Assembly (NCBI RefSeq): GCF_006345805.1
Contig: NC_043021.1
Coordinates: 27,094,001-27,158,000, forward strand
Reading direction: 5' to 3'
From: Octopus sinensis
Lineage: Eukaryota
Length of the DNA: 64,000 bases
How positions within the stretch are numbered: position 1 is the stretch's first letter; each line of letters opens with the position of its first letter. The position numbers were made by a program, and so were the translations under genes. Below the pieces are notes generated by a model. The model was given only the letters and a program-made list of their open reading frames with translations, had not been told where the DNA came from and did no database searches. Shown here piece after piece: positions 1 to 64,000 of this stretch.

Positions 1-850
1 CAGTGCCTGTCCTCAAGCTTCGTTTGGAATTTTGAACTGGACACTACAAAAGATGAATGAGATAGATGTTCGTACACACAAGTTGCTCAGTATTCCAGGA
101 GACTTTAACATAAATGGAGATGTAGTCAGGCTCTACTTCTCACACCAGGGATGGTGGCCGTGGACTCAATCCCGTAATTATAACATGTGAAGCGTATATT
201 GTGACACTGAAAGAAACATGTGTAGCAAAGGAGAGAGACTAGTAACTGTCTTGCCCAAGTCTGGGACATTGAAATCGACAACATAATTAGGATAGCTAAT
301 GAACACGAGGAGAGGCATGAAATAAGAACTGATATAGATCTCACCCCAAAGAGCGTTGGTAAAACATTTATCAGAACAACAGAATAAAAAATGGACCATT
401 TCACCAAGAAGATAATACTTGGGTACTTGGCGCATAAAACACAAACCATAGAAGGGATTGGTCATGTCAAAAGCTTAGTTTGGAGTACCGACAAGTATAT
501 GACATCACAGTTTGAAAGCTACCTCCATGCAGCCCAAGAACAGGAAATCCCAATAAAGTACCGACAGCATAAGAGGCGGAAAACATTGATAAGCAACAAA
601 CGCTGAGCGTGCAAGTCCCAAACTGAAGACATCAACCACAGTATTGCTAATTGCGAGAGAATGTCTTCCAGATATTATCTTGCCACGTGACACGAGGCAG
701 TCGCTAGAATAGCCTGGAATAGGAAAACAAAGAAAGAAAAAGAAAACATCTACAGTATTCAAGATACACTTTCAGCATCATGCTTATTATCATTGGAGCA
801 ATAGGATACGCACCAACCCGTCTGGAGCAAAGTGTGGTGGAACTTGAGTT
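1..850 (+). mobile_element. Decayed RLE-type (R4/Dong-like) non-LTR retrotransposon, C-terminal region
   Basis: ORF 391-606 contains SQFESYLHAAQEQEI. It is followed by a broken CCHC knuckle R*ACKSQTEDINHSIANCERMSSRYYLAT*HEAVA (601-705) and VWWN near 832. Many stops and frameshifts. Confidence 0.6.
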
Positions 851-1809
851 CTTGGGGAGAGAACCTAAATACTTTAGTCAACAAATGACCACAATATCTG
901 GGAAGATAAAAATCTGAAAGATTTGGAGGATGATAAATAAAGCAAGATTTTTTCCTACACAACCTTGCTACCAAACAGATGATCGGCCAAAATTTATTTC
1001 AAAGTAGAGAAAGAGAACGCACACACACACACACACAAACATATACGCGCGCACACATATATACATATGAGCCAATGTCATGAATTTCGATAATTTATGA
1101 ATACATAGTTCATTGCACTCTCCGCATAATTCAGAAAAAGTAAGCAACGACCTAACAAAACCTGCTTGAGGAAAAGAGAGATAATTTCTAGAAACTTAGA
1201 ATTATTTCCCGAGTGAATTTAAATTCTTAGGGAAATGAGAGTCTGATCTTTCTGTGCTTTCTTTGCAATCGAAGGAAAAGCATAGACACATGTTTCGGTT
1301 TATTTTACCTCCTCAGTTTAAGGAAATCTAATTGAAACCTGAAAATTATTGCGATAGATTTCTACATGCAGCAAAATAATTTCGTATAATTTTGGTTAGA
1401 ATACTCCGTTTCTTTTTCGTGTTTAATTTTAAATTTTAGACATAAACGTAGAAAACTATTGTTCAAATTGTGTTATTAATCACACTTATGCATAATAACA
1501 AATTGATAACACACGTGTGTAAGAAATTATGAATAGCACTTTGCATGACGCTCGAAATTGTTCCAAAACCTTGAATTAAATTTTGTAAGAGTCTTTGTCG
1601 CACCTGGATACACTTTGCGAAACTATTGGTTTAATCTATATTCAAATTTCTGTGTTTAATTACAATTGCGGATGAAACTCCAAGGACTCAGGTTTTGGTT
1701 TTTAAAAAATCATTTAAATTGTATTCTTTTTTTCCTGCTTTAGGCATTGGACTGCGACCATGCTGGAGTATTGACTTATAGGGTTAGTGGAACAAATCGA
1801 TAGCTTCAC

Positions 1810-4800
1810 CCAGATGTGAGAAGGGCAGCAGCTGAACAGCAATCTTTTTTGTGCATGGCACAAAAAATTGTTCAGCAGCTGACCTGGCTACAAGCACAAA
1901 GCTGGAACTACCACCACATAAGGCCACCACCAACAGATGTAGGATGGCCACCACAGACACCAACACCAACACACACACCACAAAAATATTTCTACTGAAC
2001 GTAGGAGGGCTGCTGCGCGGAAACTTTAAAAGGAAAATCTCATTCTTGAGAGACCTTGCGACATGCAATCAAGCTATATGCATGGCACTCACAGAAACGC
2101 ATCTTGGACCCGATATAGGTGATGCAGAAATACACATGCCGCAATATGCAGTCATACGCTCAGATAGAAAAGGGAGGAGCCATGGTGGAGTTGCAATGTA
2201 CATCCGAGATGACCTCACGCCCCAGGTCCTGTTGTCATATTCAAACTCAGTGTGTGAAACTCAAATTGTACACATAAGACAACTGAATATCGTCATATGC
2301 ACTACATATCGCCCACCAGATGCTCCAAATCACTCAGGCATGTTTGAAGACTGCCTAACAAAAATAGAAGTCCTCACCAACCTTGAACAACACAACAGTG
2401 TATTCTTCATGGGTGACTTTAACAATGTGGAATGACCTGGGGGGCAGATGCTCTCAGGGATGACACACCATCAGCAGGCACAGGCAGAGTCCCTGCTCCA
2501 TCTCACAAATGCCTCTTTCATGGAGCAAATAGTTCTGCAACCAACAAGGGCAGATAATATACTGGATCTCTGCTTCACAAACAATATGGATATTATCCAT
2601 AATGTTAATGTGATGCCGACAATGATCTCGGATCACAACATAATAGAGCTGTCTATGTATGGACCAGAAGCCCCCGTAGATACACAGCCTATACGAAGCA
2701 TCCACCATCTCTCCAACTTAAACTTTCATAAAGCAAACTGGAAGTTGATTGAGAAAGAGATCCTCAAACAGGATTGGTCTAAATGTCTCTCCACACCGGA
2801 CATTAACATGAAACACAAACACTTCATGTCCATAATACAAGCCATATGTGACAAATATGTCCCAGTGTGCAGGGCCAGCACACACAAAAACAGGATCCCT
2901 AGAGAAAGGAAGATTCTTATGAGACGACGGACAAGGATTGCGAACCACCTGAGCAAGCACACCAAAAGTGGTGAGAAGTCTCGGCTCGAGAGAATGCTAA
3001 TGGAAATTGAGAAAAGTCTGCATCAGTCCTATGAAAAGGAGAGAACAGATGAAGAAGCTTGGGTTATATAAAATATAAAATCAAACCCTAAAGCTTTCTT
3101 TAAGTTTGCCAAAGAGACAGCCACAGTGCACCAGAGAATAGGACCTTTCTTCCAAAAAGATGACTCTCTCACAGGAAATCCCACGAGGATAAGTGAAATA
3201 CTGAACGAACAATTCCAAAGTGTGTTCACTACACCTCTAGGACACAGGCAAGTAAACAACCCAGAAGAATTCTTTGCCACTTTACCTGCGGCCAAAGTGG
3301 CAAAAATTGAGTACATCAACATTGAAGATGATGATATTACACTAGCCATAGATGAGATTGACACAAACTCAGCTGCTGGACCTGATGGATTTCCAGCGAT
3401 CCTTCTCAAATCGTGCAAACGAGCCCTTGCAAAACCGCTACAGCTTCTTTTTCAGAGCTTTCTTGCAAGTAGTAAGCTCCCAGTCAAATTGAAAGAGGGA
3501 GTAATATGCCCTATCCATAAGGGAGGTAGCAGAGCAGATGCTAAAAATTATAGGCCTATCTCTCTGACCTCACACATCAGCAAAGTCATGGAACGAATTG
3601 TCCGCAAGAAACTAATCATGTTCCTTGAAGAAAATGACTTGCTGTCTGACACCCAGCATGGATTTCGACCAGGTAGAAGCTGCCTAACACAGCTCCTGCA
3701 ACACTATGACTGGGTGTTGAAACAGCTACTAAATGGCTCAAATGAGGATGTAATATATCTCGACTTTGCAAAAGCCTTTGATAAAGTCGATCATGGTATG
3801 ATCTGTCACAAACTGCGTGGTCTCGGCATAGGCGGGAAACTTGGAGAGTGGTTGCACAACTTCCTAAAAGACAGAAAACAGGCAGTTGTGAGCAATGGAG
3901 CCACCTCCAGGGAAACGCAAATAACAAGCGGTGTCCCACAGGGCACTGTCTTGGGGCCACTGATGTTCATAGTGGCCCTTTCAGACATGCCTTCAGTTGC
4001 TACGATGACCACCCTTGCTAGCTATGCAGATGACACAAAAGTCTCCCACACAATACAAAACCCTGATAATATTGCGCATCTGCAACACGAGTTGGATACA
4101 ATATACAGGTGGGCTGAGGACAACAACATGCAGTTTAATGCAGGTAAGTTCCAGGCCCTGCGCTATCGGCACACAAAGGTAAACGACGTGCAGACTAGAT
4201 ACACTGGCCCAGGAAGAATTGCAATCCCTGAGTCAAAATCAGTGCGTGACCTGGGCATTGACATGAGCAATGATGCATCTTTCCAAGCGCATATGGTCCT
4301 ATGGAAAACATTCGTTCTCAGCCGCTTGGAATACTGCTCCCAACTATGGTCACCACACAATATAAAACTAACAGCAGAACTCGAAGCAATTCAGAGAAGA
4401 TCGTCTCAATGCAAAATATCAGCTACTGGGAAAGACTGAAGGTATTAAACCTCTTCTCCCTAGAGCGGAGGCGGGAGAGATATGCGGTGATATACATCTG
4501 GAAAATCCTGGAGGGTCTTGTCCCAAACTTTGGCATTCAAAGTTACCCCAACCGCAGAATGGGACGCCACTGCATGGTGCCAAAGATTCCAACATCACCA
4601 TCAAAATACAGGTCCAGATACTGCAACAGCTTGGGTTTCAGAGGACCACAGCTCTTTAACATCCTCCCTAAATGCCTGAGAGACTTACATGGTGTGGATG
4701 TGGGTTTCTTTAAAACTAAACTGGATCTCTTCTTGTCGGGAGTCCCATATGAACCTACCTCACGACAGGAGACACAGATGCAGGCAGCAGCATCGAACTC

Positions 4801-4930
4801 CCTTGTTGATCAAGTGCCACGTATCAGAGGTGGATTCACATATTAGTGTAGCTCATTCGGCGGTGGTGACCCAGCATGGCCGCGGCCTTCAGGCTAAAAC
4901 ATTTTAAAGGATTTTAAGGATTTAAGTAGT
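1810..4930 (+). mobile_element. CR1-group LINE, 5'-truncated, pseudogenised ORF2 (APE endonuclease + reverse transcriptase)
   Basis: APE motifs ETHL, RSDR..R.HGGVA, YRPP, GDFN, NILDL, SDH. RT motifs NYRPISLTS, QHGFRPGRSC, YLDFAKAFDKVDH, SGVPQGTVLGP, YADD (4023-4034), RDLG, LEYCSQLWSP, SLERRRERY. Stops at 2433 and 3069, small deletions near 4290 and 4400, and a (TTTAAGGA)-like 3' tail at 4901-4927. Confidence 0.93.
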
Positions 4931-5097
4931 AATTACATTTTTGTTTTGAAATCTGGTACTTTCCATACATTTCGCTGTTTATGTGTACGTAAACAAAGCA
5001 ATACCGGTTGTGAAACGATGATCATGCAAGCACAACTACAAAAGCACACACACATATACATATAGGTATACATATACACAGATATATTGATACATAC

Positions 5098-5177
<80 letters not shown>

Positions 5178-5261
5178 GTATATAAACACACACACACATA
5201 TATATATATATATGTATACATTCATACGTATATATATATATACACATACATATACATACAG

Positions 5262-5557
5262 CGGAGGCACTTGGCCAAGTGGTTAGAGTAGCGGGATCGC
5301 GGTTCGAATCTCAGACCGGGTTATGTGTGTGTTTATGAGCGAAACACCTAAGCTCCACGCTGCTCCGGCAGAAGGTAATGGCGACACTTCTTCTGACTCT
5401 TTCGCCACAACTTTCCCTCACTCTTTCCTCCTGCATCTTGCAGCTCACCTGCGACGGACCGGCGGGGAACCTATACGCCAAGGAACCGGGAACCGGCCCT
5501 TATGAGCCAAGCGTGGCTCGAGAAGGAACAAACAAGATTAACAACAACAACAACAAC
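5262..5557 (+). mobile_element. tRNA-derived SINE with (AAC)n tail
   Basis: A-box-like TGGCCAAGTGG, B-box GGTTCGAATCT, CORE-like GTGTTTATGAGCGAAACACCTAA segment and (AAC)n 3' tail. Confidence 0.7.
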
Positions 5558-5574
5558 ACACACACACACACACA

Positions 5575-5629
<55 letters not shown>

Positions 5630-5630
5630 T

Positions 5631-6433
5631 CGATGTCGTCAGCTGACGTTTCGCTGACGACATCGTACTCATCGCTGAAAACACGGACCAGCTTCAGACC
5701 ATGCTGACCGAGCTCAACATCAAAAGCTCTGCAGTAGGTCTCAAGATGAATCGCATGAAAACAAAGTTCATGCGGTCAGACAACATACCAACAGGTCGAA
5801 TGGTGATCGGCAGTGATGAAATAGAGGAGGTAAGGGAATATGTCTACCTGGGACAGGAAGTAAATATGTGCCAAGATATCGAAAAGGAGATCTCACGGAG
5901 AGTAAGGGCCGGATGGAAGGCGTTCAATGGCATAAGGGATGTGCTCAAGGGAAGGTTGGACAGGACCACCCGCGCCAACCTCATTAACAGTGCAGTTCTG
6001 CCTGCAATGTTATATGGTAGTGAAACATGGGCTACCACAAAGAGAGAAGAGCAAAGACTGGTAACGGCTCAAAGAGCCATGGAAAGGTCAATGCTTGGTA
6101 TCTCGTTGAGAGAGCACATAAGTAGCGAGATCATCAGAAAGAAGTCCAGCGTGAGAGATGTCATCGCAGAGTATACTCGCAGCAAGTATAGATGGGCTGG
6201 ACACGTCGCCCGGCTCTCCGATAATCGGTGGACCCACGCAGTTGTCGAGTGGTACCCGCGCGAGCGGAAAAGACCACCCGGAAGACCTCCACGACGGTGG
6301 AGTTACGATTTCTGGAGGACGATTGGGATCACGTGGATGAGAAAGGCGCGATCCAGAGAGGAGTGGACAGCGTGCTGTGACCAGCGGTGTCAAATGGACG
6401 CCTGACGGACTGGTCGGTCAAGTGATCAAGTGA
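5631..6433 (+). mobile_element. RTE-clade LINE, 3' fragment (RT C-terminus, open frame 5647-6405)
   Basis: RFADDIVL (FADD at 5650-5661) is in frame with the 234-aa ORF carrying GLKMN..KTK, YVYLG, LYGSETW, RWAGHVAR and RPPGRPPRRW. Ends in a TCAAGTGA x2 tail. Confidence 0.92.
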
Positions 6434-6438
6434 TATAT

Positions 6439-6511
<73 letters not shown>

Positions 6512-6550
6512 CATACATACATATATATATATATACATATATATATACAT

Positions 6551-6778
6551 CTTTACTACCCACAAGGGGCTAAACACAGAGAGGACAAACAAGGACAGAC
6601 AAAGGGATTAAGTCGACTACATCGACTCCAGTGCGTAACTGGTACTTAATTTATCGACCCCGAAAGGATGAAAGGCAAAGTCGACCTCGGCGGAATTTGA
6701 ACTCGGAACGTAACAACAGACGAAATACGGCTACGAATTTCGCCCGGCGTGCTAACGTTTCTACCAGCTCGCCGCCTT
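6551..6778 (-). mobile_element. tRNA-derived SINE family A (Meta-domain-like), monomer with tail A
   Basis: Minus strand reads GGCGGCGAGCTGG..., B-box GAGTTCAAATTCC, GCCTTTCATCCTTTCGGGGTCGATAAA and tail GCCCCTTGTGGGTAGTAAAG. Many homologous copies in the window. Confidence 0.85.
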
Positions 6779-6786
6779 ATATATAC

Positions 6787-6826
<40 letters not shown>

Positions 6827-6830
6827 TATA

Positions 6831-6927
<97 letters not shown>

Positions 6928-6939
6928 ATATATACATAC

Positions 6940-7250
6940 TTATCGGTTCGGCAAAAGAGACCGATAGAATAAGTACTGGGCTTACAAAGAATAAGTCCCG
7001 GGGTCGATTTGCTCGACTAAAGGCGGTGCTCCAGTATGGCCGCAGTCAAAATGACTGAAACAAGTAAAAGAATAAAAGAATAAAAAGAAACATATATCAC
7101 GACTTCCACAAGATTTCCGCCTACCATTTTCACTCATAAGGCATTATTCGGTCCGGATCTGTAGTAGAGATACTTGTCCAAGGTGCTGAGTAGTGAAATT
7201 GAACCAGAAACCATGAATTTGCAAAAAGAACTTCTCAACCACACAGGAAT
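6940..7250. mobile_element. Fragments of SINE family B (CORE-like)
   Basis: 3' half on + (CGGTTCGGCAAAAGAGACCGATAGAATAAGTAC...GACTGAAACAAGTAAAAG) and a diverged 5' half on - (7100-7250). Confidence 0.7.
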
Positions 7251-7651
7251 AAATTTGTATAATTGATCCAAAGCAGTGTGAGATCGACTTAAAATTGTTA
7301 AAAATTGTTTCAAAAAGACAAAATAACAATGTAAAATGAAAATAAAGGAGCGAAAACAAAATCATGACAAAAGCATGATATTTACATAAATATCAAAAAA
7401 CAGTATTGCTGTTACGTTTTATCCTCTGTATTTTTTCACACCTCTATTTTCAACGGAGTTTGTTGCACTGGTTTTCTTAAACAATCGTACCAATTATGGA
7501 TTAGAAAAGTGTCATAGTTTTCCCGAAGCATTGCGGAATATGTAGAAACTCAAATGTGTTATATAAAATAGCAATAAAAAAGATATTGAAATATTACTTT
7601 AGAAATATATAATTTAATCCTGAAATTCTTTCACAAAGGCTTCAAAGAGGA

Positions 7652-7698
<47 letters not shown>

Positions 7699-8029
7699 CA
7701 TCCATCCATCCATCCATCCATCCAATTACCCCTACCAACGATACATAGAATATCTCAACAATGGAACCTCTACGCAGAGGCTCTTTTGGGGGTCATCATT
7801 CTATGCGAATTTCCCTTGTTAGATCATGATTTAAGTCGGGTTTGGTTGTTATTCCTCACCCATTGCATGTCCAAAGATTTTCATAGCTTTGTTCTAAACG
7901 TCTGAACTAGTTTTTGAGTTCGCCCTTGTTTTATACGTTCTGAGAAATATAGATAATTTTTTTAGGAACGTATATCATATATTATGATCGGATATCAGGG
8001 AAATATGTCTTATACATCACATGTGGGAC

Positions 8030-8370
8030 AGGGAAATGGTTATGGCTTTGTAGTAAGAGGTCGACTTCCCAATGACATGGTCTGGTTTCAGTTCCGCTGC
8101 ACGCCACTATGATCTTCCACTATAGCCTCGGACCGACCAAAGCCTTGTAAATTTGATTTGGTCTACGGAAACTTTTTGTTTGTGTTAGCCTTTCCCTACC
8201 GCTTGACAGATGGCGTTGGTGTGGTACATCCCTATAGTTTAGTGGTTCGGCAAAAGAGATCGCTGAAATAAGTACAAAGCTTTAAAATAGTACTGGCTGG
8301 ATTCCTTTTAATAAAACCCTTTAAGGCAGAGCTGTAGCATGGCCGCAGTCCAGTACCCGAAAATATAAAA
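8030..8370 (+). mobile_element. Diverged SINE family B copy
   Basis: CTATAGCCTCGGACCGACCAAAGCCTTGT and GGTTCGGCAAAAGAGA...AGCATGGCCGCAGTC match the other family B copies. Confidence 0.65.
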
Positions 8371-8559
8371 CATAAACGGTGTCATCAACACTTCCTGTCG
8401 TAAATTTTTACAGCATTCTGTGACATTTTAGCATATGAATCTGTTTACAAATTGCTGGACAGTCATCACCAAAATGTGGGGCCTTAGCACCACCCGCTCC
8501 TTCAATGGTCTGCATTAATTTCTTTCTACTATAAGTCTCCTTATTTTACTTCTATTTTG

Positions 8560-8728
8560 GGGGAGTTAGGGTTAGTTAATTACATCGACCCCAGTTCTCA
8601 ACTGGTCCTTAGTTATTGATCCCGAAGGGATGAAAGGCAAAGTTGACCTTGATGGAATTTAAACTCAGAAGAAACGCTGTCAAGCATTGTGTCCGCTGTG
8701 CAAACGATTCTGCCAGCTCACCGCCTTG
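8560..8728 (-). mobile_element. Diverged SINE family A copy
   Basis: GGATGAAAGGCAAAGTTGACC and TCTGCCAGCTCACCGCCTT match family A. Confidence 0.7.
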
Positions 8729-9720
8729 ATGCCCGACAATGTTATTCGATTTGTTTCTGTCGTCTGCCTGTTTTAGTCGTGTGACGCCAAGGGAGTTAAT
8801 AACTTGAATGGAGAAAGATATATGCAGAAAGAAAGAGAGGAGACGATGAGAGAAACAGAAATCGTGGAATCGGTGAAAAAATAGAAAGAGAAATCACGAG
8901 AGAAAGAGAGAAAGAGTGAGAGAGAGAGATGGAAAGAGATAGAGAGAGAGAGAGAGGGCTTATTTTATTTTGCATTTGTGTGTTCAAATTGCAGGTATAA
9001 TCGACATGTTTAACATAATGAAACGTCGTGAAAATCTATAAATTTATGCATTAAAAGATATATCGATAGATAGTTAAATTAAAGTGAAATAGCCTTAGCA
9101 AATATCTGTGGATGCTACACTTATCTTCCACGTATTCTAGACTGAAACGCTGTGCCCATGCTGGGGCACCACCATTATTCACTTTCTATTGTTATTAGGT
9201 TTAAGTGCTTATCGGTATTGAGAGTAGACTAATGTATACATCAACATAAGGGAAAGTAGATATAACAGCTAATTAATTAGTTAGTTGGTTCGCTAGCTAG
9301 AGAGAGGTTGATAGATAAGCAGATTGACTGATAAACAACTAGCTACCTAGAGAGATAGATAAATGATATTATATTCAGTTCATACAGTTTGTAAAGCATT
9401 TTCTGTATTACATACAATACCTTTAAATCGGTTCAAGTTTTGTATTTCTATATATATCTGTACGTCACATACACTTCGTATAGCCTCGTCTATAATATAT
9501 TTGTATATAATTCAGTAAGCTCAATATATACTAAGTTTATTTTCCGAATTCATTAAACTTTAGAACACTTCATATCTATCAAACATTAAAAGCAGGAAAA
9601 TAATCAATAACTTCCAAGTTCTTTTCAGTTATATTTTAAAGCACAGTTTTGATTAAATGGTAGGATTTCAAAAGAATTTTCTTAATATTCCTTACTTGTC
9701 TTTTATCTTTTAAATTTTTA

Positions 9721-10088
9721 CTTGTTTCAGTCATTTGACGGTGGCCATGCTGGGGCACTGTCTTGATGAATTTTAGTCGAACGAATCGACCCCGGTACTT
9801 ATTATTTTTAAGCCTGATACTTATTCTCTAGGCCTCTGTTGTTGAACTGCTAAGTTACGGACTCGTAAACACACCAACACCGGTTGTCAGACAGTGGGTG
9901 GGGGACAAACACAAACACAGGCACACATGCACATACATACATACGAAAAGCTTCTTTCAGTTTCCGGCTACCAAATCCACTTACAAGACCTTTGTCGTCC
10001 CAAGGCTATTTGCCAAAGGTGCCACGTATTGGCACTGAACCTGGAACCATATTGCTTGGAAGCAACCTTTTTTCCTCGCAGCCATGCC
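9721..10088 (-). mobile_element. SINE family B copy
   Basis: Colinear with the intact copy at 59945-60385. Confidence 0.75.
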
Positions 10089-10446
10089 AGCGTCTATGCT
10101 TAATACATTAACCCTATTTTTCCATATACGATGACTTATGCCATGGAACTTGCACGGATCCCGTTACTCCGTATAAAGACAAAACTTGTTACATCCTATT
10201 GTGCAGCTGTTTTTATTGTTGTTGCTTTTGTTGATGTTGTTGTTGCTGTTGTTGTTGTTGTATTTAGATTCAGGTGAAACTTGAACAAGGCAAATCTAGT
10301 GAAAAGATGATCATAAGACAATCGGCTCATGACCAATCTAGTCATGGCCGTCTCATCTTTATTTTCTTCAGATAAATTTATCTAAGGTTTTTCGTATTTA
10401 GTCTGCAAAATTCTTGATGTGAACTTGTGTGCTGAAACACATTTTG

Positions 10447-10855
10447 TTGTATCTCGGGAGGGTCGTTATGTCAATAATAAACACACGCACTGATTTTATT
10501 TCATTTATTCCATTATTTGCTAATTGGTTAACTATTTATCAGAGTAACTAATCGATTGCTTGATTAATCATTCAATTAATCATTCGATAAGTCATGTCTG
10601 TCAAAGTCCTTTCATTGCCATTCGCAACAAACCTGAAGGTTAGCTGGAACAGAGAGGGCATGCCATTGATGACGTCACGAATGGCGACGAAAGGATTTTG
10701 ACAGGCATGACTGATTGAATGATTAACTAAATGATTAAACAAACAATTGATTAGTTAATTGGTTTAAATAGTTAACCAATTAAAAATAATCCAAAAGTGA
10801 AATGAAACCAGTGTGTGTGTGTTATTATTGGGATAATGACCTTTCCGAGACACAA
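10447..10855. mobile_element. MITE/foldback element with ~180-bp imperfect terminal inverted repeats
   Basis: TTGTATCTCGGGAGGGTCGTTAT...GTCATGTCTGTCAAAGTCCTTTC is mirrored by GAAAGGATTTTGACAGGCATGAC...ATAATGACCTTTCCGAGACACAA. Confidence 0.75.
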
Positions 10856-12526
10856 TATTACTTCCAATTTTTAAGACGGTTGGCTGTGATTTGAGGCAAA
10901 GTTTACTACCTGAGGAATTTTATACGTTCCGGAAGACTTGGATTCCTGAAAATGTGGACGTAACATGGAGTTCTTTAACCTGAAAACCTGAAAATCTTGA
11001 CGTAACTTTTACCATTAGCTTTCATATTATCATGTTACAGGAAGTCAATAAGCACCGAAAATAATAGCAAAAAATACCTTTTACATTACGCAACATCACG
11101 TTACAAGACTTTCACAAACGCAAAGTTTCCGTAGCGCGGGGATGTCTGTATTTCTATTAAGTCAAGCAACCCCCTAGAGGCGTTTTCTCTGGCTCGTAGA
11201 TTTCGGTATCATTCGTGTTCTTCTGAGGATGATTTGACATCTTCAGTTCTCAAATCCTCCTTTTTCTCCTGGTAAATGACGCCATACTGTCGAAAGTTGG
11301 AAGTTAAGCATAGCAGAAGAGAGCTAGAGAAACACAAGTTAGTTTCATAGTGCTTCCGCTGCTTATTGCTGTAAACTATATCACCTTGTGGTACATAGTC
11401 ACAGCTAAGTAGTCTACGCTAAGTATCTTGTCTCTCTTATATGAAAACATAGCAGCGCTACTTGAGCCTTTCAGTCAGTGGTAGTCTAGTGATTCAATTA
11501 ATTCTAGCTACCTTCGGATAGCTTCGGCTATCTTCGGTCTTCGTTGGTTCTCTTCATATATCTTTCATCTCCCATGACTAGAAATATTTCACTAAATCTT
11601 ATTTATGTCCAAGAATGATTTATTTATTAGTTGTTTTCACAGAATTCCTTTATAACGATTTCAAATTGCGATGTTAAATATTTCATTATGAATACATACA
11701 TTATTGAAATGTCATTCTGTCCGAATAGGACCCTTGGGTGAAAAGGAAATTGGTTCAATAGTGAATTGAGCGTTTTAAACAGTTTGATTTTATGGGGCAA
11801 CGTAACGAGGCAGGAGACATATTATTGCATTTTATCGCAAAAGATTATGGTATACAAAACCAGATCTAATGGAATCGAAATGCATTAACTGTACATATTT
11901 AATAGCCTCGCATATAAGATGATTCACAAATCCACAGAATAAAAGCGATTTTCATTTTTATGATGTTATCACAACTCATTATTGTCGGAAGTATCGGAGG
12001 TGGTGTAAGTGATCAGATTTAATTAGATACAGTTTATGGGACATCGTATACAGGGATGCTGGTTTCTTTTCCTCGAGTGGTCACAGGATATTTCAAAAAG
12101 GAAAAAAAAAGAACGAACAAGATGTGCCGTTTATGGGTTTTTTTCCGGGAGAATATCAAGAGCAGAGACATGGTTGTGTGGTCAAGGGGATCGTTTTGCA
12201 ATTACATGGTTCCGATTTCGATTCCATTCTGCATCTCCTTAAACGCAGACCTTCGACCATGCGTTCGAGTCAATCCCAATCGTGGGAGTGAAATTGGGTA
12301 GAAGGAAAACTGTGCTGCCGCCCTTTAGATGAATTAGTCCTGTCCTGGAGTAGTAGAATTAATTCTTCATCCAGTTCACTGTTAACTCTAACTGGCCATT
12401 AAGTGTCTTTAGTAGAGTCTACCCTGTTAAAAGCATTCGGATCGCACCTTCATTCCAAAGATAACTCCAAGACTTGTGTTTCATTAGTTTGCTGCGTGAA
12501 ATTTAACTTCAGATTCTGGACAGTAA

Positions 12527-12610
12527 GGCGTCCCAAGGCGAACTCAGCGTGAATGGAAACCACATGTAGAACAAAAGTACAAAAGCTCACTGGATCTCGA
12601 TTTTCAGTAC
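12527..12610 (+). pseudogene. Degenerate 28S rRNA fragment
   Basis: GGCGTCCCAAGGCGAACTCAG...GAAACC...CAAAAGCTCACTGGATCTCGATTTTCAGTAC aligns without gaps to the conserved LSU segment recalled as GGTGTCCTAAGGCGAGCTCAG...GAAACC...CAAAAGCTCGCTTGATCTTGATTTTCAGTAC. Confidence 0.7.
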
Positions 12611-12678
12611 TCTAATTCGGCGAGCAGGCAAAATCGCTTATATGCCGGGTGAAATGCTTAGCGGTATTTCGTCTGTCT

Positions 12679-13405
12679 CTTTCGTTTCTTACGCGTCGCA
12701 CATGTGTACGTGGTGAAAATTGCTATTTCTTGGTGTTAATATTGTTGATAACTGCTGTTTCTAATAACTGTTGTTTCTTGTTAAATTGTTGAATTACTTA
12801 ACTGTTGGAGTTTTCATTTGAAAACACTAAGTGCTTGTAGTAGCACGCGTTGTTCATTCCCCCGTTGGGGGGAAGAATGTCGTCTAGCAAGGAGCCTACC
12901 GTTAGAACAGAAATGTTTGTTTCTCCTGTTGAGAGGAAGAATTACATGTTGTCTAGCGAAGAGCCAACTACGAACAATAATGGTTTCCCCCGTTGCAAAA
13001 AGGAATGACAAAATGTATGATTTATTTGGAGATGTGTCTGAAAGCTCGTCAAAACTTTCACTAGAAGAATTCCCGAGTTTGCCAAAAAACAAAAGTATTG
13101 TGTCCAAAAGAATAATTGATGCACCTAGCATCCAAACCGAACAACCAAAAAATGGAAAAAAAGTTTTGCGTTGGCAGCTGGGGGTGGAACCCGGCTGCTT
13201 TCGACGAATAAGTGTGATTTCATGAAATACAGTGAAATGATGCGAATAAATGACAACGTGGTAAAAATTCAACAACCAGAGAAATTACTACTAAAAGAAA
13301 AACAGTAAACAATAATTTTCAAAACTTACTGTTTGCAAAAAATAAAAATTGTCTGTCCTTGTTTGTCCCTTCTGTGTTTAGCCCCTTGTGGGTAGTAAAG
13401 AAATA
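12679..13405 (+). mobile_element. Non-autonomous non-LTR element (ORF1-like N-terminal remnant + tail A) inserted in a family A SINE
   Basis: Flanked by GGTATTTCGTCTGTCT (12663-12678) and GGTATTTCGTCCGTCT (13406-13421). The SINE head lies at 12619-12678 and the SINE body resumes at 13406-13520. The insert ends in TGTCTGTCCTTGTTTGTCCC...GTGGGTAGTAAAGAAATA. Confidence 0.7.
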
Positions 13406-14290
13406 GGTATTTCGTCCGTCTTTACGTTCTGAGTTCAAATTCTGCCGAGGTCTACTTTGCCTTTCATCCTTTCAGGGTCGCTGAAATAAATACCATTCGT
13501 GCACTGGGGTAGATTTCATCAACTTCACTTCTCCTAGGTATGAATATTAAAAAAAGTATCCCTCTGCCATATCATGTCGAGCCAGTGTGGAAAAGAAGGC
13601 TCCTCAAACCAGCGTGATCTCAAGCCGTTTTCTGGTGGAGAGAACATACTGAGGCCCTCGAACTGCGGTGGACTGAACATGGGAAATCTAATCCATGGCA
13701 TCCTTTGCTAGGAGAAATATATTTCCCCCTTATCATCACCATATTGAGACACTGCTTTTCATCCCTTGATTAAACCAATAAAATAATAGCACCGAAGTAA
13801 AATATTTTAATTCGAAAAAGAAACCAACGAATGTTCTCGACTAGAGGCAAGGTTTAATCTCCATTATTCTTTTCATTAAAAATATTGGAGTTATTTGAAG
13901 GCCATACAACTAAATAGAATCACTAGAATTAGAGCAAAAACAATAATAATAATAAATGACCATTTTTCTCCTTTTTGTAAAGGGACAACAGTGGCAGGGA
14001 CAACAGTGCGTCGGATAATGTTTGTTTCGGCTTTCTGTTCTCGTTTCAAATTCCACTGATGCCAACGTTGTTTTATATCTTTCTGGGTCGATAAATAAAA
14101 CACCAGTCAAGAACTTGGATCAGTTTTTAAAATATTTCCCCTTCTTCTCGTATTTCTGAATCAGTTACTTTGTGCTGAAAATGTCAAGAAGCAACACATT
14201 TGACTCCTTTGTCTAGAAATGTGGAATATTTATCAGCGACAGAGGCAGTATTAATACTGGGAGGTGATATTTATCCCCACTTAAGCGAGG

Positions 14291-14471
14291 ATGTTCTGTT
14301 AGAATAAAACATTCTGTGGTAGTTACCACGAGAGAAATTCTCATATTGGCTTTTTGGTGTAAAATAAACTCTTGTTCATAATGCTATAAACAAGCGTGAA
14401 TTTGCACCATAAGCCAATATGAGAGTTTCTCTTAAGGTAACTACCGCAGTATAGTTTGTTCTAACTGAAAA
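14291..14471. repeat. ~180-bp imperfect palindrome (foldback/MITE-like)
   Basis: GTGGTAGTTACC..GAGAAATTCTCATATTGGCTT is mirrored by AAGCCAATATGAGAGTTTCTC..GGTAACTACCGC. Confidence 0.75.
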
Positions 14472-14734
14472 TCCATTACCTCTCAGAAACAAGGCAAAAA
14501 GTGATTGAAATGGAAAATGTCAAAGGACAACCGATGTGAAACACAGCAAAAAGCGGGAAGAGGTCTTTATATCTTGAACTATATTATCTAACGTGGTATT
14601 TTCTTTTACTAAATCTGGAAACTGTTATTTCCAAAGCGTCAGTCTACCGAGGGAAGGTTCGCTGATGTCATGGAAGTGTATAATTGTGTGTGTGTGTGTG
14701 TTCGAGCATGTGTTTGCGAGTGCGTATGTGTTTT

Positions 14735-14925
14735 TTTTTACTACCCACAAGGATTAAGTCGATTATATCGACCCCAGTGCGTAACTGGTACTTATTTAAT
14801 CGGCCCCGAAAGGATGAAAGGCAAAGTCGACTCCGGCGGAATTTGAACTCAGAACGTAGTGACAGACGAAATACGGCTACGCATTTAAGCCGGTGTGCTA
14901 GCGTTTCTGCCAGCTCGCCGCCTTA
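14735..14925 (-). mobile_element. SINE family A copy
   Basis: Homologous to 6551-6778 and flanked by a GTG(C/T)GTATGTGTTT direct repeat. Confidence 0.8.
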
Positions 14926-15946
14926 AGTGTGTGTATGTGTTTCTGTAAGAGAATTTAGCGTAAGATGAAGCTGTTCAGTTGCCTTGTTAATCCTAATCCA
15001 TCAGATATATGATCACAGACATTCCATTCGTGAATGTCCTGTGCTGCCTTTCTTTTGAGTTGCAACAAAATCATTTGAGCCTCGGAGAGAATGCCTTGCG
15101 GTATATACATTCTGAGTTCAAATCCCATCGAAGTCAATCTTGTCTCATATATTTTCGAGATCGACAGAAACGTGCCAATCTAGGGCAGTAAAATGGCTAG
15201 ATTGCAAGAATGTCCACTTGGATGCCTTGAGATATTTGTTCCGTCTACTTGTGTTATGAGTTCAAATTCCACTATGGCCTACTTTGGAGGCAGACTTAAT
15301 TCTTCCCCATGTTTAACACCATCACCCGACACTTTCGTACATTTAGTGGAGTCCAATCCGTTGTAAGCATTCAAGTTAGGACTTTGGTTTGTGAATTGTT
15401 TCCTCTTCCCATCTCGCCAATTTTTGAGGCCCTGTAAAAAAAATAAAAAAATCACGGGCGTGGTCTTCCTTCTTGATTAAAATATATAAAGTATCCGGGA
15501 TTATAGAATCGAATTTCTTTTCCTTATTGTTTAAAGCATTAGGGTGTAATTTTGTTGCTATTTCTTGTAAACCGACTGATCACGTGGATGTTTTCATACT
15601 AACTACTTCAATGAATCTAGAATTTCTGATGGAATTACGAAAGACGTTCATTGCAACTGGAATTCCTGATGGAATTGCCAAGCACGTGGACCATCTACCA
15701 TACTCTTTCTTATCAAGCATAGTGTTTATTAAAGCTTGCATTGTGTGATTTGAGGGGATTTAGCTACTATTTCTAGCAGTCCATCACCCAAGATTAGTAC
15801 TTAATTGATCCCCTTCCCACTCTGTAACGGATGAACGGTGAAACTGACCTCCGTAGAACTTGAAGAGCGCGAAACTGACTTCACTGTCAAATTACGATCA
15901 GTGTTCAAAATGCGATGTTAAATGTTTCATTGATAAGACATACATT

Positions 15947-16322
15947 TTTCTTTTCTACTCTAGGCACAAGGCTTGAAATTTTAAGGGAAGGGGCCAATCG
16001 ATTAGATCGGCCCCAGTACGCAACTGGTACTTAATTTAGCGACCCCGAAAGGATGAAAGGCAAAGTCGACCTCGAAGGAATTTGAACTCAGGACGTAGCG
16101 GCAGGACAAGGGGCGACACACAGAGGGGACAAGCAAGGGCAGACAAACGGATTAAGTCGATTATATCGACCCCAGTGCGTAACTGGTACTTATTTAATCG
16201 GCCCCGAAAGGATGAAAGGCAAAGTCGACCTCGGCGGAATTTGAACTCAGGACGTAGCGGCAGACGAAATACCGCAAAGCATTTCGCCCGGCGTGCTAAC
16301 GTTTCTGCCAGCTCGCCGCCTT
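15947..16322 (-). mobile_element. Dimeric family A SINE with 14-bp TSD
   Basis: Two SINE bodies (tail A then tail B). TSD ATAAGACATACATT at 15933-15946 and 16323-16336. Confidence 0.85.
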
Positions 16323-18388
16323 ATAAGACATACATTATTGAAATATCACTCTACCCAAATGGATCTTCGAGTGAAAAAATATTGGTTCGAAAGTGAATTG
16401 AGAGTTTTAAGCAGTTTGATTTTATGGAGCCACATAAGGCAGGAAACCTATTATTGCACTGCTAATTTGATCAAATGGATCCCCAGTGTATTTCGACGAT
16501 GAGCACTCAGTTGCTCAATTCAGCTGAACATCAGACTTTGTTAAATTAACAAAACATAAGGGTAGGAATATTCCACAACTGGGTGTGTTCTCAAAAACTA
16601 ATTCGTGAGCCGAGTCGGTGTGACACAACGCACAGCCTACCCAACGGATGCTCTACAAATTCTTCCCAGTTCACTTTATTGATCAATCAAACCCATGAAA
16701 AGTGAAAGGCAAAGATTACTTAGTTAAGATGTAAAATCAGAACGCTATGTAGGCATTTTGACCCCTACTCTAATGACTCTACTTTCGACACTCATTTTGT
16801 GTAAAAGAATAAATATGCTGACCCAGTGTGCTTGCCTCTGCAATCGAACTATACGATTGCAAAGTGGCGTTTTTAACCACGCGTCTATATTCGCACAGGT
16901 GTTACATATTGTTGACTGTGATCATTGTAAAATAATTATCAACCTCTGAGAGTGAGTGACCATTTCATGATATTGAATGTATGTGTGTGTGTATGTGTGC
17001 GCGTGTGAGTGTTTGAATGTGTGTGTGAATGTTTGTGTGTATGTGTGTGTGCGTGTGCGTGTGTGTGAGGAGGTGGAGTTAAAGTTAATTATAAGTCAAA
17101 AATGTCAAATCAATTCAACTTTTAATTTTTAGCATTTTGAAAAAATCGATTGATAATCGATTTTTTTTTGTTTCCAAAGAATGGATCATAAAGTTTTAAT
17201 TACACGGATTCCATAGCAGATCTTGCTAATCTAGGGCCCACAATATTGTTAGAAAGGTGGGTAACTGGAAAAATCGTTACCGCGCCGCACAAAATGCATA
17301 GGTATTTCTACGGGCTCTTTATGTCCTGTGTTCAAATCCCACCAAGGTTGACATCATCTTTCATCCTTAAGGGTACGATAAAAAAAAGTACCATTTCAGT
17401 GATGAGGTCGGTGTAATCGACTCCCCGCTCCCTTCAAAACTGCTGGCTTCGTGTCAAAATTAGAAAGAAAAATATTTAGAATTGTTACAGTTTTTGTTGT
17501 TCATATCAAGCTCAGCCCTGATCAGGCAGACTTTGAATCAAAGATGTTTCAGTCATCGGAATTCTATCTTTCTGTATATCTCTAACACTGGAAGCAAGTT
17601 GGCAGATTTGCTAGAGCATCAGATAGTACAGTTTGTTGAACTTACTCCAGATTTCTGGGTTCTGAGTTCAAATCCCATCGAGGTTAGCTTTCCTTATTTA
17701 TTCTTTCGGCGTCGATACACAAAATACAACTCCGGTACTGGGATTAATTTTTCTCTCTTTTCCTCTCAAAAATTGGTTGCTAAAATCTAGTGAGGGATGG
17801 GTTCTGTCGGGTTTAGAATACTTAAGCCACATCGTATGTTACAATGGTGCTCCTACGACTCAAGAAGGAATCATAGGGATATCACCTTAGTAGGAATAAC
17901 GTTAAAGAAGGAAGGAAGAGTATTTTTCCCAGAGTCGATAAGGCATGATTTCAAGAACAGACTTAGCTGCTATTTCTAGCCGGTCAAGCTACCTCTTTGG
18001 GATTCCACTGTTGATACACACACACACACACTTGCACACAGACACACACATTTGTACACACCCGCACACACTCATGCAAACACGAACTTAATCGTGGTCA
18101 CATTATGTCGTGCATCTGTTGAACCACACTATCAATTTCCATTTGAAACGAGTTTGTAATTAAAAACTCATAAACATACAAATCATATTTTATGAAAAAG
18201 TAATTTTATGGGGATTCTTAATGAATTTTATAAAAGCGTTGTCAAATAGACATAAGATCAAAGGTGTTCTCGTCTTCATTATATATCCTTGATTTTGTTT
18301 TATTTTATACCGAAGGAGAATTGGTTGGTATTTCTGGACTCCTTCACTGGCTTTCTGCATGTATGTGTGCACGCTTGTATATATGTAA

Positions 18389-18520
18389 GGTAGCGTGGCC
18401 TTGTGGTTAGGGTGTTGCACTCACGATCGCAAGATCGTGATTTCAATTCGCGGACCGGGTGGTGAGTGGTGTTCTTGAGCAAAATATTTAAATTCACATT
18501 GCTTTGTGATCACTTCGACG
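18389..18520 (+). mobile_element. tRNA-derived CORE-like SINE 5' fragment
   Basis: GGTAGCGTGGCCTTGTGGTTAG head and GTGTTCTTGAGCAAAA segment, homologous to 48103-48445. Confidence 0.6.
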
Positions 18521-18539
18521 TTAACTGGTTGATTTTTTT

Positions 18540-19030
18540 TTCTGAAAACACCAGTCTAGTCTTTCCAGGTCATCGCTTAGGCATTTACTTACAAAACTAA
18601 GTGCACCAGTTATTACTGGTATAAATGTGAGTTCATAATCTGGATATAAGAGTTGGAGATTTCGAAGCAGTTATCCATAGTTACTTCTTTCTCTTTGATT
18701 TCTAGACATATTCACATGATCAGGGCAGCTGAACTCTGCGACAATACATTCTATCTTTTGTCTGTCTCAAACAACAATATTCAGCCTGTTATGTTAGCAT
18801 TTTTCAGAAGTGTTGATGGGAATGTTCCACCAGTATTCCTTGTGTTGATGTTTGTGTATGTATTCAATAGCAGGCTATTCTCTATATTCATTCCAAGAAA
18901 GTCTTCTTGTAAATTGATTTCGCATAGGGAGGTAGTATCCGGATGACATATTTGGGCAGCGGCGAATCTCGTGTGATGTCTTCCACAGAAATATGACATA
19001 AACTACACAGTCCCTTTTGTTCATAAAATA
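18540..19030 (-). mobile_element. Decayed RLE-type (R4/Dong-like) element, endonuclease domain
   Basis: Minus-strand translation gives ...CPNMSSGYYLPMR... and KHNRLNIVV*DRQKIECIVAEFSCPDHVN...LQLLYPDYELTFIPVITGAL, a PD-(D/E)xK-type RLE domain. Appears related to 1-850. Confidence 0.65.
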
Positions 19031-19784
19031 TTTTGTATCATAGGTGCAGGAGTGGCTGTGTGGTAAGTAGCTTGCTAACGCACATGCGCAGTTAGTCAGT
19101 TGCTTCCTGTTCAGCCAGAGTGGACGCGAGCCAACCAGCTCCGTCCAATTAAAGAAAAAAGACCAAAAACGGAAAGTTGTCGAGGTAAGTGATTTTGTTT
19201 ATTGTGAGTTGGGCATAATTTATTGCGTGCCAATTATTATTTCAGTAAGTTGTGTCCAACTCTGAGACAATTTCGCCTGCTCTCGGCGGCTGCCGTTTTT
19301 GTGTTCATTGAAAAAAAAGAAAAAACAGTGGAGGGGGTATCCTCGAAATTCAATACAGTTACTGTTAAAATTACCGTTGGCGGTAGCCAGTGCTGTGTTT
19401 GGGTTTGTTGAATTTATTCCCTTGTCAGAGTACTTCGCAAGAAAATTATAAAAATAAGCCACTATTGGATTACCTTTCGGACCCATTTTTGTGGAGGTTG
19501 TGTTGCAGTTGCGGCGTTCCAGGTTCAACCCAGGCCGGGAGTACCGCAAGGCCAGAATATTTTTGCTGTGTTTTTTCTGTTTATTAACTTTCTTTTGAAC
19601 TTCATTTAACCCCCCCTTTTGTTTTGTTTTTTTTTTTTCTTTATTGCGACTTTCCGTTGATTTCTCCCCTTCTGTTGTGCTTTCTCCTTTTTGTTTTTTC
19701 AAAAATCTATCAAATTTTATTTGGACTTTTGAACTTTTTTCTTCCTGCTTTTTGAGTTTAATTTGAATATATTAAAAAAAAAAC

Positions 19785-21023
19785 ATGGCAATGAAAAATA
19801 ACAAAATTTTGGAGTGGGAAATGATACCACCTGAAAAGTGGTTAAAAGACCGTGAAGATAGGACGGTGGTGTTGAGAACCTACTCCAAGGCACTCGACAC
19901 CATCGCCATATTCGAAAAGACGGCGATTGAAAAGGAGTTGGAAGAGTATTTGCCAACAATTAAATACATTTCCAGGGGTGTCAAATATGCAACGGTGTGG
20001 TTGCTATTTGACACCCCTGAAGAGGCTTGCAAATTTGCTAGCAAACCCCTGGAGGGTAAGGAAATCTTATTCCTGCCCACGTACAAAAAAAGAAATTGAT
20101 GAAAGCTTGGATTTGCGGGCTGCCACCCGACATAGAACCCGAGTGGATAGAGGAGACTATCCGCCGGGGTCTGGGTGACAGCGAAACTAAGCTCCTCAAT
20201 GTAAAAGTTCTTCCTGCGGCTGCTTGGGTTGTGTCAAAAGCAATTTTGACCCTGTGGACCCAATCAGCCAATCTGGTTCTTCCAGATTTTTTTTAAATGG
20301 CCGGGTGCAGGTACCCGGTGATGCTTGAGGGTCGCCCCCCTAAGTGTCATCGGTGCTTGGAGTCCGGCCACATAAAGAAGAACTGTCCTCGGGAACAAAA
20401 TAGGATCCCGGAACAGTTAAGTAAAACCCCTCTAGAAGAGGGAACGATAACGGCCGAGAAAGCAGAGGACTCCTCAAACAGAGGCCGAAAGAGGATGGTG
20501 AGCAACAATGGGTGCTCACCAAAGGATAATAGGGATGAGGAGAGGAAGGCGAATCTTCCAGCCACGGAGGAGACGCACCCTCCCTCAGTTGAAAAGGGGA
20601 AAAAAAAAGAAAAAGAGGAAGAAAAACGGGACATTACCGGCTGTCAGTGTAGCACCGGAATGTCCCGGAACTACGTCGGTTGGGGTTGTGCCACCGACAA
20701 GAGAAGGAATACCGTTGGCGGGAACTGTGCCGCCAACGAAAGAACTGAACGTATTGGTCCTCTTCTATAGAGGAGGAGAAATTGAAAAAGTGATGGAAGA
20801 GCACTACAAGGGAGCACCTTTAGCCTTCACACAGGACCCCGAATGGCCTCCGCAGGTAGCTGTGGAGGCCGTGGCGTTCGACGTGACGCTTGGGCTAAAG
20901 GAGCTCAATGAAGATTATAACTTGGTCCCGGGCGACGCGAACTCGGAACTTGATTACGTTCTGAGGGAGGCGTGGTTGATGGTGGAGGGCGCGGGCACAA
21001 GCTATTTCGAGGACGATATGTAA
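19785..21023 (+). pseudogene. ORF1/gag-like protein (~410 aa) with CCHC zinc knuckle, disrupted at three homopolymer sites
   Basis: Joins ORFs 19785-20099, 20096-20296, 20297-~20605 and ~20605-21023. Contains CHRCLESGHIKKNC (CX2CX4HX4C) after MLEGRPPK, an RRM-like N-terminal part and a Lys-rich linker. Defects lie at an A-run (~20085), a T/A-run stop (20294) and an A-run (~20600). Confidence 0.7.
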
Positions 21024-21040
21024 TTATTGAACTGTTAGTA

Positions 21041-21315
21041 TTAATAATGGACTGCTAAGTCCAAAAATTGAAAAATTGTAAGAGGTTTAATACCTCGTTT
21101 TGTATTTTTATTACTAATGGACTGCTAAGTCCAAAAATTGGAAAATTGAAAGAGGTTTAATACCTCGTTTTGTATTTTTATTAATAATGGACTGCTAAGT
21201 CCAAAAATTGGAAAAATTGTAAGAGGTTTAATACCTCGTTTTGTATTTTTATTAATAATGGACTGCTAAGTCCAAAAATTGGAAAAATTGTAAGAGGTTT
21301 AATACCTCGTTTTGT
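21041..21315 (+). repeat. ~70-bp tandem repeat x ~4 in the element's 3' UTR
   Basis: Units start at 21041, 21111, 21181 and 21252 (TTAATAATGGACTGCTAAGTCC...GAGGTTTAATACCTCGTTTTG). Confidence 0.92.
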
Positions 21316-21657
21316 GTTTATCTTTAAAAAGAACAATGTTTTAGAGAAGCGAAAGTCGGCGGGCGCTTTTTGTCTTCTCCCATCCTTATCATCTTTCTTT
21401 CATTATCATTCACCTCATTAATGTCCTCGTCCAGCCCGCAAAGCTAACTTAATCTGTGTACTGCCTTTATGGCAAATGTTTTGAAATAAAGTAGCTTGCT
21501 TACGAACCACATGGTTCTGGGTTCAGTCCCACTGCGTGGAACCTTGAGAAAGTGTCTTCTAATATAGCCTCGGGCTGACCAAAGCCTTGTGAGTGGATTT
21601 GGTAGACGGAAACTGAAAGAAGCCCGTCGTATATATGTATATATATATATATTATAT

Positions 21658-21705
<48 letters not shown>

Positions 21706-23039
21706 CGCGTGTGTGTGTGTGTGTGTGTGTATTTGTGTGTCTGTGTTTATCCAACATGTCTGTGTTTGACAACCGATGCTGGTGTGTTTACGTCCCTGTA
21801 ACTTAGCGGTTCGGCAAAAGAGACTGATAGAATAAGTACCAGGCTTACAAAGAATAAGACCAGGGGTCGAAAGGCGGTGCTCCAGTATGGCCACAGTCAA
21901 ATGACTGAAACAAGTAAAAGAGTAAAGAGTACCAATCTACTATTCTTGAATTGAAAACGCATATCCTTTCAAGTGTGATATTATGTAGCAGGCCAAGGAA
22001 GCTGCCACTTCATATCGATATTACTGTCTTCTACAAGTCTTCTGGAAGCTACCCATGGATAACTTTCTTTTCATATGCTGAGCGTTTCCCACCCAGATCC
22101 TCTTTCATATGTATGATTCGAGTTGTTTTGAGGTCATGAATGTATTTATGCATGAATGTATATATGTATTCGTGCATGTAGGGTGTATATGTATGTATGC
22201 ATGCATGTATGTATGTGTGTATGTATGTGTGCATGTATGTATGTATGTATGTATGTACGTACGTACGTATGCATGTACGTACGTATGCATGTATGCATGT
22301 ATGTACATATGCATGTATGCATGCATAGCTACACTTCCCAAATGAGAATAAGTGGTCTAAGATAGGAGTAGGAAAATAGGCCTGAGAACCACGGTGCAGA
22401 CGTGCAGAATCCAGGCGAATACAGAAAAAGCAAATATAAGAAAATACTGAAAATACTGCAGCAGTTACAGCGAGACCTGTGCTATTCTCAGGCATTAAAA
22501 AACGTATGAATTACTTCTCGTTTAAAGTTCTCTTTTTCTTGTATGCGTACGATGTCTGAATGTATGTCACAACACAAAACTTCTCGTTCATCTTTATGCT
22601 TTCACACTGTCGTCCTTTCGTGTAATTCACTTCTTTGCGTATCTGTATGTTTTGCTATATAATTATATCGGAAATTAAACATTCACGAAGTAAGAGAACA
22701 ATACATTTTTTCAATATTTTTTTTTATTACAAGTTCCCTGCAGCATTGCTAAAAGTAGGAAGTAATTTTCCTCTTAATCTTCACACCAGCTTTTTATTTC
22801 TGAAGACAATGGAAGTGATATCACAATTATGACTTTTCCATCTTGATCCTTTATAAATAATGTTTTAAAATGTAGGTCGACGGCACTCTCACAGTTTATG
22901 TGTGAAATATTCGCTTTTACACAACCGAAGCATGAATACGTTTTTTCGAAGAAAATCCTTTTCCTTAAAGTCAGCATTAATAAATTGTTTTGTTTCATGT
23001 ATGTATGTATGTATGTATGTATGTATGTATATAATATAT

Positions 23040-23096
<57 letters not shown>

Positions 23097-23243
23097 CAGA
23101 GAATTTAAACAAAATGTATAGTAGATGATGAGTAAAGCACCGGCACAGATTCGATTACCTCTTGCTATCCGTAGATTTATTGCAGGAACTTCGTAGTGGC
23201 GGTTGAGGTAACAGTATTAGTAAAATAGATGGAATAAAACATT

Positions 23244-23300
23244 TTATTTAGTACGACACATGTTTCGACCCGTTCTGGGTCTCTTCGAGTACATAAATAA
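23244..23300 (-). ncRNA. Degenerate type I hammerhead ribozyme motif (PLE-end-like)
   Basis: Minus strand: TTATTTATGTA CTCGAAGA GACCC-AGAAC-GGGTC GAAA CATGTG TC GTACTAAATAA. The core carries an extra C. Confidence 0.45.
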
Positions 23301-23440
23301 CTAAAAAGATAAAAAAGTATCACCAGAGATTCTCTGATTCGGTTTTACTGCTATATGTCCACCCGAATTGATCGAGAACGGTTTGAAACGTGTCGTACTA
23401 AATAAATAAATAATAAATAAATAAATAAATAAATAAATAA

Positions 23441-23479
<39 letters not shown>

Positions 23480-23705
23480 TATATATATACATATATACAT
23501 ATATATATATATGTACATATATATATAAATAGATAGTTAGATAAATACACACACACATACACACGCACACGCGCACACATACAACTTGCATGAAGCAGCG
23601 AACGGGAGTTTCTTAATTTCCGGTTACAGACGACCACTCGGGTTGAAAGACTGTTATATATTATTCACGAACAAGAACAATGATAATTGTTTCTGATTCA
23701 GACAC

Positions 23706-23781
<76 letters not shown>

Positions 23782-24017
23782 GTCCATAACATCAACATCA
23801 ATAATTGAGTGATAGTCTGATTTATTGTACCTGGAGGAAAAGATGCCGTTAAAGGATTTGGTTTCGGAATGTTGTTTTGGTTAGGATCCCGTAACGTAGC
23901 GCTTCGGCCGAAAGAGATCGATAGAACAAATAACAGGTTGCAAAATATGTACTTGGATTTAATACCTTCATAAAACACTTCAAGGTTCTGCACTATTATG
24001 TCCGAAGTCCGATAAAT

Positions 24018-24300
24018 CAGAGTTTCTCAACCATTTTGTATCTATGGATCCGTTTAGTTATTATTTTATTCTGGGCCCCAATTGTCATTTGATGTTTAAA
24101 AAGCTAGTTTTCTAGAAACTTCTTTCAATATTTCTGTTTCGTTTTTCACACATTAACTTATGTGGGTTGAACTATGTGAAATGTTAGAGAAAGAAAATTG
24201 GCTGTTTCTTGTAATAAATGTCAATGCATACATCTAATGCAAAACATTTTCAAGGGCCCTTAAAATACTATTGTGGATCCCCAATTTACTATGAAAGTTC
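24018..24300 (+). mobile_element. Possible hAT-derived MITE fragment
   Basis: Starts CAGAGTTTCTCAACC, resembling hAT/Charlie termini. The other end was not identified. Confidence 0.35.
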
Positions 24301-24876
24301 TAGACAGGGAAATTCATAGTTTATAAGGAATAAAATAGAAGAATAAGGAGTAAAAGTAGATAGAAGAAAACAGACACGAGAATAAAGTTCACAGTTCATC
24401 TTTTTCAAGAGGGTATGGTGGCTGGTCCACCATATCCACCACACCTTCCGTGAAGGTATAAGCCCTTAGGTATAATACCAGGTAAATCCAGGCAGTATTT
24501 TGACAGTATTTTGAATGATACTTTTATGTTAAAGTAATGGATTAAGTGGTTAGCTATGTAAATGGTCCATGTGGGTATATAGTGTGAGAAAAACAAATAC
24601 AAGTGGGTTGTAAGTGAGTGCATAGAAGAGAGAGAGGAGAAAGAAGGAAAAGAAAGGACTGGGATAGGTGTGGGAAAGAATGAATGAGAGAAGAAGAAAA
24701 GTAAAATCAGCCCTGTGTGCTGGTACCTTGCTGGAGTCGGACCAGTATCTCTGAGCCTGCCGGGTGTAACACTTTCACCATCAAGGGCTTCAGTTTCCTT
24801 ACCACTGCTATTTACAATAATTTGTTTTTTCATTGTCACACATATGAGGTAGCGATTATCAGGTCGCGCAATTACC

Positions 24877-24941
<65 letters not shown>

Positions 24942-25170
24942 CATCATTATTATTATTATTATTATCATTATTATATATACATACAAATTTTCTACATATG
25001 TGTACATATACACTCACTCACACACACATACACACATACATATATGCAAAAATATATCGATAGACATATATAAACGATCACCTGAGACGTTTCACACCTG
25101 GCTTGTTGAATTATAACTACACAATATCTCACCTATGAACTATTAGTGCCAGCATGCGTCGAAACAATTG

Positions 25171-25362
<192 letters not shown>

Positions 25363-25413
25363 TATATGTATATGTATATATATATATATATTATATATAT
25401 ATATATATATATG

Positions 25414-25495
<82 letters not shown>

Positions 25496-25715
25496 TAACT
25501 AATTACAAATATATGTCAGCGTAAAATTGCACAATAAGAGACAAAGACACATACGAATAGATGTACAAACCAACAAAGGCGACACAAATTCATGCACGCA
25601 CACCCTCCCACACAACACACTGATATATATATATATATACATAACGAAATGTTACCGGTAAGCAGTGTTTAAGCATAAGAATTTAGGTTAGTCACAAACA
25701 TATTTCAATTAAACT

Positions 25716-25747
<32 letters not shown>

Positions 25748-26639
25748 GCATACGCATAGATGTTTGTGCAAATACACGTGCGCGCTCACACTCATATATA
25801 GTTTTGTAATGCTTCTCTAATATATATGGTTTTATTTAGGCTTTGTGGTTAATAGACAAAGGAAATTATTATTGGTTATGCAAAGACTTATTTATTGTTT
25901 CTTTCTTATTTTTACATATTCTGCAGCTAATAAATGTATTTTCATTACATTCTTACTGAATATTACATGCTGGCAGAATATTACGAAACCGCATTAACTC
26001 TATCACATTATAAGGAAGGCTATAGAGAGAGTATTACCTTCCTTTTCTGATATTAATCTGATGTTTCTATAATATCTCTCTTTAATCTGTCCTTTTATTT
26101 GTGTCTGCTTTTCTATGTCTAGTTCATTAGTTTTCTTATCTCAAGGCGGTGAGCTGTCAAAACGGTCACTGCACCGGACAAGATGCTTAACGGCGTTTGG
26201 CTTCCGGTGTTTTATGTTTTGAGATGAAATGTCGGTGAATCTATTTTGCTTTTCTCCCTCCAGGGGTCAATAAAATAAGTACCATTTTGAGAACGGGGTC
26301 ATTCTATTCGATTTCCCCTTCCTCTCTAAACTGTTAGCAAAGGTTAGAAAGAAGTATTTTCCCTTATCTAGTACAGTGCAATTAAACAATAATGAAGATA
26401 AGAATAACAATGATTTCAAATTTTGTTATAAGGCCAGCAATTTCAGGATAGGGGCTAAGTCGATTAGATCGACTCCAGTGCTCAACCCCGAAAGGATGAA
26501 AGGCAAAGTCGACCTGGGCGGAATTTGAACTCAGATCGTAAAGAACCAGAGAAAAAAAATCAGAGCAAATACAGAATCTGTGGGAAAGGAAACGAAAATA
26601 TTAATTTCCTCTGAAGTGAATGCAGTGTATAAGTGAAAA

Positions 26640-27130
26640 CATGAACGTGTCACTAAAAATGTGCATTGGAAAATTAGCAAAGTGCATGGATTAAAAGTTA
26701 TAGAAAAATGGTAATAAACACGAGCCAGAGGTTGAGAAGGTGAAGAATAATACAGGATTTTATAAGAGTTCTCCATAATGAGTGACCTCAATATTGAAGC
26801 CAGAAACAAAATATGGTCGAAGATAAAAAAACAACAAAACAAAACATAAAAAAGCAAACTCTGTAATATCATATGACAACAGAGTGGCTACCAAAGAAAC
26901 TGAGAAAATTGGGCGATATCAAAACCTAATCAGAGAAATGATGACATTTTGGAAGAGATAAATGAAAATCGCTGTTGCGGCAACTGGTGCACAGGACACA
27001 TCAGCCAAACTGCTAGCAAAGATGCTAAAGGCTAATGAAATTGAGAAAGCATTGTAGAAAAACATCAGTAGTAAGTATACAAATGAAGATTGTTGAGGTT
27101 TAAGGTGACTACTGGACACATAGGTCCGGA
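26640..27130 (+). mobile_element. Heavily decayed RLE-type (R4/Dong-like) element 3' end
   Basis: Remnants VHWKISKVHGLKVIEKW, HEPE, SDLNIEARN and VAATGAQDT resemble the conserved RLE C-terminus. Confidence 0.5.
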
Positions 27131-27319
27131 TAACATTTCTGCTGTACGAATTAAAGTGTTCTAGTTTTCGAAATCATAATACCAATGGATACAAATTTTA
27201 GCACAAAACTAGACATTTTAACGGCAGGCGGCCGTAGATTACATCGACCCCAGTATTTGACTGGTCCCGGATATTCTGCAAATCCGTGTATGCGTATTTG
27301 GGGTATATAATGCAGTGTA

Positions 27320-27556
27320 TATAAGGGCGGCCAGCTGGCAGAAACGTTAGCACACCGGGCGAAATGCGTAGCCGTATTTCGTCTGTCGTTACGTTCTGAG
27401 TTCAAATTCCGCCGCGGTCAACTTTGCCTTTCATCCTTTCGGGATCGATAAATTAAGTACCAGTTTCGCACTGGGGTCGATGTAATCGACTTAATCCCTT
27501 TGTCTGTCCTTGTTTGTCCCCTCTATGTTTAGCTCCTTGTGGGTAGTAAAGAAATA
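27320..27556 (+). mobile_element. Family A SINE monomer (tail A) with 16-bp TSD
   Basis: TSD TATATAATGCAGTGTA at 27304-27319 and 27557-27572. Confidence 0.88.
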
Positions 27557-28006
27557 TATATAATGCAGTGTAATTGGGACATATTATGCGGTGTGTCATT
27601 CAGCAAACAAAATCGATTTGGTAGTTCAAAGCATCACAAGACGCGTTTCAATAACGTAGTTTATTCCCAAATACGAAGTCCATCGCATGACATATTAAAT
27701 AGCATTACGTAAATTCGAATCGAATTGTTACGCAATCATTCGTTTTCGTTAGATGCTATTCTGCTAAATATTTGGTGGAAATAAGATGAATTTATAAGGA
27801 AAGAGATATCTGTAACTAAAGAGATGGAAACAAGAATTTTATATATATATATATTATATTTTATATTAATTATATTCATATTTTTTGTTATTTATGTATT
27901 GGTTTATGTCTATCACTGTTTGAGTTGCCTAATAGTGGTTTTATCTCTAATTTAATTTATATATATATATAAAACACACACACATACATAATGTACACAC
28001 ACACAC

Positions 28007-28039
<33 letters not shown>

Positions 28040-28100
28040 TGCATATTCAAGTCCAAGTTTATCTCAATAGATTTTGTATAAAATGCAGAGCCACCGCTGC

Positions 28101-28187
28101 AAGGTGCGACGTTTCGTAGACGAATACATCTTATGTAAACAATACCAACGACAATGAAAATAGTTACTGCACTTTCATCAGCACCTC
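28101..28187 (-). ncRNA. Type I hammerhead-like motif
   Basis: Minus strand: GAGGTG CTGATGA ...(~60 nt)... C GAAA CG TC G CACCTT. Core boxes are intact and stem I is GAGGTG/CACCTT. Confidence 0.5.
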
Positions 28188-28669
28188 ATACAACCCATTG
28201 ACTATCTACAATTACTTTACTTAAACACCCACTAAGTTTAGCGGTCTAATACAACTGGATAGACAAATTTAGATATCAAATACTCTCCTCGCGAGTGGCA
28301 CGTACCTATCAATTGTTGCCAAGGATGCAGCATTTCCTTTTGCACTCATAATATACTACTAAGTATGCAAGTCAATACTGGGTCTTACCTTAAGGCACTG
28401 AGCTGGCAGAATCGTTACCGTAACAGTAAAAATACTCGTTTTTATATTCTGAGTTTAAATCCCACCAAGCTCGACTTTGCCTTTCTTCTTTTCAGAGTCG
28501 ACAAAATAAGCACCAGTTGAGTCCTAGGGTCGATGTAATCAACTTACCCATTGCCCCTAAATTGCTGGCCTTCTGAAAAAAATTGAAACTAATACCTTGT
28601 GTTAGCTGTGCTGTGTATTCACTTTTAAATTTATCTCTATAGATGTCCTATATAACCGAGAGCCAACAC

Positions 28670-28705
<36 letters not shown>

Positions 28706-28912
28706 CACATACGTATATAAATATGCACACATACATAAATATATAAACATACACATTCATACATACATATATATATATATATGCCCATATTTATCTTAGA
28801 ATGTATGTGTATTTATACGTGCATACATATTAATTATGCATATATGTAGATATTATTTGTATACGTCTATGCATGAGCGTGTGCATTAGTGTATACGTAT
28901 ATATATATATAG

Positions 28913-28984
<72 letters not shown>

Positions 28985-29059
28985 GATACACACATATACA
29001 TACATATGCATGCATATCTTTCCAAATTTCTCCCTATCTATCCATATATATATATATTC

Positions 29060-29620
29060 AAAATAAGCAACAAGGATATCCAAGGTAGGGTAGTACAATC
29101 GTTTCATGCTACTTCATTTAATTAAACAATGTAAGTATTACATCAGTTTTAAAATGTAGAGCACTCTTCAGCCACATATAAACTCATTAGTAGCAATATA
29201 TATGCGTCCTTACTATGTAAGGGGATGTCATTTAGGTAAAATTCTATATTAACCTTTCCATCCCGTTGAAAAAATCTGAATCTAAATTTTGCTGATCTTA
29301 TAATACCATACATTGTTTATTCCTTCTGCTACTTAATTTTTTCAACGGAATGGAAAAGGTTAATGTAGAATTTTCCCTAAAGGACATTCCCTCACATATA
29401 TATGGCTACTAATCCATAGGACTAATGAATTTATATGTGACTGAAGAGTGCTCTATATTTTAAAACTGATGTAATACTTACATTGTTTAATTAAGTGAAG
29501 TAGCATGAAACGATTGTACTATAATCACCCCATTTGATTTATATGGATAATACCATACCACATTCTGGTGCCTTTAACTTAAGTACCATATTCATCTGAA
29601 TCTAAATTTTGCTGAACCTA
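29060..29620. mobile_element. PLE-derived inverted-repeat element with a hammerhead motif in each arm
   Basis: Arms ~29091-29275 and ~29335-29521. Each reads CTGAAGA GTGCT...AGCAT GAAA CGATTG TA, on + from 29441 and on - from 29171. Confidence 0.65.
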
Positions 29621-29624
29621 TATA

Positions 29625-29676
<52 letters not shown>

Positions 29677-30179
29677 TGTATGCATGTATGCATGTATGTA
29701 TGTATGTATGTATGTATGTATGTATGTATGTATATACAGGTACACACACACATCTACACAGACGCATGAACAGTCATATAATTATCTATATTCGATTCTC
29801 AATTGATCTGAGAAATAAAGGCCATGGTCAGGTGTTTATGGATTTCCTTTGGCACCAAAGGTGGACAACGTTGCTTGAGATTTATTAATAAGGCAACTTC
29901 TGACAAACACCTTCCACATACCTTTTATTTTTTTGATATTCTACAGCTAATTTAATCCAATTTCTTCCGATACCACTACATTAATGCCAATACCAGCTCC
30001 GGTGTTAACATATATATATATAACCTCAGAACGCATATAAACTCACTGAAAAACATACATAGAAAAAAAAAAGCAAGCACAGACTTCCTTCCCCTTCCTC
30101 CTGCTCCTTTCATTTCCCTTTCTCTCATTCTATATTCTCGCTTACTTCGGCTATACATATTATATACATTGATATTCAT

Positions 30180-30203
30180 ACGAATATATATATAATATAT
30201 ATA

Positions 30204-30252
<49 letters not shown>

Positions 30253-30281
30253 GTATATATGTATACATATACGTATATATA

Positions 30282-30330
<49 letters not shown>

Positions 30331-30359
30331 GTATATATGTATACATATACGTATATATA

Positions 30360-30404
<45 letters not shown>

Positions 30405-30512
30405 GTATATATGTATACATATACGTATATATATGCATATATATATATATATATATATAATATATATATATACACATATACGTATATATGTATACATATA
30501 CGTATATATTGC

Positions 30513-30557
<45 letters not shown>

Positions 30558-30700
30558 GTATATATATATACATATACGTATATATATTCATATATATATA
30601 TTATATATATATACATACATACATACATACACAGACACAGACACAGACACACACACACACACACACAAATATATATATATATATATGGATAGATAGATAG
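30180..30700. repeat. Compound (TA)n/ACATATACGT minisatellite
   Basis: Recurring ACACATATACGTATATATGTATACATATACGT blocks separated by (TA)n. Confidence 0.85.
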
Positions 30701-31129
30701 ATACAGATATATGTATAATGCACACATATATATGCGAATATGTTTATATGCAAATGTAGTAATGTATATATCTATCTTTTGTATTTTTCTTATCTCTGTA
30801 TGCGTGTGCTTGTGTGTGTATTTAGAGGAAGAGAGTAAGAAAGTAAGAGAGAGAGAGAGAGAGAGAGAGAGGGGAAGACAGGGTGAGAAGGAGAGTGAGA
30901 GAAAGAGAGAGTGGGAGAGAATGTGAGAGATAGAGAGAAGTGGAAAGAAATTCTGCAGTTATATTATTTTCTCCCTACGAACTCCGTGATCTTACTAACT
31001 ATGGACGCAAATAAAAGGAAACTTGCACTATAATAAGAGTTCTTTCAATTCGTATTAGAATGTGCGTGGCGTTGTAAATAGTAGTTATATGTCATGCGAT
31101 TTTAAGTTGAATCACACTATATATACATA

Positions 31130-31310
31130 CACATGCACACACACACACATACATGACTACATACACATGCACACACACACACATACATGACTACATACAC
31201 ATGCACACACACACACATACATGACTACATACGTACACATGACTACATACGTACACATGACTACATACGTACACATGACTACATACATACGTATGACTAC
31301 ATACGTATGC
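31130..31310. repeat. ~18-bp minisatellite (ACATGACTACATACGTAC)
   Basis: Directly visible tandem units, which produce the spurious MTTYVH peptide repeat. Confidence 0.85.
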
Positions 31311-31599
31311 ACATATATATATAATATACATATATACATACAAACATACATATACACACGCACACATTGGGTTACTCGCTCATATGCACGTAAACGTATA
31401 ACGTTTTCAACTCTAGAACTCGAAGTAGATAAAATCATAAAGTAAAACCCTTTTGGATAGAAAAATCCCTAATAAATACAAAAACACACACATTGAAATG
31501 TAACTCCCCATTTTAAAAAATTCTTATAAATTATTTATTAATTGTAATTATTTCGCACAAAGACTCTTTGCTCTCTTCCTTTCATTTCAATAGCTGTAA

Positions 31600-32150
31600 G
31601 CATTCTCTATATGGGTAAGGAATCATCTACTACCAACTTCGCTTGGAAAAAACCGTGACTGCCATCCCTTCTCCTGGAGACGGCTCTCGTACTTGGCGCA
31701 CTTCCATCCGTGGGTCTGATCCTATGGGTCCCTAAGCTCAATCAAGAATATTGTCCTTGCCATTTCAGATCACAAACTGCATTTGGCATCAAGGTTGTAT
31801 GGACAACCTGGGAAAGCTGCAATTTCCGCCCGTCGTCTACTTTCATGTCCCTGTCCTCTTTTCTTTCCTCACTGGATTTTCTCCTTTCACAAACGTGATT
31901 GCTGTATTGTCTTTCCCAGTTGATGGCGTTTCTTGAGCTTTCCTATCCTAGGGTGTGAAGATGTGTTGCAAATACCTTATCATGGCAGCGCTTATATGTT
32001 CCTTGAGTGAATGCTGTTTTGCACCCTGAAATGATATGTGCCAGAGTGCCCTTATCTCCACAAAGTCTAATCAGCTGATCCCCATTCAAACCCCACCTGT
32101 GCAGGTTAGCTGGCATTGGGAGTGTGTCATACACCGCCCATGTATGTTTG
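31600..32150 (-). mobile_element. Decayed RLE-type (HERO/NeSL-like) non-LTR element, C-terminus
   Basis: AVYDTLPMPANLHRWG...RLCGDKGTLAHIISGCKTAFTQGTYKRCHDKV is a typical zinc-knuckle/RHD region of these clades. Confidence 0.75.
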
Positions 32151-32197
32151 CGAATACACATGCGCGCGCGCTCATTATATATATATATATATATTAT

Positions 32198-32621
32198 GGC
32201 CGCAGGAGTGACTGTGTGGTAAGACGCTTGCTTCCCAACCACATTGTCCCGGGTTCAGTCCCACTGTGTGCCACCTTCGGCGAGTGTCTCCTAATATAGT
32301 CTCGGGCCGAATAAAGCCTTGTGAGTGGATTTGGGAGAGAAAAACTAAAAGAAGCCCGTCGTATATATATATATATATATATAAAGTTAATCCAAACAAG
32401 AAAACACAGAAAAAAAACAGCAACGCGAGGACGTGGAACAATTAAAGTATTATTTGACGCTCAGGAAAGAAGGGAAGGAGGGTTTAACGTTTCGAGCGGA
32501 GCTCTTCGTCGGAAACAAGGAGAAGGAAAGAGAGAAGCAAAGATCCCAAGAAGGGAAGACAGAGGAAAAAAATATTTTTGCTGGTGGTGCTCAAGAGATC
32601 ACATGTTGAAAAAAAAAAATA

Positions 32622-32666
<45 letters not shown>

Positions 32667-32880
32667 TGTATGTATGTATATATGTATGTATTTGTGTGTC
32701 TGTGCTTGTCGTCCCCACCATCGCTTGACAACTGACGGTGTGTTTACGTCCCCGTAATTTTGCGGTTCGGCAATACAGGCTGATACAATAAGTACAAAAG
32801 AATAAGTCCTGAGGTTAATTTGTTCGACTAAAGACGGTGCTCCAGCATGGCCGCAGTCAATTGACTGAAAAAATATAATG
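32198..32880 (+). mobile_element. SINE family B with a PLE-like fragment (~32385-32610) inserted in its internal (TA)n
   Basis: SINE head at 32198-32362 and 3' half at 32690-32880. The intervening segment is homologous to 46130-46345. Confidence 0.75.
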
Positions 32881-33494
32881 ATAAAAGAATATGTATATTT
32901 GTGAATAAATAAATAAATAAATGCATACATACAGACATATCTATTTATATATCTAATGTTTCTATATCTATCTATCTAAATATATCGCTCCTTATTTCTT
33001 CTGTCCATCTGCCTCTAGCTCTCTTTCTTCTCTCCCCACGCGACCGGTGTTCGGCAAAGCCTGACCTTTCTTTCTAGGTTCGGCCATCGTCCGTGCAACG
33101 TCTATATTCCCCATGTGCCTGTCAAATCATATGTCACCGCCGTAAATCTTTACTTCCACACACGCCATCTTAATTTAATTCATCCTTAGTCGAAAGACAC
33201 CTGTTGTTGTGTCCTGTTATTTGTATTTGTGTAACATACTCCGTTTTTCCCGTCCTTGTTTTCGTATACATTAGCTGCTTTCTTCCAAGGAATCTAATGC
33301 TCGTAGCTTAGTTTTCCCTTGGAGCTAGCTAAATTGGAGTAAACTTGAGTTAAAAGATAATCTGGAACTCAACTGAAGAAAAAAAACTCCGAATGCCCTG
33401 TCCTCGTTTTCTTTGTGTCGTCTATCTGAATGTTTTGCTGACCCTTTTTTGTATCACCTGTCAGGATGTTTTGCGTTCTTGTCCCATTTTGTGC

Positions 33495-33529
<35 letters not shown>

Positions 33530-33702
33530 TAATGTCTTGTTGTTGAGATAGGTTCTCTTTTTTTCCTGATGAGAAGATTACATTATTTTACACCGTTTAT
33601 TCCTTTGGAATAAAACCAATGTTGTCTTCGAAGGATATGTCGAAAGTAAAAGAATTTGGATAACACTTGCGTTCAACTCCACTTATTTACTTATATATAT
33701 AT

Positions 33703-36216
33703 AGTTGTCTTAATGGACACGACATTTTACATTACTTTAGTACTATCTATGTTGGAAGACACAGCATATTATGAAAAGGCCCAAAATTACAGTCAGCAAA
33801 ATATAATGAGAGAACTAAAATCCATGTTAAACCTATACAAAGAAGGGCTCACCGACAAAGAATATGATTATATGACAAATTTCAAAAGTAAAACCAGCCA
33901 ATTCTATGGTATTCCCAAGATACACAAAAGTGAGAAAATAAGTAACGCATGCAAGATAGCCACAGACAAAATAATTAAAGTCGCTAATCCTAATGACCTC
34001 AAATTGAGACCCATAATAGCAGGTCCCGCATGCGAAACCCACCGCCTCAGTAACTTTTTAGATACCCTCTTAAAACCATTCCTCAAACATGTCAAAAGCT
34101 ATATAGGGGACGACCTGGATATGCTCAATCACCTGCCTAAAACAATAAACAAAAACACCCTACTAGTATCCTTCGATGTAGTCAACCTCTATTCCAATAT
34201 CCCCCACATCCTAGGAATAGAGGCAATTCAATTCTGGCTAGAGAATTACGCCAACGAACTCCCACATCGCATCAAAAAAAATTCGTGATAGAAGAGGTTA
34301 AATTCATCCTGGAAAATAACTACTTTGCCTTCAAAGACAACTTCTACCGACAAAAATCGGGGACTGCGATGGGTACGCGAATGCCTCCCTCCTTTGCCAA
34401 CCTAGTCATATGATATCTAGAAATCAGTATGTATCGTAAGGTTCTAGAAAGATATGGCAGCCCTTTTTCCCTCAACATAGAAAACAACTGGAAGAGATAC
34501 CTAGATGACTGTTTCATTCTTTGGCATGAAAATATAGAGAAACTCAAAGAATTCCATTTTATTTATAAGGACTGGACGTAAACATCCAATTCACGATGGA
34601 ATATAGCTAGCAACAACTCAGCCTTCCTCGACATCCTCATTAAGAAATCAAATAACGTAATAGAAACATATATATATATACTATAAGCCTACGGATTCTA
34701 TGCAATATCTTCCATTCAATTCATGCCACCCCAGATACACCAGAATGAATATCCCCTTCAATCTAGCAAAAAGGATATGTACTATAGTTTCTAATGCAAA
34801 CACCAGAGACACATGACTACAAGAACTAAAAGATACTCTCATCACCAGGAACTACCCACCTTCACTAATTGACATATGCATTCAACGTGCCCTTCAACTC
34901 AACATCCAGGAACTCAGACATCCCAAATCAAAGAAAAATTTACGACCAAAAGCCTTGCCATACATCTCCACACACAACCCTCTCAACAATGAAGCCTTCG
35001 ACACCATCCTCCAAAACATGCCCCTCCTAAAAAAGACCACAGAATGAACACAATCCTCCAAACACACACGATCATAAAAAGCTAGACACAGCCTAAATCT
35101 ATGAAAAAAATGTGAAAGACTCAATTGCGGGATATGCGATTATCTAATTGAGGGATCAGAGTTCTCCTTCAAACAGGGACAACGGTTTACAGTGAAAAGC
35201 AACTTCACATGTGTTTCGGAGAACCTGATATACACAATAACCTGCTCTGGGTGTCAAGAGCAATACATAGGACAAACAAAAAATAGTTTGCGTAAAAGGA
35301 TGGCCCTGCACAGATCCCAAATAAAAATTCCCTAAAACAGAAAAATAGCATTCAGTCAACACATAGATATTTGCGCCAACAACAAAACTCCAAGCTTCAG
35401 GATTTTTCCCCTCTACCAATTCAGGGACGATACAACCTGGATCCAACGAATAAGTAAAGAAACTCTCTTTATTACAAAATACAGCCCCTTTCTGATTGGG
35501 TCTACGACAAACGATATATCCACCTAGGCTTTAGAATAACACAAATACACACGCAAATATTACATTCCTAAGAATCCATTAAAATCAGCCCCAATCACAC
35601 AGCTATAACCCATACGTGCCAACTTTAAGTCATTCAACACTCACTACTTCTACTCATTCATATTCTCCCTTCTTCTTCTCTCTTCTTCTTCTTCTTCTCT
35701 TCTTCTTCTTCTTCTTCTTCTTCTTCTCTTCTTCTTCTTCTTCTTCTTCTTCTTTCTTCTTCTTCTCCCCCTGCTTCCTCCTCATTCCTTCTCCTTCCTA
35801 ACTTTATCACTAATGCTTTTTAGAATGATACCTACGCAAATTCTATAAACAAAACATTCAATAGAAATATTTTCATGAATTGAACAGCAACTGCTACCAT
35901 CCACTGACCAATCAAAATACTACTATCATGGCACCCCCAAATTTTTCGTCGTCCTCCTCCTCCTCCCCTTTCCCTACCAAGAATTCACAACGACCTCGAA
36001 CCCACAAGAGTAAACAAGAGAGACAGAGACAGGCAGAAACAAGGAAAATGTCACTTGTATTTGAACACTATACAAATATTCTTTAAAAAAAAATTTCTTT
36101 TAATTTTTCTAAATTTAATTATTTAATTGTTACAGTTGAAAATGTCTCAATGACTGAAACCGGTACTGAAATGTTCTTTATAAAATTATTTTAGCATTTT
36201 CTATCCTGACTTGTTT

Positions 36217-36218
<2 letters not shown>
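33703..36218 (+). mobile_element. Penelope-like element, 5'-truncated (RT + GIY-YIG endonuclease), pseudogenised
   Basis: FYGIPKIHK, LRPIIAGP, SFDVVNLYSNIP, GTAMG, RYLDD (~34495-34509), FLDI, SCHP and GIY-YIG NLIYTITCSGCQEQYIGQT (~35222-35278). Also a (CTT)n 3' UTR and a terminal hammerhead-like motif. Confidence 0.9.
36133..36168 (+). ncRNA. Minimal hammerhead motif (U3-A8 variant) in PLE 3' end
   Basis: CAG TTGAAAA TGTC-TCAAT-GACT GAAA CCGG TA CTG. Confidence 0.55.
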
Positions 36219-36253
<35 letters not shown>

Positions 36254-36674
36254 CATACATACATAAACACACACACACATATATGTATATATATATGTAT
36301 GTAGGCATGTATGTTTGTATATAATGCAGAGGAAAGCATGAATAAATATCCATTCGCAAAATATACTGCTTTCTCTCTCTACCTGCGTACCTACATAAAA
36401 ACGAATGCATGATTATTGGCACGCACACAAACACACACTCGCATGCACACACTCACACAAACACACGTACAAACTTTCACGTGCACATACACAACGGTGC
36501 CCAGATACACTTTCTTGACCAATAATAAGAGCACATCTAATTTGATCTCAGCCGTCTTTTTACGAATTTTGCTTGATAACTATTACATTCTGTATGAAAG
36601 AATTATTGATAAAAGGGATCAAAAATAATTTCACGATTCCATGAGTATATATGTAAAAACATATACAATATATG

Positions 36675-36706
<32 letters not shown>

Positions 36707-37202
36707 TCTGTATACGTATGTATTTATGTATGTATGGGAGTGTTTTCGTGTGTGATTGTTTGTATGTATATATGTATGTAGGGCTACATATGCATATAGG
36801 TACAAGTGTAGATATATCATTAGAGATTGGGATTCATATCTAATATATATTTAGATTATGAGAAACCGTATAAAAATGATTTAAGGAATATTCTCTTCTC
36901 GTTCAGCTGATAGGAGCCCGCCCCGCCATGCACCATCTTTTTCTCTATGTGTATATATATCAATATATATATATATCAAGAAAGAGAGAGCGAGAGAGAG
37001 AGAGAGGAGATGGGGGGGGGGGTGAGAGAGATGCACACGCGTGCGTAAACATCGTGAATCACCAACACACGCACACACTCATTCTCTCACTGATCACACT
37101 CAATTATGAGGTATTTCTTATTCAATAGTTTTTCTATTTATTTCTTTACCTGTTTATTATTCATTTGCAGTCGTTTTTAACTCTGATGTTACTTATCTCT
37201 GC

Positions 37203-37256
<54 letters not shown>

Positions 37257-37344
37257 GCGCGCAAGTGCACACATATGCGCACACATATACTTGGCTATTT
37301 TCCGTATTTCTTTTGATGTTTTAATATCTGGGATTGATTATGAT

Positions 37345-37710
37345 GGCGAGCTGGCAAAATAGTAAGTAGAAGATGCTTAGCGGCATTCCATCCGTCCTTA
37401 CGTTCTGAGTTCAAATTCCGCCGAGGTTCACTTTGCTTTTTATCCTTTCGGGCTCGATAAAGTAAGTACCAGTTGAAGACTGGTGTCGATGTAATCGATT
37501 TACCTCCTCCCCCGGAATTGCTGGCCTTGTGCCAAGATTTTAAATCACTATTTAGGATCGGTGAGGTGGTGAGTTAGCACAAGCGTCAACACGCTGAGCG
37601 GCATTTTGTCCGTCTTTATGTTCTGAGTTCAAATTCCACTGATGTCGAGTTAGCATTTCATCCTTTCGAGGTCGATAAAATGAGTATCAGTGGAGCACTG
37701 CAGTCGATGT
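37345..37710 (+). mobile_element. Two diverged family A SINE copies in tandem
   Basis: GAGTTCAAATTCC and TCCTTTCG...TCGATAAA motifs occur at ~37405 and ~37625. Confidence 0.7.
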
Positions 37711-37793
37711 AGAAGTCCCTTGTGTGTGTGTGTATAAAAGCAAAATTGCCAGTCATAAAACCTCAAGAAGAGATCAGAGCAGTAGCTATATTA

Positions 37794-38191
37794 TTTTCTA
37801 CTCTAGGCACAAGGCCCGAAATTTGGGGAGAGGGGGCTAGTCGATTAGATCGACCCCAGTACGCAACTGATACTTAATTTATCGATCCCGGAAGTATGAA
37901 AAACAAAGTGGACCTCCGCGGAATTTGAACTCAGAACGTAACGGCTGACGAAATACCTATTTCTTTACTACCCACAAGGGGCTAAGCACAGAGAGGACAA
38001 ACAAGGACAGACAACGGGATTAAGTCAATTATATCGACCCCAGTGCGTATCTGGTGCTTATTTAATCGACCCCGAAAGGATGAAAGGCAAAGTCAACCTC
38101 GATGGAATTTGAACTCAGAACGTCACGGCAGACGAAATACCGCTAAGCATTTTTAGCCGGCGTGCTAACGATTCTGCCAGCTCGCCGCCTT
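37794..38191 (-). mobile_element. Dimeric family A SINE with TSD
   Basis: Tail A|GGTATTTCGTC junction at ~37948-37965. Flanking repeat AGAGCAGT(A/G)GCTATATTA. Confidence 0.85.
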
Positions 38192-38210
38192 AGAGCAGTG
38201 GCTATATTAA

Positions 38211-38683
38211 CAAGTAAAGTCATTCACTACGTCAAAATGAATGTTCCATTTTACTACTAGTTTAACCCCAGGTAGATTGTCTGCCTGCTGGTTATCGATG
38301 CGATGCTGCACCCTCTATATACAATATATATTGCCAGTCGCGGGAGCGAATGACTTTACTTGTTAGTATAGTTACTACTCTGATCGTATCTTGAGATTTT
38401 AAAAGCAGTTCTTTTGCTTGTTGCATATCAGTGACCGTTGGTCGCTTTATATACAATATATTACTAGCGGGAGCGAGCTCTGGCAACTACGCTGGCGGTC
38501 AGGTATTCGCGACTGAGGATGAGCCAAATAGCTAGAAACTGAGTTTGCTCGCCCTGCTGGCAATATATATTGTATATAGAGGGGACAGCGTCGCACCGAT
38601 AACCAGCTGGTGGAAGATCTGCCTGGGGTTAAACTAGTAATAACATGGAACACCCACTTTGACGTGCCGAATGACTTTACTTG
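38211..38683. mobile_element. TIR element/MITE with an internal TTAA-CCCC...GGGG-TTAA (piggyBac-like) module
   Basis: Outer arms CAAGTAAAGTCATTC / GAATGACTTTACTTG. Inner TTAACCCCAGGTAGAT (38262) / ATCTGCCTGGGGTTAA (ends 38632), with long imperfect inverted repeats. Confidence 0.75.
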
Positions 38684-39229
38684 TGTGTGTGTGTGTGATG
38701 GTGTCTCATCCGCTCCACCGCTTGACAACAAATGTTTGATTCACATAGCCGTAACTTAGCGGTTTGACTGATCGAGCTTTACCGCAGTCCATTAACTGAA
38801 ACAATTAAACGATATAATTATTACCTTGCGTAATATTATAAATATTGATAAAAATCTTTCTGGGAACCAGTAATTACATTAGAAAGAACTTGCTGAAATA
38901 CATTACCTGCTTGCTCGACCTGCTGTGAATGGCAACCAAATCGGTCACTTATGTACACCCTGATTTCTAATTTGTTTTCATAACAATCCACTTAAAACGC
39001 CCCTCGCTTTATGATCTTAACTTCCTGGTTTAAAGTGATTTAAATTAAAACCTTCCATCAACATTTCATACTGTTGTATGCTTCAAGCATCAGCTTTATA
39101 ATTCTTTCAATTTTAGGATACATGATTTGCAATTTTGAGGAGAAGCGGAAATTCATGTCTTTAATGCCGCTGCTCAGCTGGTGCTTGTTTTATCATCCTC
39201 GAACGGATGAATTTTTCATCCTTTATCTT

Positions 39230-39590
39230 TTATTTGTTTCAGTCATTAGATTCCGGCCATGCTGGGGCACGCCTTAAATTTTTAGTCGAATAAATCGACA
39301 TCAGTGCTTATTTATTAAAGCACGGTACTTATTCTATCGGTCATTTTTGTCGAACGGCAAAGTTACTCGGACGTAAACAGTGGTGGAGGACAAACACTGA
39401 TACACACACACACACACACACACACACGACGGGCTTCTCTCATTTTCTGTGTATCAAATCCACTAACAAGCTCTGTGCGGTTCGAGGCTATAGTAGTAGA
39501 TTGTGTGCCAAGAAGACAAGGTGTCAAGCGGGACTGAACTAGAAACCATGTGATTAGGATACAAGCTTCTTACTAAACAGCCACGCCTTT
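39230..39590 (-). mobile_element. Diverged SINE family B copy
   Basis: Colinear with 59945-60385. Confidence 0.7.
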
Positions 39591-39831
39591 GCGAATGAAA
39601 GACACATTTGATGTTAGTGGTGAGTTCAGAATGAAATGCTGAAAAAAATGCCACTAAGCCTTTCGTCTGAGTGCTTATGATACTGGCTGCTCGCCGACTT
39701 AAAGATAAGCTTAATAAAATTTTAAAATGGTTTCTAACTCTGGCACGAGTCCAGTAAACTTAGGGATGGTTATTTTATCGCCCTCGAATTGATGAATGAC
39801 ACAGTTGACCTGGGCGGAATGAAACCATGTT

Positions 39832-40032
39832 CGGTAAGTACACCGTCATCAGTTCACCGCTGGGAAAGTTCATCGTCGTCAATTCCCCGTTTTTGTTTTT
39901 TTAATATAATAGTCTTTAACTATTAACGGAAAGATACTATCGATGTATTTTCCCGGTAAACTTTTCTAGCAGTGAACTTTCTTCACGGTGAGCTTTCTTC
40001 ACGTTGAATTGATGGCGGTGAAATTACCTGTA
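39832..40032. mobile_element. Foldback/MITE-like element with internally repetitive arms
   Basis: CACCGTCATCAGTTCACCG / CGTTGAATTGATGGCGGTG inverted arms and repeated GTGAACTTTCTTCAC units. Confidence 0.5.
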
Positions 40033-40761
40033 ATCGAGTGAAACACCAAATTTTAAAATGACTAAGTTAATTTACTTTTGAAATCAATTGAAACGAAGGC
40101 AGTGTATTTCAACAGAAACATGATAACAAAAGGGATAAAAAGAAAGAGATTCATAAATGGGGACAGAGGGAGGAAGAAAGAAAGAGAGACAGACTGACAG
40201 AGGGAGAGAGAGAGAAACGTTGGTTAATTTAGTACTCGATGTACTATTCCTATGAATCTATAAAATAGACGATCGAGGTTTGAGTAGCTTTCATCAGAGG
40301 TCTCCTCGATCGGTGTAACAATAGAAGAGACGTGAACCGGATGTCATTCCACGAACAGCAAATAATAAAAACTAACATCAGTGGGCGTTGTGTAATATTA
40401 GTCGAAAGTATTTCAGTCACGTCGATGTGTCGCTTCTTTGAATTTTGCTTTCAAAATCGCTAGGAATTCATCTTTGATACAGGCTCACACATACATACAT
40501 ATGTACACATCTACACAGTTATATACATATTCAAACGTATATACCTATACCCATGTGGATATAAGTATATACATGTGCGTACCACTCTTGTTCATTTTCT
40601 CTCTCTTTCTCTTTCTCCTCCTCTATCTCCCCCTCTCTCTTCTCTCTCTTCTCTCTCTCTCTTCATAAAGATTTCTCCATTCTAACCGAGCGTCAAACTA
40701 ACATCCCTGCTTGATGTTGCCTTACCTCTCTTCGTCTTTTGTTTTTTTTGTAAATTTGAAC

Positions 40762-40792
<31 letters not shown>

Positions 40793-41628
40793 ATGTGTAT
40801 ATATATATATGTGTGTGTGTGTGTATGTATATATATATATATGTGTGTATATATGTATATATATATATGTATATGATGCGCACTCTTAACCTTTCTCTCT
40901 CCCCTTCCCTTTCTCAGCCTTCGTTCTTTTGGCTTTCCTTTTCTTCTACCTTACTGTCTCTCCCTCTCTCTCTCATTCTTCATTCTTTTCTCTACAACCA
41001 TTCCCCTTTTTTCTCTCCCTTTCTCTTACTCCTCCTCCTCCCTCCCGTCGCAGTCACGTGATGAGATGGCTATCTCTGTCTTTCTTCTCCTGACTTCCTC
41101 CAAGTAGAGACGGTAAATCTGTTGCTTCTTGCCGTCTCAAAAAATAGCGTTCGTAAACATTTTTTATCTCGTTTGGCTTAACAGCTCTTCTTGTTTGTGT
41201 TACTGTTATTCTCCGTGTACTGTCTTTTACTGTTTATATTTTGTACTGTCGTTACTGTCCTGATTTTGTTACCATTTTTACCCCTCTGCAAAAAAATCTC
41301 AAATTTTATTTAATTTGATTTTCGCGGGAAGGAAATTTTCATTGAAGTCATGTATAGCCTTGACCTTCGAAACGTGGAGTAGATGAATCTAAGGCGACTG
41401 AAGAAGGGGAATTTTCTTTGTTTTGTATGTCCTGTACGCTATTTTTTCGTTGTTTTAAAAAAATGTCCATTTCCTTGGTTTTGTGTTTATGTTTTCGTTT
41501 CTCATTGTGTTCGACGTTTTTTTTTGGTGTCCTGTGCCCATATATGCATGTATATATACATGTAGAGGTAGGTACGTACATATATGTATGTATATATGCA
41601 TATGTTTATTTATTTATTAATTTATGTA

Positions 41629-41672
<44 letters not shown>

Positions 41673-41751
41673 ATCTATATATATATATATATATATATAT
41701 TAAATATCTATATATATATATATATATATAATATATATAATATATATATAC

Positions 41752-42660
41752 TCTATATACAAGTTCAGCAAAATTTAGATTCAATGAATATGGTACTTAA
41801 GTCAGATGCACCAGAATTTTGTACGGTGTTATACATAAAATCCATGGGGTGATTATAATCAAAATAAGCAACAAGAAATGTCTTCGGTAATTTGGTAGGA
41901 TCGTTTCACGCTACAATCACTTTATTAATAAAATGATGTAGCGTGAAACGATCGTACCAAATTACCTAAGATATTCTTGTTGCTTATTTTGAGTATATAT
42001 ATAATGTGTGTACTTACGTACGCCGCCTCGAAATTGCGAGGATAATCTGGTGCTTGATTGAGAAAGAAAACTTCGAATGACCCGTCCTTGTTTTCTTTGT
42101 ATCGTCCTATCTTGGTGTTTTGTTGTCCCTTTTTTCCCTTTTTGTATCACCTAGCTGTCCGATGTTTTGCGTTCTTGTCTCTCATTTTGTATTATATATA
42201 TATATATATATACATCTATATACAAGTTCAGCAAAATTTAGATTCAAATGAATATGGTACTTAAGTCAGATGCACCAGAATTTTGTACGGTGTTATACAT
42301 AGAAATCCATGGGGTGATTATAATCAAAATAAGCAACAAGAATGTCTTCGGTAATTTGGTAGGATCGTTTCACGCTACATCACTTTATTAATAAAATGAT
42401 GTAGCGTGAAACGATCGTACCAAATTACCTAAGATATTCTTGTTGCTTATTTTGAGTATATATATAAATGTGTACTTACGTACGCCGCTCGAAATTGCGA
42501 GGATAATCTGGTGCTTGATTGAGGAAAGAAAACTTCGAATGACCCGTCCTTGTTTTCTTTGTATCGTCTATCTGGATGTTTTGTTGTCCCTTTTTCCCTT
42601 TTTGTATCACCTAGCTGTCCGATGTTTTGCGTTCTTGTCTCATTTTGTATTATATATATA
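41752..42660. repeat. Direct duplication (~464-bp period), each unit containing a ~130-bp palindrome, PLE-end-like
   Basis: Units start CTATATACAAGTTCAGC at ~41752 and ~42216. The palindrome (41860-41991) includes AGCGTGAAACGATCGTACC. Shares sequence with 29060-29620. Confidence 0.85.
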
Positions 42661-42753
42661 TATAGATATACATACATACATACATACACATACACCCACA
42701 CACACACACGCACACACACACACACACAACACAACACATATATATATTATATG

Positions 42754-42809
<56 letters not shown>

Positions 42810-43410
42810 TTGTGTGTGTGTGTGTGTGTGTTTGAAATTAAATGAATGACAAGGAAATGTAAATTACTACATTAGCTTACACATGTTTTTGGTATGATGA
42901 TGCACAAGCACGCATCTCTTAGTGCACTACGTCTGATAGCAGAAACTGTTGTAAGGCAATAAAGTTGATAACGTAATTCTTGTTCTCTTGTTATCTAACT
43001 TCATATTCTGTTCTGTACTCAACTGACTCTTCATGTTGAAGCATATGTACATACACACATACATGCATACACACACACATGTTTGCGTAATATATAACTA
43101 TATGTGTGTATATGCGTTTGAGTGTGTGTGTGTATTTATGAATGAATAAGATCTTGCGAATGTTTCGTCGATGTTTGTACTAGTTGTTCGATCAATAAAT
43201 CAACTTGCTCATTAATTTATAGAGTACGTCTATATAGGGTAGAAATGACTTGTTCATTGAACTACCGCATAGTGGAATCGATCTCTAATCTTTTTTGCTA
43301 AGAAAAGTCGTTGCAGCAGCCTTTGTTGCAACAGCAACTAACTCAACATGATCATTGCATCACATCAACATAAACAGCCAAATTTCTCTCATAATATATC
43401 TCTGATAAAA

Positions 43411-43820
43411 AGGCAGCGAGCTGGCAGACACGTTAGCATGCCGGGCGATAATACTTAGCGGTATTTCGTCTGTCTTTACGTTCTGAGTTCAAATTCCGCC
43501 GAGGTCGACTTTGCCTTTCGTCCTTTCGGGGTCGATAAATTAAGTACCAGTTATGCACTGGGGTCGATGTAATCGACTTAATCCGTTTGTCTGTTCTTGT
43601 TTGTCCTCTCTGTGGGTAGTAAAGAAATAGGTATTTCGTCTGCCGTTACGTTCTGAGTTCAAATTCCGCGGAGGTCGACTTTGCCTTTTATCCTTTCGGG
43701 GTCGATAAATTAAGTACCAGTCACACACTGGGGTCGATGTAATCGGCTTAATCCGTTTGTCTGTCCTTGTTTGTCTCCTCTATGCTTAAGTTCTTCTGGG
43801 CAATAAAGAAATAAGAATAA
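43411..43820 (+). mobile_element. Dimeric family A SINE
   Basis: A full unit ending GTGGGTAGTAAAGAAATA is directly followed by GGTATTTCGTC (43630) and a second body. Confidence 0.85.
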
Positions 43821-44946
43821 CTGAATCGACTAGACGAGCTCCGGGAAAGAAAACGGAGCGTGTGGAGGGGAACTGTTATGAAAGCGTAAAAAAAAGCAAT
43901 CCTATTACCACAAAACAAAGAAGAGAACACTAAAAATAACAATGTCGGCAACGAATGAATAAATTGGACAAGGTGTCATTAATTCCCGGGAAAATTATCT
44001 GCTATTTAATCCGATTTAGAAGATTGTAGCAAACCACTTATAATCCTCAACAAATTTCACTGTGAAATGCATTAATAAATAATTAATTAAATAAATAAAT
44101 ATATAAATAAACATGCAGCGTTTAAAGGAAGTACGTCAGACGTATAGAATAAAATAGGAACCATGCATTCATGTACATACATACAACATACATACATACA
44201 TACATACATACATACATACTTACGTACATACAAGCATGCATATATATATGTATGTGTGCATGCGTGCGTGTGCGTGTGTGTATTTCGTTGTGTCTATATA
44301 CATGTATGTATATATATCTATTAAACACACACATATACATACATACATACATACATATATATATATATTATATATATATAATATATATATATATTATACA
44401 TACATATATAAACAAGTATAGAGATATACCTGCATATTTTTAGTTTTACACACACATAAACTATAAGTTTATATCTATATATGTATATATCGATAATACG
44501 ATACACATACACATGTACATACGTATAAGCGCATGTGCGTGTAATTATGGTCTACGAGTAAAACTGTCAAATGCTGAAGAGTTTTATGACAATGTCAGTC
44601 TTGTATGTTAACGTCATTTGGCCACTGAGCAAGCAAAAGAAAAAATACCCTCTCCAAAAACAAACGTATTACAATGTATGGTAATTAAATACAATTATTA
44701 TAATTTACTGCGTAATTTATCTACCATAGAGAATTCGTTTTATTGATAAACTAAATAGATATTATCTGTTGCGGTAGTTAATTTTAGATGTAAATTGATA
44801 AGCTTAAAAAAGGATTATCTGCATAAAATCTGTGTTTTATTTCTATCTGTTTGCCTGTCTGTTTATCTATCTGAATTTATTCTTTTTACAGCATTTGTAC
44901 TTACCGCGTTTATGCACGCATTTGTCCGTGAGTGTGCGTGAGAATC

Positions 44947-45013
<67 letters not shown>

Positions 45014-45014
45014 A

Positions 45015-45061
<47 letters not shown>

Positions 45062-45991
45062 TAATGTTTCACTTACGCATAACGATATTCGTAAGCTGAT
45101 ATTAGAATTCTATATACGTATGCTTCAGAATAAAACGTTGACTATGAAGTGTAATATGAAATTAAACAAATGAGGAAGGAATAATAAATTATGCGATAAA
45201 ATTCATTAGCTTACAGTTGTTTCTGCGAAACCTTTTAGTGTTTCCAGCTTAGATTGAAACAGGGAAAATGTGTATTTCACAATTATGTGTATAATTTTAC
45301 GTATACAAATACAAACAGTTGCCTGTAGAAACAGACACGTACCTTGTCCCCCCCCCCCATATATATATATATATATATACTCACATATGAAGACATTCAT
45401 TCTTTTAGACATATCAGTTCAGAATTAAGGATACATAAGGAAATATGCATATAAATGTATATATGCACCCATATATATGTATGGACATATAATAAAATAG
45501 ATAAAGAAATATAGTACAGTTAACTTGCACATGCAGGAGTGAAAAATCCGAAGTTTCGGAGAGTTCATTAGGGAATAGTTGACGGGAGAATAATTAATGA
45601 GAAACGGCAGAGTTATTCTAACTTAGAGGAAGTAAAACTCTTCTGTCTCTCACTATTTCCATCCAAGTTAAATTTTCACCGACAAAGGAAATTACTTCGA
45701 AACGTTCGATTTTCCAATCTTCACAGGAAATTCTCTATATTGTTTTCTTCAATTTTAGTAAACAATACAAGTTTTACCGACGCAGACTAACACCAGTATG
45801 TTTGGAGATTGTTTGATCATGTATACATACACACACACACGCGCGCACACACACAGACACAAATGTATCCTCATTGTGCATGCATACATAAATGTATTCA
45901 TATGTGAAAGTATATATATATATATATATATGTATACATATATACGTGTATGCGCATATATACATATATTTACATACATGTATACACATAT

Positions 45992-46024
<33 letters not shown>

Positions 46025-46093
46025 CATACATATATACATATATATACATACATACATATATATACATACATTATATATATATATATATATATC

Positions 46094-46125
<32 letters not shown>

Positions 46126-46395
46126 GTTAATCAGATATGAAAACACAAAGAGAAACACACAACGTGAGGACGTGGAACAAGTATAGTGTTATTGGACGCT
46201 CAGGAAAGGTAAGAAACGAAGACTGATTTATCGTTTCGAGCGGAGCTCTTCGTCATAAACTAGGAAAGAAAATCTTCAAGGAAGGGAAGACGGAGGAAAA
46301 AAATCGCCAACGGTACACACGCAGTCACATTTTAAATGAGATATAATACATACATACATACATGCATACACATAAATATATATTATATATATATA

Positions 46396-46442
<47 letters not shown>

Positions 46443-46696
46443 TATGTATATATATATATAAGGGGTATTAGCCATCTGAATGGCTAATACCCCTTACGTT
46501 GTCGAGAGCGGTTGCTGTTTATATCTCGTTTAGAGATTTATTATTGTTATATATATATATAATATATATATATATCAACAATCAAGGAACGGCCATAATA
46601 GGCCATTCACCCACTAGAAATAACAGCCAAAGCTTCAACCGCAAATAAAAGTCAATTCCGTAAACAGGAGAAAATTTAAAAAACATTTACCCTGTA

Positions 46697-46801
46697 ATTT
46701 CTTATACGATGCACCGTTTCGTCTGCTGTTTAATGGTAAACAACCTGATTAATTAAATCAAGCCAATCTTCCATAGGCCCTCAGATTCTTCAGTAAGAAA
46801 T
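46697..46801 (-). ncRNA. Type I hammerhead ribozyme (unit 1)
   Basis: ATTTCTTA CTGAAGA ATCTG...CAGAC GAAA CGGTGCATCG TA TAAGAAAT: perfect 8-bp stem I, intact core boxes, near-palindromic stem III and a GUA cleavage triplet. Confidence 0.75.
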
Positions 46802-47190
46802 GCCACAAGTCGGAACAGATATTTTCACGAGGCATTTCCGACCCTGCCAAGTTAATATCTGACCTAAAATTTTCAAATCATCGCACTCGCGCCAAATTTA
46901 TCGGCAGCAAATAAATATAAGCCGTCGATTCCATTACGGAATTAACCAGAAAATTCATATTATCAATATAGGGTGGCAAAAATTTTGTATGAATTTTTTT
47001 TGCCACCCAAGCGGCCTAGTGGGAAAAAATTAAATAGTCATAGACCATTTTTAAGTTCAACATCACCAATCAAGGAACGGCACCATAATAGGCCATTCAC
47101 CCACTAGAAATAACAGCCAAAGCTTTCATCAATCACAAATAAAAGTCAATTCCGTAAACAGGAGAAATTTTAAAAAACATTTACCCTGTA

Positions 47191-47295
47191 ATTTCTTATA
47201 CGATGCACCGTTTCGTCTGCTGTTTAATGGTAACTAACCTGATTAAATTAATCAAGCCAATCTTCCATAGGCCCTCAGATTCTTCAGTAAGAAAT
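47191..47295 (-). ncRNA. Type I hammerhead ribozyme (unit 2)
   Basis: Same motif as unit 1 with a perfect stem I. Confidence 0.75.
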
Positions 47296-47677
47296 AGCCA
47301 CAAGTCGGAACAGATATTTTCACGAGGCATTTCCGACCCTGCCAAGTTAATATCTGACCTAAAATTTTCAATCACATCGCACTCGCGCCAAATTTATCGG
47401 CAGCAAATAAATATAAGCCGTCGATTCCATTACGGAATTACCAGAAAATTCATAATTATCAATATAGGGTGGCAAAAAAAATTTTGTAGAATTTTTTTCC
47501 ACCAGCGGCCTGTGGGAAAAAATTAAATAGTCATAGACCATTTTTAGTTCAACATCACAATCAAGGAACGGCCATAATGGCCATTCACCCACTAGAAATA
47601 ACAGCCAAAGCTTCAAAAACCGCAAATAAAAGTCAATTCCGTAAACAGGAGAAAATTTAAAAAACATTTACCCTGTA

Positions 47678-47781
47678 ATTTCTTATACGATGCACCGTTT
47701 CGTCTGCTGTTTAATGGTAAACTAACCTGATTAATTAATCAAGCCAATCTTCCATAGGCCCTCAGATTCTTCAGTAGAAAT
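47678..47781 (-). ncRNA. Type I hammerhead ribozyme (unit 3)
   Basis: Same motif, with one base missing from the stem I 5' arm. Confidence 0.65.
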
Positions 47782-48102
47782 AGCCACAAGTCGGAACAGA
47801 TATTTTCACGAGGCATTTCCGACCCTGCCAAGTTAATATCTGACCTAAAATTTTCAAATCATCGCACTCGCGCCAAATTTATCGGCAGCAAATAAATATA
47901 AGCCGTCGATTCCATTACGGAATTAACCAGAAAATTCATAATTAATCAATATAGGGTGGCAATGCGTATTATGAATGCACACTCACTGCACAAACCAAAT
48001 AATTGTTTCTAGATCGTGATCTCCAGAATCACAACTGTCTAAATGCTGTGCAACCCAAAGTACACTCTGTTGCTGTAATTATTGTTTTCTACCCCCAGAT
48101 CA

Positions 48103-48445
48103 GTGAAGGCGCATGGCTCAGTGGTTAGAGCGTCGAGCTTACGATTGTGAGGTTGTGAGTTCGATTCCCGGACCGGGCTGCATGTTGTGTTCTTGAGCAA
48201 AACACTTTATTTCACGTTGCTCCAGATCACTCAGCTGTAGAAATGGGTTGCGACATCACTGGTGCCAAGCTGTATCGGCCCCTTTGCCTTTTCCCTTGGA
48301 TAACATCAGTGGTGTGGAGAGGAGAGGCCGGTATGCATGGGCGACAGCTGGCTTTCCATAAACAACCTTGCCCGGACTTGTGCCTCGGAGGGTAACTTTG
48401 TAGGTGAAATCCTATGGTCAGTCATGACCGAAGGGGGTCTCCTAT
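48103..48445 (+). mobile_element. Full-length tRNA-derived CORE-like SINE with 13-bp TSD
   Basis: A-box TGGCTCAGTGG, B-box GAGTTCGATTCC and TSD TACCCCCAGATCA at 48090-48102 and 48446-48458. Confidence 0.88.
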
Positions 48446-48572
48446 TACCCCCAGATCAAACACAAGCCAGTAGATATACAACATTCCTATTGTAACTGTC
48501 TGTTGATTTAATGCCTTTTGGACTACATTAGGCACTGAGTCTTCATTCCTTTCTAAGGACGGAAAGGAGTGA

Positions 48573-51500
48573 CTCAACCCTTTCCCTTAACCCTTTCCCT
48601 TAACCCTTTCCCTTAACCCTTTCCCTTACCTTTCCCTAAACCCTTTCCCTCAACCCTTTCCCTTAACCCTTTCCCTTAACCCATTCCCTTAACCCTTTCC
48701 CTTAACCCTTTCCCTCAACTTTTTCCCTTAACCCTTTCCCTCAACTTTTTCCCTTAACCCTTTCCCTCAACCCTTTCCCTTAACCCTTTCCCTCAACCCT
48801 TTCCCTTAACCCTTTCCCTTAACACTTTCCCTTAACCCTTTCCCTTAACCCTTTCCCTCAACTCTTTCCCTTAACCCTTTCCCTTAACCCTTTCCCTTAA
48901 CTCTTTCCCTTAACCCTTTCCCTTAACCCTTTCCCTTAACCCTTTCCCTCAACCCTTTCCCTCAACCAATTCCCTTAACCCTTTCCCTTAACCTTTCCCT
49001 TAACCCTTTCCCTTAACCCTTTCCCTTAACCCTTTCCCTTAACCCTTTCCCTCAACCCTTTCCATCAACCCTTTCCCTCAACCCTTTCCCTTAACTCTTT
49101 CCCTTAACCCTTTCCCTTAACCCTTTCCCTTAACCCTTTCCCTCAACCCTTTCCCTCGACTCTTTCCCTTAACCCTTTCCCTTAACCTTTCCCTCAACCC
49201 TTTCCCTTAACCCTTTCCCTCAACCCTTTCCCTTAACCCTTTCCCTTAACCCTTTCCCTTAACCCTTTCCCTTAACCCTTTCCCTCAACCCTTTCCCTTA
49301 ACTCTTTCCCTTAACCCTTTCCCTTAACCCTTTCCCTTAACCCTTTCCCTCAACCATTTCCCTTAATCTTTTCCCTTAACCTTTTCCCTTAACCCTTTCC
49401 CTTAACCCTTTCCCTCAACCCTTTCCCTCAACCTTTTCCCTTAACTCTTTCCCTTAACCCTTTCCCTTAACCCTTTCCCTTAACCCTTTCCCTTAACCCT
49501 TTCCCTCAACCCTTTCCCTCAACCCTTTCCCTTAACCCTATCCCCTAACCCTTTCCCTTAACCCTTTCCCTCAACCCTTTCCCTCAACCCTTTCCCTTAA
49601 CCCTTTCCCTTAACCCTTTCCCTTAACCCTTTCCCTTAACCCTTTCCCTCAACCCTTTCCCTCAACCCTTTCCCTTAACCCTTTCCCTTAACCCTTTCCC
49701 TTAACCCTTTCCCTCAACCCTTTCCCTTAACCATTTCCCTTAACCCTTTCCCTTAACCCTTTCCCTTAAACCTTTCCCTCAACCCTTTCCCTTAACCCTT
49801 TCCATTAAACCTTTCCCTCAACCCTTTCCCTTAACACGTTCCCTTAACCCTTTCCCTCAACCCTTTCCCTTAACCCTTTCCCTTAATCCTTTCCTTCAAC
49901 CCTTTCCCTTAACCCTTTCCCTTAACCCTTTCCTTAACCTTTCCCTCAACCCTCAACCCTTTCCCTCAACCCTTTCCCTTAACCCTTTCCTTAACCCTAT
50001 CCCCTAACCCTTTCCCTTAACCCCTTTCCCTCAACCCTTTCCCTCAACCCTTTCCCTTAACCCTTTCCCTTAACCCTTTCCCTTAACCCTTTCCCTCAAC
50101 CCTTTCCCTCAACCCTTTCCCTCAACCCTTTCCCTTAACCCTTTCCCTTAACCTTTCCCTTAACCCTCTCCCTTAACCCTTTCCCTTAACCCTTTCCCTA
50201 AACCCTTTCCCTTAACCCTTTCCCTTAACCCTTTCCCTCAACCCTTTCCCTTAACCCTTTCCCTCAACCCTTTCCCGTAACCCTTTCCCTTAACCCTTTC
50301 CATTAACCCTTTCCCTTAACCCTTTCCCTCAACCCTTTCCCTCAACCCTTTCTCTTAACCCTTTCCCTTAACCCTTTCCCTTAACCCTTTCCCTTAACCC
50401 TTTCCCTCAACCCTTTCCCTTAACCCTTTCCCTTAACCCTTTCCCTCAACCCTTTCCCTTAACCCTTTCCCTTAACCCTTTCCCTTAACCCTTTCCCTTA
50501 ACCCTTTCCATTAACTCTTTCCCTTAACCCTTTCCCTTAACCCTTTCCCTTAACCCTTTCCCTCAACCCTTTCCCTCAACTCTTTCCCTTAACCCTTTCC
50601 CTTAACCCTTTACCTCAACCCTTTCCCTTAACTCTTTCCCTTAACCCTTTCCCTTCACCCTTTCCCTTAACTCTTTCCCTTAACCCTTTCCCTTAACCCT
50701 TTCCCTTAACCCTTTCCCTTAACCCTTTCCCTCAACCCTTTCCCTTAACTCTTTCCCTTAACCCTTTCCCTTAACCCTTTCCCTTAACCCTTTCCCTTAA
50801 CTCTTTCCCTTAACCCTTTCCCTTAACCCCTTCCCTTAACCCTTTCCCTTAACCCTTCCCCTCAACTCTTTCCCTTAACCCTTTCCCTCAACCCTTTCCC
50901 TTAACTCTTTCCCTTAACCCTTTCCCTTAACCCTTTCCCTTAACCCTTTCCGTCAACCCTTTCCGTCAACCCTTTCCCTTAACCCTTTCCCTTAACCTTT
51001 CCCTTAACCCTTTCCCTTAACCCTTTCCCTTAACCCTTTCCCTTAACCCTTTCCCTCAACCCTTTCCGTTAACCCTTTCCCTTAACCCTTTCCCTTAACC
51101 CTTTCCCTCAACCCTTTCCCTTAACCCTTTCCCTTAACCCTTTCCCTCAACCCTTTCCCTTAACCCTTTCCATTAATCCTTTCCTTCAACCCTTTCCCTT
51201 AACCCTTTCCCTTAACCCTTTCCCTCAACCATTTCCCTTAACCTTTCCCTTAACCCTCTCCCTTAACCCTTTCCCTTAACCCTTTCCCTAAACCCTTTCC
51301 CTTAACCCTTTCCCTTAACCCTTTCCCTCAACCCTTTCCCTTACCCTTTCCCTCCTCACCCTTTCCCGTAACCCTTTCCCTTAAACCCTTTCCCTTAACC
51401 CTTTCCCTTAACCTTTCCCTCAACCCTTTCCCTCAACCCTTTCTCTGAACCTTTCCCTTAACCCTTTCCCTTAACCCTTTCCCTTAACCCTTTCCCTCAA

Positions 51501-54500
51501 CCCTTTCCCTTAACCCTTTCCCTTAACCCTTTCCCTCAACCCTTTCCCTTAACCCTTTCCCTTAACCCTTTCCCTTAACCCTTTCCATTAACTCTTTCCC
51601 TTAACCCTTTCCCTTAACCCTTTCCCTTAACCCTTTCCCTCAACCCTTTCCCTCAACTCTTTCCCTTAACCCTTTCCCTTAACCCTTTCCCTCAACCCTT
51701 TCCCTTAACTCTTTCCCTTAACCCTTTCCCTTCACCCTTTCCCTTAACTCTTTCCCTTAACCCTTTCCCGTAACCCTTTCCCTTAACCCTTTCCCTTAAC
51801 CCTTTCCCTCAACCCTTTCCCTTAACTCTTTCCCTTAACCCTTTCCCATAACCCTTTCCCTTAACCCTTTCTCTTAACTCTTTCCCTTAACCCTTCCCCT
51901 TAACCCCTTCCCTTAACCCTTTCCCTTAACCCTTCCCCTCAACTCTTTCCCTTAACCCTTTCCCTCAACCCTTTCCCTTAACTCTTTCCCTTAACCCTTT
52001 CCCTTAACCCTTTCCGTCAACCCTTTCCGTCAACCCTTTCCCTTAACCCTTTCCCTTACCTTTCCCTTACCCTTTCCCTTAACCCTTTCCCTTAACCTTT
52101 CCCTTAACCCTTTCCCTCAACCCTTTCCGTTAACCCTTTCCCTTAACCCTTTCCCTTAACCCTTTCCCTCAACCCTTCTTCCCCTTAACCCTTTCCCTTA
52201 ACCCTTTCCCTCAACCCTTTCCCTTAACCCTTTCCATTAATCCTTTCCTTCAACCCTTTCCCTTAACCCTTTCCCTTAACCCTTTCCCTTAACCCTTTCC
52301 CTCAACCGTTTCCCTCAACCCGTTTCCCTTAACCCTTTCACTTAACCCTTTCCCTTAACCCTTTCCCTCAACCCTTTCCCTTAACCCTTTCCCTTAACCC
52401 TTTCCTTTAACCCTTTCCCCTAACCCTTTCCCTCAACCCTTTCCCTCAACCCATTCCCTCAACCCTTTCCCTTAACCCTTTCCCTTAACCTTTCCCTCAA
52501 CCCTCTCCCTTAACCCTTTCCCTTAACCCTTTCCCTTAACCGTTTCCCTTAACCCTTTCCCTCAACCCTTTCCCTTAACCCTTTCCCTCAACCCTTTCCC
52601 TTAACCCTTTCCCTTAACCCTTTCCCATAACCCTTTCCCTTAACCCTTTCCCTCAACCCTTTCCCTCAACCCTTTCTCTTAACCCTTTCACTTAACCCTT
52701 TCCCTTAACCCTTTCCCTTAACCCTTTCCCTTAACCCTTTCCCTCAACCCTTTCCCTTAACCCTTTCCCTTAACCCTTTCCCTTAACCCTTTCCCTTAAC
52801 TCTTTCCCTTAACCCTTTCCCTTAACCCTTTCCCTTAACCCTTTCCCTCAACCCTTTCCCTCAACTCTTTCCCTTAACCCTTTCCCTTAACCTTTTCCCT
52901 CAACCCTTTCCCTTAACTCTTTCCCTTAACCCTTTCCCTTCACCCTTTCCCTTAACTCTTTCCCTTAACCCTTTCCCTTAACCCTTTCCCTTAACCCTTT
53001 CCCTTAACCCTTTCCCTCAACCCTTTCCCTTAAATCTTTCCCTTAACCCTTTCCCTTAACCCTTTCCCTCAACCCTTTCCCTTAACTCTTTCCCTTAACC
53101 CTTTCCCCCAACCCCTTCCCTTAACCCTTTCCCTTAACCCTTTCCCTCAACTCTTTCCCTTAACCCTTTCCCTCAACCCTTTCCCTTAACTCTTTCCCTT
53201 AACCCTTTCCCTTAACCCTTTCCCTTAACCCTTTCCCTCAACCCTTTCCCTCAACCCTTTCCCTTAACACTTTCCCTTAACCTTTCCCTTAACCCTTTCC
53301 CTTAACCCTTTCCCTTAACCCTTTCCCTTAACCCTTTCCCTCAACCCTTTCCCTCAACCCTTTCCCTCAACCCTTTCCCTTAACTCTTTCCCTTAACCCT
53401 TTCTCTTAACCCTTTCCCTTAACCCTTTCCCTTAACCCTTTCCCTTAACCCTTTCCCTTAACCCTTCTCTTAACCCTTTCCCTCAACCCTTTCCCTCAAC
53501 CCTTTCCCTTAACCCTTTCCCTAACCCTTCCCTTTCCCTTAACCCTTTCCCTTAACCCTTTCCCTCACCCTTTCCCTCAACCCACCCTTTCCCCTTGCCC
53601 CTTTAACCCTTAACTTCTTTTCCCTTAACCCTTTCCCTTAACCCTTTCCCTCAACCCTTTCCCTCAACTCTTTCCCTTACCCTTTCCCATAACCCTTTCC
53701 CTTAACCCTTTCCCTAACCCTTTCCCCTTTCCCTTAACCCTTTCCCTTAACCCTTTTCCCTCAACCCTTTCCCTCACCCTTTCCCTTAACTCTTTCCTTA
53801 ACCCTTTCCCTTAACTCTTTCCCTTAACCTTTCCTCAACCCTTTCCCTCAACTCTTTCCCTTAACCCTTTCCCTTAACCCTTTCCCTTAACCCTTTCCCT
53901 CAACCCTTCCCTCACTCTTTCATTACCCTTATTAACCCTTTCCCTTAACTCTTACTCTTTCCCTTAACCCTTTCCCTTACTCTTTCTCCCTAACCCTTTC
54001 CCTTAACTTTTTCCCTTAACCCTTTCCCTTAACCCTTTCCATCAACCCTTTCCCTCAACCCTTTCCCTTAACCCTTTCCCTTAACCCTTCCCTCAACTCT
54101 TTCCCTTAACCCTTTCCCTCAACCCTTTCCCTTAACCCTTTCCCTCAACCCTTTCCGTTAACCCTTTCCCTCAACCCTTTCCCTTAACCCTTTCCCTCAA
54201 CCATTTCCCTGAACTCTTTCCCTTAACCCTTTCCCTTAACCCTTTCCCTCAACCCTTTCCCTTAACCCTTTCCCTTAACCCTTTCCCTCAACTCTTTCCC
54301 TTAACCCTTTCCCTCAACCCTTTCCCTTAACCCTTTCCCTCAACCCTTTCCCTTAACCCTTTCCCTCAACCCTTTCCCTTAACCCTTTCCCTTAACCCTT
54401 TCCCTTAACCCTTTCCCTTAACTCTCTCCCTTAACCCTTTCCCTTAACTCTTTCCCTTAACCCTTTCCCTTAACCCTTTCCCTTAACCCTTTCCCTCAAC

Positions 54501-55849
54501 CCTTTCCCTCACCCTTTCCCTTAACCTTTCCCTCAACCCTTTCCCTTAACCTTTCCCTCAACCCTTTCCCTTAAACCCTTTCCCTTAACCCTTTCCCTCA
54601 ACCCTTTCCCTTAACCCTTTCCTTGAACCCTTTCCCTCAACCCTTTCCCTTAACCCTTTCCCTTAACCCCTTCCCTTAACCCTTTCCCTTAACCCTTTCC
54701 CTTAACTCTCTCCCTTAACCCTTTCCCTTAACTCTTTCCCTTAACCCTTTCCCTTAACCCTTTCCCTTAACCCTTTCCCTCAACCCTTTCCCTCAACCCT
54801 TTCCCTTAACCCTTTCCCTCAACCCTTTCCCTTAACCCTTTCCCTTAACCCTTTCCCTCAACTCTTTCCCTTAACCCTTTCCCTCAACCCTTTCCCTTAA
54901 CCCTTTCCCTCAACCCTTTCCCTTAACCCTTTCCCTCAACCCTTTCCCTTAACCCTTTCCCTTCCCCTCAACCCTTTCCCTTAACCCTTTCCCTCAACCC
55001 TTTCCCTTAACCCTTCCCTTTCCCTCAACCCTTTCCCTTAACCCTTTCCCTCAACCCTTTCCCCTTAACCCTTCCCCTTAACCTTTCCCTCAACCCTTTC
55101 CCTTAACCCTTCCCTTACCCTTTCCCTCAACCCTTTCCCTTAACCCCTTTCCCTCAACCCTTTTCCCTAACCCTTTCCCTCAACCCTTTCCCTTAACCCT
55201 TTCCCTCAACCCTTTCCCTTAACCCTTTCCCTCACCCTTTCCTTAACCCTTCCCTCACCCTTTCCCTTAACCCTTTCCCTCAACCCTTTCCCTTAACCCT
55301 TTCCCTTAACCCTTTCCCTCAACCCTTTCCCTTAACCCTTTCCCTTAACCCTTTCCCTCAACCCTTTCCCTTAACCCTTTCCCTCAACCCTTTCCCTTAA
55401 CCCTTTCCCTCAACCCTTTCCCTTAACCCTTTCCCTTAACCCTTTCCCTCAACCCTTTCCCTTAACCCTTTCCCTCAACCCTTTCCCTCAACCCTTTCCC
55501 TCAACCCTTTCCCTTAACCCTTTCCCTTAACCCTTTCCCTTAACCCTTTCCCTTAACCCTTTCCCTCAACCCTTTCCCTCAACCCTTTCCCTCAACCCTT
55601 TCCCTTAACCCTTTCCCTTAACCCTTTCCCTTAACCCTTTCCCTTACCCTTTCCCTCAACCCTTTCCCTCAACCCTTTCCCTTAACCCTTTCCCTTAAAC
55701 CTTTCCCTCAACTCTTTCCCTTAACCCTTTCCCTCAACCCTTTCCCTCAACCCTTTCCCTCAACCCTTTCCCTCAACCCTTTCCCTTAACCCTTTCCCTT
55801 AACCCTTTCCCTCAACCCTTTCCCTTAACCCTTTTCCCTCAACTCTTTC
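48573..55849. repeat. 13-bp telomere-like satellite (AACCCTTTCCCTT/AACCCTTTCCCTC)n, ~7.3 kb, about 560 units
   Basis: Directly visible. The minus strand reads (GGGTTAAGGGAAA)n. Confidence 0.97.
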
Positions 55850-56364
55850 GTGTATGTCGAATTATTCCCTTGCCTTCAAGGCATCTCATATGATACACGA
55901 CTGTTTTCTTTTTCAACTGCCAAAGTAACTTGTAACTTATGAATGGAACGCTCTATATTATCCAGAAAGTATGAAACAAAGGCTAACTAAAAGTCTGAAC
56001 ATAAGTTTGGACGTTTGAGGACAAAGGCAGGAAAATGCTTTAGAAATGCAAAACGTTAAAGGAGATGTGGCTGTTAGAAATAACAGTCAAATCTCCCTTA
56101 AATCATGACCTAACAAGAGGGCTTCACACAGTATAATAACCTCAAAAAGGAACCTTTTGGGTTACCATTTTAACGTTGTTTATTCTGTTGCTGTTGTTAC
56201 ATTTACAGATGTTTAGCCCCAGATCACCTTGTTACGCCTGGCTTATAATTAAAAGCTTTGCAGCAGTGACCCCCCTGTTAATTTTTATTTGTTTTCTCTC
56301 GAAAAAGCATGTATGACAACATTACTCAATGCCTCCATTACTTTTAAGACAGCGGTACCGAATT

Positions 56365-56675
56365 TAATGCAAAATTTGGTATTTCTGCGATTTCCAACGA
56401 ATTTAGTGATCATGTGTAAGCCCTTTTGATAGTTCATACGTTTTGGAATGCACAATTTGCTACTATTTCTAGCAAGTTTAGTGTCCAGCTGGAGGCTCTT
56501 TTAATCGTCCATAGTTTCCAGAATGCAAAATTTGCTGCAATTTCTCGCAAGTTTAGGTACCATGGGGAAGTTCTTTTGATAGTTCATAGTTTCAAGAATG
56601 CGAAATTTGTTGCTATTTCTTGCGCGTTTAATGATCCTGTGGCGGCTCTTTTGAGAGTTCATAGTTTCTAGAAGT
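56365..56675 (+). repeat. 75-bp diverged tandem repeat x ~4
   Basis: G(C/T)(C/T)CTTTT..AGTTCATAG-like blocks start at 56420, 56495, 56570 and 56645. Confidence 0.8.
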
Positions 56676-57575
56676 TGTCCATGTAAAAGTTTTTCTCTCT
56701 TATGTTTTCGAAGATGATTAAAATATTCTTGGTTCTGACTGAGAAAATTGTACAAAACAACATTATATTTCTTCTAGAAAATAAAACTGAATTTTCTTTT
56801 TCTTTGGCAAAATACAATATTTTTTAACAGTTGCTTTTCACTACATCCATGCAGCATAAGCACTTAGGAAAATCATATATATATGTATAGTAAAAAGAGT
56901 GCTAGAAAGTAAACGGCACCTTGGGCTACGCCAGTATTAGACAGTTAGTTGTAGGTAGCACGTCTTTAGAAATAGCTATTTGCTTTGTGTGCCGTGTGAG
57001 AAAATGTACGTATATAAATACGTACACACACAGACACACAGACACACACACACACACACACTCAGAGGTATTTATATATATTTGTTTATACATTTATGTA
57101 CATTTATATATATTTTTGTACATTTATATGTAAATATAAGCAGGTATAACAACCAAGTTTTGAATACAAATGCCTAAAACAATGAGTGAGTGAATGTGTG
57201 TGTATACATACGTAGATATATGTGTAAATGTAAATGTATGATTTTGCGTGCAAATATTTGTATATAAGCGTAAACGCATACACACAAGCATGCAGATATA
57301 CCTATGTATATATACATACATGCGCACATAGTCATTCATTTAGACATTTGTTCAGAATTAGATCGTGCTACATGAATATGTGTACACACACACACATTAT
57401 ATATAAATATTTTTTACACACACACACACACATATATATATATATTCCTACATGTATACATATCTATTTATATACACACAAATATATTCATACATACATA
57501 CACATATATCCGTAGAAACATACAGTTACACTCACTCACACGTATGCATGCTCACAAACACCACCACGCGTACAC

Positions 57576-57622
<47 letters not shown>

Positions 57623-57700
57623 TATATATATATATATATAATATATATATAATATATACATATATATATATATATATTCAGATAGAGAGAGAAGGGAGGT

Positions 57701-57737
<37 letters not shown>

Positions 57738-57740
57738 AGA

Positions 57741-57784
<44 letters not shown>

Positions 57785-58331
57785 CAAAAAATGCAAATAA
57801 CAGACTGGAAAATTGTTGATATTTCTTATATTTGCCTGAAAACGGAAGATAAAAATACGTTTGCTAAATTTAAAATATTTCCCCAATGCAATAAGTGAAT
57901 TATGATCAGTTACAATCTTGAGTCTAATCTGAAGATAAAGTTTTCTTGCCTGTTTCCAAATTACATTCGTGGAGCAGGTTATTACTTTTTTTTGTTTTTT
58001 GAAATGTTGGCGCAGTTAAAGTAAGGCACGCAAACCTATACGCACGTACATACGCGTATGCAAATACTAACATTCACAAATACGCACACACAGGCACACA
58101 CAAACACACTCACATAAAACATAACTACGTACATACATGTGCTTACACACTCATACGTACATATGCATTTATATATATATTTAGAAATAGAGATTACATA
58201 CACACATATATATATATGTGTGTAAATATATATATGCATATATACATATACATACAACATACATACATATATACATACATACATACATACACACACATGC
58301 ATACGGCCATTCATATATTCTTGTATATGTA

Positions 58332-58417
<86 letters not shown>

Positions 58418-58512
58418 GTGGTGTGAATGTGTGTATAAATGTGTTTATGTATATGAACATCTGCTTATTTATATATACTTGTATAGGTGATGATATATAT
58501 ACAAGTTTATTA

Positions 58513-58567
<55 letters not shown>

Positions 58568-59099
58568 ATAATAATTATTATTATTATTATTATCATTATT
58601 ATTAATATTATTATTTCGCTTTGGCACACCGATGCTAATAACCTGGTGTTAGAAGTCAATATACATATGCTTCAGAACGAAACGTTACTTGAGTACAGAA
58701 CATTAAATAAATAACACGGGAATAAGAAATCGTGTCATGAACATCCATTGCCTTACGGCTGTTTCTGTTATAAGATGCTATGCTCTCATATCTGTGTGCT
58801 TGTGTTTCACCCAATGGTTTCATCGGAGCTTCAAAATTTTAGTGCAGATTTATTAATTAATGAAATTCCAACTAATTTTGATTTTCAAGTATTATTATTT
58901 GCAATTTTTACAATTTTACAATATTGAAATAAACTAGTTCATTCATGCGTTACGCAATCATGAGATGTATGTAGTGACTGTCGTGTTCCACAATTGATAA
59001 CTGTAGTGAAATGCTCAGATTTATCCTTTAAATACCCCCCCCCCCCCGATGGACTCTAGCAGGCTGAATCCTTACGAATTGTATTTTGACCAATCAGTA

Positions 59100-60165
59100 A
59101 GTGGTTTAGATGTCACGGTTTGGTGAGCGCGCCAACTAAATTCTGACTGCGTTTGTCTCTGGTATTCACATCTTCCACAATGGTACAAATTTTTCTGGCT
59201 AGGCAGTATGGGATATTGAGTTTTGTATCTGTTGGATGGCACGATTTAAAGTTCAGGGTTTTATGCGTGTCTGTATCTTTTTAATATATATCAGTGGTAT
59301 TACTTTTAATTACCATTATGTCTAGAAATGGTAATTTGGTACTACTCATCTTTGTAAATTGGAGAGTTGGGTGTAGATTGTTCAGGAAGCTATTTTGTCC
59401 AGATTATGAAGCAATCGTCATGGTATCACTTCCATGATTATCCAATATACCTTCTAAATTCAGTGCATAGTTTTCCTCTGTTTTTTGATAGAATTGTTTT
59501 TCTAAGTATCCCATTACGGAGTTCGCATAAACGGGAGAACATTTCATTCCCATTGCTGAGCTTCTAACTTGGATGTAATTCTTCCCATTAAAAAAGAATG
59601 TGGTATTTTGAAAAATAAGTTTGACTGTGTCTAATATAAATGAAGCGGTGAATCTACTGGGAATCACTTCTCGATGCTTTTCTGCCAGGTATTTAATCGC
59701 CTTTATTCCTAAATCATGTGAAATATTGATGTAAAAGCTTACTACATCAAACTAATTAAAATTGAATTCGATTCCGTTGTTTTGGGAAGGTGAGACAAGA
59801 AGTCAATGAAACTAGGCATTTGGGTACATAATAGTTTCAAAATAATGTCAATAAAATTACTTAGACGGTGGGTAGAGCATGATGGATCAACTATAATAGG
59901 TCTAAGTTTTAGGTCTTTCGGGTGTAGTAATTTTATGTTTTTTCTTCACTCTTGTCTCGGTCATTTGACTGTGGCGATGCTGGAGCACCGCCTTTAGTCG
60001 AGCAAATCGACCCCAGGACTTATTCTTTGTAAGCCTAGTACTTATTCTATCGGTTCTCTTTTGCCGAAGCGCTACGTTACGGGGACGTATACAATCCACC
60101 ATCGGTTGTCAAACGATGTTAGGGGAGGGGGCAAACACAGACACACAAACATATACACACACATA

Positions 60166-60220
<55 letters not shown>

Positions 60221-60720
60221 TATACGACTGGCTTGTTTGTTTCCGTCAACCAAATACACTCACAAGGCTTTGGTCGGCTCGAGGCTATTGTAGAAGACAC
60301 TTGCCCAAGGTGCTATGCAGTGGGAATGAACCCGGAACCATGTGGTTGGTAAGCAAGCTACTTACCACACAGCCACTCCTGCACCTTGTTTTTTTTTTTC
60401 CTTACAGCTTGTTGAATTCCTTTTCACTTGTGTATGTTTGGTAAGCCATAGAAGTTGCTCGACTTTGGTTCGAACTTTATGATGTAGTCACTTTCATTAT
60501 GGTAATGGAGTTGTAGCGTTTTGAAACCAGGTTATTGACGTTCTTCATGATGTGCTGGTGTATATTTGAAGGTATTTCCCTGTAGAATGTTGTGTCCTTC
60601 AATTGGTCCTGAATTAAATCCCTGTAGTATTCGGCATCCATTATAACAATTGCGTCCCCTTTATCTGCTTGTTTAATGATCATCGTGTTATCGTTTTGTA
60701 GGCGTTTAAGTGTAGAACAC
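59100..60720 (-). mobile_element. Second, older Penelope-like RT fragment, interrupted by a SINE
   Basis: IIKQADKGDAIVIMD, NFYGLP, LRPII, SAMGMKCSPVYAN, LPFLDIMV and FKSCHP on the minus strand. Confidence 0.8.
59945..60385 (-). mobile_element. Intact SINE family B (CORE-like)
   Basis: GGTGCAGGAGTGGCTGTGTGGTAAGTAGCTTGCTTACCAACCACATGGTTCCGGGTTC head, CACCTTGGGCAAGTG CORE-like block, internal (TA)n and 3' half. Confidence 0.85.
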
Positions 60721-60959
60721 CCTAATACACATAACATGCACGAAAAACACAAACAATACATGAAACGATGACTGAAACAAATAAAAGAATAAAAGAAAAG
60801 AATATATTTCTGTATGTTTGTTTGTATGTTTGTTTGTATGTATGTATGTATGTATTATGTATGTATGTATGTATGTATGTATGTATGTATGTATGTATGT
60901 ATGTATGTATGTATGAATCTATCTATCTATATATATATAAGTATATATTATATATATGG

Positions 60960-61641
60960 AGAACAAAAAGTCAAATTAGAAAATGCTAAAATAATTTTAT
61001 AAAGAACATTTCAGTACCGGTTTCGGTCATTTTTGAGACCTTTTCAACTGTAACAATTAAATAATTAAATTTAGAAAAATTTAAAGAAAAGTTTTTTGAA
61101 AGAATGTTTGTAAAGTGTTCAAATACAAGTGGCATTGCTCTGTCTCTCTTGTTTACTCTTGTGGGTTCGAGGTCGTTGTGAATTCTTGGTAGGGAAGAAG
61201 AAGAAAAGAAGAAGAAAAAGAAGAAGAAGAAGAAAAGAAGAAGAAGAAGAGAAGAAGAAGAAGAAGAAGAAGAAGAAGAAAGAAGAAGAAGAAGAAGAAG
61301 AAGTAGAAGGATGAGAAGAAGAGGGAGATTTGGGAGTGCCTTGATTGTAGTATCTTGAGTGGTCAGTGGCGGCTAGCAGTTGCTGTTCAATTCATGAGAA
61401 TATTTCTATTAAAAGGTTTGTTTATAGAATTTGCGTAGGCGTTATACTAAAAAGTATTAGTGATAAAGTTAGGAAGTAGAATGGGGAGAAGAAGAAGAAG
61501 AAGAGGTAGGAGGGGAAGAAGAAGAAGAAGAAGAAGAAGAAGAAGAAGAAGAAGAAGAAGATGAAGATGATGATGATGATGCTGATGCTGATGATGATGA
61601 TGATGATAATGATGATGATGATGAAGAAGAAGAAGAAGAAG

Positions 61642-61673
<32 letters not shown>

Positions 61674-63240
61674 GAAGAAGAAGAAGAAAGAGAATGGAGA
61701 ATATGAATGAGTAGAAATAGTGAGGTGTTGAATGACTTAAAGTTGGCACGTTATGGGTTATAGCTGTGATTGGGGCTGATTTTAATGGATTCTTAGGGAT
61801 GTAATATTTGCGTGTGTATTTGTGTTATTCTAAAGCCTAGGTGGATATATCGTTTGTCGTAGACCCAATCAGAAAGGGGCTGTATTTTGTAATAAAGAGA
61901 GTTTCTTTACTAATTCGTTGGATCCAGGTTGTATCGTCCCTGAATTGGTAGATGGGAAAAATCCTGAAGCTTGTTGTTTTGTTGTTGGCGCAAATATCTA
62001 TGTGTTGGCTGAATGCTATTTTTCTGTTTTAAGGAATTTTTATCTGGGATCTGTGCAGGGCCATCCTTTTACGCAAACTATTTTTTGTTTGTCCTATGTA
62101 TTGCTCTTGACACCCAGAGTAGGTTATTGTGTATATCAGGTTCTCCGAAACACATGTGAAGTTGCTTTTCACTGTAAACTGTTGTCCCTGTTTGAAGGAG
62201 AACTCTGATCCCTCAATTAGATAATCGCATATCCCGCAATTGGGTCTTCCACATTTTTTTCATAGATTTAGGCTGTGTCTAGCTTTTTATGATCGTGTGT
62301 GTTTGGAGGATTGTGTTCATTCTGTGGTCTTTTTTAGGAGGGGCATGTTTTGGAGGATGGTGTCGAAGGCTTCATTGTTGAGAGGATTGTGTGTGGAGAT
62401 GTATGGCAAGGCTTTTGGTCGTAAATTTTTCTTTGATTTGGGATGTCTGAGTTCCTGGATGTTGAGTTGAAGGGCACGTTGAATGCATATGTCAATTAGT
62501 GAAGGTGGGTAGTTCCTGGTGATGAGAGTATCTTTTAGTTCTTGTAGTCATGTGTCTCTGGTGTTTGCATTAGAAACTATAGTACATATCCTTTTTGCTA
62601 GATTGAAGGGGATATTCATTCTGGTGTGTCTGGGGTGGCATGAATTGTATAACTTAGGAATACCGTAGAATTGGCTGGTTTTACTTGTGAAATTGGTCAT
62701 AGAGTAATATTCTTTGTCTGTGAGCCCTTCTTTGTATGGGTTTAACATGGATTTTAGTTCCCTCATTATTTTTTGTTGACTGTAGTTTTGGGCCTTTTCA
62801 TAATATGCTGTGTCTTCCAACATAGATAGTACTAAAGTAATGTAAAATGTCGTGTCCATTAAGACAACTGCACTCCCTTTATCGGCCTCTTTGATTGTTA
62901 TTGTTTTATCTTGTTTTAATTTGTTCAACTCAGCCCATTCTTTTTTGCTGAAGTTTGGTTTGTGTTTTTGTTTGTGCATATGTTGATATGGGTAATTCGA
63001 GATGTGTTCGCAGAATGATCAATTGTTTTGATCTTACCTTTTGAGGGGGTGTAGTTACTCCTATTTCTGACCAACGATTCGTCCTCGTTGTATTTGTCGT
63101 ATAGCTCCTTAATAAGTCGTAATTTTCTACAGAATTCTGCGATGTCTTCTTTCATTTCATTGTAGTTGGGGTGTTGTGGGGTGGGTGTAAACTTGAGTCC
63201 TTTGGAAAGTATATTTATTGGTTTGCTGTTAGTTCATTGT
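60960..63240 (-). mobile_element. Penelope-like element (same family as 33703-36218) with the RT core deleted
   Basis: LSKGLKFTPTP, FCRKLRL, IKEADKGSAVV, then FYGIPK joined almost directly to NSCHP. The GIY-YIG region and 3' UTR are near-identical to the + strand copy. Confidence 0.88.
61012..61050 (-). ncRNA. Minimal hammerhead motif (U3-A8 variant) in PLE 3' end
   Basis: CAG TTGAAAA GGTC-TCAAAAAT-GACC GAAA CCGG TA CTG, with a perfect stem II. Confidence 0.62.
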
Positions 63241-63251
63241 GAGTTAGATTG

Positions 63252-63338
<87 letters not shown>

Positions 63339-63340
63339 TT

Positions 63341-63375
<35 letters not shown>

Positions 63376-63380
<5 letters not shown>

Positions 63381-63815
63381 GTTTTATTTAACAAGTTTTA
63401 ATTACTTGTTATTTCAGTCATTTAAAATCTTAGTTATGTATAACATGCATTTAATCTTGACTCTTTTTCTTTCTCAACAATATTGATATACAAAATTCGT
63501 ACTCACAGACGTTATGAAAATGATAACAACCAAACTATGTTAAGTGATTTTCTCGTGTGAGTACAAACTGGGTCGCTCAGCCGCAGAAGCTCTACGGAAT
63601 TTCAAGCAGGCTTTTGGTAATGGTTTTGTTGGCATCAGAACTGTTCAGAGATGGTTCCAAAGCTCTTGTTCAGGAGATGGTAGAAAATCCGAGAACAAAG
63701 GTTCGAAAACTTTCATAACAACTCCAAACATTTCGCACAACTGTTTTTGGACACCTGTAAAAAATTGGAAATGTCAAGAAAGCGGGTAGGTTTGTTCCAC
63801 ATCAACTGAACAAGA
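63376..63815 (+). mobile_element. Mariner transposase N-terminal remnant
   Basis: IFSCEYKLGRSAAEALRNFKQAFGNGFVGIRTVQRWFQ (mariner HTH) and KIGNVKKAGRFVPHQL (WVPHEL-like, 63791-63808). Confidence 0.8.
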
Positions 63816-63864
63816 TTCAACAAAACTGCCCGTGCTTGTCTCCTCCGGCCTATTGACAAACAGT

Positions 63865-64000
63865 ACTGGTGTGTTTACGTCCCCGTAACTCAGCGGTTCG
63901 GAAAAAGTGACCAATAAAATAAGGACAATGCTTAAAAAAATAACTGCGATCGATTCGTCCAAACTCTTCAAGGTGATGCTCCAACACAGCGCAGTCTAAT
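63865..64000 (+). mobile_element. SINE family B 3' fragment
   Basis: GGTGTGTTTACGTCCCCGTAACTCAGCGGTTCGG matches family B. Confidence 0.7.

What the first reader, a model, noticed from the sequence alone, without database searches (positions are those of the whole stretch)
19065..21500. Complete ORF1-only (HAL1-like) retroelement inserted in the tRNA-derived head of a SINE
Seen: a 2.4-kb insert with a 12-bp TSD (10 bp if the two A's belong to the terminal AATAAA), a long U-rich 5' UTR, a single ~410-aa CCHC-knuckle ORF and no RT or endonuclease. The empty site is shown by the intact SINE at 59945-60385. All three ORF defects lie at homopolymers, so the ORF may be intact in vivo. It sits between the A and B boxes, as does the 12679 insert in the other SINE family, and both have CGCACATG near the 5' end. 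Inference: a non-autonomous L1/Tx1 derivative that keeps its RNA-binding protein and may target tRNA-like sequences.
Basis: partly seen in the sequence, partly recalled or inferred. Interest (0 to 1): 0.75.

Follow-up and report, generated by a model that had tools for sequence, protein, structure and literature searches.

The report
ORF1-only retroelement targeting a SINE
A 2.4-kb mobile element in an octopus genome encodes only an RNA-binding protein and no copying enzyme, yet sits well over a hundred times at exactly the same spot inside a common short repeat, so it likely borrows the enzyme of related full-length elements that occupy the same spot.

Summary
Window 19075-21488 is a 2,414-bp insert in the head of a SINE. 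It is flanked by a duplicated AAGTAGCTTG and carries one CCHC-knuckle ORF (broken here, 414 aa in intact copies). It has no endonuclease or reverse transcriptase.

It is not single-copy. Its 3' 22-mer occurs 157 times in the genome, and 147 of those are followed by the same SINE site. All 30 best-matching loci lie at that site. The host SINEs belong to different subfamilies and differ from each other more than the inserts do. 5'-truncated relatives also sit directly behind the SINE head. These are therefore independent site-specific insertions, not a co-amplified composite.

Two-ORF L1-like LINEs (APE + RT + zf-RVT, ORF2 up to 1,137 aa open) occupy the same site and end in the same hairpin-plus-GAAATA module.

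The ORF has two RRM-like folds plus a CCHC knuckle (Type I ORF1p). It is only about 27% identical to the ORF1 of these LINEs but 44-69% identical among several ORF1-only families, with dN/dS of 0.17-0.27 between them.

So this is a defective copy of an old, diversified, site-specific ORF1-only lineage, likely mobilised in trans. That makes it a new variant of known kinds (HAL1-like, Tx1-like targeting). Trans-mobilisation, transcription and Tx1 membership remain untested.

The parts
19043..19074 (+). 5' part of the host SINE (its positions 1-32), including an A-box-like motif
   Evidence: BLAST of the intact SINE head: positions 1-37 match 19043-19079 at 97%. Sequence read.
19065..19074 (+). 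Upstream copy of the duplicated target AAGTAGCTTG
   Evidence: repeat D5. The 10-bp extent comes from comparing copies.
19075..21488 (+). The ORF1-only retroelement, from CTAACGCACATGCGC to TTTTGAAATA (2,414 bp)
   Evidence: Other full-length copies are 95-97% identical over query 1-2099 and mostly carry 2 rather than 4 units of the 71-bp repeat.
19075..19784 (+). 5' UTR. It starts with a constant CTAAC and a CGCACATGCGC motif, and has T-rich runs at 19560-19780.
   Evidence: CTAAC is constant in all 19 copies with the canonical 5' end, although 9 of those 19 have a downstream SINE variant other than CTAA.
19785..21023 (+). ORF1-like reading frame, broken in this copy. It is 414 aa in intact copies such as L013:2201-3442.
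   Evidence: This copy is 97.1-97.7% identical to four intact copies.
19830..20335 (+). Two tandem RRM-like domains (residues about 16-102 and 102-184 of the intact protein). Coordinates are approximate because of the frameshift at 20085.
   Evidence: AlphaFold2 model, pLDDT 66-88 for residues 20-190. Foldseek hits tandem-RRM proteins at E 3e-5. VIA-align gives Z 8.8 / rmsd 2.4 over 77-80 residues and Z 7.2-7.7 / rmsd 2.0-2.3.
20342..20389 (+). CCHC zinc knuckle (CHRCLESGHIKKNC)
   Evidence: Pfam PF00098: E 0.0019 on the window piece and E 0.0078 on the intact ORF, both below the curated cut-off. The same knuckle in the LINE ORF1 passes the cut-off (E 1.6e-5). The C, G, H and C columns are nearly invariant in alignment A2.
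20085..20091 (+). ORF defect 1: the A run is 1 bp shorter than in intact copies
20294..20296 (+). ORF defect 2: an in-frame TAA that differs from intact copies by two substitutions
20593..20596 (+). ORF defect 3: the G run is 1 bp longer than in intact copies
21039..21319 (+). 71-bp tandem repeat in the 3' UTR, 4 units here
   Evidence: TRF score 527, 96% matches. Most other copies have 2 units.
21462..21474 (+). Conserved 3' hairpin UGCC-UUUAU-GGCA, 14 nt before the GAAATA terminus
   Evidence: Across 19 elements of several families, 93.4% of cells are paired and 3 of 4 pairs show compensatory changes. 0 of 500 shuffles reach the covariation score. It is in the MFE fold, but the energy z-score is only -1.27.
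21483..21488 (+). 3' terminus GAAATA, with no poly(A) tail. It is shared with the two-ORF LINEs at this site and with the second SINE family.
21489..21498 (+). Downstream copy of the duplicated target AAGTAGCTTG
21499..21900 (+). Rest of the host SINE: B-box-like motif, body and (TA)n(TG)n microsatellite. The exact 3' end was not determined.
   Evidence: SINE positions 23-129 match 21489-21595 at 89%..
59945..60385 (-). Uninterrupted copy of the same SINE, which shows the empty site

Best explanation
This is a defective copy of a multicopy ORF1-only non-LTR retroelement that occupies one fixed position in the head of an abundant octopus SINE. It is likely copied there in trans by the endonuclease and reverse transcriptase of two-ORF L1-like LINEs that occupy the same position.

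**Shown directly.**
- The element's anatomy, and the absence of EN and RT.
- The copy number.
- The invariant site and orientation.
- The independence of the insertions.
- Two-ORF LINEs at the same site that share the same terminal module: a 4-bp hairpin, about 14 nt, then GAAATA.
- The RRM-RRM-CCHC architecture of the ORF and its distant homology to the ORF1 of those LINEs.
- Conservation of the ORF between ORF1-only families.

**Inferred.**
- The LINE's APE nicks the bottom strand at GGT|AAGTAGC in the SINE, and its RT primes on the shared 3' module of the ORF1-only RNA (target-primed reverse transcription).
- A second nick 10 bp downstream produces the AAGTAGCTTG duplication.
- The constant CTAAC at the 5' end is target-like sequence carried in the RNA. 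It helps join the cDNA to the upstream SINE half.
- The element's own ORF1p coats its RNA in cis. That would explain why the ORF stays under purifying selection.
For: **Copies and site.**
- The own-genome search gave 95 matches, with 39 of 3,151 first-look candidates scored.
- All 30 of 30 loci have SINE positions 23-129 directly 3' of the element. 27 of 30 have the SINE head directly 5'. The other 3 sit in tandem behind a related element.
- The family's 3' 22-mer occurs at 157 exact sites, and 147 of those 157 continue with AAGTAGC.
- 597 exact element/SINE 3' junctions of all families exist, with 0 in the reversed control.

**The insertions are independent.**
- The downstream SINE variant (NNNN after GCTTG) is mixed. 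In the first 100 occupied sites it is CTAA 31, CTTA 44, TTTA 15, other 10. In the first 100 empty sites it is 47, 28, 19, 6 (my count of the rows).
- Mean pairwise identity among 19 full-length copies is 96.7% inside the element, against 92.8% for the downstream SINE and 91.4% for the upstream SINE.
- 5'-truncated relatives have the SINE head directly upstream: L037 (151 bp), L038 (331 bp), L035 (about 490 bp) and L041 (about 1.5 kb).

**Partner LINE.**
- L033 and L063 carry ORF1 plus an ORF2 with Exo_endo_phos (E 1.8e-12), RVT_1 (E 1.9e-11) and zf-RVT (E 1.5e-9).
- ORF2 is open for 1,137 aa in L063. Many copies are 92-98% identical.
- The best solved match is human L1 ORF2p, E 2.7e-65 over residues 6-867. 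R2 proteins score about E 1e-19.
- In L063 the finding's family follows the LINE in tandem across a single AAGTAGCTTG.

**Shared 3' module.**

**ORF.**
- It is 412-414 aa and uninterrupted in 5 of 30 loci.
- Residues 14-207 are 28% identical to the LINE ORF1, E 8e-23.
- It models as two RRM folds.
- Identity to other ORF1-only families is 44-69%, against 21-22% to LINE ORF1s.
- NG86 dN/dS is 0.17-0.27 between families and 0.30 within the family.

**No RT or EN.** See (best tblastn of the ORF2 against the element: E 0.85).
Against: - No call shows mobilisation in trans, transcription, or which LINE family supplies the enzyme.
- Similarity between the element and the LINE is limited to about 35 terminal nucleotides and a 27-35%-identical ORF1 N-half. 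BLASTN found nothing at E <= 1e-3.
- The hairpin has only 4 pairs. Its folding energy is unremarkable (z -0.6 to -2.5), and several of the 19 aligned rows belong to the same families.
- dS between families exceeds 1 and is saturated. Local alignment favours conserved stretches, so the dN/dS values are rough. The C-terminal piece compared with L040 gave 0.68.
- In the unbiased sample of 20 junction sites, 7 showed no SINE head within 7 kb upstream (L032, L034, L036, L040, L045, L048, L050). Among them is one 5'-truncated copy of this family (L050). L083 in the second sample is similar.
- Most copies are broken. In the second unbiased sample, 0 of 10 copies of this family keep the full ORF.
- The C-terminal half of the protein has no confident model and no match.
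Confidence: 0.8

Rival explanations
1. SINE and insert form one composite element. A single old insertion into a SINE was then amplified together with its SINE flanks, so the constant 'target' is simply part of the mobile unit.
For: Every copy has the same flanks in the same orientation. The upstream junction always reads GCTTG-CTAAC.
Against: - The downstream SINE parts belong to different SINE subfamilies, in roughly the proportions of empty SINEs.
- The SINE flanks differ from each other about twice as much as the inserts do: 92.8% and 91.4% identity against 96.7%.
- Copies of one insert subfamily lie in different SINE subfamilies (L002, L003, L005 against L004, L030).
- 5'-truncated relatives still have the complete SINE head directly upstream. 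Truncation of a composite would remove the head.
- Unrelated-looking families and the two-ORF LINE use the same site.
Confidence: 0.03
2. The copies are dead-on-arrival internal-deletion products of a two-ORF LINE. Each arose at insertion or afterwards, and there is no propagation as an ORF1-only element.
For: Internally deleted LINE copies do exist at this site. L033 lacks about 930 bp of ORF2.
Against: - At least 157 copies share one structure and one set of ends.
- No ORF2 remnant is present.
- The ORF1 of six two-ORF loci compared (L033, L063, L064, L065, L090, L091) is only 27-35% identical to this ORF, and two further upstream stretches (L089, L092) gave no match at E <= 1e-3. ORF1-only families share 44-69% identity.
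- Several diverged ORF1-only families of 1.6-2.2 kb keep the same architecture, with dN/dS well under 1 between them.
Confidence: 0.05
3. The element is non-autonomous, but it is mobilised by a different enzyme source than the same-site L1-like LINEs sampled here. That source could be an extinct parent or another LINE clade.
For: The ORF1 is distant from the sampled LINEs' ORF1, and nucleotide similarity is confined to the last 35 nt or so. Only a few two-ORF families were sampled.
Against: - The nick site, the orientation and the 10-bp duplication are the same. So are the CTAAC(C) 5' start and the hairpin/GAAATA terminus, in both the element and the LINE.
- Both are young: 96.7% pairwise identity for the element against 92-98% for the LINE.
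- They occur in tandem across one target copy.
Confidence: 0.1
4. The ORF is a host (domesticated) RNA-binding gene family rather than part of a mobile element.
For: One related copy is annotated as an 'uncharacterized protein LOC115225585' in a public annotation. The ESM Atlas's nearest named clusters include ZCCHC3-like proteins (score 0.91, a lead only).
Against: The copies are flanked by target duplications inside SINE heads. Most are broken. Some are 5'-truncated, they carry LINE-like ends, and they occur in tandem with LINEs.
Confidence: 0.01

Closest known systems
HAL1 (half-L1) of mammals
   Same: Both are non-autonomous derivatives of an L1-group LINE that encode only ORF1p and must use ORF2p in trans. 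HAL1 arose several times (passages of Kojima 2018, PMC5753468, read).
   Different: - HAL1's ORF1p is recalled here to be the mammalian coiled-coil/RRM/CTD (Type II) kind; the passages say only that HAL1 encodes ORF1p. Here it is RRM-RRM-CCHC (Type I) with an extra conserved C-terminal region.
- HAL1 is recalled to insert without a fixed target; that too is not in the passages read. These elements use one site in one SINE.
- These elements end in a hairpin plus GAAATA instead of poly(A).
- They form several diverged families with no close two-ORF sibling among those sampled.
Target-specific Tx1-clade LINEs and their SINE partners (Tx1L in Tx1D, Keno in U2 snRNA genes, Tx1-Mar and SINEU-3 in Mariner-N4_AMi)
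   Same: - These are APE-type L1-group LINEs that insert at one sequence, often inside another transposon or a small-RNA gene.
- Their non-autonomous partners show the same target preference (passages of Kojima 2015, PMC4494074).
- Type I-like ORF1p is described as consistent with the Tx1 clade (passages of Ivancevic 2016, PMC5203782).
   Different: - The target here is the head of a SINE with over 60,000 copies.
- The dominant non-autonomous partners are protein-coding ORF1-only elements, not only SINEs.
- Membership of the octopus LINE in the Tx1 clade was not tested by RT phylogeny.
HeT-A with TART/TAHRE at Drosophila telomeres
   Same: A Gag/ORF1-only non-LTR element is targeted to one kind of site, outnumbers its RT-bearing relatives there, and forms head-to-tail arrays with them. 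That HeT-A lacks RT is recalled. Only search listings and abstract openings were seen.
   Different: HeT-A belongs to the Jockey clade and attaches to chromosome ends without an internal nick site. It serves a host function (telomere maintenance), and no host function is indicated here.
Stringent LINE/SINE pairs that share a 3' stem-loop (for example the eel UnaL2/UnaSINE1 pair; recalled, no paper read)
   Same: A short conserved 3' stem-loop and terminal repeat are shared by the autonomous and non-autonomous partners, instead of a poly(A) tail.
   Different: Recognition of the hairpin is not shown here, and the partner is a 2-kb coding element.

Membership tests
Non-LTR (LINE-type, TPRT) retroelement | Target-site duplication flanking the insert, and an empty site known | tested here: met
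   AAGTAGCTTG lies on both sides. The empty site is at 59945-60385 and at 63,778 other exact sites.
Non-LTR (LINE-type, TPRT) retroelement | No LTRs or terminal inverted repeats | tested here: met
   The repeat finder on 19040-21530 found only the flanking repeat, the 71-bp array and low-complexity pairs.
Non-LTR (LINE-type, TPRT) retroelement | Fixed 3' end with variable 5' truncation among copies | tested here: met
   The 3' end is constant. Truncated copies are L050 and L083 of this family and L037, L038, L035, L041 of relatives.
Autonomous LINE | Encodes a reverse transcriptase and an endonuclease | tested here: not met
   Pfam finds only zf-CCHC. tblastn of the same-site LINE's ORF2 against the element gives a best E of 0.85.
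HAL1-like (ORF1-only L1-group derivative) | The single ORF is homologous to a LINE ORF1 | tested here: met
   BLASTP against L033 ORF1: E 8e-23, 28% identity over residues 14-207. E 1e-17 to 1e-22 against three LINE ORF1s.
HAL1-like (ORF1-only L1-group derivative) | Propagates as an ORF1-only unit (many copies with the same structure) | tested here: met
HAL1 proper (mammalian half-L1) | Type II ORF1p (coiled coil, RRM, CTD; Pfam Transposase_22) and a poly(A) tail | tested here: not met
   No Transposase_22 match at E <= 10. The architecture is RRM-RRM-CCHC. The element ends in GAAATA without an A tail.
Type I ORF1p (Khazina and Weichenrieder classes, as quoted in PMC5203782) | At least one RRM plus a CCHC zinc knuckle | tested here: met
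   Two RRM-like folds at residues 16-102 and 102-184. The CCHC lies at residues 187-202 (sub-threshold). The homologous knuckle in the LINE ORF1 passes Pfam's cut-off.
L1 superfamily (for the two-ORF partner at the same site) | N-terminal APE endonuclease plus RT, closest to L1 ORF2p | tested here: met
   PF03372, PF00078 and PF13966. Human L1 ORF2p scores E 2.7e-65 over residues 6-867, against R2 at about 1e-19.
Tx1 clade | RT-domain phylogeny places the element with Tx1 references | not tested
The hits carry no clade names.
Tx1 clade | Sequence-specific insertion | tested here: met
   This is typical of many Tx1 elements but does not define the clade.
SINE | Short, non-coding, with an internal Pol III promoter head of its own | tested here: not met
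   The element is 2.2-2.4 kb with a 414-aa ORF. The A- and B-box-like motifs belong to the interrupted host SINE.

The most novel reading that the evidence does not exclude
Octopus genomes hold an old, self-perpetuating lineage of ORF1-only retroelements. It has split into several families, exchanges modules between them, and outnumbers its autonomous partners.

Together with those L1/Tx1-like LINEs and a self-targeting SINE, it has specialised on 'safe harbour' sites in the promoter heads of abundant SINEs. This would be a HeT-A/TART-like division of labour arising outside telomeres.

In this reading, the element's own RRM-RRM-CCHC protein, with its private C-terminal domain, is needed to capture a foreign ORF2p or to guide it to the site.
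Probability: 0.3. Interest if true: 0.7.

Novelty: new variant of a known kind. Interest (0 to 1): 0.55.

Why it matters
**For transposon biology.** ORF1-only LINE derivatives are known mainly from mammals (HAL1) and from Drosophila telomeres (HeT-A). Why such elements keep ORF1, and how they obtain ORF2p, is still unsettled. Here a diversified ORF1-only lineage shares a precisely defined target, a short 3' recognition module and a 5' terminus with identifiable two-ORF partners. That gives a clean natural system for three questions: what ORF1p contributes in cis, what ORF2p recognises, and how an APE-type endonuclease reads a 10-20-bp site.

**For the genome.** The insertion splits the A- and B-box-like motifs of a SINE with over 60,000 copies, so these elements would inactivate SINE copies while sparing genes.

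**For annotation.** Gene models such as LOC115225585 are copies of this element group.

Tried and rejected
**Expression.** The look-up of sequencing runs listed no holder on record as RNA. Contigs of four runs (X1, X5, X7, X12) hold pieces of the family, but their kind is a guess. No verdict on transcription follows.

**Sequence searches with the ORF.**
It was accepted but was still queued, and the result was never seen.
- The search for homologous proteins with the ORF and with alignment A2 found only two octopus proteins.
- Pfam at E <= 10 gave only zf-CCHC.
- A PDB sequence search gave nothing meaningful.

**C-terminal half (residues 204-414).** pLDDT is below 50. The ESM Atlas gave no usable hit for residues 305-414. 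There was no BLAST match to the LINE's ORF1 or ORF2. MAFFT does place it against the C-terminal region of the LINE ORF1s, but that alignment is not evidence of homology.

**tRNA origin of the SINE head.** ARAGORN called 0 genes. Rfam gave no tRNA match at E <= 1, only microsatellite-driven miRNA noise.

**Earlier scan notes.** None exist for this genome or this sequence.

**Literature.**
- Seven full-text searches were run. Of these, looked for octopus elements.
- Neither listing showed a paper on a SINE-head-targeting LINE or an ORF1-only element in octopus.
- Repbase Reports and subscription journals are not in the library, and supplements were not opened.

**Other points.**
It was shortened and rerun.
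- I considered and rejected a 12- or 15-bp target duplication for this family, because the upstream CTAAC does not follow the downstream variant.
- I considered Pol III transcription from the split SINE promoter as the source of full-length RNA. I judged it unlikely because T4+ runs occur early in the element. This is inference, not a test.
Full report
**What is at 19065-21500**

The sequence shows the first 32 bases of a SINE (19043-19074), then a 2,414-bp insert (19075-21488), then the rest of the SINE from 21489.
- AAGTAGCTTG stands on both sides of the insert, at 19065-19074 and 21489-21498 (repeat D5).
- An uninterrupted copy of the same SINE lies at 59945-60385 on the minus strand and shows the empty site.
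- The insert has no LTRs or terminal inverted repeats.
- It has a 5' UTR of about 710 nt with T-rich runs, and one long reading frame at 19785-21023, broken into pieces.
- A 71-bp repeat with 4 units lies at 21039-21319.
- The 3' end is ...TGGCAAATGTTTTGAAATA, without a poly(A) tail.
- Pfam finds only a weak CCHC knuckle and no endonuclease or reverse transcriptase.

**It is a family, and the site is fixed**

The own genome is 2.72 Gb. Public names of the two protein hits point to Octopus sinensis.
- The genome search gave 95 matches to the element, with 39 of 3,151 first-look candidates scored. Eighteen or more places cover nearly the whole query at 95-97% identity.
- In all 30 loci fetched, SINE positions 23-129 follow the element directly.
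- In 27 of those 30 the SINE head precedes it directly. In the other 3 (L017, L027, L028) the element sits in tandem behind the 3' end of a related element, separated by one AAGTAGCTT(T)G.
- The family's 3' 22-mer occurs at 157 exact places, and 147 of them continue with AAGTAGC.
- The uninterrupted site pattern occurs 63,778 times. Element/SINE 3' junctions of all families occur 597 times. The reversed control patterns gave 0 in each case.

**Independent insertions, not a co-amplified composite**

Four results separate the two readings.
1. *SINE variants.* The four bases after GCTTG vary among SINE subfamilies. By my count of the first 100 rows, empty sites read CTAA 47, CTTA 28, TTTA 19, other 6. 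Occupied sites read CTAA 31, CTTA 44, TTTA 15, other 10. The SINE bodies downstream of the 30 loci also fall into different subfamilies.
2. *Divergence.* Among 19 full-length copies, mean pairwise identity is 96.7% inside the element but 92.8% in the downstream SINE and 91.4% in the upstream head.
3. *Truncated relatives.* 5'-truncated relatives have the SINE head directly upstream: L037 (151 bp), L038 (331 bp), L035 (about 490 bp) and L041 (about 1.5 kb).
4. *Other families.* Quite different families use the same site (next section).

Upstream, the junction always reads GCTTG-CTAAC, including in the 9 of 19 canonical copies whose downstream SINE has another variant. The same holds for the two-ORF LINE (L087 and L088). 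So the duplicated target is 10 bp, and CTAAC(C) is carried by the element.

**An unbiased sample of the site**

I fetched the first 20 junction sites in genome order, leaving out one that was already held as L029.
- *Two-ORF LINE copies.* Five derive from two-ORF LINEs. L033 is 4.5 kb with an internal deletion of about 930 bp. L034, L035, L038 and L041 are 5'-truncated.
- *ORF1-only copies.* Fifteen are of the ORF1-only kind. Two belong to the finding's family (L049 full-length in tandem, L050 truncated). L039 is a chimera that shares only the last 775 bp or so. Twelve belong to other families that are 65-80% identical and 1.6-2.2 kb long where both ends are seen.
- *SINE heads.* The head lies directly at the 5' boundary in 12 of 20. 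It lies at the outer element of a tandem in 1. None was found within 7 kb in 7 (L032, L034, L036, L040, L045, L048, L050).

A second sample took 20 sites carrying the family's 22-mer.
- Six are full-length copies of the family behind a SINE head.
- Two are in tandem behind a related element.
- Eight are 'L039-type' chimeras, all behind a head.
- One is a 5'-variant behind a head.
- One is a variant without a visible head (L075).
- One is a truncated copy without an adjacent head (L083).
- One is an unrelated element (L074).

**The autonomous partner**

L063 shows a complete two-ORF element at the site.
- The SINE head is followed by CTAACCTCACTG..., an ORF1 (488 codons open) and an ORF2 open for 1,137 aa.
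- The 3' end is ...GGCAAATTATATGAAATA.
- This is followed by AAGTAGCTTG and then the 5' end of the finding's family in tandem.
- The ORF2 carries Exo_endo_phos, RVT_1 and zf-RVT (on L033 and L041).
- Its best solved relative is human L1 ORF2p, E 2.7e-65 over residues 6-867. R2 proteins score about 1e-19.
- Many copies are 92-98% identical, and several have long open frames.

A second family with 66% ORF2 identity (L064, L065) is not in this SINE. I did not test Tx1 membership by phylogeny. A 2026 repeat annotation of O. vulgaris lists L1-Tx1 families among recently active LINEs (Table 1 passage of PMC13282606).

**What the element shares with the LINE**

BLASTN finds no similarity at E <= 1e-3, and tblastn finds no ORF2 remnant. 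Three things are shared.
- The 5' CTAAC(C).
- The site and the duplication.
- A terminal module: a 4-bp stem with a 5-nt loop (UGCC-UUUAU-GGCA, window 21462-21474), then about 14 nt, then GAAATA.

For the terminal module, an alignment of the last 45 nt of 19 elements has 93.4% of stem cells paired. Three of 4 pairs show changes on both sides, such as CG to UA and UA to CG. Zero of 500 shuffles reach the covariation score, and the slid controls reach at most 57.9% paired. The stem is in the minimum-energy fold of three representatives, but the energies are weak, with z between -0.6 and -2.5. Some rows belong to the same family, so the number of independent changes is smaller than the cell count.

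**The protein**

- Natural copies with an uninterrupted 412-414-aa frame exist in 5 of 30 loci (L013, L014, L024, L026, L020). In the second unbiased sample, 0 of 10 copies of this family keep it, and 1 of 8 L039-type copies has a 400-aa frame.
- With an 11-row alignment, AlphaFold2 models residues 20-190 at pLDDT 66-88 and the rest below 50.
- Foldseek's best matches are tandem-RRM proteins such as hnRNP A1 UP1, U2AF65, HuD/HuR and SFPQ/NONO (E 3e-5 to 2e-4).
- VIA-align matches RRMs separately to residues 16-102 (Z 8.8, rmsd 2.4 over 77-80 residues) and 102-184 (Z 7.2-7.7, rmsd 2.0-2.3).
- With the CCHC at residues 187-202, this is the Type I ORF1p layout (passages of PMC5203782).
- Residues 14-207 are 28% identical to L033's ORF1 (E 8e-23), and 27-35% identical to the ORF1 of four other two-ORF families.
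- Identity to other ORF1-only families is 44-69%.
- A basic linker and a C-terminal region with a PEWPPQ-like motif are conserved among ORF1-only families. They have no confident model or match.
- Nei-Gojobori dN/dS is 0.17-0.27 between families (dS above 1, saturated), 0.30 within the family, and 0.68 for one C-terminal fragment.

**The window copy itself**

It is 97.1-97.7% identical to intact copies in the ORF. It carries an A run 1 bp short (20085), a G run 1 bp long (about 20596), and an in-frame TAA at 20294-20296 that differs from intact copies by two substitutions. The two run-length differences could be assembly errors. The TAA is unlikely to be one.

**Mechanism (inferred)**

1. The same-site LINE's APE nicks the bottom strand opposite GGT|AAGTAGC.
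2. Its RT recognises the hairpin/GAAATA module on the ORF1-only RNA and primes there.
3. The top strand is cut 10 bp downstream.
4. The cDNA end, which carries target-like CTAAC..., pairs with the upstream SINE half to close the 5' junction.
5. The regenerated target copies allow a second insertion, which gives tandems. Tandems were seen in L017, L027, L028, L049, L063, L067 and L084.
6. The conserved ORF suggests that each RNA needs its own ORF1p in cis.

None of these steps was observed directly.

**Comparison and novelty**

- ORF1-only L1 derivatives are known as HAL1 (passage of PMC5753468).
- Site-specific Tx1-clade LINEs, some inside other transposons and with SINE partners that share the target, are known (passages of PMC4494074).
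- HeT-A is the recalled example of a Gag-only, site-restricted element beside RT-bearing relatives.

The present case combines these. It is a diversified, protein-coding, ORF1-only lineage with strict specificity for a SINE head. It has no poly(A) tail, a Type I ORF1p, and no close two-ORF sibling among those sampled. The two searches aimed at octopus listed no paper describing it, but the library lacks Repbase Reports and most subscription journals. I rate it a new variant of known kinds.

Noticed in passing
window 12679-13405 (+): A roughly 730-bp relative sits in a second SINE family at the analogous place, between A- and B-box-like motifs. Its 5' end reads ...CTTACGCGTCGCACATGTG, it has a partial ORF (12785-13225), and it ends CCCCTTGTGGGTAGTAAAGAAATA followed by GGTATTTCGTC of the SINE.
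   Followed up: partly
window 14735-14925 (-); L086 (G000:C1:42137900-42139000): - The second SINE family carries the same 3' tail as the 12679 insert, and that tail resembles the tail of the same-site LINE.
- The junction AAAGAAATA|GGTATTTCGTCNGTC occurs 8,368 times in the genome, often about 184 bp apart.
- In L086, one full SINE is followed by five head-less units of 171 or 184 bp, each starting at the target site, in an alternating higher-order pattern.
- This looks like a SINE that inserts into its own head, with arrays then expanded by recombination.
   Followed up: partly
L017, L027, L028, L049, L063, L067, L084: These loci show head-to-tail tandems of two different elements at the SINE site, separated by a single AAGTAGCTT(T)G. 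In L063, a complete two-ORF LINE is followed by the finding's family.
   Followed up: partly
L039, L066, L069-L071, L073, L077, L079, L080; L019-L025, L082: Families exchange modules.
- One abundant family shares the last 775 bp or so with the finding's family at 95-98% identity, but its N-terminal ORF half is only about 70% identical and it has another 5' end (TTCTTACCAGACAGACGTG).
- A further subfamily joins that 5' end to the finding's sequence from query position 353.
- This suggests template switching between co-packaged RNAs.
   Followed up: no
window 19079-19090; L042, L044 5' ends; window 12696-12706: - Four families start with a near-palindromic (A/G)CGC(A)CATGCG motif just after the target-like bases.
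- It resembles the recalled NRF-1 site YGCGCAYGCGCR and could be part of an internal Pol II promoter.
- In the finding's family it could instead be a remnant of the SINE's CCACATGG.
   Followed up: no
L064 (G000:C17:42783800-42790600), L065 (G000:C4:139966400-139973000): A sister two-ORF LINE family has 66% ORF2 identity, frames of 1,134-1,181 aa open, and ends in ...ATAATAAAGAAA(T/A)A. It is not in the SINE. L065 is flanked by a direct repeat of about 20 bp (tttcatcgc.acctggtg.tt).
   Followed up: no
proteins P0002 and P0003: Two public gene models overlap this element group. 'LOC115225585' is 63% identical over 67% of the ORF. A 'K02A2.6-like' integrase-domain model shares 85% identity over 11% of the ORF. 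Both are likely annotation of repeat copies as genes.
   Followed up: no
window 19220-19771 (-): A 183-codon open frame lies on the opposite strand of the T-rich 5' UTR. It is lysine-rich and low-complexity, and is most likely a by-product of base composition.
   Followed up: no
one search run table: Runs under five coded organism labels hold 21-63% of the sampled 31-mers of this stretch. Near-identical copies are therefore present beyond one label. Whether these are distinct species was not examined.
   Followed up: no
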